Positions 1-64,000 of a stretch of 64,000 bases of DNA are shown piece after piece (the stretch's first letter is position 1; every line of letters starts with the position of its first letter). The stretch comes from Eledone cirrhosa (taxonomy: Eukaryota). The notes under the pieces were generated by a model. That model was not told the DNA's origin and searched no databases. It saw nothing but the letters and a program-made list of their open reading frames with translations. The translations under genes were made by a program, and so were the position numbers. Where the stretch lies: the NCBI GenBank assembly GCA_964016885.1, contig OZ024742.1:169260001-169324000 (forward strand). Reading direction: 5' to 3'.

Positions 1-490
1 TTGTTGTGTGTGCGTGTGTGTGTGCATGTTCCATGTTTATACATTTGCACAATTTCAAACCGATTCGACTCAAAGTCTGTAAGAATGTTGTAAATGGTCG
101 AACTTAGGTCAACGACTATTTATTTCATTCAAACTCACCCACAATTACGGAAATAATCGATAAAACTAAATACATGACGCTTTACCCCTCTAATACAATC
201 AGATTACCTCTCTCTACTCCCCTTCATCAGAGAAAGTTGCAGCATGTATGTACTTTTATCGAATTTTAAGGGCAGTAGAGAGAGGTATTCTGAATGTATT
301 AGAGGGGTAAAGCGTCATGTATTTAGTATTATCGATTATTTCCGTAATTGTGGGTGAGTTTGAATGAAATAAATAGTCGTTGACCTAAGTTCGACCATTT
401 ACAACATTCTTACAGACTTTGAGTCGAATCGGTTTGAAATTGTGCAAATGTATAAACATGGAACATGCACACACACACGCAACAACAACA
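1..490. repeat. Long inverted repeat (about 220-bp arms)
   Basis: About 13-225 is the reverse complement of about 267-478, with few mismatches. Confidence 0.9.
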
Positions 491-2180
491 ATCTGCCTTT
501 TATAGATAATGATGATGATGATGATGATGATTAAACTTACAAACGTTAAGAGAGAGAGAGGGAGAGGGAGAGAAATCGAACGTTTGTTTTTGAGTGTGGA
601 ACGGTCAAACATTTATTTACTTCAATGACAAAGAGAACTTATTACATTTCATACGAAACAACAATTATTCAAAAGCAACAGATAAATTTATTCAACAACA
701 AAAAAATAGCGATAAATCTTTTTTAAAACATCTATCAATGAACATGGAAGAAAGAAATATCAGTTCATTTACTATACACAATAATATCCTCTATGAGGTC
801 ACTAAACCTGCTAGAAACAGCAGCTAACTCTCCCCCATATCACACCACTCCCTACTGTCTTAAATTTAGAAAACATATCCCCTATGAGGTAACTAAACCT
901 GCTAGAAACAGCAGCTAACTCTCCCCCATATCACACCCTTCCCTACTGTCTTAAATTTAGAAAACACACATTAGACAACCATGCAGAACAACTCCATCGC
1001 AGCTCTGTTGTTCGGCTGGCATCGTCTACGCGCGTGTTGCGCAAGTACTGTGAAACAATAAATTTCAACACTTCTTTGCACAGAGATAATATCCATAGGC
1101 CCACTACAATTGTCACTGCTGGCGCAGCTCCTGCTTCGGCAGTCCAGGTCTGCAATTCATTCACCTAGTGCATGGCAGACAAAAAAGTGCTGCCATAAAA
1201 TGGGTGGTGCAACCTAACTTTGGTAACTTACTGACCCCGAGCAATGCCGAGCTTTAATGCTAGTTATTGCTAAAAATCTATATTATTATTTGAACTTGAC
1301 TAAACGATTCTTTTTACTGCTGGCTACTATTGAAACCTCCAGTGACCTCGGTCACTGTTTTCTTCTACAAAATCAGGAGGAATTCATCCCAACTGAGGAA
1401 AGAGCCACATGAGGTGGAATGGCTGACGCTGTGGGTGTTGCTGGCTATTCCCCACAGCAATGTTTTCACCATTTTGTCCGGAGGGCTCAGCTACGATATA
1501 CCATGTAGTCAGGGATACAGAGTCTGACCCTCCTTTTTCCCTTCCCCTTCTTTCATTTGGCAGTATCGGTAGAGCGTCAGACACCATGCTTTGCAGCAAA
1601 GAGTTACAGACCTTTATGATCTGAGTTCAAATCCTACCGAGGTTAACTTTGTACTGGAGTAATTGCTGGCCTTGTGCCAAAAGTAGAAACAATTATTTAC
1701 TTTTCGTCTTTTTATTATTTATTTATTTTGTTTTGTTTTTCTGGTTTTCTAGAGCACAGGGCTGATTTATCTAACCTTAACCCTAACCCTTAACATCCTG
1801 TGTCACAATCTGTCCACTAGTAAAGATGCTATAAACATTTGAGCTAACAAATCACATGTAATCACATTAACAAGACATTCTTGAAAAAGTGCAAAACAGC
1901 ACTGTGACCTCATCACATTAAAAATTAAAGTTTTTACAACAACAACAACCTGCCACTGCCGCCACCGCCACCATAGCAACAACAAAAACTACACCAACAA
2001 CAACAGCAGCAAAAAATAAACATAGCAACAACATAAACCACACCAGCAACAGTAGCAACAACAACAGTAACAACAAAAGCAGCAGCAGCAGTAGCAGTAA
2101 CAGCAACCAAATCCACATAAGTCAGAAAAATACTAAATATTTTTTTTAATGGAATATTAAAACATTAATCTAATACATAC

Positions 2181-2266
2181 CATTTGCTTGTTTGCATCAT
2201 TTCAATTAAATCTTGAAACAAGACATCTCGATTCTTATCACAGAAATTAGCTACGGAATAACATAC
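2181..2266 (-). CDS. MYO1E: Myosin-IE/F-like exon (last in window; gene continues beyond position 1)
   Basis: VCYSVANFCDKNRDVLFQDLIEMMQTSK; ttgcag acceptor, gtatgt donor; 86 nt. Confidence 0.93.
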
Positions 2267-2804
2267 CTGCAATAAAGAAGATAGCTTGAAAATTAGTGTA
2301 TCAAGTATGATAGACATCAAGAAGACAGCAACGAATTGGCAGAGTTGTTAGAATGTCAGATAGAATACTTTGTGGTATTCATTCTGGCTCTCAGCACTCT
2401 GACTTCAGATACCACCAAGGTGAACTTTACCTTTCATTCATCCTTTCGAGGTGGATAAAAAAGGATCAGTCTAATCTCTCTCTTTCTCTATCTATCTATT
2501 TCAATAGCTCTTACCCTCTGTTTCTTTCTCTCATTCTCTTCTAATACCCTAATTAATTGCCAAAAGGTAATTAATTAGGATATTTTTCTGGAAAAAATAG
2601 GCTGTGTTGAGACCTGGAGAGAGATCAGCTCTGCCAGGTTTAAGAAATGCTATATGTTATGTCACTACAATGCCCTTACGACTCCACCAGTGTTAAGAAG
2701 AAGAAGAAACTAACAGTGGGTGAATTAGCAGAGTCATTAGAACATTGGATAGAATGCTTTTGGGCTTTCAGTTTTTTGTTTTTTTTTAAACAATAGAATT
2801 TAAA

Positions 2805-3500
2805 TCGATGGCTGGAATGAAAATCAATGCTGCGAAAACTGAGACACTCATCCTCTCAAGGAAACCTGTAGGTACATTTTACATGTAAATGGAGTTCCAC
2901 TGAAACAGGGAGAGAAGTTCAAGTATCTTGGCACTGTGTTCACGAGTGATGGAAGGCAGGAGGCTGAATTAAGTGCAATAATTTCAAAAGCTGGTGCAGT
3001 AATGTACCAGCTTCAGCATTTAGTATTCAGAAGAAAAGAGGTAGGCGTAAAAACCAAACTCACTATCTTCAATTCAGTATTCATGCCAACCTTTACCTAT
3101 AGCCATGAATCTTGGGTAATGACTGAAAGAATACGATTGCAAATACAAGCAACGGAAATAGGGTGCCTCAAAAGGGGTAATGTTACTTGATAGTGTGTAG
3201 CTTGGAGATCAGAGAGTCACTCCAGGTGGAGGCACTACTTCTCCGAATTGAGAGCTCTCAGCTCCGATACTATGGATATGTGACTAGAATGTCTCGGGAA
3301 AGAATCGCTGGACAGATTTTATGGGCTAAACCAACCGGCAAGAGACCCAGGGGTAGACCCCGAGCAAGATGGTTGGATAACATCCATGTACTTGGCTGGT
3401 CTCGCTTGGGGATCCAGCCAGATCAGTTAGTGATGGTTGCTTCTGAGAGGACCCGTTGGCAGGAATGTTTGGGTATTCTGCTCCCACTACTCTCTTAGGA
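2805..3500 (+). mobile_element. 3' fragment of a second RTE-type LINE family
   Basis: GMKINAAKTE, FKYLG, LLRIESSQLRYYGYVTRM, GKRPRGRPRARW. Confidence 0.85.
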
Positions 3501-4150
3501 ATAAGTGAGAGGAGGAGTAGGTGGGATGCAGTTATTTGAATGAAACTCAGTATATTACTGTTATAGACTTTATTAATCTCAAGAAGTATGAAATTCAAAG
3601 TTTATTGTGGAGGTATTTGATCTTAAAAAGTAGAGACAAAATTTAACCCTTTTGATATCAACCCATCCAAAACTGGCTTTGGTTATGTGAAACATTTTAA
3701 AGGGTTCCAATCTAAACTAAATCTTCCAACAAGATTTTATATAAGAACAGAACCATATGAAAAATTATAATACAAATAACATTTTAATAATGAAATAACT
3801 AATAATTTTAGTAAATCCCTCCAAATTCTTCATTAATGTATTCAAGTACATGATAATTCATTAGAAATATGATAATGAAAGGGTTAAAAGGAAGGACACA
3901 TTGGACAACATAGTCCTGGATACATACAAAAGGTGAGATTGCTCATAGCTGAAACTATGAAAGTTTGATCATAGGTCTGTTCAATCAGGATTGGCCTAGG
4001 GTTAAACAACAACAAAGATAACATATGGAGGTGTCGTCCAACTTGTTACTATGAAATTATGAATGATTTTTTAAGCTAAAATATTCCTATGTGGGGCAAA
4101 TGAAAACAACAAAAAGAATTATTAAAAGACAAACAAACTCAGTAACTTAC

Positions 4151-4225
4151 TTTTCCAGCATAATGGAACAATATGAAACCTTGGTCATTGCCAACGTAGT
4201 ATTCGGAGTTCAAGCCTTGGAGTCT
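4151..4225 (-). CDS. MYO1E: Myosin-IE/F-like exon
   Basis: RLQGLNSEYYVGNDQGFILFHYAGK; cactag acceptor, gtaagt donor; 75 nt. Confidence 0.92.
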
Positions 4226-4694
4226 CTAGTGAAATAAATATGTAATAACAGTTCATTGAAACAATTTCTGATTAATAATATATTGAACATGGGGTCTACA
4301 AACTTCTGCCCATGGCAGAACAAAGTAAAATTTGAAGTATAAACTGTGATCTTATATTTTGTAGTAATGTCCATAACCCACTTACTATTATATGTGTATT
4401 CATTTTGAGGAAAAATAATATAAATAGCAGCCTATCAGCTGTATTGTAGATTAGCATTATAAGTAGTGGAAATCATACCCACACCGTGTCATCACACCTT
4501 TGGCTAGCAGTGCCTCTTCCCCAGAACATAATGGTCCTTTTCAGTTGTTGAGTTTGTGACCTCTGTTATAAAAGGGTCTCTAATGAACAATTAGCATAAA
4601 AACAAAAGATATAAAGAACCTTCTTTAATAAACAATCAGAAAACAACAGTGGGTGTAAAACTGCATTAGCCATTAAGCAAAATAAACACAGCTT

Positions 4695-5350
4695 AGTAGG
4701 TAGATATGTGGGTAAGTAGGTAGGAAGATAAGTAGGTTGGTAAGAAGGTAAGTAGGTAGGTCAGTAGGTAGGTAAGTAGGTAGGTAGGAAGGTAAGTAGG
4801 TAGGTAAGTAGGTAGGTAGGTAAGTAGGTAGGTTGATAGATAGATAGGTAGGTTAGTAGATAGGTAGGTAGATAGGTATGTAGATAGGTTGGTAGGTAAT
4901 TAGATAGGTAGATAGATAGGTAGGTAACTAGGTTGGTAGGTAGGTAGGTTGGTAGGTAGGTATGTATGTAGGTAGATTGGTAGGTAAGAAGGTTGGTAGA
5001 TAGGTAGGTACATAGGTAGGTAGAAGGTTGGCAGGTAGGTAAGTATGCAGATAAGTAGGTAGTCAGATAGGTAGATAAGTAAGTAGGTAGGTTGGTAGAT
5101 AAGTAGGTTGGTAAGTATGTATGTAAGTAGGTAGGTAGGTGGGTAGGTAGGTTGAAATGATGTATGTACTTACATACATAGCTACCTATCTACCTATCAA
5201 ACTACATACCTGCATACCTACCTATGTAGACAGGGAGGTAGGGAAGTAGGTAGATATGGAGGTATATAGGTAACATGCTAGCTAGGTAGCTAATAACTAG
5301 CTAGCTACATAGCTATATATATATAGGCAGATAAGTAAGTAACTAACTAG
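4695..5350. repeat. Degenerate (TAGG)n/(TAGA)n microsatellite
   Basis: Seen directly. Other large simple repeats: (GTA/GTG)n 21230-21565, (TC)n(TA)n 27554-27690, GA-rich 44860-45175 and 47215-47460. Confidence 0.95.
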
Positions 5351-5359
5351 CTATTTACA

Positions 5360-5784
5360 TCTATATATATAAAGTTGTATTCCTGTCTGTTTGTTTGTTT
5401 GTTTGTTTGTTCACGAACTCCTCCTATGGTTTTGGAGATAGACCCCCCATAACCATATATATTCTGAAACTACATTGACCAGGGTGAAATTTAAACCATA
5501 GGTAAATGACAAGATATGATGCCTATTCACAAAAGTTTTGAATTGATATTTTGAAAAAAATTATTTACAAGAAACAAAATAAGAATAAGATTTAATAATG
5601 TAATTTTGATTTGATATATTACAAAAAATAATGTTTTCCAATTTTTAATGCATTACATTTTACATTGAGTAATATTGAAATGCAGAGTTTTTCTCCATAA
5701 ATTATATCACTGATTTAAAATCAATCATAATTTTCTTACAAAAAAAATGTGTGAAACACAGCAAGGCGCGGGTAATTCGGCTAG
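5360..5784 (+). mobile_element. Non-autonomous Helitron-like element
   Basis: A|TC start, (GTTT)n near the 5' end, GC-rich subterminal motif and CTAG|T end. Confidence 0.6.
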
Positions 5785-5856
5785 TAGCTATATATATATG
5801 TAGGCAGGTACAGCAAAATGATGAGAAGGAAAAGTAAATGTATCGTGATCACTGAC

Positions 5857-6027
5857 CTGTAGCAAAGTTTTATCAGCTCCTTCACTGACAGCATGCAATG
5901 TTGCGCAAACATCATCTAACATGCTCATAATTCCAGGTGGCTTCTTCTGTTCAATTAAATCACACACTATTTTGTTGTTGAAGTAATCAATTGGAGTCCA
6001 TTTTATATTTTCAGCTACATATTCTTC
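5857..6027 (-). CDS. MYO1E: Myosin-IE/F-like exon
   Basis: [57 protein letters not shown]; tttcag acceptor, gtcagt donor; 171 nt. Confidence 0.97.
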
Positions 6028-6064
6028 CTGAAAAGAATTATAGAATATTTACTGAGAATATATA

Positions 6065-6932
6065 CAGGGTGAGGACGATATTTGTTCGCAATTTTCAACT
6101 GCTAATTTTATGCAAATTTTTTTTACTTCCGTTGTCACTCTTGTCTTCATAAAAACAGTGACTATATTTCCATTATTTATTTTCAGAATAATTGATTATG
6201 AATAATTTTGAACCTCCAAATTTGTGGAAGAGACACAGAGTTCTTCTTGGAATCTGCACCAGGAATACAAATAAGGAAATTTCAGACTTTCTCAGCGTCA
6301 GCAGGAAAATGGTGTCTCATCCAAAGACGTGCCCAGAGTCATGCAGACAAAGTTTCCAGAGACAACATTGGTCTTAGGTGTCGTCAGCAGTCAAGGTGAC
6401 GTCATGCCACCTCACTTCTTCCCTGAGGGCCTCAAGCTGAACACCGATGGCTACATCCACGTTCTGAGCGAGGTAGTAAAGCCCTGGATCGACCAGGTAG
6501 CTGCAGGTAGGCCGTATGTGTGGCAGCAAGACTCAGCGCCCTGCCATACCAGCCGAAAGACCCAAGCCTGGCTGTCAGAGAACTTCGTCGACCATACTTC
6601 ACCTGACTGCAACCACCTCGACTTCTTTGTGTGGGGTGCAGTGGAACAAGACACTAACAGATCTAGCTGCAATAAGAAAGACGATCTGAAGGCCAGGATC
6701 ACAAGTGCCTTTAGGGGCCTAAGTCGGGGGACAGTGACAAAGGCCTGTAGATGGTTCCGAGACCGCCTTGAGGCCGTCATCAAAGCCAATGGCGGGTTTA
6801 TCGAGTGAGATCGAAAGAACAAGTCATGAAGACAAACTGACTCAAGTTTGATAAATATATCTTAAAAAATAAAACTACTGTGTTATTATTTCCTAGACAG
6901 TAATCTTGCGAACAAATATCGTCCACACCCTG
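6065..6932 (+). mobile_element. Internally deleted Tc1/mariner (maT/DD37D-like) element
   Basis: TIRs cagggtg.ggacgatatttgttcgca at both ends with TA TSD; transposase remnant WQQDSAPCH..SPDCNHLDFFVW (ORF 6329-6808). Confidence 0.92.
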
Positions 6933-7499
6933 TATATATTTATTATATGTATTTTACATTGAACATCATAGTTAATTCATTCATAATATCAAGCAACTGT
7001 TACCTCTGTCTCATTGTATGGCTGCTCAGCATGGACCCTTACCTCAAAACTGGAAAGAAGATTAGATGGAGCCTTCACTTGCATGCTAAGAATGACTTTG
7101 AATGTCAGTTGGAGAGATTGTCTGACCAATGAGTGACTGAATGAGAACCTTCATCCAGTAGCATACATCATCAAAGAGTGTAGAGTCAGATTTTCTAAAG
7201 ACAAAATTGTTACTGAAGTTCTTCTGTGGGAGCCTACACAAGGAAGAGCTAGCAGAGGACAACAAGCCAAAACCTATATCAAGCAAATTTGTGACGACAT
7301 AAACTGCAATTGCTCTGACCTGCCGAATATGATGATCTATAAAATTGAATGGCGACAGAGAGTCAAGGGAATACATGCAACAGTGTGACCTACTGATTGA
7401 TATATCTATATCTATATCTATGTGTGTGTGTGCATATATATATATATACATTAGGAAGTATGCTAAGCAGCCAAAATGTACGACAAAGTTATATCTGTA

Positions 7500-10400
7500 T
7501 CATCATCATTATCATTTAACGTCTATCTTCCACGCTAGCATGGGTTAGACAGGAATTGTCCCACTTGAGATAAGATTGATCGAGTGACCATGTCTCGCTC
7601 ATATAGGACTGTATCTGGCAGGTTTTCTACAGCTGGATGCCCTTTCTAACACCAACCACATTTATAATGTGGACTGGGAGCCTTTTTGCCGTGTCTTCTA
7701 CACGACCACTTTACAGCGTGGACTGGGTGCTTTTTGTCGTGACACCTACACAACCACTTTAGTGTGAACTGGATGTTCTGTGGTACCAACATAACTTTAC
7801 AGAGAAAAGATGGTGTGGGTGGGAGGATGGAGTAGGGGTAGTGGGTATATACAGATATAACTATATATATATGTATCACATGTCCATACCAACACAGTCT
7901 TCTCTCTTGCACACTACATCCAATTCCTCTTATGCCAATTTTTTCTCTCAGTTCCAATAAACTAAGTTGTTGTTCATGTACACTAAAGTTACACATCCAT
8001 TGGAGCATACTTCTTTCATTCCTTTCCAGTCTTTACAGGACTTCTGTAGTTAAAGCCCATGTTTCACTGCCGTGTAGCACTGCAATTCACACACAGGCAT
8101 CATATATTCCCTCTGAGAGAAAAGCCCTTTGTTGTCAGCAGAGATATCAGCTTCCAGCTTGTTCTGATCCTGACTATCACACTTTAAGTGCATCCTTCCC
8201 ACTACTAATTAGATTGTGTAGGTAACAAAAGCTGTCAACAACTTCTGAGGAGCCTCCCTGGCAACTGAAGAAATTTATTTCACATGAGTTCTTAGTGCTT
8301 ACTTCTATTGTGTATCTGCCACATACCAAGTCTATTTTTACTGTTAGCTTTCCTGCAATCCCACTACATCTTTTGTGTAGCCACAGAATACAAGGTGTGC
8401 ACCTTATAGAATTTCTGCCCACCTATTTCTCACATATTGAGCTAGGCCACTTTCATAGTGGTATCTACCTCCTGTCTTCTTTCCTACTTATTAAGACTTT
8501 CATATTTGCTAAGTTTACTTTTCAATTCTTCAATTCTTGGTTTTTCTTCCATGCTTGAAATTTTGCCTCTAACTCTCCTATAGATTCAGCTATAAGGACT
8601 AGGTCATCAGCATATATGAGTTTCCAAGGAGTGCCAGTTTTAAACTCCTCAGTGATGGCCAGAAAGACAATGACAAACAGAAGTGGTCTGAGGACTGAGC
8701 CCTGGTGGACCCACACTTGCACTTCAAATTCATCACTGTACTCATTGCCAATTCTCACTTTGCTGGTTGTACCTTTATACATGGCCCTCACAAGCCATTC
8801 ATCTACACTTAACTTTTTAAGTGCCCACAAGATTATACAGCATGGGACCCTAACAAAAGCCTTCTCCATATCTACAAAAGTCAGATACAGTGGCTTACTC
8901 TTAGCTATGTACCTCTCCTGTAGTTGTTTTACTAGAAAGATGGTATTGGTAGTATCCCAGTCTGGCATAAATCCAAATAACATTTCATCTAACTTTATTC
9001 TGTCCCTAATTAGTTGTACTATAACCCTTTCAGCAACTTTCATGACCTGGTCCATCAACTTGATGTCTCTGTAATTACTTCTCTCTAGTGCATCTCTAGT
9101 AGCAATTTATAATGATACTACTGCGCCAGTAATTGGGTATGACCCCTTCCTATACTATTTGATTAACTATGCTTGTGACTAGTTCATATCCTATTATGCC
9201 AGATGCTTATAGCATCTCAGCAACTAAACCAGATAGTCCAGCTGTCTTTCCTACCTTCATGTCTTTAATTGCTTTATCTAGCACACTGCTGTCAACCTTT
9301 ATAACTGGTCCCTTAGTTGGGTCTGAATGGAATAGGACATCGTTGTCCTATTTATTGTTTTCATTCAGCAGCCTTTCATAGTAAGTGTTCCATACCTCCT
9401 TTTCAGCATCAGACAGGGCAATTGCTCCACTATCATTTTAAATGCACTGCTCCACAAGCAGATCACAATTTTCTCTATTACACTGACTCGCAATCCAAAA
9501 TACTTCACACCACTGATCTTCACAATGCAGGACATGTGCAAACTTCTTTTCTGCTTCTGCCCTTGCTAGGTGTACCTGGCTTCTCTTCTAGCTATTTTGT
9601 ATTGCTCACTATTTTCACTTTTCCTCCAGTCTCTACAGGATTGTCATTTTGTTTTTATGGCTCTATCTAACTTATCATTCCACCACCACCTCACCTCCAT
9701 CTTGCTGTTACCTCGCTCCAACCACAGAACTGGTTTGTGGCTTCCAGTAGATTATCTCATAGGAATTCCCAATTTTTCTCAATGTTATATGTCTCCATCC
9801 CCCTCTGCCTTACTGTCAAAAGTGTCAAGTAAGATTTCTCTGAATTTGTTACCTGCAGCAGGCTCTCTTAGCTTCCAGGTCTTCCTTTACCAGACAGGCT
9901 TCTGTCTCTTAGTCCATCTAGCCCGTATTCTAAGATCCCTGACAACTAATCTATGTTGAGAGATATGTTCTTCCTCATGAAAGGCTTTGGCATTCACACC
10001 CATTTGCCTGTCTTGTTTCCTGGTGAGAATGAAGTCTGTAAGCGGACCTTATAGAACTGGTCTTTCTGCTTGTCTACCAGTCCAACTTGTGGGGTGTAAT
10101 GCAGATAGTATAGTGGCTGTTGTATTGCTCAAGGCTAGTCAAAGTTTAATCATTCTGTTACACACTCTAACTACTTCAATTACCTGGTCTACCCATCTCT
10201 TAGCTAGCATTCCTACTCTACCCATCTCATTATTGCTACCGACCCAGAAGAATTTGTAACAATGTTCCTTGCCTGTGATGAGTCTGGCTGAAGCACCCTT
10301 CCACACATCTACTCATCTCCTCTCTAGCATCTCCACAATCTCACCACACTTACCTTTCATTGTTCCAACATTGACAGTAATAAATCTTAAGTTCTGAGTT
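7500..10400 (-). mobile_element. Degraded full-length copy of the same RTE LINE family, with 3' UTR and (GAT)n tail
   Basis: ORF 8522-9058 (FVDMEKAF, HQGSVL, YADD), WLHKRCSG finger at 8177-8422, APE remnants near 10300-10400. Confidence 0.9.
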
Positions 10401-10582
10401 TGATGATAAGGGGAGTGCATGAGTGTCTTGCTATTTTCATGGGACCAGAAGGGTAGAAGGACTGGTCATTTGGTTCCTCCAGCCTCACAGCAACAAGCCA
10501 CAATGTGCATATACATATCCGTATATATATTATAAGAGCATAGAGCCCTCCTCAAAGTGCAGGAGGTTTATGTATATATATG

Positions 10583-10720
10583 TGAAGGCGCATGGCTTAG
10601 TGGTTAGAGCATTGGGCTTGCAATCGAAAGGTTCAATACTCGGACCGGGTGATGTGTTGTTTCCTTGAGCAAGACACTTTATTTCACATTGCTCCAGTTT
10701 ACTCAGCTGTAGAAATGAGA
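10583..10720 (+). mobile_element. Second tRNA-derived SINE family (representative copy)
   Basis: A-box tggcttagtggttagagc, B-box-like ggttcaat, core ccttgagcaagacact; minus-strand copies at about 46432-46575 and 61012-61155. Confidence 0.78.
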
Positions 10721-11446
10721 TGGGGTCCCTATCATTTCACTGCAAAGTGGTTGTGGAGGTGCTACGGCAAAAAAGCACCCAGCCCACACTGTAAAGTGGA
10801 CGTGTAGGCGCCACGGCAAAAAAGCACCCAGCACTCACTGTAAATGAGGTTGGTGTTAGGAAGGGCATCCAGCTGTAGAAATCAAGCCAGAATCAGTTCC
10901 AGTATGAGCAAGACAAGGTCAGCCGACCAGACACTGCCCACAACAGGACAACCCATCTAACCCATGCTAGCATGGAAGAACGGACGTAAAATGGTGATGA
11001 TGATGATGATATGCATCACATACTCCCAAATTAGGAGGGTAGTGGTTTTTCAGCAGGGAAACCCACATTCATTATTGCATGGTGAGAGGGTAGGGGCAGG
11101 AAAATGGTTTCTCGACAAAGAGTTAACAGTTAGGTTTGAAAACATGTTAAGATCAGAATTGTTCATCACATATCTGAAAACATACTAAAAGGAGAGAATT
11201 AAAATAAAATCTATACAACTTTTTAAAAATCTTGGTAGCCTGTTGTCATTTGATGTTGGTGTGCCACAAAAGACATTTTGCATCACATATTCTGCAGTAA
11301 AATATAAGCCAATGTGTACACCATGAAATTGCTGTTGCTGGTGGTGGTGGTGGTGGTGGTGGTGGTGGTAGTAGTAGTAGTAGTGAGGAGGGTGAGATGG
11401 GGAGAGAGAACAAGGAGGAGGAGGGGAGAGGGAGGATTTAACCAAC

Positions 11447-11614
11447 CTGTTCAGCCTTCAGTGTCAGTTCAATGAAGATTTGTTGTAGTTTCTCATTAAC
11501 ATAGTTGATACAGAACTGTTCAAAGCCATTCTTTTCAAATATTTCAAAGCCATAGATATCTAGAATACCTATACTGAGGCCTTCAGCTTTCAGATGCATG
11601 GCTTTGTTGATGGT
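11447..11614 (-). CDS. MYO1E: Myosin-IE/F-like exon, switch II and relay helix
   Basis: [56 protein letters not shown]; ttacag acceptor, gttggt donor; 168 nt. Confidence 0.97.
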
Positions 11615-11694
11615 CTGTAAAACAACAGAATAGTTATATCAATATAGAAATCAATGATGGGGAAATAATCTTTATTATCATGATTATTTATGGC

Positions 11695-11921
11695 TTAACC
11701 CTTTAGCATTTAAACTGGCCATATCCAGCCAGAATTATCTCACCTCTTTCTGTTCAAACCGGCTGTAACCGGTCGCTCATACTGATGTTAAAGTATATCT
11801 CAAAATAAATAACATCAAAATCTCATAAATTCGATATTATGTGAGATAATTATGTAAGATAAAACCTTTACCATGGAAATACAATAGTAACTATGGAGTA
11901 ATGTAAATGCTAAAAGGTTAA
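11695..11921. mobile_element. piggyBac-like MITE (TTAA-flanked); second copy at 12991-13216, related element at 3643-3887
   Basis: TTAA-ccctttagcattta...aaatgctaaa(a/g)gg-TTAA. Confidence 0.8.
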
Positions 11922-12715
11922 ATAACAGAGTACCACTTTAAATAACAGAGTATCATTGCAATTTAACAGAGTACCTCTATATTCAACAGAGTACCACTGT
12001 AAATAACAGAGTACTGGATCAAATAGTAGATAATAATAGATTAATTGTAGATTTAACAGTCTTTTGGGGAATGACAATACATTTAATTTGAATAAAATGG
12101 TGCCCTTCTTCCCTTGTAACCCTAAACATGTACTTATATTGTTTAACTCTTAATGTCCTGTACTACATGAAATCCCATTAGAAAAATTTCTTGAAAGTAC
12201 AAAACAACACTATGACTACATTACATTAAATAAGAAAGTCTTTAATATGACAAATTTTCACAATGATCTGTCCACTATAAACATTTGAATTGACAAACTA
12301 CATGAAACCACATTAACAAAATATTCTTGAAAAGTAAAAAATAGCACTATGACTGCATCACATTAAATATTAAAGTCTTTACTCTAATACTGTAAATTTT
12401 CACAATGATCTGTCCACTAGTAAAGATACTATAAATATTTTAATTTCTGAATCTATTTTTAGATATACTCTCCTAAATTATTACAGGGTGTTATGGGTTA
12501 ATAGTTAATCTAGCCCTGCTTACCATATACACACCTGTTGTTAAACTGTGGACAGCATTAAAGTGATCCTTAAAATTGAATATACAGCAAATAGACAATA
12601 CCTGATGGTGAAAAGGGTGATAATTCTCCCAACAAAATCCCACCTCCCCATAATAAGATTCTGAAACCAGTAAAAGAGAGGAGAATAAAATAATCTGTTG
12701 AAGTTGATCTCTTAC

Positions 12716-12912
12716 CGACACAAGATAATCAAAGAGTCTGTCATAAAGGGCTTTTGATAAAGCATCCCTCGTATAAAGAGCCTGGTCAACATTCAGCTTC
12801 ATTGCAATCTTCTCAGACTTTCCCCCCCATTTACTGTCCATCACTCGACCAGTTAGTTTCTCGTTTAAAACATCCTTGTCTATTTGCAACAAATGGGCTG
12901 GAAAATCTAGAA
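12716..12912 (-). CDS. MYO1E: Myosin-IE/F-like exon, CM loop and TEDS site
   Basis: (F)[75 protein letters not shown] is typical of Myo1E/F, and the residue 16 positions before DALSK (TEDS site) is Glu. ctgtag acceptor, gtaaga donor; 197 nt. Confidence 0.97.
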
Positions 12913-13332
12913 CTACAGAAGCAAAATTAAATAATTAATTAATGAATCATACTCAAGAAGCATTAAGCAAAATTTTGAAAGTATGTTAGCTTAACCCTTT
13001 AGCATTTAAAACGGCTGTATCCAGCCAGAATCTTCTCACCTCTTTCTGTTCAAACAGGCCGTTACTGGCCGCTTATACTGGTGTTAAGGTATTGTTCTCA
13101 AAATAAATAATATCAAAATTTCATAGATTCGATATGTGAGATAATTATGTGAAATAAAGCCTTTACCATGAAAATATAATAGTATATATAGAGTAATGGA
13201 AATGCTAAAGGGTTAAAGGAAGCTGCTTTAACAAAGGTTTTTAGACTATGAAAATAGACAAACAAGTTCAGTATAAAAGTCCCTAAAGGTGATACTGTCC
13301 CCTTTTTCTGTCTCTAGGGGCTTATACTCATA

Positions 13333-15539
13333 TGTAGCGCTCTCTAAACAGGAAGTAGCTGGAGTTACTTCCCGTTGAGGTTGCAGAGCCTTCTTTGTGA
13401 CTTCCGTCCGGGAAACTATAAAGGAGAGAGCTGAAAGCTATCTCCCTCTCATTCCACCTTTCGGCCAGGCGCGTTCCGCCGAAGGTATACTCTCTCGCTT
13501 CCTGACCAGTGAAAAGGTAAACAACTAACTTTCTTTCGTTGTGAAATCACTAGCCAACATGCAACACAACAACAATAACCACGGCCTGGCAACACTTCAG
13601 CCAGTGGACCGTGTCTTCTGAAACCCTTAATTCATTCTTTCATCTCTCTTGGCATGTCAGCTATTCGCTCTACTCAGCTCAATCTTTGTAAATAAATATT
13701 GTACATACAATTCAGTCACCATGTTATAATTGGTGACCCTGAGAAAAAAAAAAAATAATAATAATAATAATAATAGGAGCTGGTGTTGTGTGAATATGAA
13801 AAGAATAAAATTAATTAGCAGTATTTCACAAAAAAAAAGGGAAAAAATTCCTCTAACAACATTTCACATGGATTTTTTCTCCAAAACTGTCTACAACGAA
13901 AAATAGAGGTAATCTTTTTCTCAGCAGCAAACAAACAAGAAAAATTTTGCTCTTCACCTCACATGTTTACATCGTTTAAATGTGTTTCGCTCACTGGATA
14001 TATCCTTCGTCCTTCTCACAACGAACACTCAAAAAGACTTGGACTCCTGTATTCTTATATTCAACATGTCAATTTTGATGAACATCACAGCTCGCTTACT
14101 TTTTCGCTACTTTCGCTACTTTCGCCTTTTTCGCTACTTTTTCATTACTTTCACAAAAAAATTGAACTCTCGCCATATTTGTTATACAAAGTGAATATAG
14201 TCTTTCCTTCTTTTTCATCATATTGTCACGTTCACACACAAATTTTTTAAAATGGCTGCCAACGACCTGTTCCACTGTCATTTTCGCGCCATTTTCTCGC
14301 GCAAAAGAAATATTTTTTTTATTCAACTTGACTTTAACCTTGTTTCAGCACGTGTGTAGGAGCACACATCTCGACTCACTGAGATAACACATGCCATAGA
14401 TAATGTTTCTTGCCAAGGATTCTCCAGCCTTAAGCTATATTCTCCTATTTGCAGGTTTAAAAATTTACCACGTAAATTTGCCGTTGAAAACTGAGCATTT
14501 ATTCAGAATGCTTATTTCTATGGTCGCTGGCCTCTTGACCCCTCCAGGTCAACGTGTTCTCAACATCGACCATCAACTTTGGCTGTTATTTCTAGCACTT
14601 TGCGCAACACATTTTTTCTGGGAAACTTTTTACTGTGAATTGAAACTTCGAATATGTTTCTCACTCCACGAGACAACAACAACACAGCTTCATCTTTGCT
14701 TTATCAACAACCAAAACCAGCAGAACAAAACACAGAGAATTTATTTTTACAGCACTCTTCCTGTGAGAAAATCCCACCGCCTTCGGAGGTTGGGAATTTC
14801 ACATTGTACCACAGTCCAGAAACTACCTGCATACATTCTCTTAGGGACACACTCTCTTTCCTGCTGTCATGTGCTTACATACCTGTTAACTTTATTTTTG
14901 AACATATGAACTTTTTTTAATAACTATGTTCGAGCACGTTTCTTTGCTCCTTTGACCTCTTCTTTTAGGCTGATTACATTGTATCTTTGTGTGATGGATA
15001 GATAGATGTCCAGTCGTTCTCTGGCCAAGAGCGGTTGGCTACCTTGATATCTATCATTAATTTTTGCATGCTCATTTTGCTATTTGCTTGCTCATGTTTT
15101 GTTCATTCATGTTCTTGTACCTTTTCCCTTGTTCTCGTGTTCTCGCTACAATGATTTCATTTGGTCATTTGACTTCTCGTCTGGGAGGGGAGTCCTGTAG
15201 CGCTCTCTAGACAGGAAGTAGCTGGAGTTACTTCCCGTTGAGGTTGCAGAGCCTTCTTTGTGACTTCCGTCTGGGGAACTATAAAGGAGAGAGCTGAAAG
15301 CTATCTCCCTCTCATTCCACCTTTCGGTTGCTGGCCTTCGGCCAGGCGCGTTCCGCCGAAGGTATACTCTCTCGCTTCCTGACCAGTGAAAAGGTAAACA
15401 AACTAACTTTCTTTCGTCATGAAATCACTAGCCAACATACAACACAACAACAATAACCACGGCCTGGCAACACTTCAGCCAGTGGACCGTGTCTTCTGAA
15501 ATCCTTAATTCATTCTTTCTTCTCTCTTGGCATGTTATA
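13333..15539 (+). mobile_element. Non-autonomous LTR retroelement (Gypsy-like ends)
   Basis: LTRs at 13333-13728 and 15196-15539, TG...TA termini, highly similar. PBS tggtgaccc at 13731 (tRNA-Trp type), PPT gggaggggag at 15183-15192, 4-bp TSD CATA. No recognisable gag/pol in the 1.47-kb interior. Confidence 0.88.
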
Positions 15540-16150
15540 CATAATTTGTTTTACTATTTTCATATTATAAAGAAACCCTACCTTGAAGCAGCATGCTTTA
15601 AATTAACATATTTTCAAAATCAAAATAATTACTATATATATATATAGTCCTACCCATGCTAGCATAGAAAATGGATGATAAATGATGATGATGATGATAT
15701 ACTTCAATATAAGCTGATCTGAAAATAAGCCAATCCCTATTTTATGTTTGAGAAATGGGCAAAAATCCAAACCCCATGTATAAGCCAAAGCAGTTAATCA
15801 TCATATTATGTTTAGATGACACAGTTTTGAAATTCTCATGAGTGGAGAATATATTTATGAAGTTTTGATATTTAAAATGTTTTAAGTTTCATTTAGAGCA
15901 GCGGTTGCCAACCAGTGGTCCAGAGAAAATGTTGGTGTTCTGCAGAAAAATTTTAATGTATTTATTCTTTTTAAAAAAATTCATATTAGTAGTCCATGGG
16001 ATTTAAAATTATGAATTTAGTGGTCCATGAAATCCGAAATCCATTTAGAGAATGGTTTTTGTTTCACAATTCCATTACGTAATGATTTTTTTAATCAATT
16101 TCTGACAGTTTTGAAGGCCATATTTATTCAAATCACATCAAAACCAAATT

Positions 16151-16398
16151 TCACCTCCAAAGTGAAACTGGTGTAATATTCACCTCTAAAGTAAAACTGG
16201 TGTAATATTCACCTCAAAAGTGAAACTGGTGTAATATTCACCTCCAAAGTGAAACTGATGTAATATTCACCTCCAAAGTGAAACTGATGAAATATTCACC
16301 TCCAAAGTGAAACTGATGAAATATTCACCTCTAAAGTGAAACTGGTGTATTATTCACCTTCAAGGGGAAACCGGTGTAATATTCACCCCCAAAATGAA
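16151..16398. repeat. 29-bp minisatellite, about 8 copies, inside a MITE
   Basis: Unit tcacctccaaagtgaaactggtgtaatat. Confidence 0.9.
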
Positions 16399-16576
16399 AA
16401 TATTTGAGTACCTCATTTACGTTAATAAATACAAAAAGAGGGAGAGAGAAATGGACAGGGGGGCAAACTCTACTCACTTTGGTTGAACAGTATATTTTGG
16501 ACAAGATGACGAAAGTATTGCCACAGAGAACAAAGATTCTCGGTTTTGTTTCCACATTTGGATTTCTCTAAATATA

Positions 16577-17111
16577 CAGGGTGGGTGGAAAGAAACTCAC
16601 TATTGAAAATTACTTAAAACATTTGGCCTACCATGACCACTTGAGACAATATCAATGATCTCATATTCATGCAAGATGGGGCCCCTCCTCATGTTGCACA
16701 CACTGCATGTGAGAGACTTGATATCCAGTTTCCAGGATGTTGGCTGGGTCGTTGAGGTCCACATTAATGGCCAGCAAGAAACTAACTTAACGCCATGCAA
16801 TTTTTTTTCCTGTGGGGTTGGGCAAAGGAAGAAGTTTATAGCTCAAAACCAAAAACTAAATTAGAGGAATGCATTTGTCATGTACTGACCAACATACTAC
16901 TTGAGTTTCTGATGAACTCAGTTGAGGATATACCCAAACAGCTACAAATACTGGTGGACAATGCTGGTGCCTATGTAGAATCTTAACACTGTACTATACT
17001 TATACCATTATACTGTTCAAAATGAACTATGTTTTATGAAAATCAACCAGTAATTAATAAAGTTATTAAAAGTTTTAAATATGGAGTTTCCTTTAACCCC
17101 CCACCCCACTG
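16577..17111 (+). mobile_element. Deleted Tc1/mariner-superfamily element
   Basis: Imperfect TIRs cagggtgggtggaaagaaactc with TA TSD; QDGAPPH and FFLWGWAKEEVY remnants. Confidence 0.75.
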
Positions 17112-17399
17112 TATATACATAAACCTGCCAAAGTTATGTGAGGACTCTTCAGTTGCATCAAAACAACGTTCGTAGTGTTGGTGCCATGATAAAATGGACT
17201 CAGAAAAGTGCAGGACTGTATGTAAGTGAGATGCAGAGCCCCAGGGCTGTCAAACATGTCAGTAGCAAAGTTTGAATACTGACCAGTTTGGAATGAGACA
17301 TCCAACTGTTGCTAGCAGGAAAAACAGACATTAAATGACGACAATGATGATGATGATGATGATATATATTTTAGAGGAAAAAAATAATAATCAACTTAC

Positions 17400-17532
17400 A
17401 TTCATTATTCGTAACTAAAGCATAATTTCCTTCTTCATAGAATGAAATATTTCCTAGATGAAGAATTGCTGCAGCTAAAGACATGATGTTGAGTTTATTC
17501 TCTTCACAGATTCCCATCACGCCCATTGCATG
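17400..17532 (-). CDS. MYO1E: Myosin-IE/F-like exon
   Basis: HAMGVMGICEENKLNIMSLAAAILHLGNISFYEEGNYALVTNNE(F); tttcag acceptor, gtaagt donor; 133 nt. Confidence 0.95.
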
Positions 17533-19391
17533 CTGAAAATATGAAATTGGAGATGTAAATATAATATGTTGAGGGAGTGAAGTAGTAAACCATATGATCA
17601 AACAGTTCATACATGGAACCATCATCGCCACCACTGCTGCCGCCACCACCACCACTACTACTACTACCACTACTACTAATACCACTATTATTATTACCAC
17701 TGCCACTACTACCATTACTACTATTACTACTTCAAAAACAACAACATAAAAAAACAATTGTTTTAAGCATTTTCCCTGATTATTGTCTTAAGACCTTGCA
17801 GGCCTCAAGAACTCATATTGGTTGCCATTTTCAGACAATGTTTTACAGTCGAATGCTCTTCCTGATGTCAACCCTTTTAATAACCTCTTATGGCACATAG
17901 GGAATATAGTGAACCTACTCTAAGAACTAGGATACACACAGATATATAATGATAGGAAGGGATTTTGACAAAGATTTTAACTGAATACCAGTGTATAGCA
18001 CTTAGTATATGTTCTACAGTCACATGTAATAGAGTTAAGGCATTAAGATATGTTTATATATGTATTTATATAAACAAGTACCAAACACATATTGGGATCA
18101 CATATATTTGAGTTGGTAAGCCTGATTGATCCTCTGATTTAACATAAACCACATGGCTCTTGGGATATCATAATTTTCACCATCATCACTGTTTTCCATG
18201 CTTGTTTGGGTTAGATGGGATGTCACATTCTGTGGCTAGACAGATCAGATGACTGTATGTAGCTCACATGTTCCATACTGGCATGGTTTTTATGACTGGA
18301 TACCCTTCTTAATGCCAACCTTACCCAGTGTGTATCAGGTGTGTTTTATTGTGGCCCGAGCACTACCACCTTATAAAGTAGGCTGGATGCATTTTATCAT
18401 GGCATCAGCATTACCAGATTACAGAGTGGACAGGGTGCATTTTATCATAGCACCAGCAGTACCACCTATCAACACATAGATTTTTCTTGGGTCATCCGTG
18501 ACCAGGTTTGGAAGGCAGTGGTAAGAGTGAAGAAGATGCAAGCATGGTGGAGGGGGCATGCAAGATACATGATGCTTACCAAAGGAGAGGGGGGGTGACG
18601 TGACCTGTAAAGGGAAGGGGATGAGAGAAGTTTGTAGTCTTAGAGAGAGGGAGTGTGACAGCCTCAGCCAAGGTTAAACACATTCCAAAACTACCCCCTT
18701 GACCCCCTCCCCACCTTAATATTACTAGATATCCATCAACAACTCCTATGTTAACGGAACCACGCCAGCCAATAACTGTTTTATTCATATGAACTGTACA
18801 ATATAAATATCAATAAGAAAACGAAAAAGAAGAAAGAAAAAAAAGAAATTAAGCAACAAAAAATGGAAAGTTATGATGGAGCAACAGACTTTCCTCCACA
18901 GTTTGAGCAGTATGTTTCAGCCACACTCCACAGAAAATGGCCAGCGACACTTGCTGCAACAGCCATCCTACCTCATGGGGTTCCTTCCACAGACAAGCTG
19001 TTGTCTTTCTGATTTTGCAGAAGAAAACACCAGTTTGGGGAGCGAAGACACCTGAAGTCTAGACAGCAGCTGGCACAAAAATGAAATGGTTGGTCAAGCC
19101 CTGGTTTTGGCAATCTCTGTGTTCATTTTCTTCTTGTGGATTGAAAGAAACATTAGGCTGCTTTGCAACGTTTAGTTACATTACTTTATGTTTTCAGTTC
19201 AAATCTTGCCAAGGTCAATTTTTCCTTTCATCCTGCTAGGGTTGATAAAATAAAGTACCTGTAAAGTACTGGAGTCAATTTAAATGATTGTTTACTCCTC
19301 AATTAATTACCTTTTGGTAATTAATTAGGGTATTGGAAGAGAATGAGAGGAAGAAGCAGAGAGTAAGATCTATTGAAATAGATAGGTAGAT

Positions 19392-19443
<52 letters not shown>

Positions 19444-21055
19444 AGATAGAAAATATATAAGTAAGGATGGATGGATGGAAGACTGAAAGAAAGAAACCAA
19501 CCAACAAAAATGATAAAAAGGGTGATGATACAAAAAAGAAATTAAATATAGCAGCACCCCCAGCCAATTGTCTGTTACCATGGAAATAATAAAAATAAAA
19601 CAGAAAATAAAGAAAAAGAAAATAAAGGAAAGTCAAAAAGAAAAAGAAAGAAAAAAAAATTAAAAAAAGGAAAGAAAGAAGGAAAGGATGGATAAAAAAC
19701 AGTAAAAAAAGAAAAAGAAAACCCACAGGAAAGGTGGAGATGAAATTTTAGACAGAGAAACTGGTCACGTCATATTAATGAGTCACAAAGTTTATGCAAC
19801 TGATATATATCATTTACTATAGGTTGGAAGATGTTTTGTTTTAACAGGCAGACCCAGAAAAACCTGAGACGACTTGATAAATTCCGACCTTACACACTTA
19901 CACCTCGACAAGACAATGTCACTGGACCGAGATCTTTGGCGCTACGGAGTAATACAGAAGACCCGCCTTGCCTAAGTACAAAGCGAAACCTACAGTCAGT
20001 AGGCACCTCTCAACCAAAATACACTCCCGTCCCACTACCCCTACCCCCACCCCCATCTACACCACCCCTTTCGATGTAAAGTTATATTAGTACCACAACA
20101 TCCAGTCCTAAATAAATGAGGTCATGTAGGTGTCACGACAAAAAAACACACAGTCCACGCTGTAATGTGGCCGTGTAGGTAACATGGTAAAAACCTCCCA
20201 GTCCACACTGTAAACGTGGTTGGTGTTAGGAAGGGCATCCAGCTGTAGAAAACCCGCCATAGAAAACTTGCTATACGAGCAAGACCACCAATCTTGCCTC
20301 AAGTGGGACAATTCCCGTCTAAACCCATGCTAGCGTGGAAGATAGACGTTAAACGATGATGATGATGATGATGATGATAATATCAGGATTAATATCACCG
20401 AAAGACTGACTGAAGTAATTACCAGATGGAAAAGATGACATATTGAAGCTGATCATCAAAAACCTACCATGATTGGAGATACAATACAGCGAAATTCCCA
20501 AAATTCACGGGGTATTAAAAAAATGTGTTTAACGAAAAATTCTTTATAACAAGATCAACCGAAACAAATCAAGCATTTGTTTGTTGTATACTTGGGGATT
20601 GAAAAAAATCTTGTTATACTGAAAAATTCGTTATAATGGTATTTGTTATAATGGAATTTCACCTGTATATTATCAAAGATCTACCAACTATAAACAAGAT
20701 CTTTCAGAACATGGAGGCTACAAAAAGATTTAACAACAGAAATATTACAAGTCTGAGAGAAGGAGAGAAAGAGAAAGACAAAGAGAAAAAGAAAGACAGC
20801 AAGAGAGACAAAGAGAGAGACAGAGAAAGAAAGAGAGAGAGAGGATATCGTGAAGCTGATTGTTAAAAAACTACCATGATATTAGCTTTGGTTCTCACTG
20901 TAAATATAGTTGGCATTAACAAGGGCATCCAGCCATAGAAACCAAAGCCAGAAACAGTTCTGTAAGAGCAAGACATGGTCATCTGATCTGACTTGTCTCA
21001 TAACTGGACAACTTGTCTAACCCATCTAGGGTGGAAAAATGGATGTTAAACAGTA

Positions 21056-21087
<32 letters not shown>

Positions 21088-21110
21088 ATATACCACAGCA
21101 ACATACATAC

Positions 21111-21214
21111 CATAGTTTCCTTGAAGTCTTTCACATCATCAGTATCATCAATATCATACACTCCACTTTGGTTGAGATAATAATAGTATTCAGGTTGTAC
21201 AAGTCCCAGGTTCT
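21111..21214 (-). CDS. MYO1E: Myosin-IE/F-like exon
   Basis: (E)NLGLVQPEYYYYLNQSGVYDIDDTDDVKDFKETM; tttcag acceptor, gtatgt donor; 104 nt. Confidence 0.93.
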
Positions 21215-21292
21215 CTGAAATGACAATATAGTAGTAGTAGTGGTGGTGGTGGTGGTAGTGGTGGTGGCAGTGGCAGCGTTGGCAGTAATAGC

Positions 21293-21346
<54 letters not shown>

Positions 21347-21440
21347 GGTGGTGGTGGTGGTGGTGGTGGTGGTGGTGGTGGTGGTGGTGGTGGTCGTGGT
21401 GGTGGTGGTGGTGGTGGTGGCGGTGGTTGTGGTGACAGCA

Positions 21441-21558
<118 letters not shown>

Positions 21559-21615
21559 CAGTGGTGGGGAAGGACAGTCAATTTAATTGATTGACATCCT
21601 CTCCACCTTCCTCCA

Positions 21616-22378
21616 TAGTACTAGACTGGTACATATCTGACACCACTACCACCCTATCTCTCTAGTACTAGACTGGTACATATCTGACACCACTACCACC
21701 CTATCTCTCTAGTACTAGACTGGTACATATCTGACACCACTACCACCCTATCTCTCTAGTACTAGACTGGTACATATCTGACACCACTACCACCCTATCT
21801 CTCTAGTACTAGACTGGTACATATCTGACACCACTACCACCCTATCTCTCTAGTACTAGACTGGTACATATCTGACACCACTACCACCCTATCTCTCTAG
21901 TACTAGACTGGTACATATCTGACACCACTACCACCCTATCTCTCTAGTACTAGACTGGTACATATCTGACACCACTACCACCCTATCTCTCTAGTACTAG
22001 ACTGGTACATATCTGACACCACCACTACCCTATCTCTCTAGTACTAGACAGGTATATATCTAACACCACCACCACCCTATCTCTCTAGTACTAGACAGGA
22101 ACATATCTAACACCACCACCACTTCACTCTAGTACTAGACAGGTACATATCTAACACCAACACCACCCTCCTTTCTCTCTAGTACTAGACTGATACATAT
22201 CTGACACCACCACCACCATCCTTTCTCTCTTGAGCTAGACAGGTACATATCTGACACCATCACCACCACTACCACCACCATCCTTTCTTTCTAGTACTTG
22301 ACTGGTACATATCTGACAACACCACCACCACCACCCATCTCTCTAGTATTAGACTGGTACATATCTGACACCACCAGT
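21616..22378. repeat. 47-bp minisatellite, about 15 copies, decaying rightwards
   Basis: Unit tagtactagactggtacatatctgacaccactaccaccctatctctc. Confidence 0.95.
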
Positions 22379-22509
22379 GATAAGAGTTTTTTAGACTGAA
22401 AGATTTATGTATAAAACACTGTGTTTAAATTTTATATGGATTGCAATGATTTTTAAATTATCATAGATTTCTTTTACTTTATATTTTATTTTTGTAAGTT
22501 TTTACCCAC

Positions 22510-22594
22510 CTTTCTGGTCATCATTAGCTCCAAAACACAACTGGTAAAATATATGGAAGTTTCGTTCATCAAGATTTTGACTGACAACTCTTGA
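22510..22594 (-). CDS. MYO1E: Myosin-IE/F-like exon
   Basis: SRVVSQNLDERNFHIFYQLCFGANDDQK(E); ttccag acceptor, gtgggt donor; 85 nt. Confidence 0.93.
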
Positions 22595-22876
22595 CTGGAA
22601 AGAAGAAAAAAAACAAGATTGGTAAATGGTAAATAGTGAATGGTGAGAAGACAAAGAGGGGAAGACAGGAGGAAGAAAGGGAAAGGAAGAAGTGGGGGAG
22701 AAAGAGGAGGAGGAGGAAGACGAATGAAGGTGAACAGGAACTGAGGAAGAGGAGGTGGAGCAGAAAGAAGAGAAGGTGGTTGAGGCAGAGGAGGTATCAT
22801 TTGAGGGGGTTGGGATGGGGATGAGGAGGAATGGTGACACTGAATAGAAGAAAAAGAGTGAGAAAACATTTTTTAC

Positions 22877-22954
22877 CTTCTCCAAGAGGAAGTTTGAGAT
22901 TTTACCAGCATCAGGTACACCACCTCCGCTAAACTGTATCTGAACATATTTGCC
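22877..22954 (-). CDS. MYO1E: Myosin-IE/F-like exon
   Basis: GKYVQIQFSGGGVPDAGKISNFLLEK; tttcag acceptor, gtaaaa donor; 78 nt; follows a 17-kb intron. Confidence 0.95.
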
Positions 22955-22972
22955 CTGAAAGTAGTCGTAGTA

Positions 22973-23006
<34 letters not shown>

Positions 23007-23329
23007 CAGAACATGCAACTCCTGTAGATAATAACAAGCAATTAAACCTTCCCATAATTTTAGATAATGAAAGTAGCAGCACAAATATTCCAATAGCTAA
23101 TTGTAATTGTAAGGACCCAGATTCTTGCCCACTTAGGGGCCATTGCTGAAGAAGTAATGTTATATATAAGTGTGAGGTCTCAACATATAATAAATCATAT
23201 AATTACATAGGTGCAACTGCAAATAATTTTAAAACTAGATTTTATTCACATTTGAATTTCTTTTAACAATAAAACATTAAAACATTCTACTTCCTTAGCT
23301 AAATTAATCTGGCATCTAAAAAGTGATAA

Positions 23330-24492
23330 TATATGTTTCTTTCAAGGTAAACTGACATCTGACTGTTCAAAGACTTCAAAAATAACTAATAGCAATTTCT
23401 CTTTAAAATGGACAAAATTTGGCATCATGATGTTATCAAGTACCTGCAGAAAAAGGGTTTAGCCCCCAAGGATTCATGCTGACATGGTTGTTACATTAGG
23501 GGATGACACTCCAGCTTTATCAACACTGCAAAAGTGGGCAGTTAAATTTAGGAGGGAAAAGGAGAGTCTTGAAGATGACCCAAGGTCTGGACGTTCTGCA
23601 ACTGCCACTACCAAGGAAAACTTTGACTGTATTCACCACACGGTGATGGATGACAGGCAATTGACTATAAATCAAATAACCAATGATGTTCGCATATCCC
23701 ATGAGAGAGTTGAGAATATTCAGCACAATTAACTTGGCATGACAAAGGTTTCTGCTCAATGAGTGCCACGTCTTCTGACACCTAAACAAAAGCACACCAG
23801 GCTGATCACATTATGGGAAAATCTGACATGTTTTTAGGCAGATTCGGGTGGTTTCCATGAATGTTTCCTAACCCAGGATGAGCCAGAGGCAAAGTGACAA
23901 TCTACGCAGTGGAACACTCCTCCTCATTGCTCCAAAGATGGTCAAGGTCATTTCATCTGGAAGGAAGGTGATAACTTCAGTGTTTTGGGATGCAAAAGGC
24001 ATTGTATTTATTGACTATCTTTAAAAGAGCCACACCATCAATGAAGAGTACTATGCCAACTTGCTGAGTCAGTTACGAAAGGCAATCAAGAAAACACCCA
24101 GGAAAACTGATGAAAGGTGTCTTGTTTCATCAGGATAGTACTCCAACACACAAGTTTTGGGTTTCAATAGATGTTGTGTGTGACTGTGGCTTTGAACTGG
24201 TTGATCACCCTCCCTATTCTCCTGATTCGGCCCCATCTATCTATCATCTGTTCCCCATCATAAAAAAATCACTTGGCTGAGAACCAGTATCGCAGTGATG
24301 ATGTCATATTTGCTATTGGTAACTTTTTCAATCAACAGAATGAAAGCTTCTTCACCAATGGGATACAAGTACTGCAACACCAATGGCAGAAGTGTGTCGA
24401 TTACAAGGAGGACTATGTTAAAAAATAGACCTCAGTTCGTCACATTCTTGAGAATATCTTGGCCAGCCTATGAACTTTTCAGCTAACTCTCG
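23330..24492 (+). mobile_element. Degenerate mariner (DD34D-type) transposase pseudogene
   Basis: LSTLQKWAVKFRREKESLEDDPRSGR, a decayed WVPRLL motif and HPPYSPDSAP; right TIR ends ctcg followed by TA. Left boundary is approximate. Confidence 0.88.
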
Positions 24493-24805
24493 TATATATA
24501 TATATACATAGAGCACTCTTTTTTCCTTTGCTTTTTCTTCGGAAATACCTAACATATATATATATAATATAGTGTGTGTGTGTGTGTATAGTAATAATAA
24601 TAAATGTGAAGACTAAAATCCGAAGAGGGCTCAATAAGGATAAATATATATCAAATATATAAAAACCATAGAGCAAATATTTATTAAAACAACAGATTAA
24701 AGTTTTAGCAAAGAATTGCTGCTTTCACCCTTAACGGGATCTTCTGAAGATCCGATTAAGGGTCAAAGCAGCAATTCTTTGGTTAAACTTTAATCTGTTA
24801 TTTTA

Positions 24806-24845
<40 letters not shown>

Positions 24846-24891
24846 AGAAAATGCAAAGTAGTTTCAGATATTAAAGTCCTTTATTGGTAAT

Positions 24892-24966
24892 GCTGTGATA
24901 CATATTTCAATGACGACAGTGGCCACACAATTCTGTGTACCCAGTGCCGTGACATCATCAGACAGC
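24892..24966 (-). ncRNA. Hammerhead ribozyme candidate, family B (long stem II)
   Basis: gctgt-CTGATGA-[46-nt stem II]-GAAA-tatgta-TC-acagc; stem I gctgt/acagc. Confidence 0.7.
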
Positions 24967-25981
24967 TTCTTATATAATAAGGTTACGTTCTCAAGGCAAT
25001 CCAAACAGAAACGACAAGGGAACAGACAAAGCGTGTGTTCTTGAATCGTCTGCCCATTCCCCTGTGGTCAACAATTCACTTCCGCGATTCTGCGCTGGCG
25101 CAAACAAAAGCTGGCTACCCACTACTCCAAACTCACCAAAAACTAGCCTAGGCATGTCCCCCTGCCCCCTTCAATCAAACGACCACTCCATCCAGGTTTG
25201 AATACGCCACTGTTAAAGTATACTGTGAGTGACAGCTAGCCGAAGTCTGGTGCTGATGGCAGAGTATGGTTTCAATAGGCCTTAATACTACCCCTAATCT
25301 ATGCCTGGACAAAGAGTTATGAGAATATAAACTTATCTCTAGATATTATGGTTTCACAGTGGAAATTAAAAATTATAGAAGTGAATAAAAAAAAATTATA
25401 GAAGTGATAGAAGTGAATAAAAAAAATATTTATAAAGAGTAAATAGGGAAAGGTTTAAATTAAAGTAAGAAGTTTAGAAAAGGGGGTCAATATTGGATAC
25501 TTCAGATATATTATCAAATATTGGATGATAGTACCGTATAGTAGAACAGAAGATAAATTAAGGTATGAAACGTAGTAATTAGGTAAATAATTAGTTAATA
25601 TCTTCTTCTACCATATGAATCAAAGCAAAACCAAAGGAACGGTACATAGATGCAAAATGAGAAAGGGAACATGTATGAGAAAAAATATATATGAGAAAAG
25701 CAAACGTGTATCGGTGTGGAGGTGAAGGTAGAAGTGATGGAAATGTTTGTCAATTTGACCATGAAAAGTGTATATATTTATTCACTTCAATCAAGGTTTT
25801 AACGTTTAATTTTTAATTACACATGTTTACCGTAAGATATATATATATATATATGTAGAGGTTATATTTAATTTGTTGGGATACAACAAGCTAAATATTT
25901 GTATAACTGATATAAAGCACTCAACAAATTATTGGAGTACAATATATTAACAAATGGAAACTATATTTATAAAACCCTATT

Positions 25982-26046
25982 TATTTCATTATACATATTT
26001 CAAGGGCCACCAGAGAAAACTATGGTGCGCTTTCATCAGATAAAAT
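25982..26046 (-). ncRNA. Hammerhead ribozyme candidate, family C (inverted partner of 30516-30581)
   Basis: Reverse complement of the 30516 motif with the same core. Confidence 0.68.
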
Positions 26047-26201
26047 CTGTTAGAACACGAAAAGTGTGAAACAACAGAATGTTCACTTTTCGTGTTCTAA
26101 CATAACATATATGCCTAACTTCTTCATAAATTTTTCGGGGATAGCCGTGGTGGTGGTGATCGTATGTCATTGGCTAATTTTCAACCAATCAGAGTAAGTG
26201 T

Positions 26202-26235
<34 letters not shown>

Positions 26236-27548
26236 TATTCCCCCTCTCTCTATATATATCTTACGCTTTCGCTTTACACTCCTCCCCTTCAATAACACAT
26301 TTCCCCCTCTCTATATATCTTTTCCACTGTTACTTACGCCTGTTTCTCTCTATCTGTTCCGTCTCTATATATATCCCTCTTACTCTTTCGCTTTGCACTC
26401 CTCCCCTTCAATACCATCTCTCCCCCTCTCTATATATTTGTTACTCTATCGCTGCACGCTCCTCTCCTTCAATATATCAATTACACACGCTTTACACTCC
26501 TTTATCCCCAGCGCCCCTCCCGCATCTATATTTTAATGTTCCGTTGCACCGTGAATATATGTGTCTATATATATATACATATATATTGTATATACACATT
26601 CATGTATGTGTATACACACTCATGTATGTATTACACTGGTTTTATGTGTGTATTGTAAATTTGTACTGTTAAAACACGAAACTAACATTCGATTGACACT
26701 TTGATTACCTGTACAGGCAATAGTTATTAGAATGCTGTTGAAGTGTGTATATATTTTTGGGGGACATCCTGTATATACACACATTATATATAATACAATA
26801 AACAGATAAATACACACATATATATATGAGCTTATTTAATTATAAATATTGTGAATTTTTAACTCAGTTCAATTATATATATAAATGGCTTCTACAGGAC
26901 TAGAACTGTTTCATTCGAAAGAAATCATCATAATATTGAGAGGGGGGACTAGATAAAATATTTCAAATCAAATGTGTATAAGTTATAAGTTAAAATGTAT
27001 AAATAGAGACGATAGTGGAGGTATATCTGTTTAGTGGAACAGTAGACGATAGAATTAAATACAGACGAGAATCTCCCTTTAATGAAACAGCAGACGATAG
27101 AATTAAGGCAATTTAAATTTTAAGCATTTGCATTTTTGCCTTTCATCGTTACGGGGTCGATAAAATAAAGTACCAGTAATACACTGTCACTATAAGTAGA
27201 CGACTTTCAAATTGAATTGTTGGTTCCATTTCTTTAGTATTTTCAATTGTAGTTATCTACTTAAAAAGCGTTACACGGTTAGAGATATAATTGGTAAGTT
27301 ATATCTTCCCTATTAAACCATTGCATTATTTCGCCTACAATAGAACAAAAATGAAATGTTCTTTAAAGAAACAGGAATATAACTTTATAAAAAAAAAAGT
27401 TGCATCCGCTTCTTTTATCATTGATAATTTTTTCGTTTTAATATTAATTGTTTTTTGTAGTTGTTTATATTAAAAATCTTACTGTAATATTTACTTAAAC
27501 GAAGGCAGACATCTAAACTTATAGATTAATCTTGAGCGAAGGACTAGA

Positions 27549-27693
<145 letters not shown>

Positions 27694-29533
27694 GAAGAAT
27701 GATAAAATTTCAAGCAAAGAGTTTAATTAGGTAATGACTTACAAATTTGTTTCAGTATATAGACAAAGCCTGAAGCGCTAATTATAATAATTAGTTAATA
27801 ATATTACAAAATATATTAATATTATATTAAATATATACTGAAACAAATTTGTTTAGCAGAAAGTTTCCAGACAAGAAACACGCATATTTTGCTATCCTCA
27901 AACACGTTTACACATGGCATGAAATATAACTAATCCGAGATGGCTAGGTTTCATCTTCTAACTGGATAAACGAAATCCATTATGTCTTGACAACAACATG
28001 AGGTAACATTATGTTATTCACAGACACACTTTGTACACTGTTCCATATCAGAATGTATTTCCTTCGTCACATTCACAAACAGTATTGAAAATATGTTCTT
28101 CGGCAAATAAAAATGTTTTGTTCATAATATTTCAACTAGCGATTGCTCTACTCCACGCACGACCACCATAAATTAATGACCAGCTCAACACAAGTATTGG
28201 TAGAGCGTCAGACACCATGCTTTGCAGTATTGTTATGGTCCTTTGCATTCTAAGTTCAAATCCTGCCGAGGTTAACTTCGACTTTCATACTTACTAATTC
28301 GATAAAATAAAGTACCAGTAATGGACTGCCGTAATGGATTTGTGCCGAAAAATAGAAACACTATTAATGTGCAATAAGAGCAAAATATAACGACATTGCT
28401 CAATTATTTTATCTAATGTTGTAATAACACAAGGAAATGTTGTTTGTGTATTTTTTTTTATATTTGCTCATAGGCTTTTACAATTTAGCTCAGCCAACAA
28501 CTATTAAAAAGTGAGTTGCTTAAGATAACAATTTAATCACAAATTGTTGCTATCTTTTAATACACACCAACAAGTCATCAAATTATGTACAATAAAAACA
28601 AATCTTATTAATTTGCTCAGGGAATATAAAGAAAATGTATATACACTGATAATTGCAATTGTATGTAAATATTTTGTATTTGTATTGTTTATTTTATGTC
28701 TTCTATTATGTATAATATATTGATTTAATATTGATTGTTTTTTGTAGTGTTTATATTAAAAGTCTGAAAATATTTTTATACATCTTACACTAATATTTAT
28801 AAGATAATTTATAATAACAATTACATAATCTAATTACATTACAACGATAATTTATTATTAATATATATCCTGTTTAACTAGAGTTATTACAAGCGTTGCC
28901 TTAAAAAAATATTAAACTAGACATGAAAAATGCACAAGCTCAAAAGTGCCACAGAATGTTATAATAAACCTTCAAAAGTGTGGGACTAGAGTTGTTGCTA
29001 AAAAATATTGTAATCATTATATATCGTACATTCTGTGGCATCCTTTATAAAAATAGCTTAAACCAACGAAGCCTTTATTTTTACGCTATTTCACTTAGTT
29101 AATTCTTAGAGTGTAACATATAAAAATAAATACATCTATGTTTAATGTAATAACAGCTATAAATAATTACGTAATATTATTATCATATACTCATAGTAAC
29201 AAAATAATTGTGTTGAAAATTAATATGATGCTTATATGAACGATCAAATCTATAATGATAATTTCTTAAATATACTAATAGTAAAATAATTTAGTTATCT
29301 ATTGTTACATTTTCATAGAACTATAATATTAACAATCGTATTGCATTATCAAATTTTTATCACTACAAACTTTCATATTGGAATTACCTTAAGCCACTTA
29401 TTATTACTTCGCTTTCGTACTTTTACAGCTGTAGATATTGCGCTGTATCTTATATCTAATATCAATATCTCATGGTAATTTGCATGCAGTGTAAAATAGG
29501 TTTATTAATAACTTTAATATGAAATGTATTATA

Positions 29534-29621
29534 CAGGGCTGCGGAGTCGGCTAAAAATTGACTGGCTCCAACTCAGGATCCGATACTCCATTATTTCCTA
29601 AATTTCAGCTCCGCAGCTCTG
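29534..29621. mobile_element. hAT-like mini-MITE
   Basis: TIR cagggctgcggag matched by ctccgcagctctg; near-identical 8-bp flanks gtattata and ttattata. Confidence 0.65.
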
Positions 29622-29822
29622 TTATTATATTAATTAATTTATTTTATAGTTGTAAATCATATTTTTATATGTTACACTCTAAGAATTAACTAAGTGAAAT
29701 AGCGTAAAAATAAAGGCTTCGTTGGTTTAAGCTATTTTTATAAAGGATGCCACAGAATGTACGATATATAATGATTACAATATTTTTTAGCAACAACTCT
29801 AGTCCCACACTTTTGAAGGTTT

Positions 29823-30005
29823 GGATTGGCAGTATCGGTAGAGGGTCTGACGCTATGCTTTGCAGCAAAGAGTTACGCCCCTTTATGGTTTGAGTTCAAA
29901 TCCCGCCGAGGTTAACTTTGCCTTTCATCCTTACGGGGTCGATAAAATAAAGTACCAGTAATACACTGGGATAATTGCTGGCCTTGTGTCTAAAGTAGAA
30001 ACAAT
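29823..30005 (+). mobile_element. tRNA-derived SINE with Meta-like core (representative copy)
   Basis: B-box gagttcaaatcc and core ttgcctttcatccttacggggtcgataaaataaagtaccag. Other copies at about 1558-1698, 2334-2465, 19150-19290, 28196-28365, 41812-41980(-), 58145-58335(-) and 59468-59652. Confidence 0.8.
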
Positions 30006-30515
30006 TATAACATTCTGTGGCACTTTTGAGCTTGCGCATTTTTCATGTCTAGTATAATATAGGTTAGTTTTATAAATAAATATTGACATACCCTTAAAAA
30101 ATGCAACCATTCTGGTTGGAATCTCCTGGATAGTGGAGTTATTAGATTTATTGTTGGTTTATTATGCAAATTAGTGTTGGAAAGGTATAAAACAGTATAT
30201 TTAAATTAAGTCGTTACTCTATATTTATTTTCTTCGTCTCTTCTCTCAAAATTACGCTATTCTCTCTCACTAAAATATACTCAGTTGTCTCTCTTTCTTT
30301 CTTTCCTTCATTTTTTCTCTTTCTTTTCTTTTTTTTTTTTATTTTCCCTATTCCAACAGCTTAATTTAAATATACTGTTTTAAACCTTTCCAACACTAAT
30401 TTGCATAATAAACCAACAATAAATCTAATAACTCCACTATCCAGGAGATTCCAACCAGAATGGTTGCATTTTTTAAGGGTATGTCAATATTTATTTATAA
30501 AACTAACCTATATTA

Positions 30516-30581
30516 TATTTTATCTGATGAAAGCGCACCATAGTTTTCTCTGGTGGCCCTTGAAATATGTATAATGAAATA
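30516..30581 (+). ncRNA. Hammerhead ribozyme candidate, family C
   Basis: tattttat-CTGATGA-aag cgc acca..tggt ggcc ctt-GAAA-tatgta-TA-atgaaata; 8-bp stem I with one G-U pair. Confidence 0.68.
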
Positions 30582-30621
30582 AATATGGTCTTATAAATAT
30601 AGTTTCCATTTGTTAATATAT

Positions 30622-30650
<29 letters not shown>

Positions 30651-30659
<9 letters not shown>

Positions 30660-30926
30660 TAGAATATTCGAAAATATTCTGTATGTTTATGATAAACATT
30701 TTGAAGACCTAATCGCTATAGAATAGAATACGTCACGTATTACAATTAGATTCTCGATAAAAGCAAGGGAAGTAATCTACGCGTTTCATTCTCGTTAGAA
30801 ATCATCAGGACTACATATCCAGTGCTTTTATCGAGAATGACACAGCTAGAGACTTATAGAATACTTAGCTGTGTACAGGAACTGGTTTGAAAGAGCGGTT
30901 GCCGGTCCGGCAGAAATTAGAAATTG
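30651..30926 (-). repeat. Inverted, nearly full copy of the 310-bp unit, with hammerhead at 30772-30814 on the minus strand
   Basis: Reverse complement of the array unit, directly abutting the array; (TA)n on its left. Confidence 0.9.
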
Positions 30927-32968
30927 AACGAGAATGAAACGCGTAGATTACTTCCCTTGCTTTTATCGAGAATCTAATTGTAATACGTGACGTATTCTAT
31001 TCTATAGCGATTAGGTCTTCAAAATGTTTATCATAAACATACAGAATATTTTCGAATATTCTATGTCTATATTCACATATATATCGCTATTTCAGAGCAT
31101 TTATTCCAATTTCTAATTTCTGCCGGACCGGCAACCGCTCTTTCAAACCAGTTCCTGTACACAGCTAAGTATTCTATAAGTCTCTAGCTGTGTCATTCTC
31201 GATAAAAGCACTGGATATGTAGTCCTGATGATTTCTAACGAGAATGAAACGCGTAGATTACTTCCCTTGCTTTTATCGAGAATCTAATTGTAATACGTGA
31301 CGTATTCTATTCTATAGCGATTAGGTCTTCAAAATGTTTATCATAAACATACAGAATATTTTCGAATATTCTATGTCTATATTCACATATATATCGCTAT
31401 TTCAGAGCATTTATTCCAATTTCTAATTTCTGCCGGACCGGCAACCGCTCTTTCAAACCAGTTCCTGTACACAGCTAAGTATTCTATAAGTCTCTAGCTG
31501 TGTCATTCTCGATAAAAGCACTGGATATGTAGTCCTGATGATTTCTAACGAGAATGAAACGCGTAGATTACTTCCCTTGCTTTTATCGAGAATCTAATTG
31601 TAATACGTGACGTATTCTATTCTATAGCGATTAGGTCTTCAAAATGTTTATCATAAACATACAGAATATTTTCGAATATTCTATGTCTATATTCACATAT
31701 ATATCGCTATTTCAGAGCATTTATTCCAATTTCTAATTTCTGCCGGACCGGCAACCGCTCTTTCAAACCAGTTCCTGTACACAGCTAAGTATTCTATAAG
31801 TCTCTAGCTGTGTCATTCTCGATAAAAGCACTGGATATGTAGTCCTGATGATTTCTAACGAGAATGAAACGCGTAGATTACTTCCCTTGCTTTTATCGAG
31901 AATCTAATTGTAATACGTGACGTATTCTATTCTATAGCGATTAGGTCTTCAAAATGTTTATCATAAACATACAGAATATTTTCGAATATTCTATGTCTAT
32001 ATTCACATATATATCGCTATTTCAGAGCATTTATTCCAATTTCTAATTTCTGCCGGACCGGCAACCGCTCTTTCAAACCAGTTCCTGTACACAGCTAAGT
32101 ATTCTATAAGTCTCTAGCTGTGTCATTCTCGATAAAAGCACTGGATATGTAGTCCTGATGATTTCTAACGAGAATGAAACGCGTAGATTACTTCCCTTGC
32201 TTTTATCGAGAATCTAATTGTAATACGTGACGTATTCTATTCTATAGCGATTAGGTCTTCAAAATGTTTATCATAAACATACAGAATATTTTCGAATATT
32301 CTATGTCTATATTCACATATATATCGCTATTTCAGAGCATTTATTCCAATTTCTAATTTCTGCCGGACCGGCAACCGCTCTTTCAAACCAGTTCCTGTAC
32401 ACAGCTAAGTATTCTATAAGTCTCTAGCTGTGTCATTCTCGATAAAAGCACTGGATATGTAGTCCTGATGATTTCTAACGAGAATGAAACGCGTAGATTA
32501 CTTCCCTTGCTTTTATCGAGAATCTAATTGTAATACGTGACGTATTCTATTCTATAGCGATTAGGTCTTCAAAATGTTTATCATAAACATACAGAATATT
32601 TTCGAATATTCTATGTCTATATTCACATATATATCGCTATTTCAGAGCATTTATTCCAATTTCTAATTTCTGCCGGACCGGCAACCGCTCTTTCAAACCA
32701 GTTCCTGTACACAGCTAAGTATTCTATAAGTCTCTAGCTGTGTCATTCTCGATAAAAGCACTGGATATGTAGTTCTGATGATTTCTAACGAGAATGAAAC
32801 GCGTAGATTACTTCCCTTGCTTTTATCGAGAATCTAATTGTAATACGTGACGTATTCTATTCTATAGCGATTAGGTCTTCAAAATGTTTATCATAAACAT
32901 ACAGAATATTTTCGAATATTCTATGTCTATATTCACATATATATCGCTATTTCAGAGCATTTATTCCA

Positions 32969-32974
<6 letters not shown>
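30927..32974 (+). repeat. 310-bp tandem array (about 6.6 units) with a hammerhead ribozyme in each unit; retrozyme or Penelope pLTR-like
   Basis: atatcgctat recurs at 31081, 31391, 31701, 32011, 32321, 32631 and 32941. Units are near-identical (one C>T seen, at 32774). CTGATGA cores at 31225, 31535, 31845, 32155, 32465 and 32775. Confidence 0.92.
31219..31261 (+). ncRNA. Minimal type-I hammerhead ribozyme (representative of 6 full copies in the array)
   Basis: gtagtc-CTGATGA-t ttct aacg agaa t-GAAA-cgcg-TA-gattac. Stem I gtagtc/gattac, stem II ttct/agaa, palindromic stem III ACGCGT; predicted cleavage after GUA at 31255. Confidence 0.8.
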
Positions 32975-33021
<47 letters not shown>

Positions 33022-33194
33022 TAGATAAATGTATATATATATGTAGATAAAAGGCCAAGGGAAACAATGCTTAATCTAGTGTAAGAGAGCTTATTTAGTA
33101 TATATTAAAATTTCATACACTTAACTTGTATGCACGATCTTAAGTTTGGGGTCCACTTATGACCACCATTGTATAGTGGCCTTTCTCATCTGAC

Positions 33195-33540
33195 ACAAGG
33201 ACAAACTACGACTTTTCTTGTCGTTGTCTAACTAAAAAGAAGGCATCTGTGGTGCTCCTCCTTGGTGCTAAACCAAACTGCATTCTAATTTGACTATTTC
33301 TCTAATTAGTTTAGCTCAAACTCTTTTTTGTCACTTTCATTACCTGGTCCATTAGTTTTATGCTTCTGTAATTGCTCCCTTTTTAGTTCATCACCTTTTC
33401 CCTTGTAACAATTGACGAGTTTATTACAACACCAATAATTGGATATTACTCCATTTTGTATTACTTGATTAATTATGCAGGTGACTCCTACTTCCTTAGA
33501 TTTCAGCATCTCAGTGACTATTTCTGATGGCCCGGACACA
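33195..33540 (-). mobile_element. RTE LINE fragment
   Basis: GPSEIVTEMLK..NCYKGKGD. Confidence 0.75.
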
Positions 33541-34018
33541 GAATACTTATATATATCATCATCATCATCATCATCATTTAACGTCTATCTTCCACGCTAG
33601 CATGGGTTAGATGGGAGTTGTCCCACTTGAGGCAAGATTGGTTGGGTGACCATGTCTCGCTCGTATAGGACTATCTGGCAGGTTTTCTATGGTTGAATGC
33701 CCTTCCTAACACCATATATATCATCATCATCATCGATTAACATCTATCTTTCACACTAGCATGAGTTAGATGGGTTTGTCCCATTTAGAGGCAAGTTGGG
33801 TCAGGTGACTATGTCTTGCTCATATAGGAGTGTTTCTGGTTTTCTATGGCTGGATGCCCTTCCTAATGCCAACCACATTGACAGTGTGTGCTGGGAGCTT
33901 TTTGCCGTGTATTTTACACATCCACTTTACAGTGTGGGCTGAGTGCTTTTTGTCGTGACAACTACACGATCACTTTATAATGTGGGCTGGATGTTTTGTG
34001 ATACCAGCATAATATATA

Positions 34019-34056
<38 letters not shown>

Positions 34057-34132
34057 ATTTGTCAACTCTTATTAATGGTCAGACCTGCTCGCTCTCCTGC
34101 GAAATGTAAAATGCCATTTTTTTCTTGTCTCT

Positions 34133-34568
34133 CCATCCTCTCGGTCCATTCATTCATATATCCGTATCATCGCCCAGAATCCAATCTTTGCTCTTTCTCA
34201 ATGCTATTCTATAATTCTGTCTGGTTGTTCTAAATAATCTTCTTGTATTTTAAAATCCCATTATTCACTTATTACTGTTATATGCTTGTCCAATTATGCC
34301 CAAAATTCGACGATTTTATTTAAACCCTCTCGTAAAATGCCCCATTTGTTTTTCTAAATTAACAATCTCGTTTGTTTAATTTTCATCCTCTCGGTCCATT
34401 CATTCATATATCCGTATCATCGCACAGAATCCAATCTTTGCTCTTTCTCAATGCTATTCTATAATTCTGTCTGGTTGTTCTAAATAATCTTCTTGTATTT
34501 TAAAATCCCATTATTCGCTTATTACTGTTATATGCCCAAAATTCGAGGATTTTATTTAAACCCTCTCG
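34133..34568. repeat. Local tandem duplication with about 250-bp period
   Basis: catcctctcggtccattcattcatatatccg at about 34134 and 34384. Confidence 0.85.
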
Positions 34569-34727
34569 CTAACTACCCCATACCCCTCCCACCCGCACAA
34601 ACTCGCCACCATTATTATTTGGACCAATCATAAGTCAGCGGCCTATGCTATCACTTCTCCTGGTTGCTTTTCGATATGATGGATGGACTAAGGAATTCTG
34701 GAGAGTCTGAAAAAATCTGAACACTCA

Positions 34728-37724
34728 GTGACAATGCCAAAGATAAAGACAAATTCACCTCATGCTGCCGGACGAAAAGTCAAGGACTCCTCCTCTTTGT
34801 TTCGGACGCGGAGGGCCAACATAACCCCAACCCCATCCCCCTCACCCCTCCCCGCGACCCACCGTTCCCAACCACCAAACGCAATCCAAAACTTCAGAGT
34901 TGGTACCATAAATGTAGGCACCTTAAAAGGTCGTTCTAACGACGTTGTAGAAATGCTTGAACGTAAGGAGGTTGATGTTTGCTGTATCCAAGAGACCAGG
35001 TGGAGGGGTGGGCCTGCTAGATTCATTGTGGGTAAAAAACGATGCTATAAGCTTTTCTGGGTGGGAAATGACAATGGGCTGGGTGGGGTAGGAATCATGT
35101 TAGCAGAAAAATGGGTAGATAAGATAATAGACGTAAATAGAGTGAACGACAGAATAATTAAAATAAGACTTGTCCTAAATAGAACTACTGTGACGGTAAT
35201 ATCTGCGTATGCACCCCAATCCGGACTGCCTGGCGCTATAAAAGACTCATTCTATGAGACATTGATGCTCACTACCTCCCAAATAACCGACAGTGACTAC
35301 ATAATTATTGCTGGCGACCTAAATGGTCACGTTGGACAACATTGTGACGGCTATGACGGAATCCATGGAGTCTACGGGTTTGGTACTAGAAATGAGGAAG
35401 GCTCCAGAATCCTGGAATTCTGTGACGCAAATAACCTAACTATCTGTAACACTAACTTAAAAAAATGAGACAATCACTTGATCACCTACAGATCAGGGGA
35501 ACACGCCAGTCAGATAGATTATATCCTTACCAGAAGACATGATAGAGTGTCTGTTGTAAACACTAAATCCCTCCCCCATGAAGAATGCACCTCCCAACAT
35601 AGACTCATAGTCAGCGACCTCATAGTCAGGACAAGGCATACTCGATAACAGAGGAGGACTATCCTCAGGAGAAAAATATGGAAGCTAAAGGACCCCACAG
35701 CCAGTAATAAATTTAAAAGCATATTACTTGATGCTTTCGACAATAAGGAAGAGTAATTAGAGTCGAACAATATAGAGGAACAGTGGGTATTCCTGAAAGC
35801 TAACCTGCTGAAGGCGGCAGATGAAGTCTGTGGCTGGAGCAGGCCTATAGCCAGGAGGAGAGTAACGTGGTGGTGGAACAGTAAGGTGGAGGAGTCAATT
35901 AAGGCCAAAAAGCAAGCTTGGAAAGTATGGCGGGATGGGGGAAGTAGAGAAGACTAGCAAGTGGCCAGGAGGGAAGCTAGGAGACAAGTGTACTTCGCAA
36001 GAAGGGAAGCAGAGGAAAGAAAGTACAAGCATGTTCTACAATGCGAGGACCAAAAACGTGAGGTGTTCAGGATTGCTAGGCAATGTGTCAAGGAAAACCA
36101 TGATATTGTTGGGGAGAAGTGTGTCCTTAATGATGATGGTGTACTTGCCATCACTGACGCTGATAAGAAAGTAGCTTGGAAGTGTCACTACGAAAGCTAC
36201 TAAAGGAGGAGAATAAATGGGAGAAAGACAGTCTCCCCCACATCGATCCAATAGAGGGACCAGCAGTGCTAGTTGAAGGTAGTGTAATAAGTAAGGCAAT
36301 CAAAGATATGAAGATGGGTAAGGCGGCTGGGCCTTCAGAAATAGTTGCTGAAATGCTGAAAGCATCTGGAACGGTGGGACACACTATGGTCACCCAGATA
36401 GTAAACCAAGTCATACAGAATGGGGTCGTTCCGAAGGACTGACGTAGCAGCATCATCATTAACTGCTACAAGGGTAAAGGAGATGCCCTGGATAGGGGTA
36501 ACTATAAAGGCAGTAAATTAATCGACCAGGTCATGAAGGTCACAGAAAAAGTAATAGTGCAACTAATCAGAGAGCGAATTGATCTAGATGAAATGCAGTT
36601 CGGGTTTGTGTCAGGTAAAAGTACCACAGACGTTCTTTTCATTGTACGACAACTACAGGAGAAGTACCTAGCTAAAGGTAAACCCCTATACTTAACTTTT
36701 GTTGACTTGGAGAAAGCCTTTGACAGAGTCCCCCGTTCCATTATCTGGTGGGCTCTTAGAAAACTAGGTGTTGATGAATGGCTTGTGAGAACTATATAAG
36801 CCATGTATAAAGAAACAGTCAGCAAGGTTAGAATTAACAACGAATATAGTGAAGAGTTTAGCGTAAAAGTTGGTGTTCATCAGGGCTCCGTTCTTAGCCC
36901 CCTACTATTTATTATTGCCCTTCAGGCTATAACAGAGGAGTTCAAGACCGGCTGCCCATGGGAACTCCTATACGCAGATGATCTAACGCTCATAGCTGAA
37001 TCAATGGCTGAACTAGAGAAGAAATTCCAAACATGGAAGCATAGCCTAGAATCAAAAGGCCTTAAAGTTAACTTGTCTAAGACTAAAGTTCTAGTTTGTA
37101 GGAAGGAAAATAGGGCACCGATCCCATGTGGCAAATGGCCATGCTGGGAAATGGCCATGTAGGAAAGGAGTAGGCAGAAACTCCATTTTATGTCCCAAAT
37201 GCAAAGTATGGGTGCATAAAAGATGTAGTGGGATCACAGGTAAGCTAACTAAGAATATAGATTTTATATGTGGCCGGTGCTCTGGTGCAATAAGTAGCAA
37301 CAAGTGCCCACAGAAGACTAGCTCATTCCATTGCACAGATGGTTCTATAGATATAGTGGACACGTTCCGTTACCTGGGTGACAAAATCAGCAGGGGGGGA
37401 GGGTGCTCTGAAAGTACAGTAGCTAGAGTCAGAACGGGATGGAAAAAGTTCAGAGAGCTTATACCACTATTGGCCGCTAAAGAGTTCTCTCTAAAAATGA
37501 AAGGCAGGCTGTATGATGCCTGCATACGAACAGCAATGTTACATGGCAGTGAGACCTGGGTATTGTGTGCAGAGGATATACGCAGACTGGATGTGTAATA
37601 ATAATATACGTGAACGGCAAAGCATAAACGAACTAAGGGAAAAATTAGGAATAAGAGGGATCAGATGTTGTTTACTCGAGAGAAGACTACGTTGGTATGA
37701 TCACATGATGCGCATGAAAGACGA
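34728..37724 (+). mobile_element. Near full-length RTE-clade LINE (APE endonuclease + RT + PHD-like finger), inactivated
   Basis: APE motifs (GTINVGTL, IQETRW, SAYAPQ, GDLNGHVG) and RT motifs (FVDLEKAFDRVPR, GVHQGSVLSPLLF, YADD, FRYLG); several stops and frameshifts. Confidence 0.95.
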
Positions 37725-38545
37725 CATCATCATCACATCATCATCACCGTTTTACATCCATTCTTCCACGCTAGCATGGGTTAGACGGGTTGTCCTGTTG
37801 TGGGCAGTGTCTGGTCGGCTGACCATGCCTTGCTCATACAGGAACTGATTTGGCTTGATTTCTACAGCTGGATGCCCTTCCTAACACCAACCTCATTTAC
37901 AGTGTGGGCTGGGTGCTTTTTCCGTGGCGCCTACACGTGCACTCTGCAGTGTGGGCTGGATGCTTTTTTGCCGTGGCACCTCCACGACCACCTTGCAGTG
38001 GGAGGGTGTGGGGGCATATTGTCTATATGCTTCAGCTTGTACGCATGGGAGGTCGGGTACTCTGTATTACTGCGTGATGCCAGAGGTCACGGTCGTGTGT
38101 CATCGCCTTTGAGAGGTGTAATTGGGTAAGGTCGGCTTTTATCACCTCATCCCAGGTCATCTTGGGTCTCCCCACTCCGCGGTTTCCATCGACTTCTAGT
38201 GCTCTACACCTTTTTATGCAGCTGTCATCCTTCATATGCATCACAGGTCCATACCAACGCATCCGCCTCTCCTGCACACAGCATCTGATTCCTCTTATGC
38301 TCAGTCTCTCAATTCATTTATGCTTTGTCGTTTGCGTATATTACTATTACACATCCATCGGAGCATGCAGGCTTCGTTTCTCTCTAATCTACGTAAGTCT
38401 TCCACCTTCAGCGCCCAGGTCTCACTACCATGTAACATTGCTGTTCGGATACACGCATCATACAGCCTTTCATTTTGAGGGAGAAGCCTTTTGCAGCTAG
38501 CAGTGGTAGTAGTTCCCCGAACTTCTTCCATCCCGTTCTTACGAC
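37725..38545 (-). mobile_element. 3' fragment of RTE LINE, tail-to-tail with the 34.7-37.7 kb copy
   Basis: LYDACIRTAMLHGSETW, RRMRWYG, GRPKMTW, followed by the 3' UTR (ggaagggcatccagc) and GAT tail. Confidence 0.88.
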
Positions 38546-38599
38546 AGTTGTATAAAAAAGTGCAGGGCGATAAAAATAGACGGTAGCCACGGAGTAGGC

Positions 38600-39097
38600 A
38601 AGCCCAGAAAAACCTGGGACGACTTGATAAATTCCGACCTCTCCAAGACAATGTCACTGGACCGAGATTTTTGGCGTTACACAGTAATACAGAAGACCCG
38701 CCTTGCCTAAGTACAAAGCGAAACCTACAGCCCGTAGGCACCTCTAACAAAACTACACCCTTGTCCCACTACCCCCACCCATCCACACCACCCCCTTCAA
38801 TGTGAAGTTATGTTGGTACCGCAACATCCAGTCCGAAACAAATGAGGTCGTGTAGGTGTCACAACAAAAAAAACACACAGTCCACGCTGCAATGTGGCCG
38901 TGTAGGTAACACGGTAAAAACCTCCCAGTCCACACTGTAAACGTGGTTGGTGTTAGGAAGGGCATCCAGCCATAGAAAACCTGCCAGACAGTCCTATACG
39001 AGCAAGACAACCAATCTTGCCTCAAGTGGGAAAACTCCCATCCAAACCCATGCAAGCGTGGAAGATGGACGTTAAACGATGATGATGATGATGATGA
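38600..39097 (+). mobile_element. RTE LINE 3' end (ORF tail, 3' UTR, (GAT)n)
   Basis: Same 3' UTR as 19848-20378 and 48895-49242. This tail recurs in many places, e.g. 10740-11010, 33555-34010, 46180-46400, 60815-60990, 63540-63797. Confidence 0.8.
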
Positions 39098-40006
39098 TAT
39101 ATATATACATGCACATATCACGATAATGATATACACATATATATATATATATATTTGCGTGCATATACATATACCTTATATATGTAATATACATACACAT
39201 ATCATACATATACATACACACTTCATATATATACGCACATATCAACCTCATCAATTAACATCCATCATTCATGGGTAGGACAGATTGACCCTTAGGCAAA
39301 AACATGTCAGAGGACCATGTTTAGCTCACCTGGGGCAGATTTTGGCTTTCTACAGCTGGGTGCCCTTCCTACCGCCAACCACATTTACCATGTGTGCTTG
39401 GTGCTTTTTATCATGTCACCTACACGACCACTTTACAGTGTGGACTGAACACTTTTGTCGTGAAACCTACATGACCTCTTTACAGTGTGGACTGGGCACC
39501 TTTGTCATGTTACCGACACGACCACTTTACAGTGAGGCCTAGGCATTTTTGTCTTGGGAGTAGGGAGAGGGGGAGGAAGCTTAGGGAATCTGTGATACTC
39601 TTACCCGGGACAAATCCAAACAGCATCTCATCTATGATAACCGCGTTCTCTAATCAGCTGATCTAAGAATCTTTCAGTGACCTTCATAACCTCATATATA
39701 TAACAAAATATCCCTCCATAAGAATACTAATTCTACCTTCGAGTATGAAACAGTGTGTAAGGAATAAAATTTGTTCTTAAAAGTCTTGTTTTCTCTATCT
39801 TATATTTCTGCTTTTATATATATATACATAGAGAGAGAGAGAGAGGAGAGACCACTAATCATGGGAGTACTCAATACATGGGAAGATGCAGAGTTAGCAT
39901 AGAGATAGGTAAAATCTCGACCACAGCAGCAAGTGGTTTCAGCTTGCGTGTTCATACAAGCCGAAACTGCTTGGCGCCAGCAATGCTTGAGCCTAAAGAT
40001 ACTTAC

Positions 40007-40096
40007 AAATCTGCTAGAGTTGTTATTCCGTACTGTTTTAGCATTTCCAAATGATTCCAACAAAGGATTGGATTCCAAAATGATTTCTTTCACCTT
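40007..40096 (-). CDS. MYO1E: Myosin-IE/F-like exon, switch I
   Basis: [30 protein letters not shown]; ttgcag acceptor, gtaagt donor; 90 nt. Confidence 0.97.
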
Positions 40097-41047
40097 CTGC
40101 AAAGAGGAAAGCAAAAAGAAAGAAAAGAATATACATAGATAAGAGGGAATGAATAATATCATATTGTACTGAATGGTGATGGTGGTTGTGGTGGTGGTGA
40201 TAGAGATACTGTTGTTGGTGGTAGTGGTGGTTGTGATAGTGGTGGTGGTGTCGGTGTGGTCATGGTGGTGGTGGTGGTGCTGGTACTGTTGTTGTTGTTG
40301 GTGGTGGTTGTAGTGTTGGCTGTGGTTGTGGTGGTATTGGTGGTGTTGGTGGTGTTTCTAAACACTGTAAATGTGGTTTGTGTTAGGAAGGACATCAGGC
40401 TGTAATACAGTTCCATTTGAGCATGGTATGGTGTGGTCAACTGGTTTTGATTGGGCTTTTACAGTTGCTGGATGCCCTTCCATAGTAGGACCATATTTTG
40501 GCTAGGTTTTGTGGTCGGTGGTTGCCCTTCCTAGCCCCAACCATGTTCACAGCACAGGAGCTGGATGGACCCATTATGAGGATGGTCTGACCAGTTGGCC
40601 GTGCCATACCTTGCCCATGGCAGGACCATGTTTTGGCTGGGTTTTTGTGTTTAGTGGATACCCTTTTTAAACACCAACTATGTTTTCAGCATGTGACTGG
40701 GTGGTCCCATTATGAGGCAAGTCTGGCCAGCTGGCCGCGCCATACCTTGCTCATTTTGGCTGAATTTTTATGACGCTGGATCCCCTTCCTAACACCAACC
40801 ACATCTACAGCTTAGAAAAACGGGACCGTGTTTTGGCTGGGTTTTTATGACTGCTGGATGTCCTTCCTAAGCCTCAGACATGTTTACAAAAATATAACCT
40901 TGTATTGGTTTAGAACCATACATAAGTACGTACGCACACACACACATTCATATATAAGAGATATACCATAATTTTTTAAGTGAGTATGGTCTCAAAAGGA
41001 GTTAATCTGGCCCTGTATATATCATAGCTAACTGGAAATATACTGAC

Positions 41048-41135
41048 CTGTAGAGCAGCACCTCCTCCAGAAACTTTGACAATATAATTCATGATAAGTT
41101 TAGCAGCTACTGTCTTTCCAGCACCACTTTCACCA
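41048..41135 (-). CDS. MYO1E: Myosin-IE/F-like exon, P-loop
   Basis: (S)[29 protein letters not shown], containing the myosin P-loop; ggcag acceptor, gtcagt donor; 88 nt, phase-compatible with the previous exon. Confidence 0.97.
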
Positions 41136-42291
41136 CTGCCAATAGAAAAAATAACCAGTTAGTATAGATTTAGATGGTGTTTGAAACATAATTTAATATA
41201 GATTTAGCTGGTGTTTGGAACATAATTTAACAAAGGTTCTTGCATAGAATTATTGTGGAATTGTTTTAGATAAATATAAAACACTTTAGCTCATTTGTTA
41301 CCATATTTCTTTTGAAAGACACTGCCTATGATTTCGGGGGGGGGGGGGGGGGGGTAATATAATAAACTTTCTTATTAGTCAGCTGGTGTTTGGAACATAA
41401 CATAACAAAGGTTTTTATATAGAACTATGGTGGAAGGTCTCAAGATAAATATAAACCCTTTAAAATAAACATTTTTTGTATCACCAAACCATGGGTAGTT
41501 AGTTACAGGAGGTTTGGTAATGAAAAGGTTAATTATTAATAATGAGTAGAAACAGCAAGTTGGAATATTTGTGGGAGTTCAGCAAGGGTCACAATTAGTG
41601 ATGTCTATAAAAGGGATTTGACTGTGAATTATACCGGTGGGACATGAGGGATGAGATGGTGATGAAAGCCTCAACAAAATACTGCTTATGCCCAAGACAC
41701 ATAGAACTACACTTGGTTGTTCTACTAAAAATGATGATGATGACGAAAGTGATGATAACAATGATAATGGCAACAATGATGACAGCAACTGATGATGATG
41801 ATGATAATAATTGTTTCTAAATGTTGTCACAAGGCTAACAATTACTCCAGTGCATTACTGGTACTTTATTCTATCGACTGTGTAAGGATGAAAGGCAAAG
41901 TTAACTTCGGCAGGATTTGAACTCATAACTCTATGCTGCTAAGCATGGTATCTGACACTCTACCGATACTGCCAATCCACCACAATAATGACGATAATGA
42001 TGATAATGATGATGGCAACAATAATGATGATGATAACGATGATTATGATGATGAAAATGATAACAACAACAATGATAATGAAGAGGAGGAGGAGATGAAA
42101 AAGTGTAACTATCATGTCATCATCACTTGCTCTTTTTTATGTAAAAAAAAATAATAACTGATCAATACTATAGTAACATTTTATTGATCTCTGAAAGATA
42201 AAAGGCTAAAGAGTCTTTCAGCTGAATTCAAACTCAGAAAAATCATTCATGGAAAATTCGATAATATATAAATCATATGACATTGTAGTTA

Positions 42292-42799
42292 CCATATATA
42301 CTCGAATATAAGCTGATCTGGTTAATTGCCGACACCCCTATTTTATGTCTGAGATATGGGCAAAAATCCAAACCTCAATTATAAACTGAGGCAGCTAATC
42401 ACATATTATGTTTAGATGCTGCAGTTTTGAAATTCTCATGAGTGAAGAATATATTTATGAAGTTTTAATATTTTCATACTTAAAATGTTTTAAGTTTCAT
42501 TTAGAGTGTAGTTTTTCTTTCACAACTCCATTATGTAATGATTTTTTACCAATTTCTGACCATTCAAAACATGACAAAAACAATAGGAAATACGAATTTC
42601 CTGTTGAAAGAGAAACCAGTGTAATATTGACCTCCGAAGTGAAACTGGTGTAATATTTACCTCCAACGCGAAAATACTTTAGCACCACATTTACATAGAA
42701 TTCCGAAATTGGTGAAAATCGGTAAATATAAGCCAACATTCCATTTTACCATCAATTTTTTTTTCTACTATTTCTCAGCTTATATACAAGTATATATGG
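42292..42799. mobile_element. TA-flanked non-autonomous DNA transposon (Tc1/pogo-like MITE)
   Basis: TIR ccatatatactcgaatataagctga matched by tcagcttatatacaagtatatatgg; a related copy at about 15700-16430. Confidence 0.7.
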
Positions 42800-43085
42800 T
42801 ATATCTGTGTATATAACATTATCGATATATTTTAGTATATATATATCACTGTAGATTAGAGCCTTTTATTGAATAGCATACATGGTTTCTTAGATTCTGC
42901 ACTCTGAGATCAAATCCAGCTAATGTTAACTTTGCCTTCATCTGTTTGATGATATGCCGAGATATAGTGACAGTTTTATTGACCAAGAAAGGAAAAGATA
43001 AGTGTTAGTATTAAAAACAAAAACATTATGTAAATAAGGAATGAGCCAGTATAGTTTCTAAATGAAAACAAAAATACAAACATAC

Positions 43086-43180
43086 CTGATTATAACACAC
43101 TGGTCTTCTGTTTCTATTAACATGTTTCTATACATGTTATCTGTCAGGGCATATATATGTGGTGGATTTTCATAGCTGGC
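43086..43180 (-). CDS. MYO1E: Myosin-IE/F-like exon
   Basis: [31 protein letters not shown](S); atag acceptor, gtatgt donor; 95 nt. Not in the ORF track. Confidence 0.95.
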
Positions 43181-43619
43181 CTATGATATATATTATATAA
43201 GTAGTTTTGATAAGTTGGTAACATTGACAAAACTTTGAAGTAAACAGTCACTATTAATAACAAATATTACGTAGACTCTCCACACAGTACATGACTTCTT
43301 CATTCACTGTATGTTTAATGTGTTTATTACATAAAACCATAAATAAGCATTGATAATATACTCTTATATTTATAATATACACAAATTTTATATACATATA
43401 AAAATGAGAAAACTCGTTGTTAGAACAGCCATTAAAACAGCCAAATACTATCAAAGACAGCAATGGGCAAAAATGCTCCAGGTGGACAGAGACCAGCGGC
43501 CAGTCTTTGACAAAAAAGCAATTCATGAGGTGAGTGACAAGCAGACAAAACACAGAAAAATTGAAAGAGGAGGAAGACAAGGAGAAATGTGTAAGTGCAC
43601 AGAAATGACTGGAAGAAAG

Positions 43620-44445
43620 AAATAAAGAAAGGCGACAACCACTTAATCACCCATAGAGCATTGGAGCACACAAACCAAATAGATCTTGTCCCTCCTTGGT
43701 GACGAATGTACCTCCCAACATAACCTAGTAGTTAGTGATTTTATAATTAGCAGCTTAGTAAGTAAGGCAATTAAGGATATGAAGATAGACAAAACAACTG
43801 GGCTATCTGGAATAGTTGCTGAGATGCTGAAATCATTTGGGATGGTAGGATATACCTTAACTACCAGTATCCTAAACTAAGTAATATAATGCCTGGTATA
43901 GCAGCAGCATCGTCAACTACTACAAGGGCAAAGGAGATGAACTAGATAGAGGAAACTATTGAGGCATCAAATTGATGGACCAGGTCATGAAAGTTGTAGA
44001 GAGTCATTGTACAACTGATTAGGGACTGATTCAACCCAGAAGAGATACAGTTTGGATTTGTGCCACATAAAAGTACCACTGATGCTCTCTTCCTTGTGAG
44101 GCAGCTGTAGGAGAAGTACCGAGCTAAAAATAAGCTCCTGTACTTGGCATTTATTGACCTGGAGAAAGCACTTGACAGAGTCCCCCCAATCCATAATCTG
44201 GTGAGCGCTTAAGAATCTAGGGGTAGATGAGTGGCTAGTGAGGGCTGTACAAGTCATGTACAGAGAAACAGTCAGTAAGGTTAGAATTAATAATGATGAT
44301 AGTGAGGAGTTTAATGTGCAAGTGTCCTCTAGGCTATAACAGAAGAATCTAAAACAGGCAGCCCATGGGAATTCCTACAAGCTAATGATCTAACTCTCAT
44401 AACTGAATCTATGGCAGAATTAGAAAAAGAAATTCCAGACCTGAA
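43620..44445 (+). mobile_element. Degraded, internally deleted RTE LINE fragment
   Basis: KAIKDMK, EIQFGFVP, FIDLEKALDRVP remnants with stops. Confidence 0.82.
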
Positions 44446-45201
44446 GGAAGGAAGGAGGAAGAAAGGAAGGAAGGAAGGGAGGATAGATGGATGGATGAAT
44501 GGATAGGTAGATAGATGGATGAAGGATAGGTAGATAGATAGATAAATGCCCCATGTATTAATTTACAACTACAATGTACACATGAATATCGATCTCATAC
44601 TTTCCTTCACAAATCTTAGTCGACTTTTTGACTATATTAACACATTAAACATAGAGAGAAATAATACACAAACATCAAATTGAAACAAACAGACAGACAG
44701 AAAATGTTAGGCAGGTAAACAAACAGGTAAACAGACAGACCGGTAAACATATAGACAAACTGACAAGCAGGTAAACAGACAGACAGGTAAACAGACAGAT
44801 AGATAAACAGACATAGTGTGTTGTGAAAATGAGGTCAACAGACAGAAATAGAGAGATATTTTAAAGAATCAATAAGTGAGAGAGAGACAGAGAGATATAA
44901 AAAGAGACAGAGAGAGACAAACAAAGAGATAGAGAGGAAGATATACAGAAATAGACAGAGAGACAGACAGACAGTCAGACAGAGAGAGAGAGAGAGTGAG
45001 AGTAAACAAAGAGACACAGACAGACAGGCCGAGTGAGAGACAAGCAAAGACAAAGAGAGGGAGAAGGAGAGAGAGAAAGAGAGAGAGAAAGAGAGGGAGA
45101 GAGAGAGACAGAGAGAAAGAGAGAGAGGGAGAGAGAGGGAGAGAGAGAAAGAGAGAGAGATAGAGAGAGAGCAAGCAAATAATAGTAAAATGGTTACTCA
45201 C

Positions 45202-45291
45202 AGCTCTTTCGTACATATCAACATGTTTATCAGTAAATATCTGTAACTGCTGGAATGGATTTACCGATATTAGCACCGGTCCTATGTATGT
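45202..45291 (-). CDS. MYO1E: Myosin-IE/F-like exon
   Basis: TYIGPVLISVNPFQQLQIFTDKHVDMYERA; ctccag acceptor, gtgagt donor; 90 nt. Confidence 0.95.
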
Positions 45292-47068
45292 CTGGAGTCA
45301 AAGAGTTAAGGATAAAAATCTGGAATATTGGCAAGCATATACCATAGCATATATATTGACACTGCATACCCTCAGTCTTGGGGTAGTTTGTTGAAGACTC
45401 ATCATCATTGTCATCATCAACAATCTCATCATCACTGTCATTATCATTGTCATCATTGCCATCATCATGGTCATCATCATTGCCATCATTGCCATCATCA
45501 TCATCATCATCATCATTGTCAGCATTGTCATTGTCAACAGATATCATCTGCTCTCAACAGGTTGAATTCCGTGGTTTGTTCTAAAGCTATCCGTGGTTAA
45601 CTACAGAAGTGTATAAATGATAGAGTTCCAACCCCTTGCATGATGACTGGTAGACTATGGTGGGATTTGAACTCTGAATACAAAGGGAAGTAAAGCCCCT
45701 TTCAGCAGGGTTTGCAACCCAAAAAATTCCTCTCCAAAGCACAAACCTGGGTAAGGTATTCTTGTGGAAGACCAACAGTTGTATATCTATGCCAATCTAC
45801 TTTCTCCATGCCACCAATGTTGCCCAAGAAAAAGGCAAAAACCAATACAGCTTGGCATCTCACATATACACTTTATATATACTTTATATACACTATATAT
45901 ATTCTTTATATACACTATATATATACTATATATACACTGGTATCAGTAATATCACAACTCATTTTTTCCAGCAGAACTGAAGTAATATGAAATAGAAAGG
46001 GCTGGAATAAACACTGCAATGCATCTTATTAAACATCGAAGTACACAACTATACATAACAGTCTCCTCTCACCACACCACACACGGTCAACCATACATAC
46101 TATTATCTCCCCGCACCACGCCACCATTCAGTCAACCATACATACCATCATCTCCCCTCTCCATACCACTATACAGTCAACTCATCATCATCATCACCGT
46201 TTTACGTCCGTTTTTCCACACTAGCATGGGTTAGATGGGTTGTCCTGTTGTGGGCAGTGTCCGGTCGGCTGACCTTGTCTGGCTCATACGGGAACAGATT
46301 CTGGCTTGATTTCTACAGCTGGATGCCCTTCCTAACACCAACCTCATTTACAGTGAGTGATGGGTGCTTTTTTTTCGTGGCGCCTACACGTCCACTTTGC
46401 ATTGGAATGATAGGGACCCCAGTCCTAATATCTCATTTCTACAGCTGAGTAAACTGGAGCAATGTGAAATAAAGTGCCTTGCTCAAGGAAACAACACATC
46501 ACCCGGTCCGAGAATTGAACTCACAACCTTTCGATTGCAAGCCCAATGCTCTAACCACTAAGCCATGCGCCTTCATAATAATCTTCTCCCTCCATGCCAC
46601 TGATGTTGTCCATAGTTGTCTATACTTACCAGACCATACAGTCGTCCATACATACCAGACCATACAGTTGTCCATACATACCAGACCATACAGTTGTCCA
46701 TACTTACCAGTCCATGCAGTTGTCCGTACATACCAGACCAAACAGTTGTCCATGCATACCAGACCATACAGTTGTCCATACATACCAGACCATACAGTTG
46801 TCCATACTTACCAGTCCATGCAGTTGTCCGTACATACCAGACCATACAGTTGTCCATACTTACCAGTCCATGCAGTTGTCCATACATACCAGACCAAACA
46901 GTTGTCCATGCATACCAGACCATACAGTTGTCCTTACATACCAGACCATACAGTTGTCCTTACATACCAGACCATACAATTGTCCATGCATACCAGTTTA
47001 TGCAGTTGTCCAAACAGGTCAGTCTGAGAGAGAGAGAGAGAGATAGAAAGACAATATTCAAAGGATAC
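45292..47068 (-). other. U12-type (minor spliceosome) GT-AG intron
   Basis: 5' splice site GTATCCTTT at 47068; branch site TCCTTAAC at 45312-45305, ending 11 nt before the AG acceptor at 45293-45292. Confidence 0.9.
46605..47011. repeat. 26-bp minisatellite, about 15 copies, inside the U12 intron
   Basis: Unit cataccagaccatacagttgtccata with variants. Confidence 0.93.
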
Positions 47069-47197
47069 ATAGATGATTTTCTCTTTCAACCGTTTTTTAA
47101 GATTCTCACTGATGGCTGATACTGAGATCTTCTGTAGAAGAACCATGTCATCAACTCCTGCATTGCGAACATTGTGACTCTGCCAATGATGATAGGC
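47069..47197 (-). CDS. MYO1E: Myosin-IE/F-like, coding exon (first confidently identified)
   Basis: Encodes AYHHWQSHNVRNAGVDDMVLLQKISVSAISENLKKRLKEKIIY, matching the myosin-1E/F N-terminus (HWQSHNV..GVDDMVLL). Acceptor ttccag, donor GTATCCTT; 129 nt, phase 0/0. Confidence 0.95.
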
Positions 47198-49488
47198 CTG
47201 GAATAACAATACAAGAGAGAGTTAGAGAGACTGAGACAGTGAGAGAGTTAGACAGACAGACAGAAAGAGAGAGAGACATACTAAGATGGAGACAGAGAGA
47301 GGGGGAAGTTAGAGAGAGAGGGAGAGACAGGATTAGAGAGACAGAGAGCAAGAGAGAGAGAGAGAGAGTTAGAAAGAGACAGAGAAATGGAGAGACAGAA
47401 AGAGTTAGGGAGAGACAGAGACAGAAAGAGAGAGTTAAAGAGAGATGGAAACTTTAGAGAATTGAAGAAAAAGACAATGTTGTTGTTACAGCTTATACCT
47501 ATGTAGGTTTAGCTTGCCTACTATGAGGTATTACATCTCATAGGAGGTTTCTTGGGTATTTTAATGATAGGGGCCCCAGTCCTATCATGTGATTTCTATT
47601 ATAGCTCACATCTTTGTATGTTAAAAATATATGGGAAATAAACAAATCTTACCAATTATCAAGGTTTTTGGAGGATTTGAAATTAGAAATATTGAAATCC
47701 AAACAGATTCTCTATAATGATAATAGCGTTATAAAACTGGGTAAGATATCTTTAGGGATAGAAAATAAGTGGCCACTTATTTTCAGTCACTAAGGGTATC
47801 TTACCTGATTTTCTGTCACTAAGGTTATTTTACTTGATTTTCTAGTGTTATTATTATTGTCCTGCCCTGTCCAACCCATGCAAGACAAATTCCACAACAT
47901 ACTGCCAAGTGCAACTCACTCTCTTAAGGGCCACCTCCACCATGGCATGTCAAATGCTCTTCCACTGTGGGATGCAACTCTCTCTCCACCCCCACTAGCA
48001 AGCAAAATGTAGCCTGATACTTTCTGTTTTTACAAAATATAACACATAAAGTTTGCTCTGTAAGGAGGTAGAGTTTGTGCCACAAAAAAAAAACATGCAA
48101 TCCACCCAGGAAGGGCATCCAACCATAGAAAAACCAAGTCAAAAACAGAACGTATGAGCATAAAGTAGTCACCTGAGCAGTTAAACCCAGCCTCATAACA
48201 TAACAGTCCATCTAACCCATGCAAATATGGAAAATCGATGTTAAATGTGATGATGATTTGATTTGAATAAAATGGTCTACTTTTTCCTTGATGGGCTTAT
48301 TTTGCTTAATAGTAAAGATATAATATTTTGCTTTGATAGTAAAGATATAATATGAGAAAGATTTAACTACTGTTTTTAATAAATCAAGTGACTAAGTAGA
48401 GGTTCAGTGACTATGTAATAGTTCAGACTTTGGTGTTGGTTAAAGCAATGATAGGCAACATAGGTACCATCGGGATGTAACAGTTGTTGTTCCTCTCTAA
48501 TTATCATTGATGGTATGTGTATCCCAGTCTATAACTGGTATTGCTGTGGATGTGTTTCTTATATTTGTCTGGACTGAGTGGAAGAAATAGTGTTCTGGAG
48601 TGGTGTTGTAGTGGTGTTAAGGTGGTGTTGTAGTGGTGTTACGATATGTTGTAGTGGTGTTATGATGGTGTTGTAGTGGTATTGTGGTGTTAAAGTGTAT
48701 TGTAGTGGTCTTTTGGTGTGTTGTAGTCATGTTGTAGTGGTGTTAAGGTGTGGTAAAGTGGTGTTATGGTGGTGTTGTAGAGTGTAGTAATGTTGTAGAT
48801 AATTCTGAGTGGAAGAGTTAGTGATTTATGATAGTGATATAGTAGTGTTTTGAAGTGTTGTATATATTTCTGAATGTTTAGAAGTGTATATATACACCCC
48901 CGTCCCACCACCCCCACCCCATCCACACCGCCCCCTTCTATGTAAAGTTATGTTGGTGCCAAACCATCCAGGCCGAAACAAATGAGATCGTGTAGGTGTC
49001 ATGACAAAAAAACACACAGTCCACGCTGTAATGTGGCCGTGTAGGCAACACGGTAAAAACCTCCCAGACCCACACTGTAAATGTGGTTGGTGTTAGGAAG
49101 GGCATCCAACTGTAGAAAACCCGCCAGACAGTCCTATGCGAGCAAGACAATCACTCTTGCCTCAAGTGGGAAAACCCCCGTCCAAACCCATGCAAGTGTG
49201 GTGGAACACGGACGTTAAACGTTGATGATGATGATGATGATGAGGTGGAAGTGTATACATGAAATGGAAGTGTATACATGAAATGGAAGTTATACATGAG
49301 GTGGAAGTGTATACATGAGTGGAAGTGTATACATGAGTGGAAGTGTATGCATGTAGTCAAAATGTATACATGTAATGAAAATATACAGATGTAATGGAAG
49401 TGTATAGATGCAATAGAAGTGTATATATATGTTATGGAAGGGGGTGTTAGAATTGGATGTCACTATTCACTATGGCAACAAACCATAC

Positions 49489-49515
49489 CTGTTTCCTGTA
49501 GAGCTGTTCCTTCAT
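49489..49515 (-). CDS. Candidate initial coding exon of the myosin gene (MKEQLYRKQ)
   Basis: ATG AAG GAA CAG CTC TAC AGG AAA CAG followed by gtatgg, a phase-0 donor compatible with the exon at 47197. No homology support. Confidence 0.3.
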
Positions 49516-50294
49516 GTTCAGTGCTTTTTTCAGTATTTTTTGCTTTATTCTGAAGAAAGTCTCTTTAACAAGCTAGAGTATACTGCTTTCTGTTCTAAGT
49601 AGTAGCATGATGTGAAGAAACAAGATTAGTATTGCTGTTGTATGATGGGACTAATATTGTTGCTGTTGCTAATACTGTTGTTGTTATAACAACAGTATAC
49701 TGTAGCAGTGATGTTAATGTGACAGTGGCATGTGCCAAGTTTTCTGTACCAAATCTCACCTGCCACCATTTACAGGTAATCCAATCAATCACAGTAACTC
49801 TACATGTTGCTTCACCATCATGCTGTATTTAGGAGATTATAGGATTATCTCTGTCGCAAACAGATTTAACAAGAAAATGAACTCCATAAAGTGCTGTTCA
49901 ATCAATTGACTGATTGATAAATAGATAGATTCATTGATTTATTGATCCATTGATTCATTGATCTCATACCAATAAGAAGGACACTCGAGGATACAGAGTT
50001 TTTTCCAGTCCTTGACAAAAATATTTTTTTTATGTAAAATGGTTAGCACTAGGAAGGGCATCTAACAGTAGGAAGCATGTAAAAATTTGGAGTATATGAT
50101 TTAAATAAAGTCACCTGGCCAGTCAAACTTTAGAACATAACTACCTGTCTAATCCATGATGGTAATGATGATGGTGTAATAGACATGTTATATATTCTAG
50201 AAACTCATAGGACAATATAAGACTAATATGAAACAAATATTAGTTTCTGCTTGCAAAGCAGAAATGTAAACTTGTGTGTGTATGTGTATGTATG

Positions 50295-50360
<66 letters not shown>

Positions 50361-50458
50361 CCACCACCGCCGCCACCGCCACCACCATCATCATTGTTTT
50401 ACGTCAAATTTTCCATGCTAGCATGGGTTATATATATATATATATATATATATATTAC

Positions 50459-51092
50459 TAGCTGAGGTACCCGGTAATACCCGGGAGCGGGGGTATTCCC
50501 AGTTCCCATTAAAATGCCCAATGCCTCTCAGACCAAAAATGAAACCAAAATATAAGACAGATAATGAAAAGCGAAGACAAATTCATATACGAAACATTAA
50601 TTGTTTCTACTTTAGGCACAAGGCCAGCAATTACCCAGTGCATTACTGGTACTTTATTTTATCTACCCCGTAAGGATGAAAGGCAAAGTCAACCTCGGCG
50701 GGATTTCATATACGAAACATTAATACAAACAAATATTGTTGATTGCATTGGTCAGGCGAAAAAATGTTTGTCAGAGAAGTTGAGTGTTGCTATAAGGAAA
50801 AAAATAGAACCCCCATTAGGGTGTCTTAATATTATTGAAATTTGCTGAAATTTTGTGAATAGGCATCATATCTTGTTATTTACCTATGGTTTAAATTTCA
50901 TATAAATCGAAGGGAAAAAATTTTCAGCGGGGGTTTTGTGCCCCGGGGAACCCTTTGATTAAAATGAAATATACGTAAGAAATCAAATGGGCATGAGCCC
51001 CACACAACTGTCAAGTTTCATCAAGATTAGTTTGGCAGTTTTTGAGTTTTAGGTTCACAAACAGACAGAAATTGCCATTTATGTATATAGAA
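50459..51092 (-). mobile_element. Non-autonomous Helitron-like element containing a SINE insertion
   Basis: Minus strand starts tctatatacataaa and ends cccgggtattaccgggtacctcagCTAG|T (hairpin + CTAG). SINE at about 50600-50704 is flanked by a 20-bp duplication ttcatatacgaaacattaat. Confidence 0.65.
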
Positions 51093-51121
51093 GATAATTT
51101 ATACATATATATATATATATG

Positions 51122-52370
51122 AGAGAGATCTCCTTTCTTTGGCATTGGGACAATGTTACTGGTCCTCCACTGATTCGGGGCAACTCCCTTCTCCAGTGCC
51201 TGGTTACAGAACTCCAGGATGATATCAAAATCACACCTTTTCATCACCTCTGATGCCACTCCATCTTCTCCATGAGCTTTGCCCTCCTTGATTTTCTTCT
51301 TGGCTCTCTAAAGCTCCTCTTTGGCGAAGGGGCCTGTCTCAATATCCAGTTCCTCAAACAGCTGCCTGATCTCCCCAGTGTTCTGGGCTATGGAAGGCGA
51401 CTCTCCTAGTAGGGTCTTACAATGATCCAGTCATTTCTTCTTCCTATCCTTGAGCCCTGTTCCCTGGATCTGATTCAAACTCCCTCTCTTCCTCTCTGTG
51501 ATCTCATTGATGATCGTCCAGCTCTCTTTACACCTAGACCTGTCAACCACTCTCTCCACACTTCTGATCTTCTCTATCAGCGCTTCCTCTGGCCTCAGTG
51601 TAAGCAGTACAGAGTTCTTCCTTCATCACCTCTGTAGGATCAGCATGGAATTGGTCCTTGGCAGCTTTCAGGTGTTCTCTGGCTGCACACATCTTTGAGT
51701 CTGCAGAGCTGACGTTCTTCCTCTTCTTTCTCTTGGCACCAGGGCCTCACTTGCTTCTGCCACTGCAGTGGTGAAGTACCCATACCTTCTCGTCACACTC
51801 TCCTCAGTCCCTCCAATCTCTGGGAGCAAAGATTGGAAAGACAGAGGACAATGTGGTTGAGAGGAAAAGCAAAACCTGGGCAGCGTGCCACAGTTTGAGA
51901 TCGGTGTGGAAGTCAGACCTTCATAAAAACCTGAAGATCCATCTCTTTGTTGCTACAGTGGAGTCTGTACTACTGTACGGGTCTGAGATTCGGACACTGA
52001 CCAAGAAACTCAGATGGTGGATGGGTGCTACACGAGAATGCTGAGGATGGCTCTGAACATTAATCAGTACACACTGGGGATGAAGAACTCAGAGCTGTAT
52101 GGAAGCCTCCCAAAAGTCAGTTCGAAAGTAACACAGAGGAGACTAAGGTTAGCTGGACATACTCACCGACATTCAGAGTTGACACTTCACTCAGTGCTCC
52201 TGTGGGAGCCCCTAGACGGACACACCAGAAGAGGGAGACTGAGGTTGATATATATTGATGCCCTAAGGACACACTGGACTCTGGGAGACGCAGGACATGG
52301 CGGCGATGATAAAAAACAGAGACCGCTGGAGAGAACTCGTCCATGGATCTCGGGAATTTTACCCACCCTA
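51122..52370. mobile_element. Non-LTR (RTE-like) element with inverted 5' segment
   Basis: Minus 51122-51830 gives a pre-RT region (NQWRTSNIVPMPKKGDLS). Plus 51830-52370 gives the C-terminus (ESVLLYGSE, RRLRLAGH, LLWEP). A related 3' remnant lies at about 7000-7390. Confidence 0.75.
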
Positions 52371-52371
52371 G

Positions 52372-52428
<57 letters not shown>

Positions 52429-53833
52429 GAGAGAGAGATACAAAAGTCTCATCAATGGGCTCTGATGCATGCTATGCGAGGCCATATACATTGGCCAGAC
52501 TAGCCAAAAGATTCACCAAACATCTGCACTGGCAACCTGTCCTGGTAGCTTGACATTACCACAATCAGTCCACACATCAGCTTACTGTGTTTGAGCTTGC
52601 TTCCTTCACCAGACCCCCAGATATGCACCGCCAGTGGGAACAGCAACTTATTTATTTTTCTAAATACATCTACCCCCAATGTCTTAAATGCCCACCCCTC
52701 TTCCTCTAATCTACTCTCCTAACTGCATCCAGTACCCTCCACCATCCACATGCACACCAGCATGAATACAATATTGCTGCACCACATGGAAATACACACA
52801 CTTAGATACATTATACATACAACAAAAAACTTTAACATACTTATTAATATACAAACACGTAGAAATGTACATATAAACACACACATATCGGCACATATAC
52901 ACATATTTCTCACTTAGTGTTGTATAGTATGGTTGCTATGACAATTCAACTGCCTTTTTAGTTTATTTCAACTTCAGCTATTCCACCCTGAAGTTGAATT
53001 TCGTTTGTTTGGTTTTTTTTTAATGAACAGATACGTATTTGTCACAAATAATTATTTTATATTTGACACAGACACTGACAAACCACACACATATACGATG
53101 TTAATACAGCCAAACACACTTAGACACCATCATAAACAATGTATAGACCATTCCACCAATACATACGCTGATACACACACAAAAACAAAAAAAAAACACT
53201 CATACAAAGTGGTCGTGGAGGTGCCACGGCAAAAAAGCCCCAGCACTCACTGTAAATGAGGTTGGTGTTAGGAAGGGCATCCAGCTGTAGAAATCAAGCC
53301 AGAATCAGTTCCCGTCCCACCCTTGCAAGCAGGGAAAAGCGGACGTAAAATGATGACTAAAATTATGACAAAGTGAACACCTTTTGGTTCCTGTAAAGTA
53401 GAGCTTATTCCTTTTCAAGATGCACCATTTTATCTTGTCTTTCAGCTCCCATACTCGACTGGTCACTGCTGCTGTTATTCTCTATGTCAGTGTCTAAATG
53501 GTGTGATATGTGAGTAGTACCGTTGTTTTAAGTGATCTTGTGCCTTACCCACATATCATTCACTGGTCACCAGTTGGTATAATTATGGCTTCATAGATTA
53601 CTGATTTGGTGTTACATTTTTCTTGTAAGGGGCATTCCTTCTTTTTCCACATGTGTGTATATATATGTGTGTGTGTGTGTGTGTTGTTTGTGATAGGAAG
53701 GGCATCTAGCCATAAAACCTTTCCAGACAAAGGGTTGAGAGGACTCTTTAGCAGTATCAAAAACATGACAACCTCCTACGTGTTGGTGACATAAAAATGC
53801 TCTTGAGGCACTTTGTTAAGGGAGAGAGTGTCA

Positions 53834-54149
53834 GAACATGTATTAGCAAGATGCATTCCCTCAACCAATCTGAGTGGCCAGTAGCTCTGATTATGTACTG
53901 ACTTCGTTTGTGGGAACATGTATTAGCAAGATGCATTCCCTCAACCAATCTGAGTGGCCAGTAGCTCTGATTATGTACTGACTTCGTTTGTGGGAACATG
54001 TATTAGCAAGATGCATTCCCTCAACCAATCTGAGAGGCCAGTAGCTCTGATTGTGTACTGACTTCGTTTGTGGGAACATGTATTAGCAAGATGCATTCCC
54101 TCAACCAATCTGAGTGGCCAGTAGCTCTGATTATGTACTGACTTCGTTT
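53834..54149. repeat. 80-bp tandem repeat, about 4 copies
   Basis: gaacatgtattagcaagatg at 53834, 53914, 53994 and 54074. Confidence 0.95.
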
Positions 54150-54377
54150 CTGATGACCTGTCCACTCTTCCTTGAAGGGAGAATGGACATTAAATGATGA
54201 TAATGATGGTGATGATGATACATACATATTTATAGATGTGGTGGGGGGGGGGGGTTCACATGAGTGTGTATGTCAATATATATACTACACAGAGAAAGAG
54301 AGAGAGTGAAAACTTTAATTATATATATATATATACATCATTATCATCATCGTTTAATGTCCATCTTCCACGCTTTA

Positions 54378-54443
<66 letters not shown>

Positions 54444-54810
54444 TGTGTGTGTGTGTGTGAAAAAGAGTCCTGTATGACTAAAAACATGCAAATGAATAAA
54501 AAAAAATATGGGTGATGACAGGAAAAGGAACAAATACATCAGTAGTTCCACCTCATCAGTTAGCCACTAGAGATATGTTGTTTCGGTGCTTTACGGTTGA
54601 TACAACTGGTTCTAGTGCACAAGGGACAGTAACAAATGGATAAAGGACAAGATCTTATGACTATTTACAAATAAGAGCAAATTTGCCACTAACCCATGAT
54701 CTGAAAAGATATTGACAAGGCCCAACATATTGATGAACAAAGAAGGAGGTGAGATAGAAAATATACAAGCATTAATAAAAAATATTTTCAATGTGTTTGG
54801 ACATTAAGTC

Positions 54811-54842
<32 letters not shown>

Positions 54843-54850
<8 letters not shown>

Positions 54851-55520
54851 ATACTTTGGGAGGGTCATGTTGCCAATAAGAAACACATGCACCAGTTGCT
54901 TTCACTTCAATTTATTATAAATTTTATAAATATAAATTTTATAAATTTCCGGTTGGTTGGTTGGTTCCACAACCAGATGGTTGTTTATATATTGTCAAAG
55001 TTCTTTCGTCACACATTCAGTGACCTCTTCAGTGACTGGGGATTCTTTCTTTGTTTTGTACCTCTCCTTTGTTCTGTCCTACGCCATCTTGTTTTTGTGT
55101 GTGTTGTGTGCTTAGTTTGCGCATGTGTTACATCCGGGTGTCTGTGTGTGTTTATATTTGTTGCTATTCCATTCATGTTTTCTAACTAGTAACATGTAAA
55201 TAAACAAATAAATAAACAAATAAAAACACACACAGGCACCCGGATGTAACACATGCGCAAACTAAACACACAACACACACAAAAACAAGATGGCGTAGGA
55301 CAGAACAAAGGAGAGTCACAAAACAAAAAAAAGAATCCCCAGTCACTGAAGAGGTCACTGAATGTGTGACGAAAGAACTTTGACAATATATAAACAACCA
55401 TCTGGTTATGGAACCAGCCAACCAACCGGAAATTTATAAAATTTATAATAAATTGAAGTGAAAGCAACTGGTGCGTGTGTTTCTTATAGGCAACATGACC
55501 CTCCCAAAGTATAACAATAT
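54843..55520. repeat. Long inverted repeat (about 320-bp arms, short spacer), Penelope pLTR-like
   Basis: 54843-55162 is the reverse complement of about 55200-55520, apart from a few substitutions and an indel. A diverged relative lies at about 59780-60012. Confidence 0.85.
55342..55384 (+). ncRNA. Hammerhead ribozyme candidate, family D (mirror copy at 54994-55036 on minus)
   Basis: gtca-CTGAAGA-g gtcac tgaatgt gtgac-GAAA-gaac-TT-tgac; stem I gtca/tgac, stem II gtcac/gtgac. Confidence 0.55.
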
Positions 55521-56049
55521 CTGTTTCAACACACGTTTTCAGATAAAGAATCTTGCTAAACAAATTCAGAAACGAAATATATATAATGAAATTATGCATG
55601 CATGCATATGTTTAAATATATATATACTATTGAGAGAGACAGGGAGAGATGAAGTGGGAGAGAGAGAAGCTGAGGCCAAAAAAGGAGTATTTAAAATTAT
55701 AAAAACAGCTGTTCCAATACCAAAGAGATGAAATGATGTGTAATTATTGCTTTTAGTACATTAATACAATTGTCTGCATCGTTAAACAACCACTAATTAA
55801 CAGTGATTATATTGAATATGTAAATATACACTGAAACAGGACAGATATAAATTAATTTAGTTGTAATAGTGGTGATAGTAATTATGGCAGTGGTGGTGGT
55901 TGTTATGATAGTAGTTATGTTGGTGGTGGTGATGGTTCTAGTGATGGGTGTGGTGTAGTGGTAGTAGTGGTGGTGGTGATAGTAGGAAGTTAGCGTTAAT
56001 AAGGGTTATGTAAATAATACTAATACTAGCTGTTGTTGCTGTTGTAATC

Positions 56050-56525
56050 ATTGTTGTTGTTGCTGTTGTTGTTGTTGTTGTATAAGCCTACAAAATTTGA
56101 ACTGAGTTTAAATCTAATCTTTAATTTCCAAATGACTCAGAAGCCATAACTTTATGTGTCGTCGTTGTTGTTGTTGCTGTTGTTGTTGTTGTATAAGCCT
56201 ACAAAATTTGAACTGAGTTTAAATCTAATCTTTAATTTCCAAATGACTCAGAAGCCATAACTTTATGTGTCGTCGTTGTTGTTGATGCTGTTGTTGTTGT
56301 TATATAAGCCTACAAAATTTGAACTGAGTTTAAATCTAATCTTTAATTTCCAAATGACTCAGAAGCCATAACTTTATGTGTCGTTGTTGTTGTTGATGCT
56401 GTTGTTGTTGTTGTTATATAAGCCTACAAAATTTGAACTGAGTTTAAATCTAATCTTTAATTTCCAAATGACTCAGAAGCCATAACTTTATGTATCGTCG
56501 TTGTTGTTGTTGATGCTATTGTTGT
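56050..56525. repeat. About 110-bp tandem repeat, 4 copies with (GTT)n linkers
   Basis: tataagcctacaaaatttgaactgag repeated four times. Confidence 0.92.
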
Positions 56526-56974
56526 TATTGTAGTTGTTGCTGTTGGTGGTGGTGGTGTTAAAATAGTACTAAGTCACAATTATGACAATAGCCTTTCATT
56601 ATGAAATACAATTACTTATGACCAGAGAAAGAAAAACCAATGAGTAATTAAAGACGATAATGGAGTTAAATTCTTGAAAATGTCCCATATATCTTGAAGA
56701 GGAAACAAGTAGCTATAGTTACACATGCACACATAGACTCATATACATATATATACACATATACATAGACTCACATATATATATTGACTCACAAACATAT
56801 ATATACACATATACATAGACTCACATACATATATACACACATATATATAGACTTACATGTATATTCACAAACATATATATACACACACACTCCTTCACAT
56901 ATACACACACACACTCATTCACATACACAAACACACACTCGTTCAAACACACACACATACATACACACACATAT

Positions 56975-57995
56975 TATCATCATCATCGTTTAACGTCTAT
57001 CTTCCACGCTAGCATGGGTTAGACAGGAATTGTCACACTTGAGGCAGGATTGGTCGGGCGGCCGTATCTCGCTCGTATAGGACTGTCTGGCAGGTTTTCT
57101 ACGGCTGGATGTCCTTCCTAACACTAACCACATTTACAGTGTGGACTGGGAGCTTTTTACCATATTACCTACACGACCACATTACAGCATGGACTGTGTG
57201 TTTTTTGTCGTGACACCTACACGACCTCATTAGTTTGGACTGGATGTTGTGTTACCAACATAACTTTATAGAGAAAGGGTGGTGTTAGTGGGAGTGGAAG
57301 GGTGGAGTATGGGTAGTAGGTTGGGGTGAATGTTTGGTTTGGAGGGGCCTACTGACTGTAGGTTAACTTTGTATGTAGGGAAGGCGGGTGTTCTGTATTA
57401 CTGTGTGGCGCCAAAGATCTCGATCCAGTGACATTGTCTTAAAGAGGTGTAAGTGTGCAAGGTCAGAATTTATCATGTCGTCCCAGGTTTTTCTGGGTCT
57501 ACCTACTCTATAACTTCCATCAATTTTGATGACCATACCAACGTAATCTCCTCTCAAGTAAACAGCATCTGATCCCTCTTATTCCTAATTTCTCACTTAG
57601 TTCATTTATGTTTTGCCATTTGTGAATATTACTGTTACACATCCAACGGAGAATGCATGCTTCGTTCCTTTCCAGTCTGCGTAGGTCTTCTGCACACAAT
57701 GCCCATGTCTCACTGCCATGTAACATTAAGGTTCATATACAATCATCATACAATCTGCCTTTCATTTTTAGAGAGAAACCTTTTGTGGCCAACAGCAGTA
57801 TAAGCTCTCTGAACTTTCTCCATCCCGTTCTAACTCTGGCTACTGCACTTTCAGAGCACCCTCCACCACTGCTGATTTTGGCACTCAGGTAACGGAAAGT
57901 GTACACTATTTCTATAGAACCATCTGGGCAATAGAAGGAGCTAGTCTTCTGTGGGCACTTGCTACTTATTGCACCTGAGCATTGGCCACATATAA
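56975..57995 (-). mobile_element. RTE LINE 3' fragment
   Basis: FICGQCSG..FRYLSAKISSGGGC, MLHGSETW, GRPRKTW, then 3' UTR and GAT tail. Confidence 0.88.
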
Positions 57996-58459
57996 AGTAT
58001 ATATATATACATATATATATACTTAAGGTAAACACTGATGCAATTCAATTCAAGCACTCAACGTACCTATTCCACATAGGAGTGACGGAGTAAATATCGA
58101 ATAACGAAAAGCGAAGTAGTTTCAGATATTCAAGTCCTTTAATAATAATTGTTTCTACTTTTGGCACAAGGCCAGCAATTATCCCAGTGTAATACTGGTA
58201 CTTTATTTTATTGACCCCCGTAAGGATGAAAGGCAAAGTTAACCTCGTCGGAATTTGAACTCAGAATGGCAAGGGCCGTAACTCTATGCATCAAAGCATG
58301 GTGTCCGCTCCTCTACTGATACTGCCAATCCACCTGCCAATCCAAGTCCTTTAATAATAATTGTTTCTACTTTTTTTGGCACAAGGCCAGCAATTATCCA
58401 GTGTATTACTGGTACTTTAATAATAATGCTGTGATATAATTAAGTCCTTTAATAATAAT

Positions 58460-58533
58460 GCTGTGATATATATTTCAATGGCGACAGTGGCTACACTGTT
58501 CCGTGCGCCAGTGCCGCGACATCGTCAGACAGC
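58460..58533 (-). ncRNA. Hammerhead ribozyme candidate, family B
   Basis: gctgt-CTGACGA-tgtcgcggcactggcgcac..gtgtagccactgtcgccatt-GAAA-tatata-TC-acagc. Confidence 0.72.
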
Positions 58534-59384
58534 TTGTTACATAATAAGGTTATGTTTCCGAGGCAATCCAAATTGAATCGACATGGGAACAGACGAAGTG
58601 TGTGCTCTCGGGTTCTTCGCCCGTTCCCTTGTGAGTACCAATTCACCCCCACCGGTCTGCGCAGGCGCAGGTACGAAGGATGTTGACTATTAGCTACCGC
58701 AGAGTTCAACGAAATTCGCCTCGGCAGTTCCCCCCTCTCAACCAAACAATGACCTATTCAGGCCTGTAATATATAGCTTACTGCTAGCCACCCCGTCAGT
58801 GGCAGTCAGCCGAAAGCCGGTGGGGTTGGGAGAGTGTGAGTATCAATAGGTCTCAATAACACCCCACATTAAGCATGGACAGTTAAATTGACCATCAACC
58901 TCTAAGAGAAAATATACTTAATTCTAGGTATTATGGTTTCACAGTGGAAATTATGAATGAGAGTTGGAAATTAAAACTAAAAATTAAAAATCGAAAATCA
59001 GAAATCAAAAATTAAAAAAGAAAAATTTTTTAAATTTACAAGTGTGAATCTAGATTGAAGTGAATAAAAGAATATGTGCACCTATACTATCTACTACGTA
59101 GGGAGATGTTTAAGTAAGAAGTTTGGAAAGGGGTATTAATGTTACAGATATATCATCTACATACTGAACGATATTACCGTACAGTAGAACGGAGGGTAAA
59201 TTACAGTATGAAAGGTAGTAGTTAGGCGGGTACATAGTTAGAATGTCCATCACATGGAACAAAACCAGAAAAAAAATATAACAGATATAAAATACACAAA
59301 AAATATCCAATAAATACAAAAAATACATACATACAGTCGATTCAATTTGGATTGCCTTGGAAACATAACCTTATTATGTAACAA

Positions 59385-59458
59385 GCTGTCTGACGATGTC
59401 GCGACACTGGCGCACAGAACAGTGTGGCCACTGTCGCCATTGAAATATATATCACAAC
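59385..59458 (+). ncRNA. Hammerhead ribozyme candidate, family B (inverted partner of 58460-58533)
   Basis: gctgt-CTGACGA-tgtc gcgaca c tgg cgcac..gtgtg g cca c tgtcgc catt-GAAA-tatata-TC-acaac. Confidence 0.7.
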
Positions 59459-60310
59459 ATTATTGGTGAATTGGCAGTATCGGTAGAGAGTCGGACACCA
59501 TGCTTTCCAGCATAGTTACGTCCCTTTACGGTCTGAGTTCAAATCCCGTCGAGGTTAACTTTGCCTTTCATCCTTACGGGGTCGATAAAATAAAGTACCA
59601 GTAATGTACTGGGTAATTGCTGACCTTGTGCCAAAAGTAGAAACAATTATTATTAAAGGACTTGAACATCTGAAACTACTTCGCTTTTCCTTATTCTCTC
59701 TCTCTATATATATATATATATACACAGATATACACACATACATGCATAGTCATATTCTGGTATGTAGACATATATATTCACGAAAAACACACCATAAAAC
59801 AAAAGTCAAGATGGAGTAGAGGTTTAAGACAAGAAAGAAGAGGAGGCATAAAAGAGAACAAATAGTCATTGAGGAGGTCACAGAATGTGTGAAGAAAGAA
59901 GTTTGATGAACAAATGAATAACAAACAATAAAGATAAAGTGAAAATCATACGGTACAAGTGTTTCTTTTTATAGGCTATATTGGCAACATGACCATCCCT
60001 AAATATAACAATGTGTGTGTGTGTGCGTGCGCTACATTGTAATGCCCAACGGATGAGATCTTGCCATTTTGATGGTGAATGGATAACCAAATTATTTTTT
60101 CACATTCCCATGTATCAGGTATCTAGCTGAACGATGATCTTAGTAATCTAAATTCTCAATCTCAATCTCTCTCTCTCTCCTTCTCACTCTCTATCTTTCT
60201 ATTTCCTCTTTTATCGCTGATTCTATCTTATTCTGAAGAACTAGTATCTGAAGCATTAACATTATTTAGCTACTACATCAAATATACATATATATATATG
60301 AATGTATATA

Positions 60311-60590
60311 TAGTGTATTTTGCAATACACTGTATGCTTAATTAAAAGCATTTCGAAGACCTTATGCTATTGTTTTAGAGTAGTGACAGTCTCACTTACT
60401 TTAAATTTTCAGCAAACAGGGGAGATAAAGCTGACAGAGCTATGTTTCGTACTGATTGGTACTTATCAAAACCAAGTACTCCACCTGTCTGCTGAAAATC
60501 ATGAATGTTTGATTCTTATAGAATTTCTAGTAATAATCAGGAACTGATTATACAGAGCGGTTGCCAGTCAAGCAGAAATTGAAAATTAGA
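60311..60590 (-). repeat. Diverged monomer related to the 310-bp hammerhead unit
   Basis: Colinear anchors shared with 30651-30926 (gaagacct, cttatagaat, caggaactg, agagcggttgcc, gcagaaatt) and a degenerate hammerhead TTGATAA-gtac..gtac-GAAAC..GTC. Confidence 0.7.
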
Positions 60591-60597
60591 ATTGGTC

Positions 60598-60807
60598 TTA
60601 TTTGTCCTCCCGGCGCAGAATCCAAGAAGAACTCTGTGTCTCTTCCACAAATTTGGAGGTTCAGAATTATTCATAATCAATTATTCTGAAAATAAATAAT
60701 GGAAACATAGTCGCTGTTTTTATGAAGACAAGAGTGACAACGGAAGTAAAAAAAATTTGCATAAAATTAGCAGTTGAAAATTGCGAACAAATATCGTCCG
60801 CACCCTG
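60598..60807 (-). mobile_element. 5' end fragment of the same Tc1/mariner family
   Basis: Reverse complement of about 6065-6260, including the TIR. Confidence 0.88.
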
Positions 60808-61169
60808 TATATATATATCATCATCATTTCATTTTACGTCCGCTTTTCCCTGCTTGCAAGGGTGGGACGGGAACTGATTCTGGCTTGATTTCTACAGCTG
60901 GATGCCCTTCCTAACACCAACCTCATTTACAGTGAGTGCTGGGTGCTTTTTTGCCGTGGCACCTGCACAACCACTTTGCAGTGGAATGATAGGGACCCCA
61001 GTCCCTATCATCTCATTTCTACAGCTGAGTAAACTGGAGCAATGTGAAATAAAGTGTCTTGCTCAAGGAAACAACACATCACCCGGTCTGAGAATTGAAC
61101 TCACAACCTTTCGATTGCAAGGCCAATGCTCTAACCACTAAGCCATGTGCCTCCATATATATATATATT

Positions 61170-61228
<59 letters not shown>

Positions 61229-61704
61229 GTGTGTGTGTATGTATATATATAAATATTGTTGTCTCTGATCGAGATGAAGCAAGAGTGTATTTAAATTCAT
61301 AGAAAAATAAGAAAACTGATCACTAGAACAGCCGTTAAAACACCAAATGCTGACGATGAACAAATATACCTCAGAGGACAGATCATGCGTAACCATTTTG
61401 CTGGTTTCAGATTTGATGATGGTGAGGATGTGTGTGAACTTGTCTTGTACGTCGCCTTTCTTTATTTCCTTCTTCCAGTTACTTTTATGTGCCAACACAC
61501 TTCTCCTTGACCTCCTCCTCTTCCAATCTTTTCTATAGTTCATCTGCCTGTCACCCACCTCATGGATTGCCTCTCCCCCTACCACTGGCTGCTAATATTT
61601 GTCTTCTGAGGCCTTTTTGCCCATCGCTGTCATTGATAGCATTTGGCTGTTTTAACCACTGTTCTAGCAATGAGTTTTCTTGTTTTTATATGAATATATA
61701 TATC

Positions 61705-63165
61705 ATCATCATCATCATTTTACGTCCGCTTTTCCCTGCTTGCAAGGGTAGGACAGGTCCTATTCAGCATAGCATCTCTCCACTTGTCACGGTCCTTCGT
61801 CATCTCCTCCGTGAGCTTCAGCAAACTGAGGTCTGCTCTCACCACCTCCGCCCATGTTTTTCATGGTCTTCCTCTACTACGTCTTCCTTCTACTGGGATT
61901 TCTTGGCACTGCTTTACCCATCGGTCATCCTCCATGCGCATCACATGTCCATACCATCACAGTCTTCTCTCCCGCTCATGCACATTGACATTGCATATCC
62001 AACGGATTTCTCTCCAGCCATCGCCCATGTCTCACTACCATGCAGCATCGCACACCTCACACAGGCATCATATAACCGGCCTTTTGTACGCAGGGAGAAA
62101 CCCTTCTTTGTCAGCAGAAGAAGCAGCTCCCTAAACTTCTTCCAACCTGTCTTTATTCTAGATACTATGGCCTCAGAACACCCCTCCCATGCTAATCTGA
62201 TCACCTAGGTACCAGAAGCTATCAATCACTTCTATAGCATCTGCCTGCATTTAAAAGATGCACCTATCAATGCGACTTCTACTGTCAAATTTCCCTGTAC
62301 ATCTACTGCATACGTTTTTTTCCCTACCTGTTAGTCTGTTCCCACTGCTATCCCACTACATCTCTTGTGTACCCAAGATCTGCATTGTGTATATTTTATA
62401 GAATTTATGCCAGTTCTTTTTCTGCATATCAAACATGGCCATTTCCCTGACGGAATCAGAGTTTTGTCCTCTTTTCTACTCATCAACACTTTTGTCTTAG
62501 CTAGGTTCACTTTCAGTCCTCTTAATTCAAATTGCTGTTTCCATAACCAGAATTTATTCTCTAACTGCTCTACTGATTTTGCTATAAGAACCAGATTGTC
62601 AGCATAGAGAAGTTCCCATGGGCAGCCAGTCTTAAATTCCTCCGTTATGGCTTGGAGGACTATAATGAACAAGAGCGGGCTGAGGACCGAACCCTGATGT
62701 ACTCCTACTTGTATCTGGAATTCCTCACAAAACTCCATTCCTACCCGCACTTTACTGACAGCACCTCTGTACAAAGCTTGCACTGTCCTCACAAGCCATT
62801 CCTCAACACCTAGTTTCCTTAGGGACCACCAGATGACAGATCGAGGTACCCTATCAAAGGCCTTCTCTAGGTCAAAAAAAGCTAAGTATAGTGGCTTATT
62901 CTTCTCTAAGAACCTCTCTTGTAGTTGTCTCACTAAGAAGAGGGCATCTTTTGTACTTTTCCCAGGAACAAAACCAAACTGCATCTCATCTAGTTTGACC
63001 CTTTCTCTAATTAGTTGCGCTAATATTCTTTCTGCCACTTTCATAACCTGATCCATCAGTTTTATGCCCCTATAATTGCTCTGCTCCAGAGCATCCCCTT
63101 TACTTTTGTAGCAATTTATGAGAATACTGCTGCACCAGTCTTTGGGTATGACACTGCCATTGAAT
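61705..63165 (-). mobile_element. RTE LINE fragment (RT + finger + C-terminus)
   Basis: ORF 62331-63056 with DLEKAFDRVPR, GVHQGSVLSPLLF, YADN and WPCLICRK..WVHKRCSG. Confidence 0.93.
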
Positions 63166-63169
63166 GGTG

Positions 63170-64000
63170 TAATTGTGCAAGGTCAGATTTTATCATCTCA
63201 TCTTAAGTCTTCCTGGGTCTCCCTACTCCATAGCATCCATCAACTTTGAGTGCCCTGCACCTTTTTATACAGCTGTCATTTTTCATATGTGTCACATGTC
63301 CATATCAACGCATTCTCTTCTCCTGCACACCCTGTCTGATCCCTCTTATGCCTAGTTTCTCTCTCAGTTCATTTATCCATTGAAGCATGCAAGTTTTGTT
63401 TCTTTCCAATCTTTGCAGGTCCTCTGCACACAGTGCCGAGGCCTAACATTGCAACATTGCTGTTCATTTTGAGGTAAACCCTTTTGTAGCTAGCAGTGGT
63501 AGTAGCTCCCTGAACTTCTTCCATATATCTATATACACACACTGTAAAGTGGTCGTGTAGGTGTCATGACAAAAACACCCTATCCTCACTGTAATGTGGT
63601 CATGTAGGCATCTCAACAAAAAGCACCCTGTACTCACTGTAAATGAGGTTGGAGTTAGGAAGGGCATCCAGCTGTAGAAACCAACCCAAAATCAGTCCTG
63701 TATGAGCAAGACATGGTCATCTGACCTAGCATTGCCCACAACAGCACAACTCATCTAGGCCGTGATAGCCGGGAAGAAGGAACAGTGATGATGATGATAT
63801 ATATATATATATATACATCCATGTAGCAGAAGCTACTTGGGTGACCAAATTAGCAGTTGAGGTAGGTGTTCTGAAAGTACAGAAGCCAGAGTGAGAACAG
63901 GATGGAAGAAGTTCAGGGAGCTACTACCACTGCTAGCTACAAAAGGGCGTTCCCTCAAAATGAACAGCAATGTTCCATGGTAGGTAGGCCTCGGCACTGT
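63170..64000. mobile_element. Cluster of short RTE 3' fragments in both orientations
   Basis: WKKFRELLPLLATKG on minus (63464-63525) and plus (63895-63960), with a 3' UTR copy between them. Confidence 0.7.

Follow-up and report, generated by a model that had tools for sequence, protein, structure and literature searches.

We read the 310-bp tandem array in the window (the whole 64-kb stretch of DNA that was analysed) as an insertion of a young non-LTR retrozyme that moves as a non-autonomous Penelope-like element (PLE). Its transcripts would be cleaved as dimers, the monomers circularized, and the circles copied by rolling-circle reverse transcription from both nicked strands of the target. 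We assign this reading as a whole a probability of about 0.6. That the family is a retrozyme with a selected ribozyme can be stated with high confidence, and its mobilization by a PLE is very probable; a monomer circle is probably the template, and we lean toward twin priming on one RNA. The strongest evidence is an inverted arm together with fixed ends, both overlooked in an earlier description made from the letters of the window (hereafter the sequence-only reading).

The long arm of the insertion lies on the plus strand at 30927..32975 and contains 6.6 units with a period of 310 bp. The units are nearly identical, the sole substitution being 32774 C>T; array, unit number and substitution, all reported in the sequence-only reading, were re-found. 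We numbered the unit from the first base past the predicted cleavage site (31256 = 1), and on this scale the long arm ends 3′ at site B (unit 170). The (TA)n target tracts occupy 30626..30655 on the left and 32974..33042 on the right. The array had been described as lying between such tracts, which holds for the right side but not for the left, where an exact 276-bp inverted copy intervenes. This inverted arm (30651..30926, minus strand) begins 5′ at unit 162 and ends 3′ at site A (unit 127), and its 3′ end can be aligned up to unit 139 inside the TA tract. The two arms meet head to head at 30926..30927 (unit 162 against unit 292) in a blunt junction without overlap. From left to right the insertion thus passes from (TA)n through the short minus-strand arm, the junction and the long plus-strand arm into (TA)n again, and when both insertion flanks were examined for a target-site duplication they consisted of (TA)n. 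No open reading frame of 130 aa or more overlaps the array, which is thus non-coding. Within one plus-strand unit, site A (unit 123-139), the tail and site B (unit 160-170) fall at 31378..31425, A and B being two putative start sites of reverse transcription. Two hairpins just upstream of site A (31334..31372, plus strand; 31334-50 and 31353-72) show compensatory change in sister families and are a candidate protein-binding signal. The predicted self-cleaved monomer or circle corresponds to 31256..31565 on the plus strand (310 nt, 34% G+C).

The insertion sits inside an intron of about 17 kb in a minus-strand myosin gene (window about 12,500-45,300), whose head-domain exons were recognized by Pfam near 45,200, 22,550 and 12,800; an exon assigned from the open reading frames lies at 39,800-40,357 and has no Pfam match. 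The myosin host transcript would carry one sense ribozyme without a partner and a perfect hairpin of 276 bp. The flanking repeats of the window have what we take to be a cephalopod-like appearance. At 6275-6808, 8522-9106, 34692-38768 and 62331-63182 there are fragments of a Tc1/mariner-like transposase (recognized by eye, without a Pfam match) and LINE reverse transcriptase fragments, of which the one at 62331-63182 matches RVT_1. A different hammerhead-like motif, seen by eye and missed by our descriptor, lies just left of the TA tract on the plus strand (30516-30625). It sits in nested inverted repeats (183, 163 and 57 nt; region 28902-30537), similar motifs occur in loci L034 and L038, and the element that carries it is probably another non-autonomous PLE with the common TA target.

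All six full units of the long arm contain an intact plus-strand hammerhead core (31225, 31535, 31845, 32155, 32465 and 32775) with the invariant features of type I, namely CUGANGA, GAAA and UH, three helices and an open helix I. The first complete type I hammerhead spans 31219..31261 on the plus strand, with predicted cleavage after 31255. It consists of stem I (31219-24 with 31256-61), the core (31225-31), stem II (31233-44) on a U.U pair (31232/31245), and palindromic stem III (31249-54). In unit coordinates, helix I pairs 274-279 with 1-6, the core occupies 280-286, and the U.U pair, helix II, GAAA, helix III and GUA follow. The geometry is thus a 6-bp stem I, a 4-bp stem II above the U.U pair, a 2-bp palindromic stem III and a GUA triplet. 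A seventh type I hammerhead lies in the inverted arm on the minus strand (30772..30814; C3 at 30808, predicted cleavage after 30778). Helix I is extended by a 3-bp distal helix and a 16-bp basal stem, which around the first complete ribozyme joins 31195-31210 to 31268-31283 on the plus strand and recurs every 310 bp. The sequence-only reading was therefore right about the ribozyme with palindromic stem III and GUA in every full unit, the 16-bp stem around the core, and the further hairpins it listed. Its term "minimal hammerhead" does not apply: the minimal form found in PLE pLTRs lacks helix III and has shortened helices, whereas helices of 6, 4 and 2 bp fit the "canonical" sizes described in PMC4209133.

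A lax hammerhead descriptor found exactly seven motifs in the 64-kb window and matched a single one of 20,000 dinucleotide-shuffled units; since its stem III test permitted overlap, chance matches are at most this frequent. An Rfam search of a 3-kb stretch returned nothing hammerhead-like, only TA-repeat microRNA noise. Rfam comparison of 101 nt, a check the sequence-only reading had proposed, gave Hammerhead_HH9 as the best match at 15.8 bits (E 0.1), which falls far short of the gathering score (52) but aligns the core correctly. The sequence is highly self-paired, with a fold z of −5.13 for the 95-nt ribozyme region and −4.07 for the monomer. For 399 nt spanning two cores, the minimum-energy structure is the double hammerhead. 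The circular 310-nt monomer, whose folding had also been proposed, does not form stem III (probability 0) and forms stem II with a probability of 0.15. Because the dimer fold is the minimum-energy structure while helix III has zero probability in the circular monomer, these models predict that multimers should be cut and circles spared. The U.U mismatch, entered as a caveat in the sequence-only reading, has a published functional precedent in axolotl HHR_Amex2, which combines a U.U base pair with a 2-bp helix III and cleaves weakly as a monomer and well as a dimer (PMC7229834). Counting against the prediction, 8 of 9 predicted retrozyme dimers of Xenopus failed to cleave in vitro (bioRxiv 2026.07.22.740005).

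We examined covariation in an alignment of seven copies from six sister families, using 28 pairs: 11 of the basal stem, the 3-8 pair, three of helix II, and those of the two 3′ hairpins. This count omits helix I, helix III and the first hairpin, which were poorly aligned or had pairs that were not kept. The paired state was found in 96.8% of 188 cells, with both sides changed in 15 of the 28 pairs; none of 500 shuffles reached this level, and partners slid along the sequence paired in 35-51%. The reference structure came from the copy in the window, and seven related sequences are few. Five of the seven aligned copies have U3-A8 in place of C3-G8, a variant known in Schistosoma PLEs (PMC4209133). 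Among 57 loci of the main subfamily the core is invariant in all 57 save at N7 (13 loci) and for U10.1>A (9 loci), the latter turning U.U into A-U and so repairing the pair; 17 loci, chosen by a 29-nt motif, were thereby preselected for the 3′ half of the core. The core and stem II of the 310-bp family are identical at 23 of 25 nt to those of an otherwise unrelated mini-element, and judging by this sequence likeness, the C3-G8 core may be a module swap instead of the product of stepwise covariation.

The sister families were reached through weak matches of the 310-bp unit. A single copy of one of them lies in the window at 60290..60595 on the minus strand, with a unit of about 321 bp and a U3-A8 hammerhead, and ends at its own site A. 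Its family (L059-L088; 1,470 first-look candidates) has a G-C pair at the base of helix II, a GUC triplet, and about 97% identity among copies. Further families were found at L032, L036, L037 and L040.

The 29-nt ribozyme motif has 16,397 exact matches (8,248 + 8,149) in the 3.0-Gb genome, with none for the control, and the 310-bp family makes up about 5 Mb (0.17%). Forward-strand counts of the end patterns were 734 and 1,068, from which we estimate about 1,500-2,000 loci, or recent insertion events; reverse counts were inflated by a variable gap, and the second pattern also strikes some internal units. We fetched 63 loci, two of them with N gaps, and 57 belong to the main subfamily; the variant counts omit the six that were more than 3% divergent or had fewer than 200 positions. 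Within loci, 117 of 157,615 bases (0.07%) deviate from the locus majority, whereas the divergence from one locus to another is 0.91%; of 1,596 locus pairs, 120 are identical. Such uniformity inside a locus, set against the variety among loci, fits a single-unit bottleneck. In 68 of 71 tests a variant was the same in both arms; the one clear exception is L137, where unit 276 is A in one arm and G in the other. Private variants are fixed in every unit of both arms in the window (C87) and in L121, L123, L126 and L133. Agreement between arms and fixation of private variants mean that all units of both arms came from one unit-length template or from one dominant source. A few variants recur in two or three units of long arrays (L122, L126, L127), which indicates some local duplication; L119 shows a double inversion, and L135 is a duplicated locus beside an assembly gap. 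An apparent signature of A-to-I editing, an A>G excess in 23 loci, proved not significant once 57 loci were counted, with five A>G sites and two T>C sites (p 0.26). Contigs from independent runs carry the unit too: all 4 of 4, which are coded as four organisms, contain it at 99% identity, and the tandem joint is present in three. Among six runs found to contain the sequence, none is recorded as RNA, a result uninformative about expression. The family is young.

The ends of the arms follow a strict pattern. In the ribozyme sense, 3′ ends lie either at site A (about unit 123-139, blurred by TA-like sequence) or at site B (160-172), about 30 nt apart, and run into (TA)n, while 5′ ends are scattered. 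Since 3′ ends are fixed and 5′ ends random, reverse transcription appears to start at A and B on the ribozyme strand. Among loci picked by the ribozyme motif alone, each of the 16 typeable two-armed loci combined an A end with a B end. When we took all A and B ends in the first 86.8 Mb of contig C1, the 37 divergent pairs within 12 kb comprised 21 AB, 16 BA and no AA or BB, a result of 37/37 mixed pairs that was reached in 0 of 200,000 label shuffles. One internal A match was taken out before pairing, and 19 of 93 ends were left unpaired. Inspection of 17 of these 19 revealed six in A/B loci whose mate had been missed by the pattern, ten single arms, one end at a gap, and no rule-breakers. The 63 fetched loci, 28 of them drawn from the paired list, gave 50 adjacent arm pairs (one counted twice through the L135 duplicate), of which 48 were A+B and two untypeable (a 33-bp arm and an internal rearrangement); 14 of the 63 were single-armed. 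Mixed ends were likewise found in 9 of 9 typeable loci among 14 two-armed loci of the sister family, and in 46 of 46 paired loci of an autonomous Hydra-clade PLE family, in which 91 of 183 ends were unpaired.

Arm lengths are unranked. The B arm was longer in 25 of 48 pairs and the A arm in 23, with medians of 1,037 and 1,348 bp and lengths up to 8,459 bp; a tendency for the B arm to be longer (12 of 16 early loci) disappeared as loci were added. This lack of ranking excludes a scheme in which the same arm is always made first and the other copied back from it. Junctions were near-symmetric (within 30 nt) in 16 of 50 pairs, which is above chance (p 0.03; positions approximate), and asymmetric in 34, and fold-back may contribute in some events.

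From these footprints and from published retrozymes and PLEs we propose the following course of events. A multimeric plus-strand transcript would be cut by paired hammerheads, in which two neighbouring palindromes form a 6-bp stem III. The 310-nt monomer would then be circularized by a host ligase and, being alone and without stem III, would be spared further cleavage. A PLE protein with reverse transcriptase and GIY-YIG domains, which probably acts as a dimer and probably belongs to a (TA)n-targeting clade (Hydra or Neptune), may bind the hairpins upstream of site A and nick both (TA)n strands. One nick would prime cDNA synthesis at A and the other at B on the same RNA circle, with a variable number of turns each, and joining of the two cDNA 3′ ends would leave two head-to-head arms. 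The most specific form of this model, in which each insertion is one event with one subunit of a dimeric PLE enzyme at each start site, both reactions rolling round a single ribozyme-made circle, we rate at even odds. The sequence-only reading had already proposed a non-LTR retrozyme spread by rolling-circle reverse transcription, a proposal now supported by the fold, the covariation, the contrast of within- and between-locus diversity, and abundant intact PLE open reading frames.

Candidates for the enzyme source exist in the genome. The autonomous Hydra-clade PLE family has intact 785-aa open reading frames (17,150 candidates, of which the best 150 were scored), which Pfam failed to recognize and which were assigned to the clade from the RWK, DKT and CxCx5C motifs given in PMC8557442. 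Two Hydra-clade families look active (L033:845-3199; L028:9277 to L029:1739), with intact open reading frames and hammerhead-like pLTR motifs. Their end sites are about 114-118 and 83 nt apart, far beyond the usual 30-40-bp tail, and their pLTRs have no similarity to the 310-bp unit. No pLTR similarity was found either at 20 of the 150 listed GIY-YIG loci, chosen for long open frames, a sample covering a minority of the families. A match at L237 proved to be a separate mini-element beside a Neptune-like pLTR and not the pLTR itself. Around 60 sister-family loci, the only adjoining Hydra open reading frame was one decayed neighbour (L086). Several PLE families called Neptune-like from the motif description in PMC8557442 (L219-L238) have a CX2-5CxxC linker, CCHH-type GIY-YIG open reading frames, and pLTRs with U3-A8 hammerhead-like motifs. 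A young mini-element of about 130 bp (L239-L248, e.g. G000:C23:10738016-10738190; L237:1730-1926) gave 351 candidates, the best 40 of which scored 98-100%. It begins at a fixed 5′ end with a type I hammerhead (by eye, with a 5-bp helix I and a 4-bp helix III) whose core and helix II are those shared with the 310-bp family, and it has neither tandem copies nor an open reading frame. Its single-copy arms meet head to head at the 5′ end within (TA)n in 8 of 10 loci. Single-copy arms are what is expected if a linear template yields one copy per arm and a circle many.

The alternative that calls for the most attention keeps the same element and a PLE enzyme but has an uncleaved linear multimer as the template, or has the second arm made by fold-back or self-priming and then trimmed by endonuclease to leave the tail, the ribozyme being dispensable for insertion. 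In the anole PLE, hammerhead mutants had no effect on insertion and unprocessed RNA was the main substrate (PMC11167929), self-priming has been suggested from palindromic junctions (PMC3846280), and the 16 of 50 near-symmetric junctions here, some of which use the 16-bp stem, point the same way. A copied-back arm, however, cannot outgrow the first, yet either arm may be the longer, and 34 of 50 junctions are asymmetric. As for a linear multimer, a homogeneous donor array would also yield homogeneous daughters, but the private variants fixed in all units need at least one single-unit bottleneck, and minority-variant patterns common to loci are absent save for junction artefacts and two single sites. 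On balance we consider this alternative unlikely, though with appreciable weight.

The remaining explanations fare worse. In one, a pLTR-derived seed inserted once and was then amplified at the DNA level by unequal crossing-over, conversion or extrachromosomal DNA circles, with the ribozyme as a passenger. DNA-level amplification is discussed for vertebrate retrozymes (bioRxiv 2026.07.22.740005), and the variants shared by two or three units and the duplicated L135 locus agree with it; it leaves unexplained fixed 3′ with random 5′ ends, the one-A-one-B rule, the ribozyme covariation, and identical haplotypes in opposite arms at 0.07% divergence, and we judge it improbable. Mobilization by other machinery, a LINE or a rolling-circle DNA transposase, is more doubtful still. 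LINE twin priming also produces inversions, and both the window and the loci contain LINE reverse transcriptases, but there is no poly(A) or 3′ repeat tail, and two internal end sites with (TA)n targeting are PLE traits common to the autonomous PLE family of this genome. Perfect tandem and inverted repeats are prone to assembly errors, and two fetched loci have N gaps; an artefact is nevertheless hard to credit against locus-specific haplotypes and junctions in 63 loci and the recovery of the unit in every independent run, and so is a chance motif given the shuffle result above. The reading that we prefer is a retrozyme copied from both target strands by a PLE enzyme.

In its units the 310-bp family resembles the animal non-LTR retrozymes of Cervera and de la Pena 2020 (PMC7229834; coral, mussel, axolotl HHR_Amex1/2, and newt satellite 2). 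These likewise have 150-450-bp tandem units of low G+C, one type I hammerhead per unit, a weak palindromic helix III, a self-paired circle and co-existing PLEs, and HHR_Amex2 also shares the U.U at the base of helix II. The sequence features of this class were all found here: a 310-bp tandem repeat, 34% G+C (<50%), a hammerhead in each unit, no coding capacity, and dispersal. The published retrozymes differ in that their expression and cleavage were demonstrated, whereas for the 310-bp family both are predicted. The searched text of PMC7229834 has no mention of inverted, tail, opposite, head-to-head or microsatellite. Li, Clavereau and Pollet 2026 (bioRxiv 10.64898/2026.07.22.740005) describe similar unit sizes and repeat numbers and the same hypothesis of a non-autonomous PLE partner, so the retrozyme-PLE link had already been proposed there and in PMC7229834. 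Their case is built on vertebrates, where retrozymes and PLEs co-occur and show pLTR homology, and they discuss satellite-like amplification at the locus; ours is based on the insertion footprint, pLTR homology having not been found; tail, twin priming and head-to-head arms go unmentioned in the searched portions of that preprint.

In its insertions the family resembles PLEs, which have a 30-40-bp tail, often at one end only, and an inverted 5′ copy (PMC8557442; PMC3846280). The corresponding footprint here is a tail of about 30 nt at one end, an inverted 5′-truncated copy, and a microsatellite target. Compared with the Hydra-clade PLEs of Craig et al. 2021 (PMC8557442) and the Adineta Penelope (PMC3846280), the 310-bp family lacks an open reading frame, both of its arms are multi-unit, and its tail rule is strict and counted. 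Non-autonomous Chlamys elements such as MRC1 (PMC8557442) are likewise non-autonomous PLEs with multicopy head-to-tail insertions. The in vitro study of anole Poseidon by Frangieh et al. 2024 (PMC11167929) likewise reports two start sites inside the element, downstream of the hammerhead, which mark off the tail; it also reports nicking and extension of both strands, AT-rich targets and a predicted dimer. Poseidon differs in that its start sites have no strand preference and the ribozyme is not needed; whether an insertion combines one start on each strand is a question that the study did not take up. Our literature search, which did not extend to subscription papers and supplements, found no paper on the 310-bp family or on a strict one-of-each rule, and the searched portion of an octopus repeat paper (PMC13282606) leaves ribozymes unmentioned.

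The kind of element is therefore known, but its two-arm footprint is absent from the searched text of the two retrozyme papers (PMC7229834, bioRxiv 2026.07.22.740005). This footprint suggests that a PLE-type enzyme runs repeatedly round a single small RNA circle, primed simultaneously on the two DNA strands. How retrozyme circles re-enter genomes and how PLEs form inverted repeats and tails are stated to be open questions in PMC7229834, PMC8557442 and bioRxiv 2026.07.22.740005, and the unusually legible insertion footprint makes these two mechanistic questions testable. In about 1,500-2,000 recent insertions the ends, the lengths of the arms and the haplotypes can be tallied, and the existing in vitro PLE assay gains a defined 310-nt substrate for which two start sites are predicted. 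Every two-armed copy is also a long perfect inverted repeat, that of the window lying in a myosin intron. If true, our reading would provide direct genomic evidence of rolling-circle reverse transcription of animal retrozymes, and one rule, valid too for the autonomous elements here, would explain both inverted pLTRs and the one-sided PLE tail.
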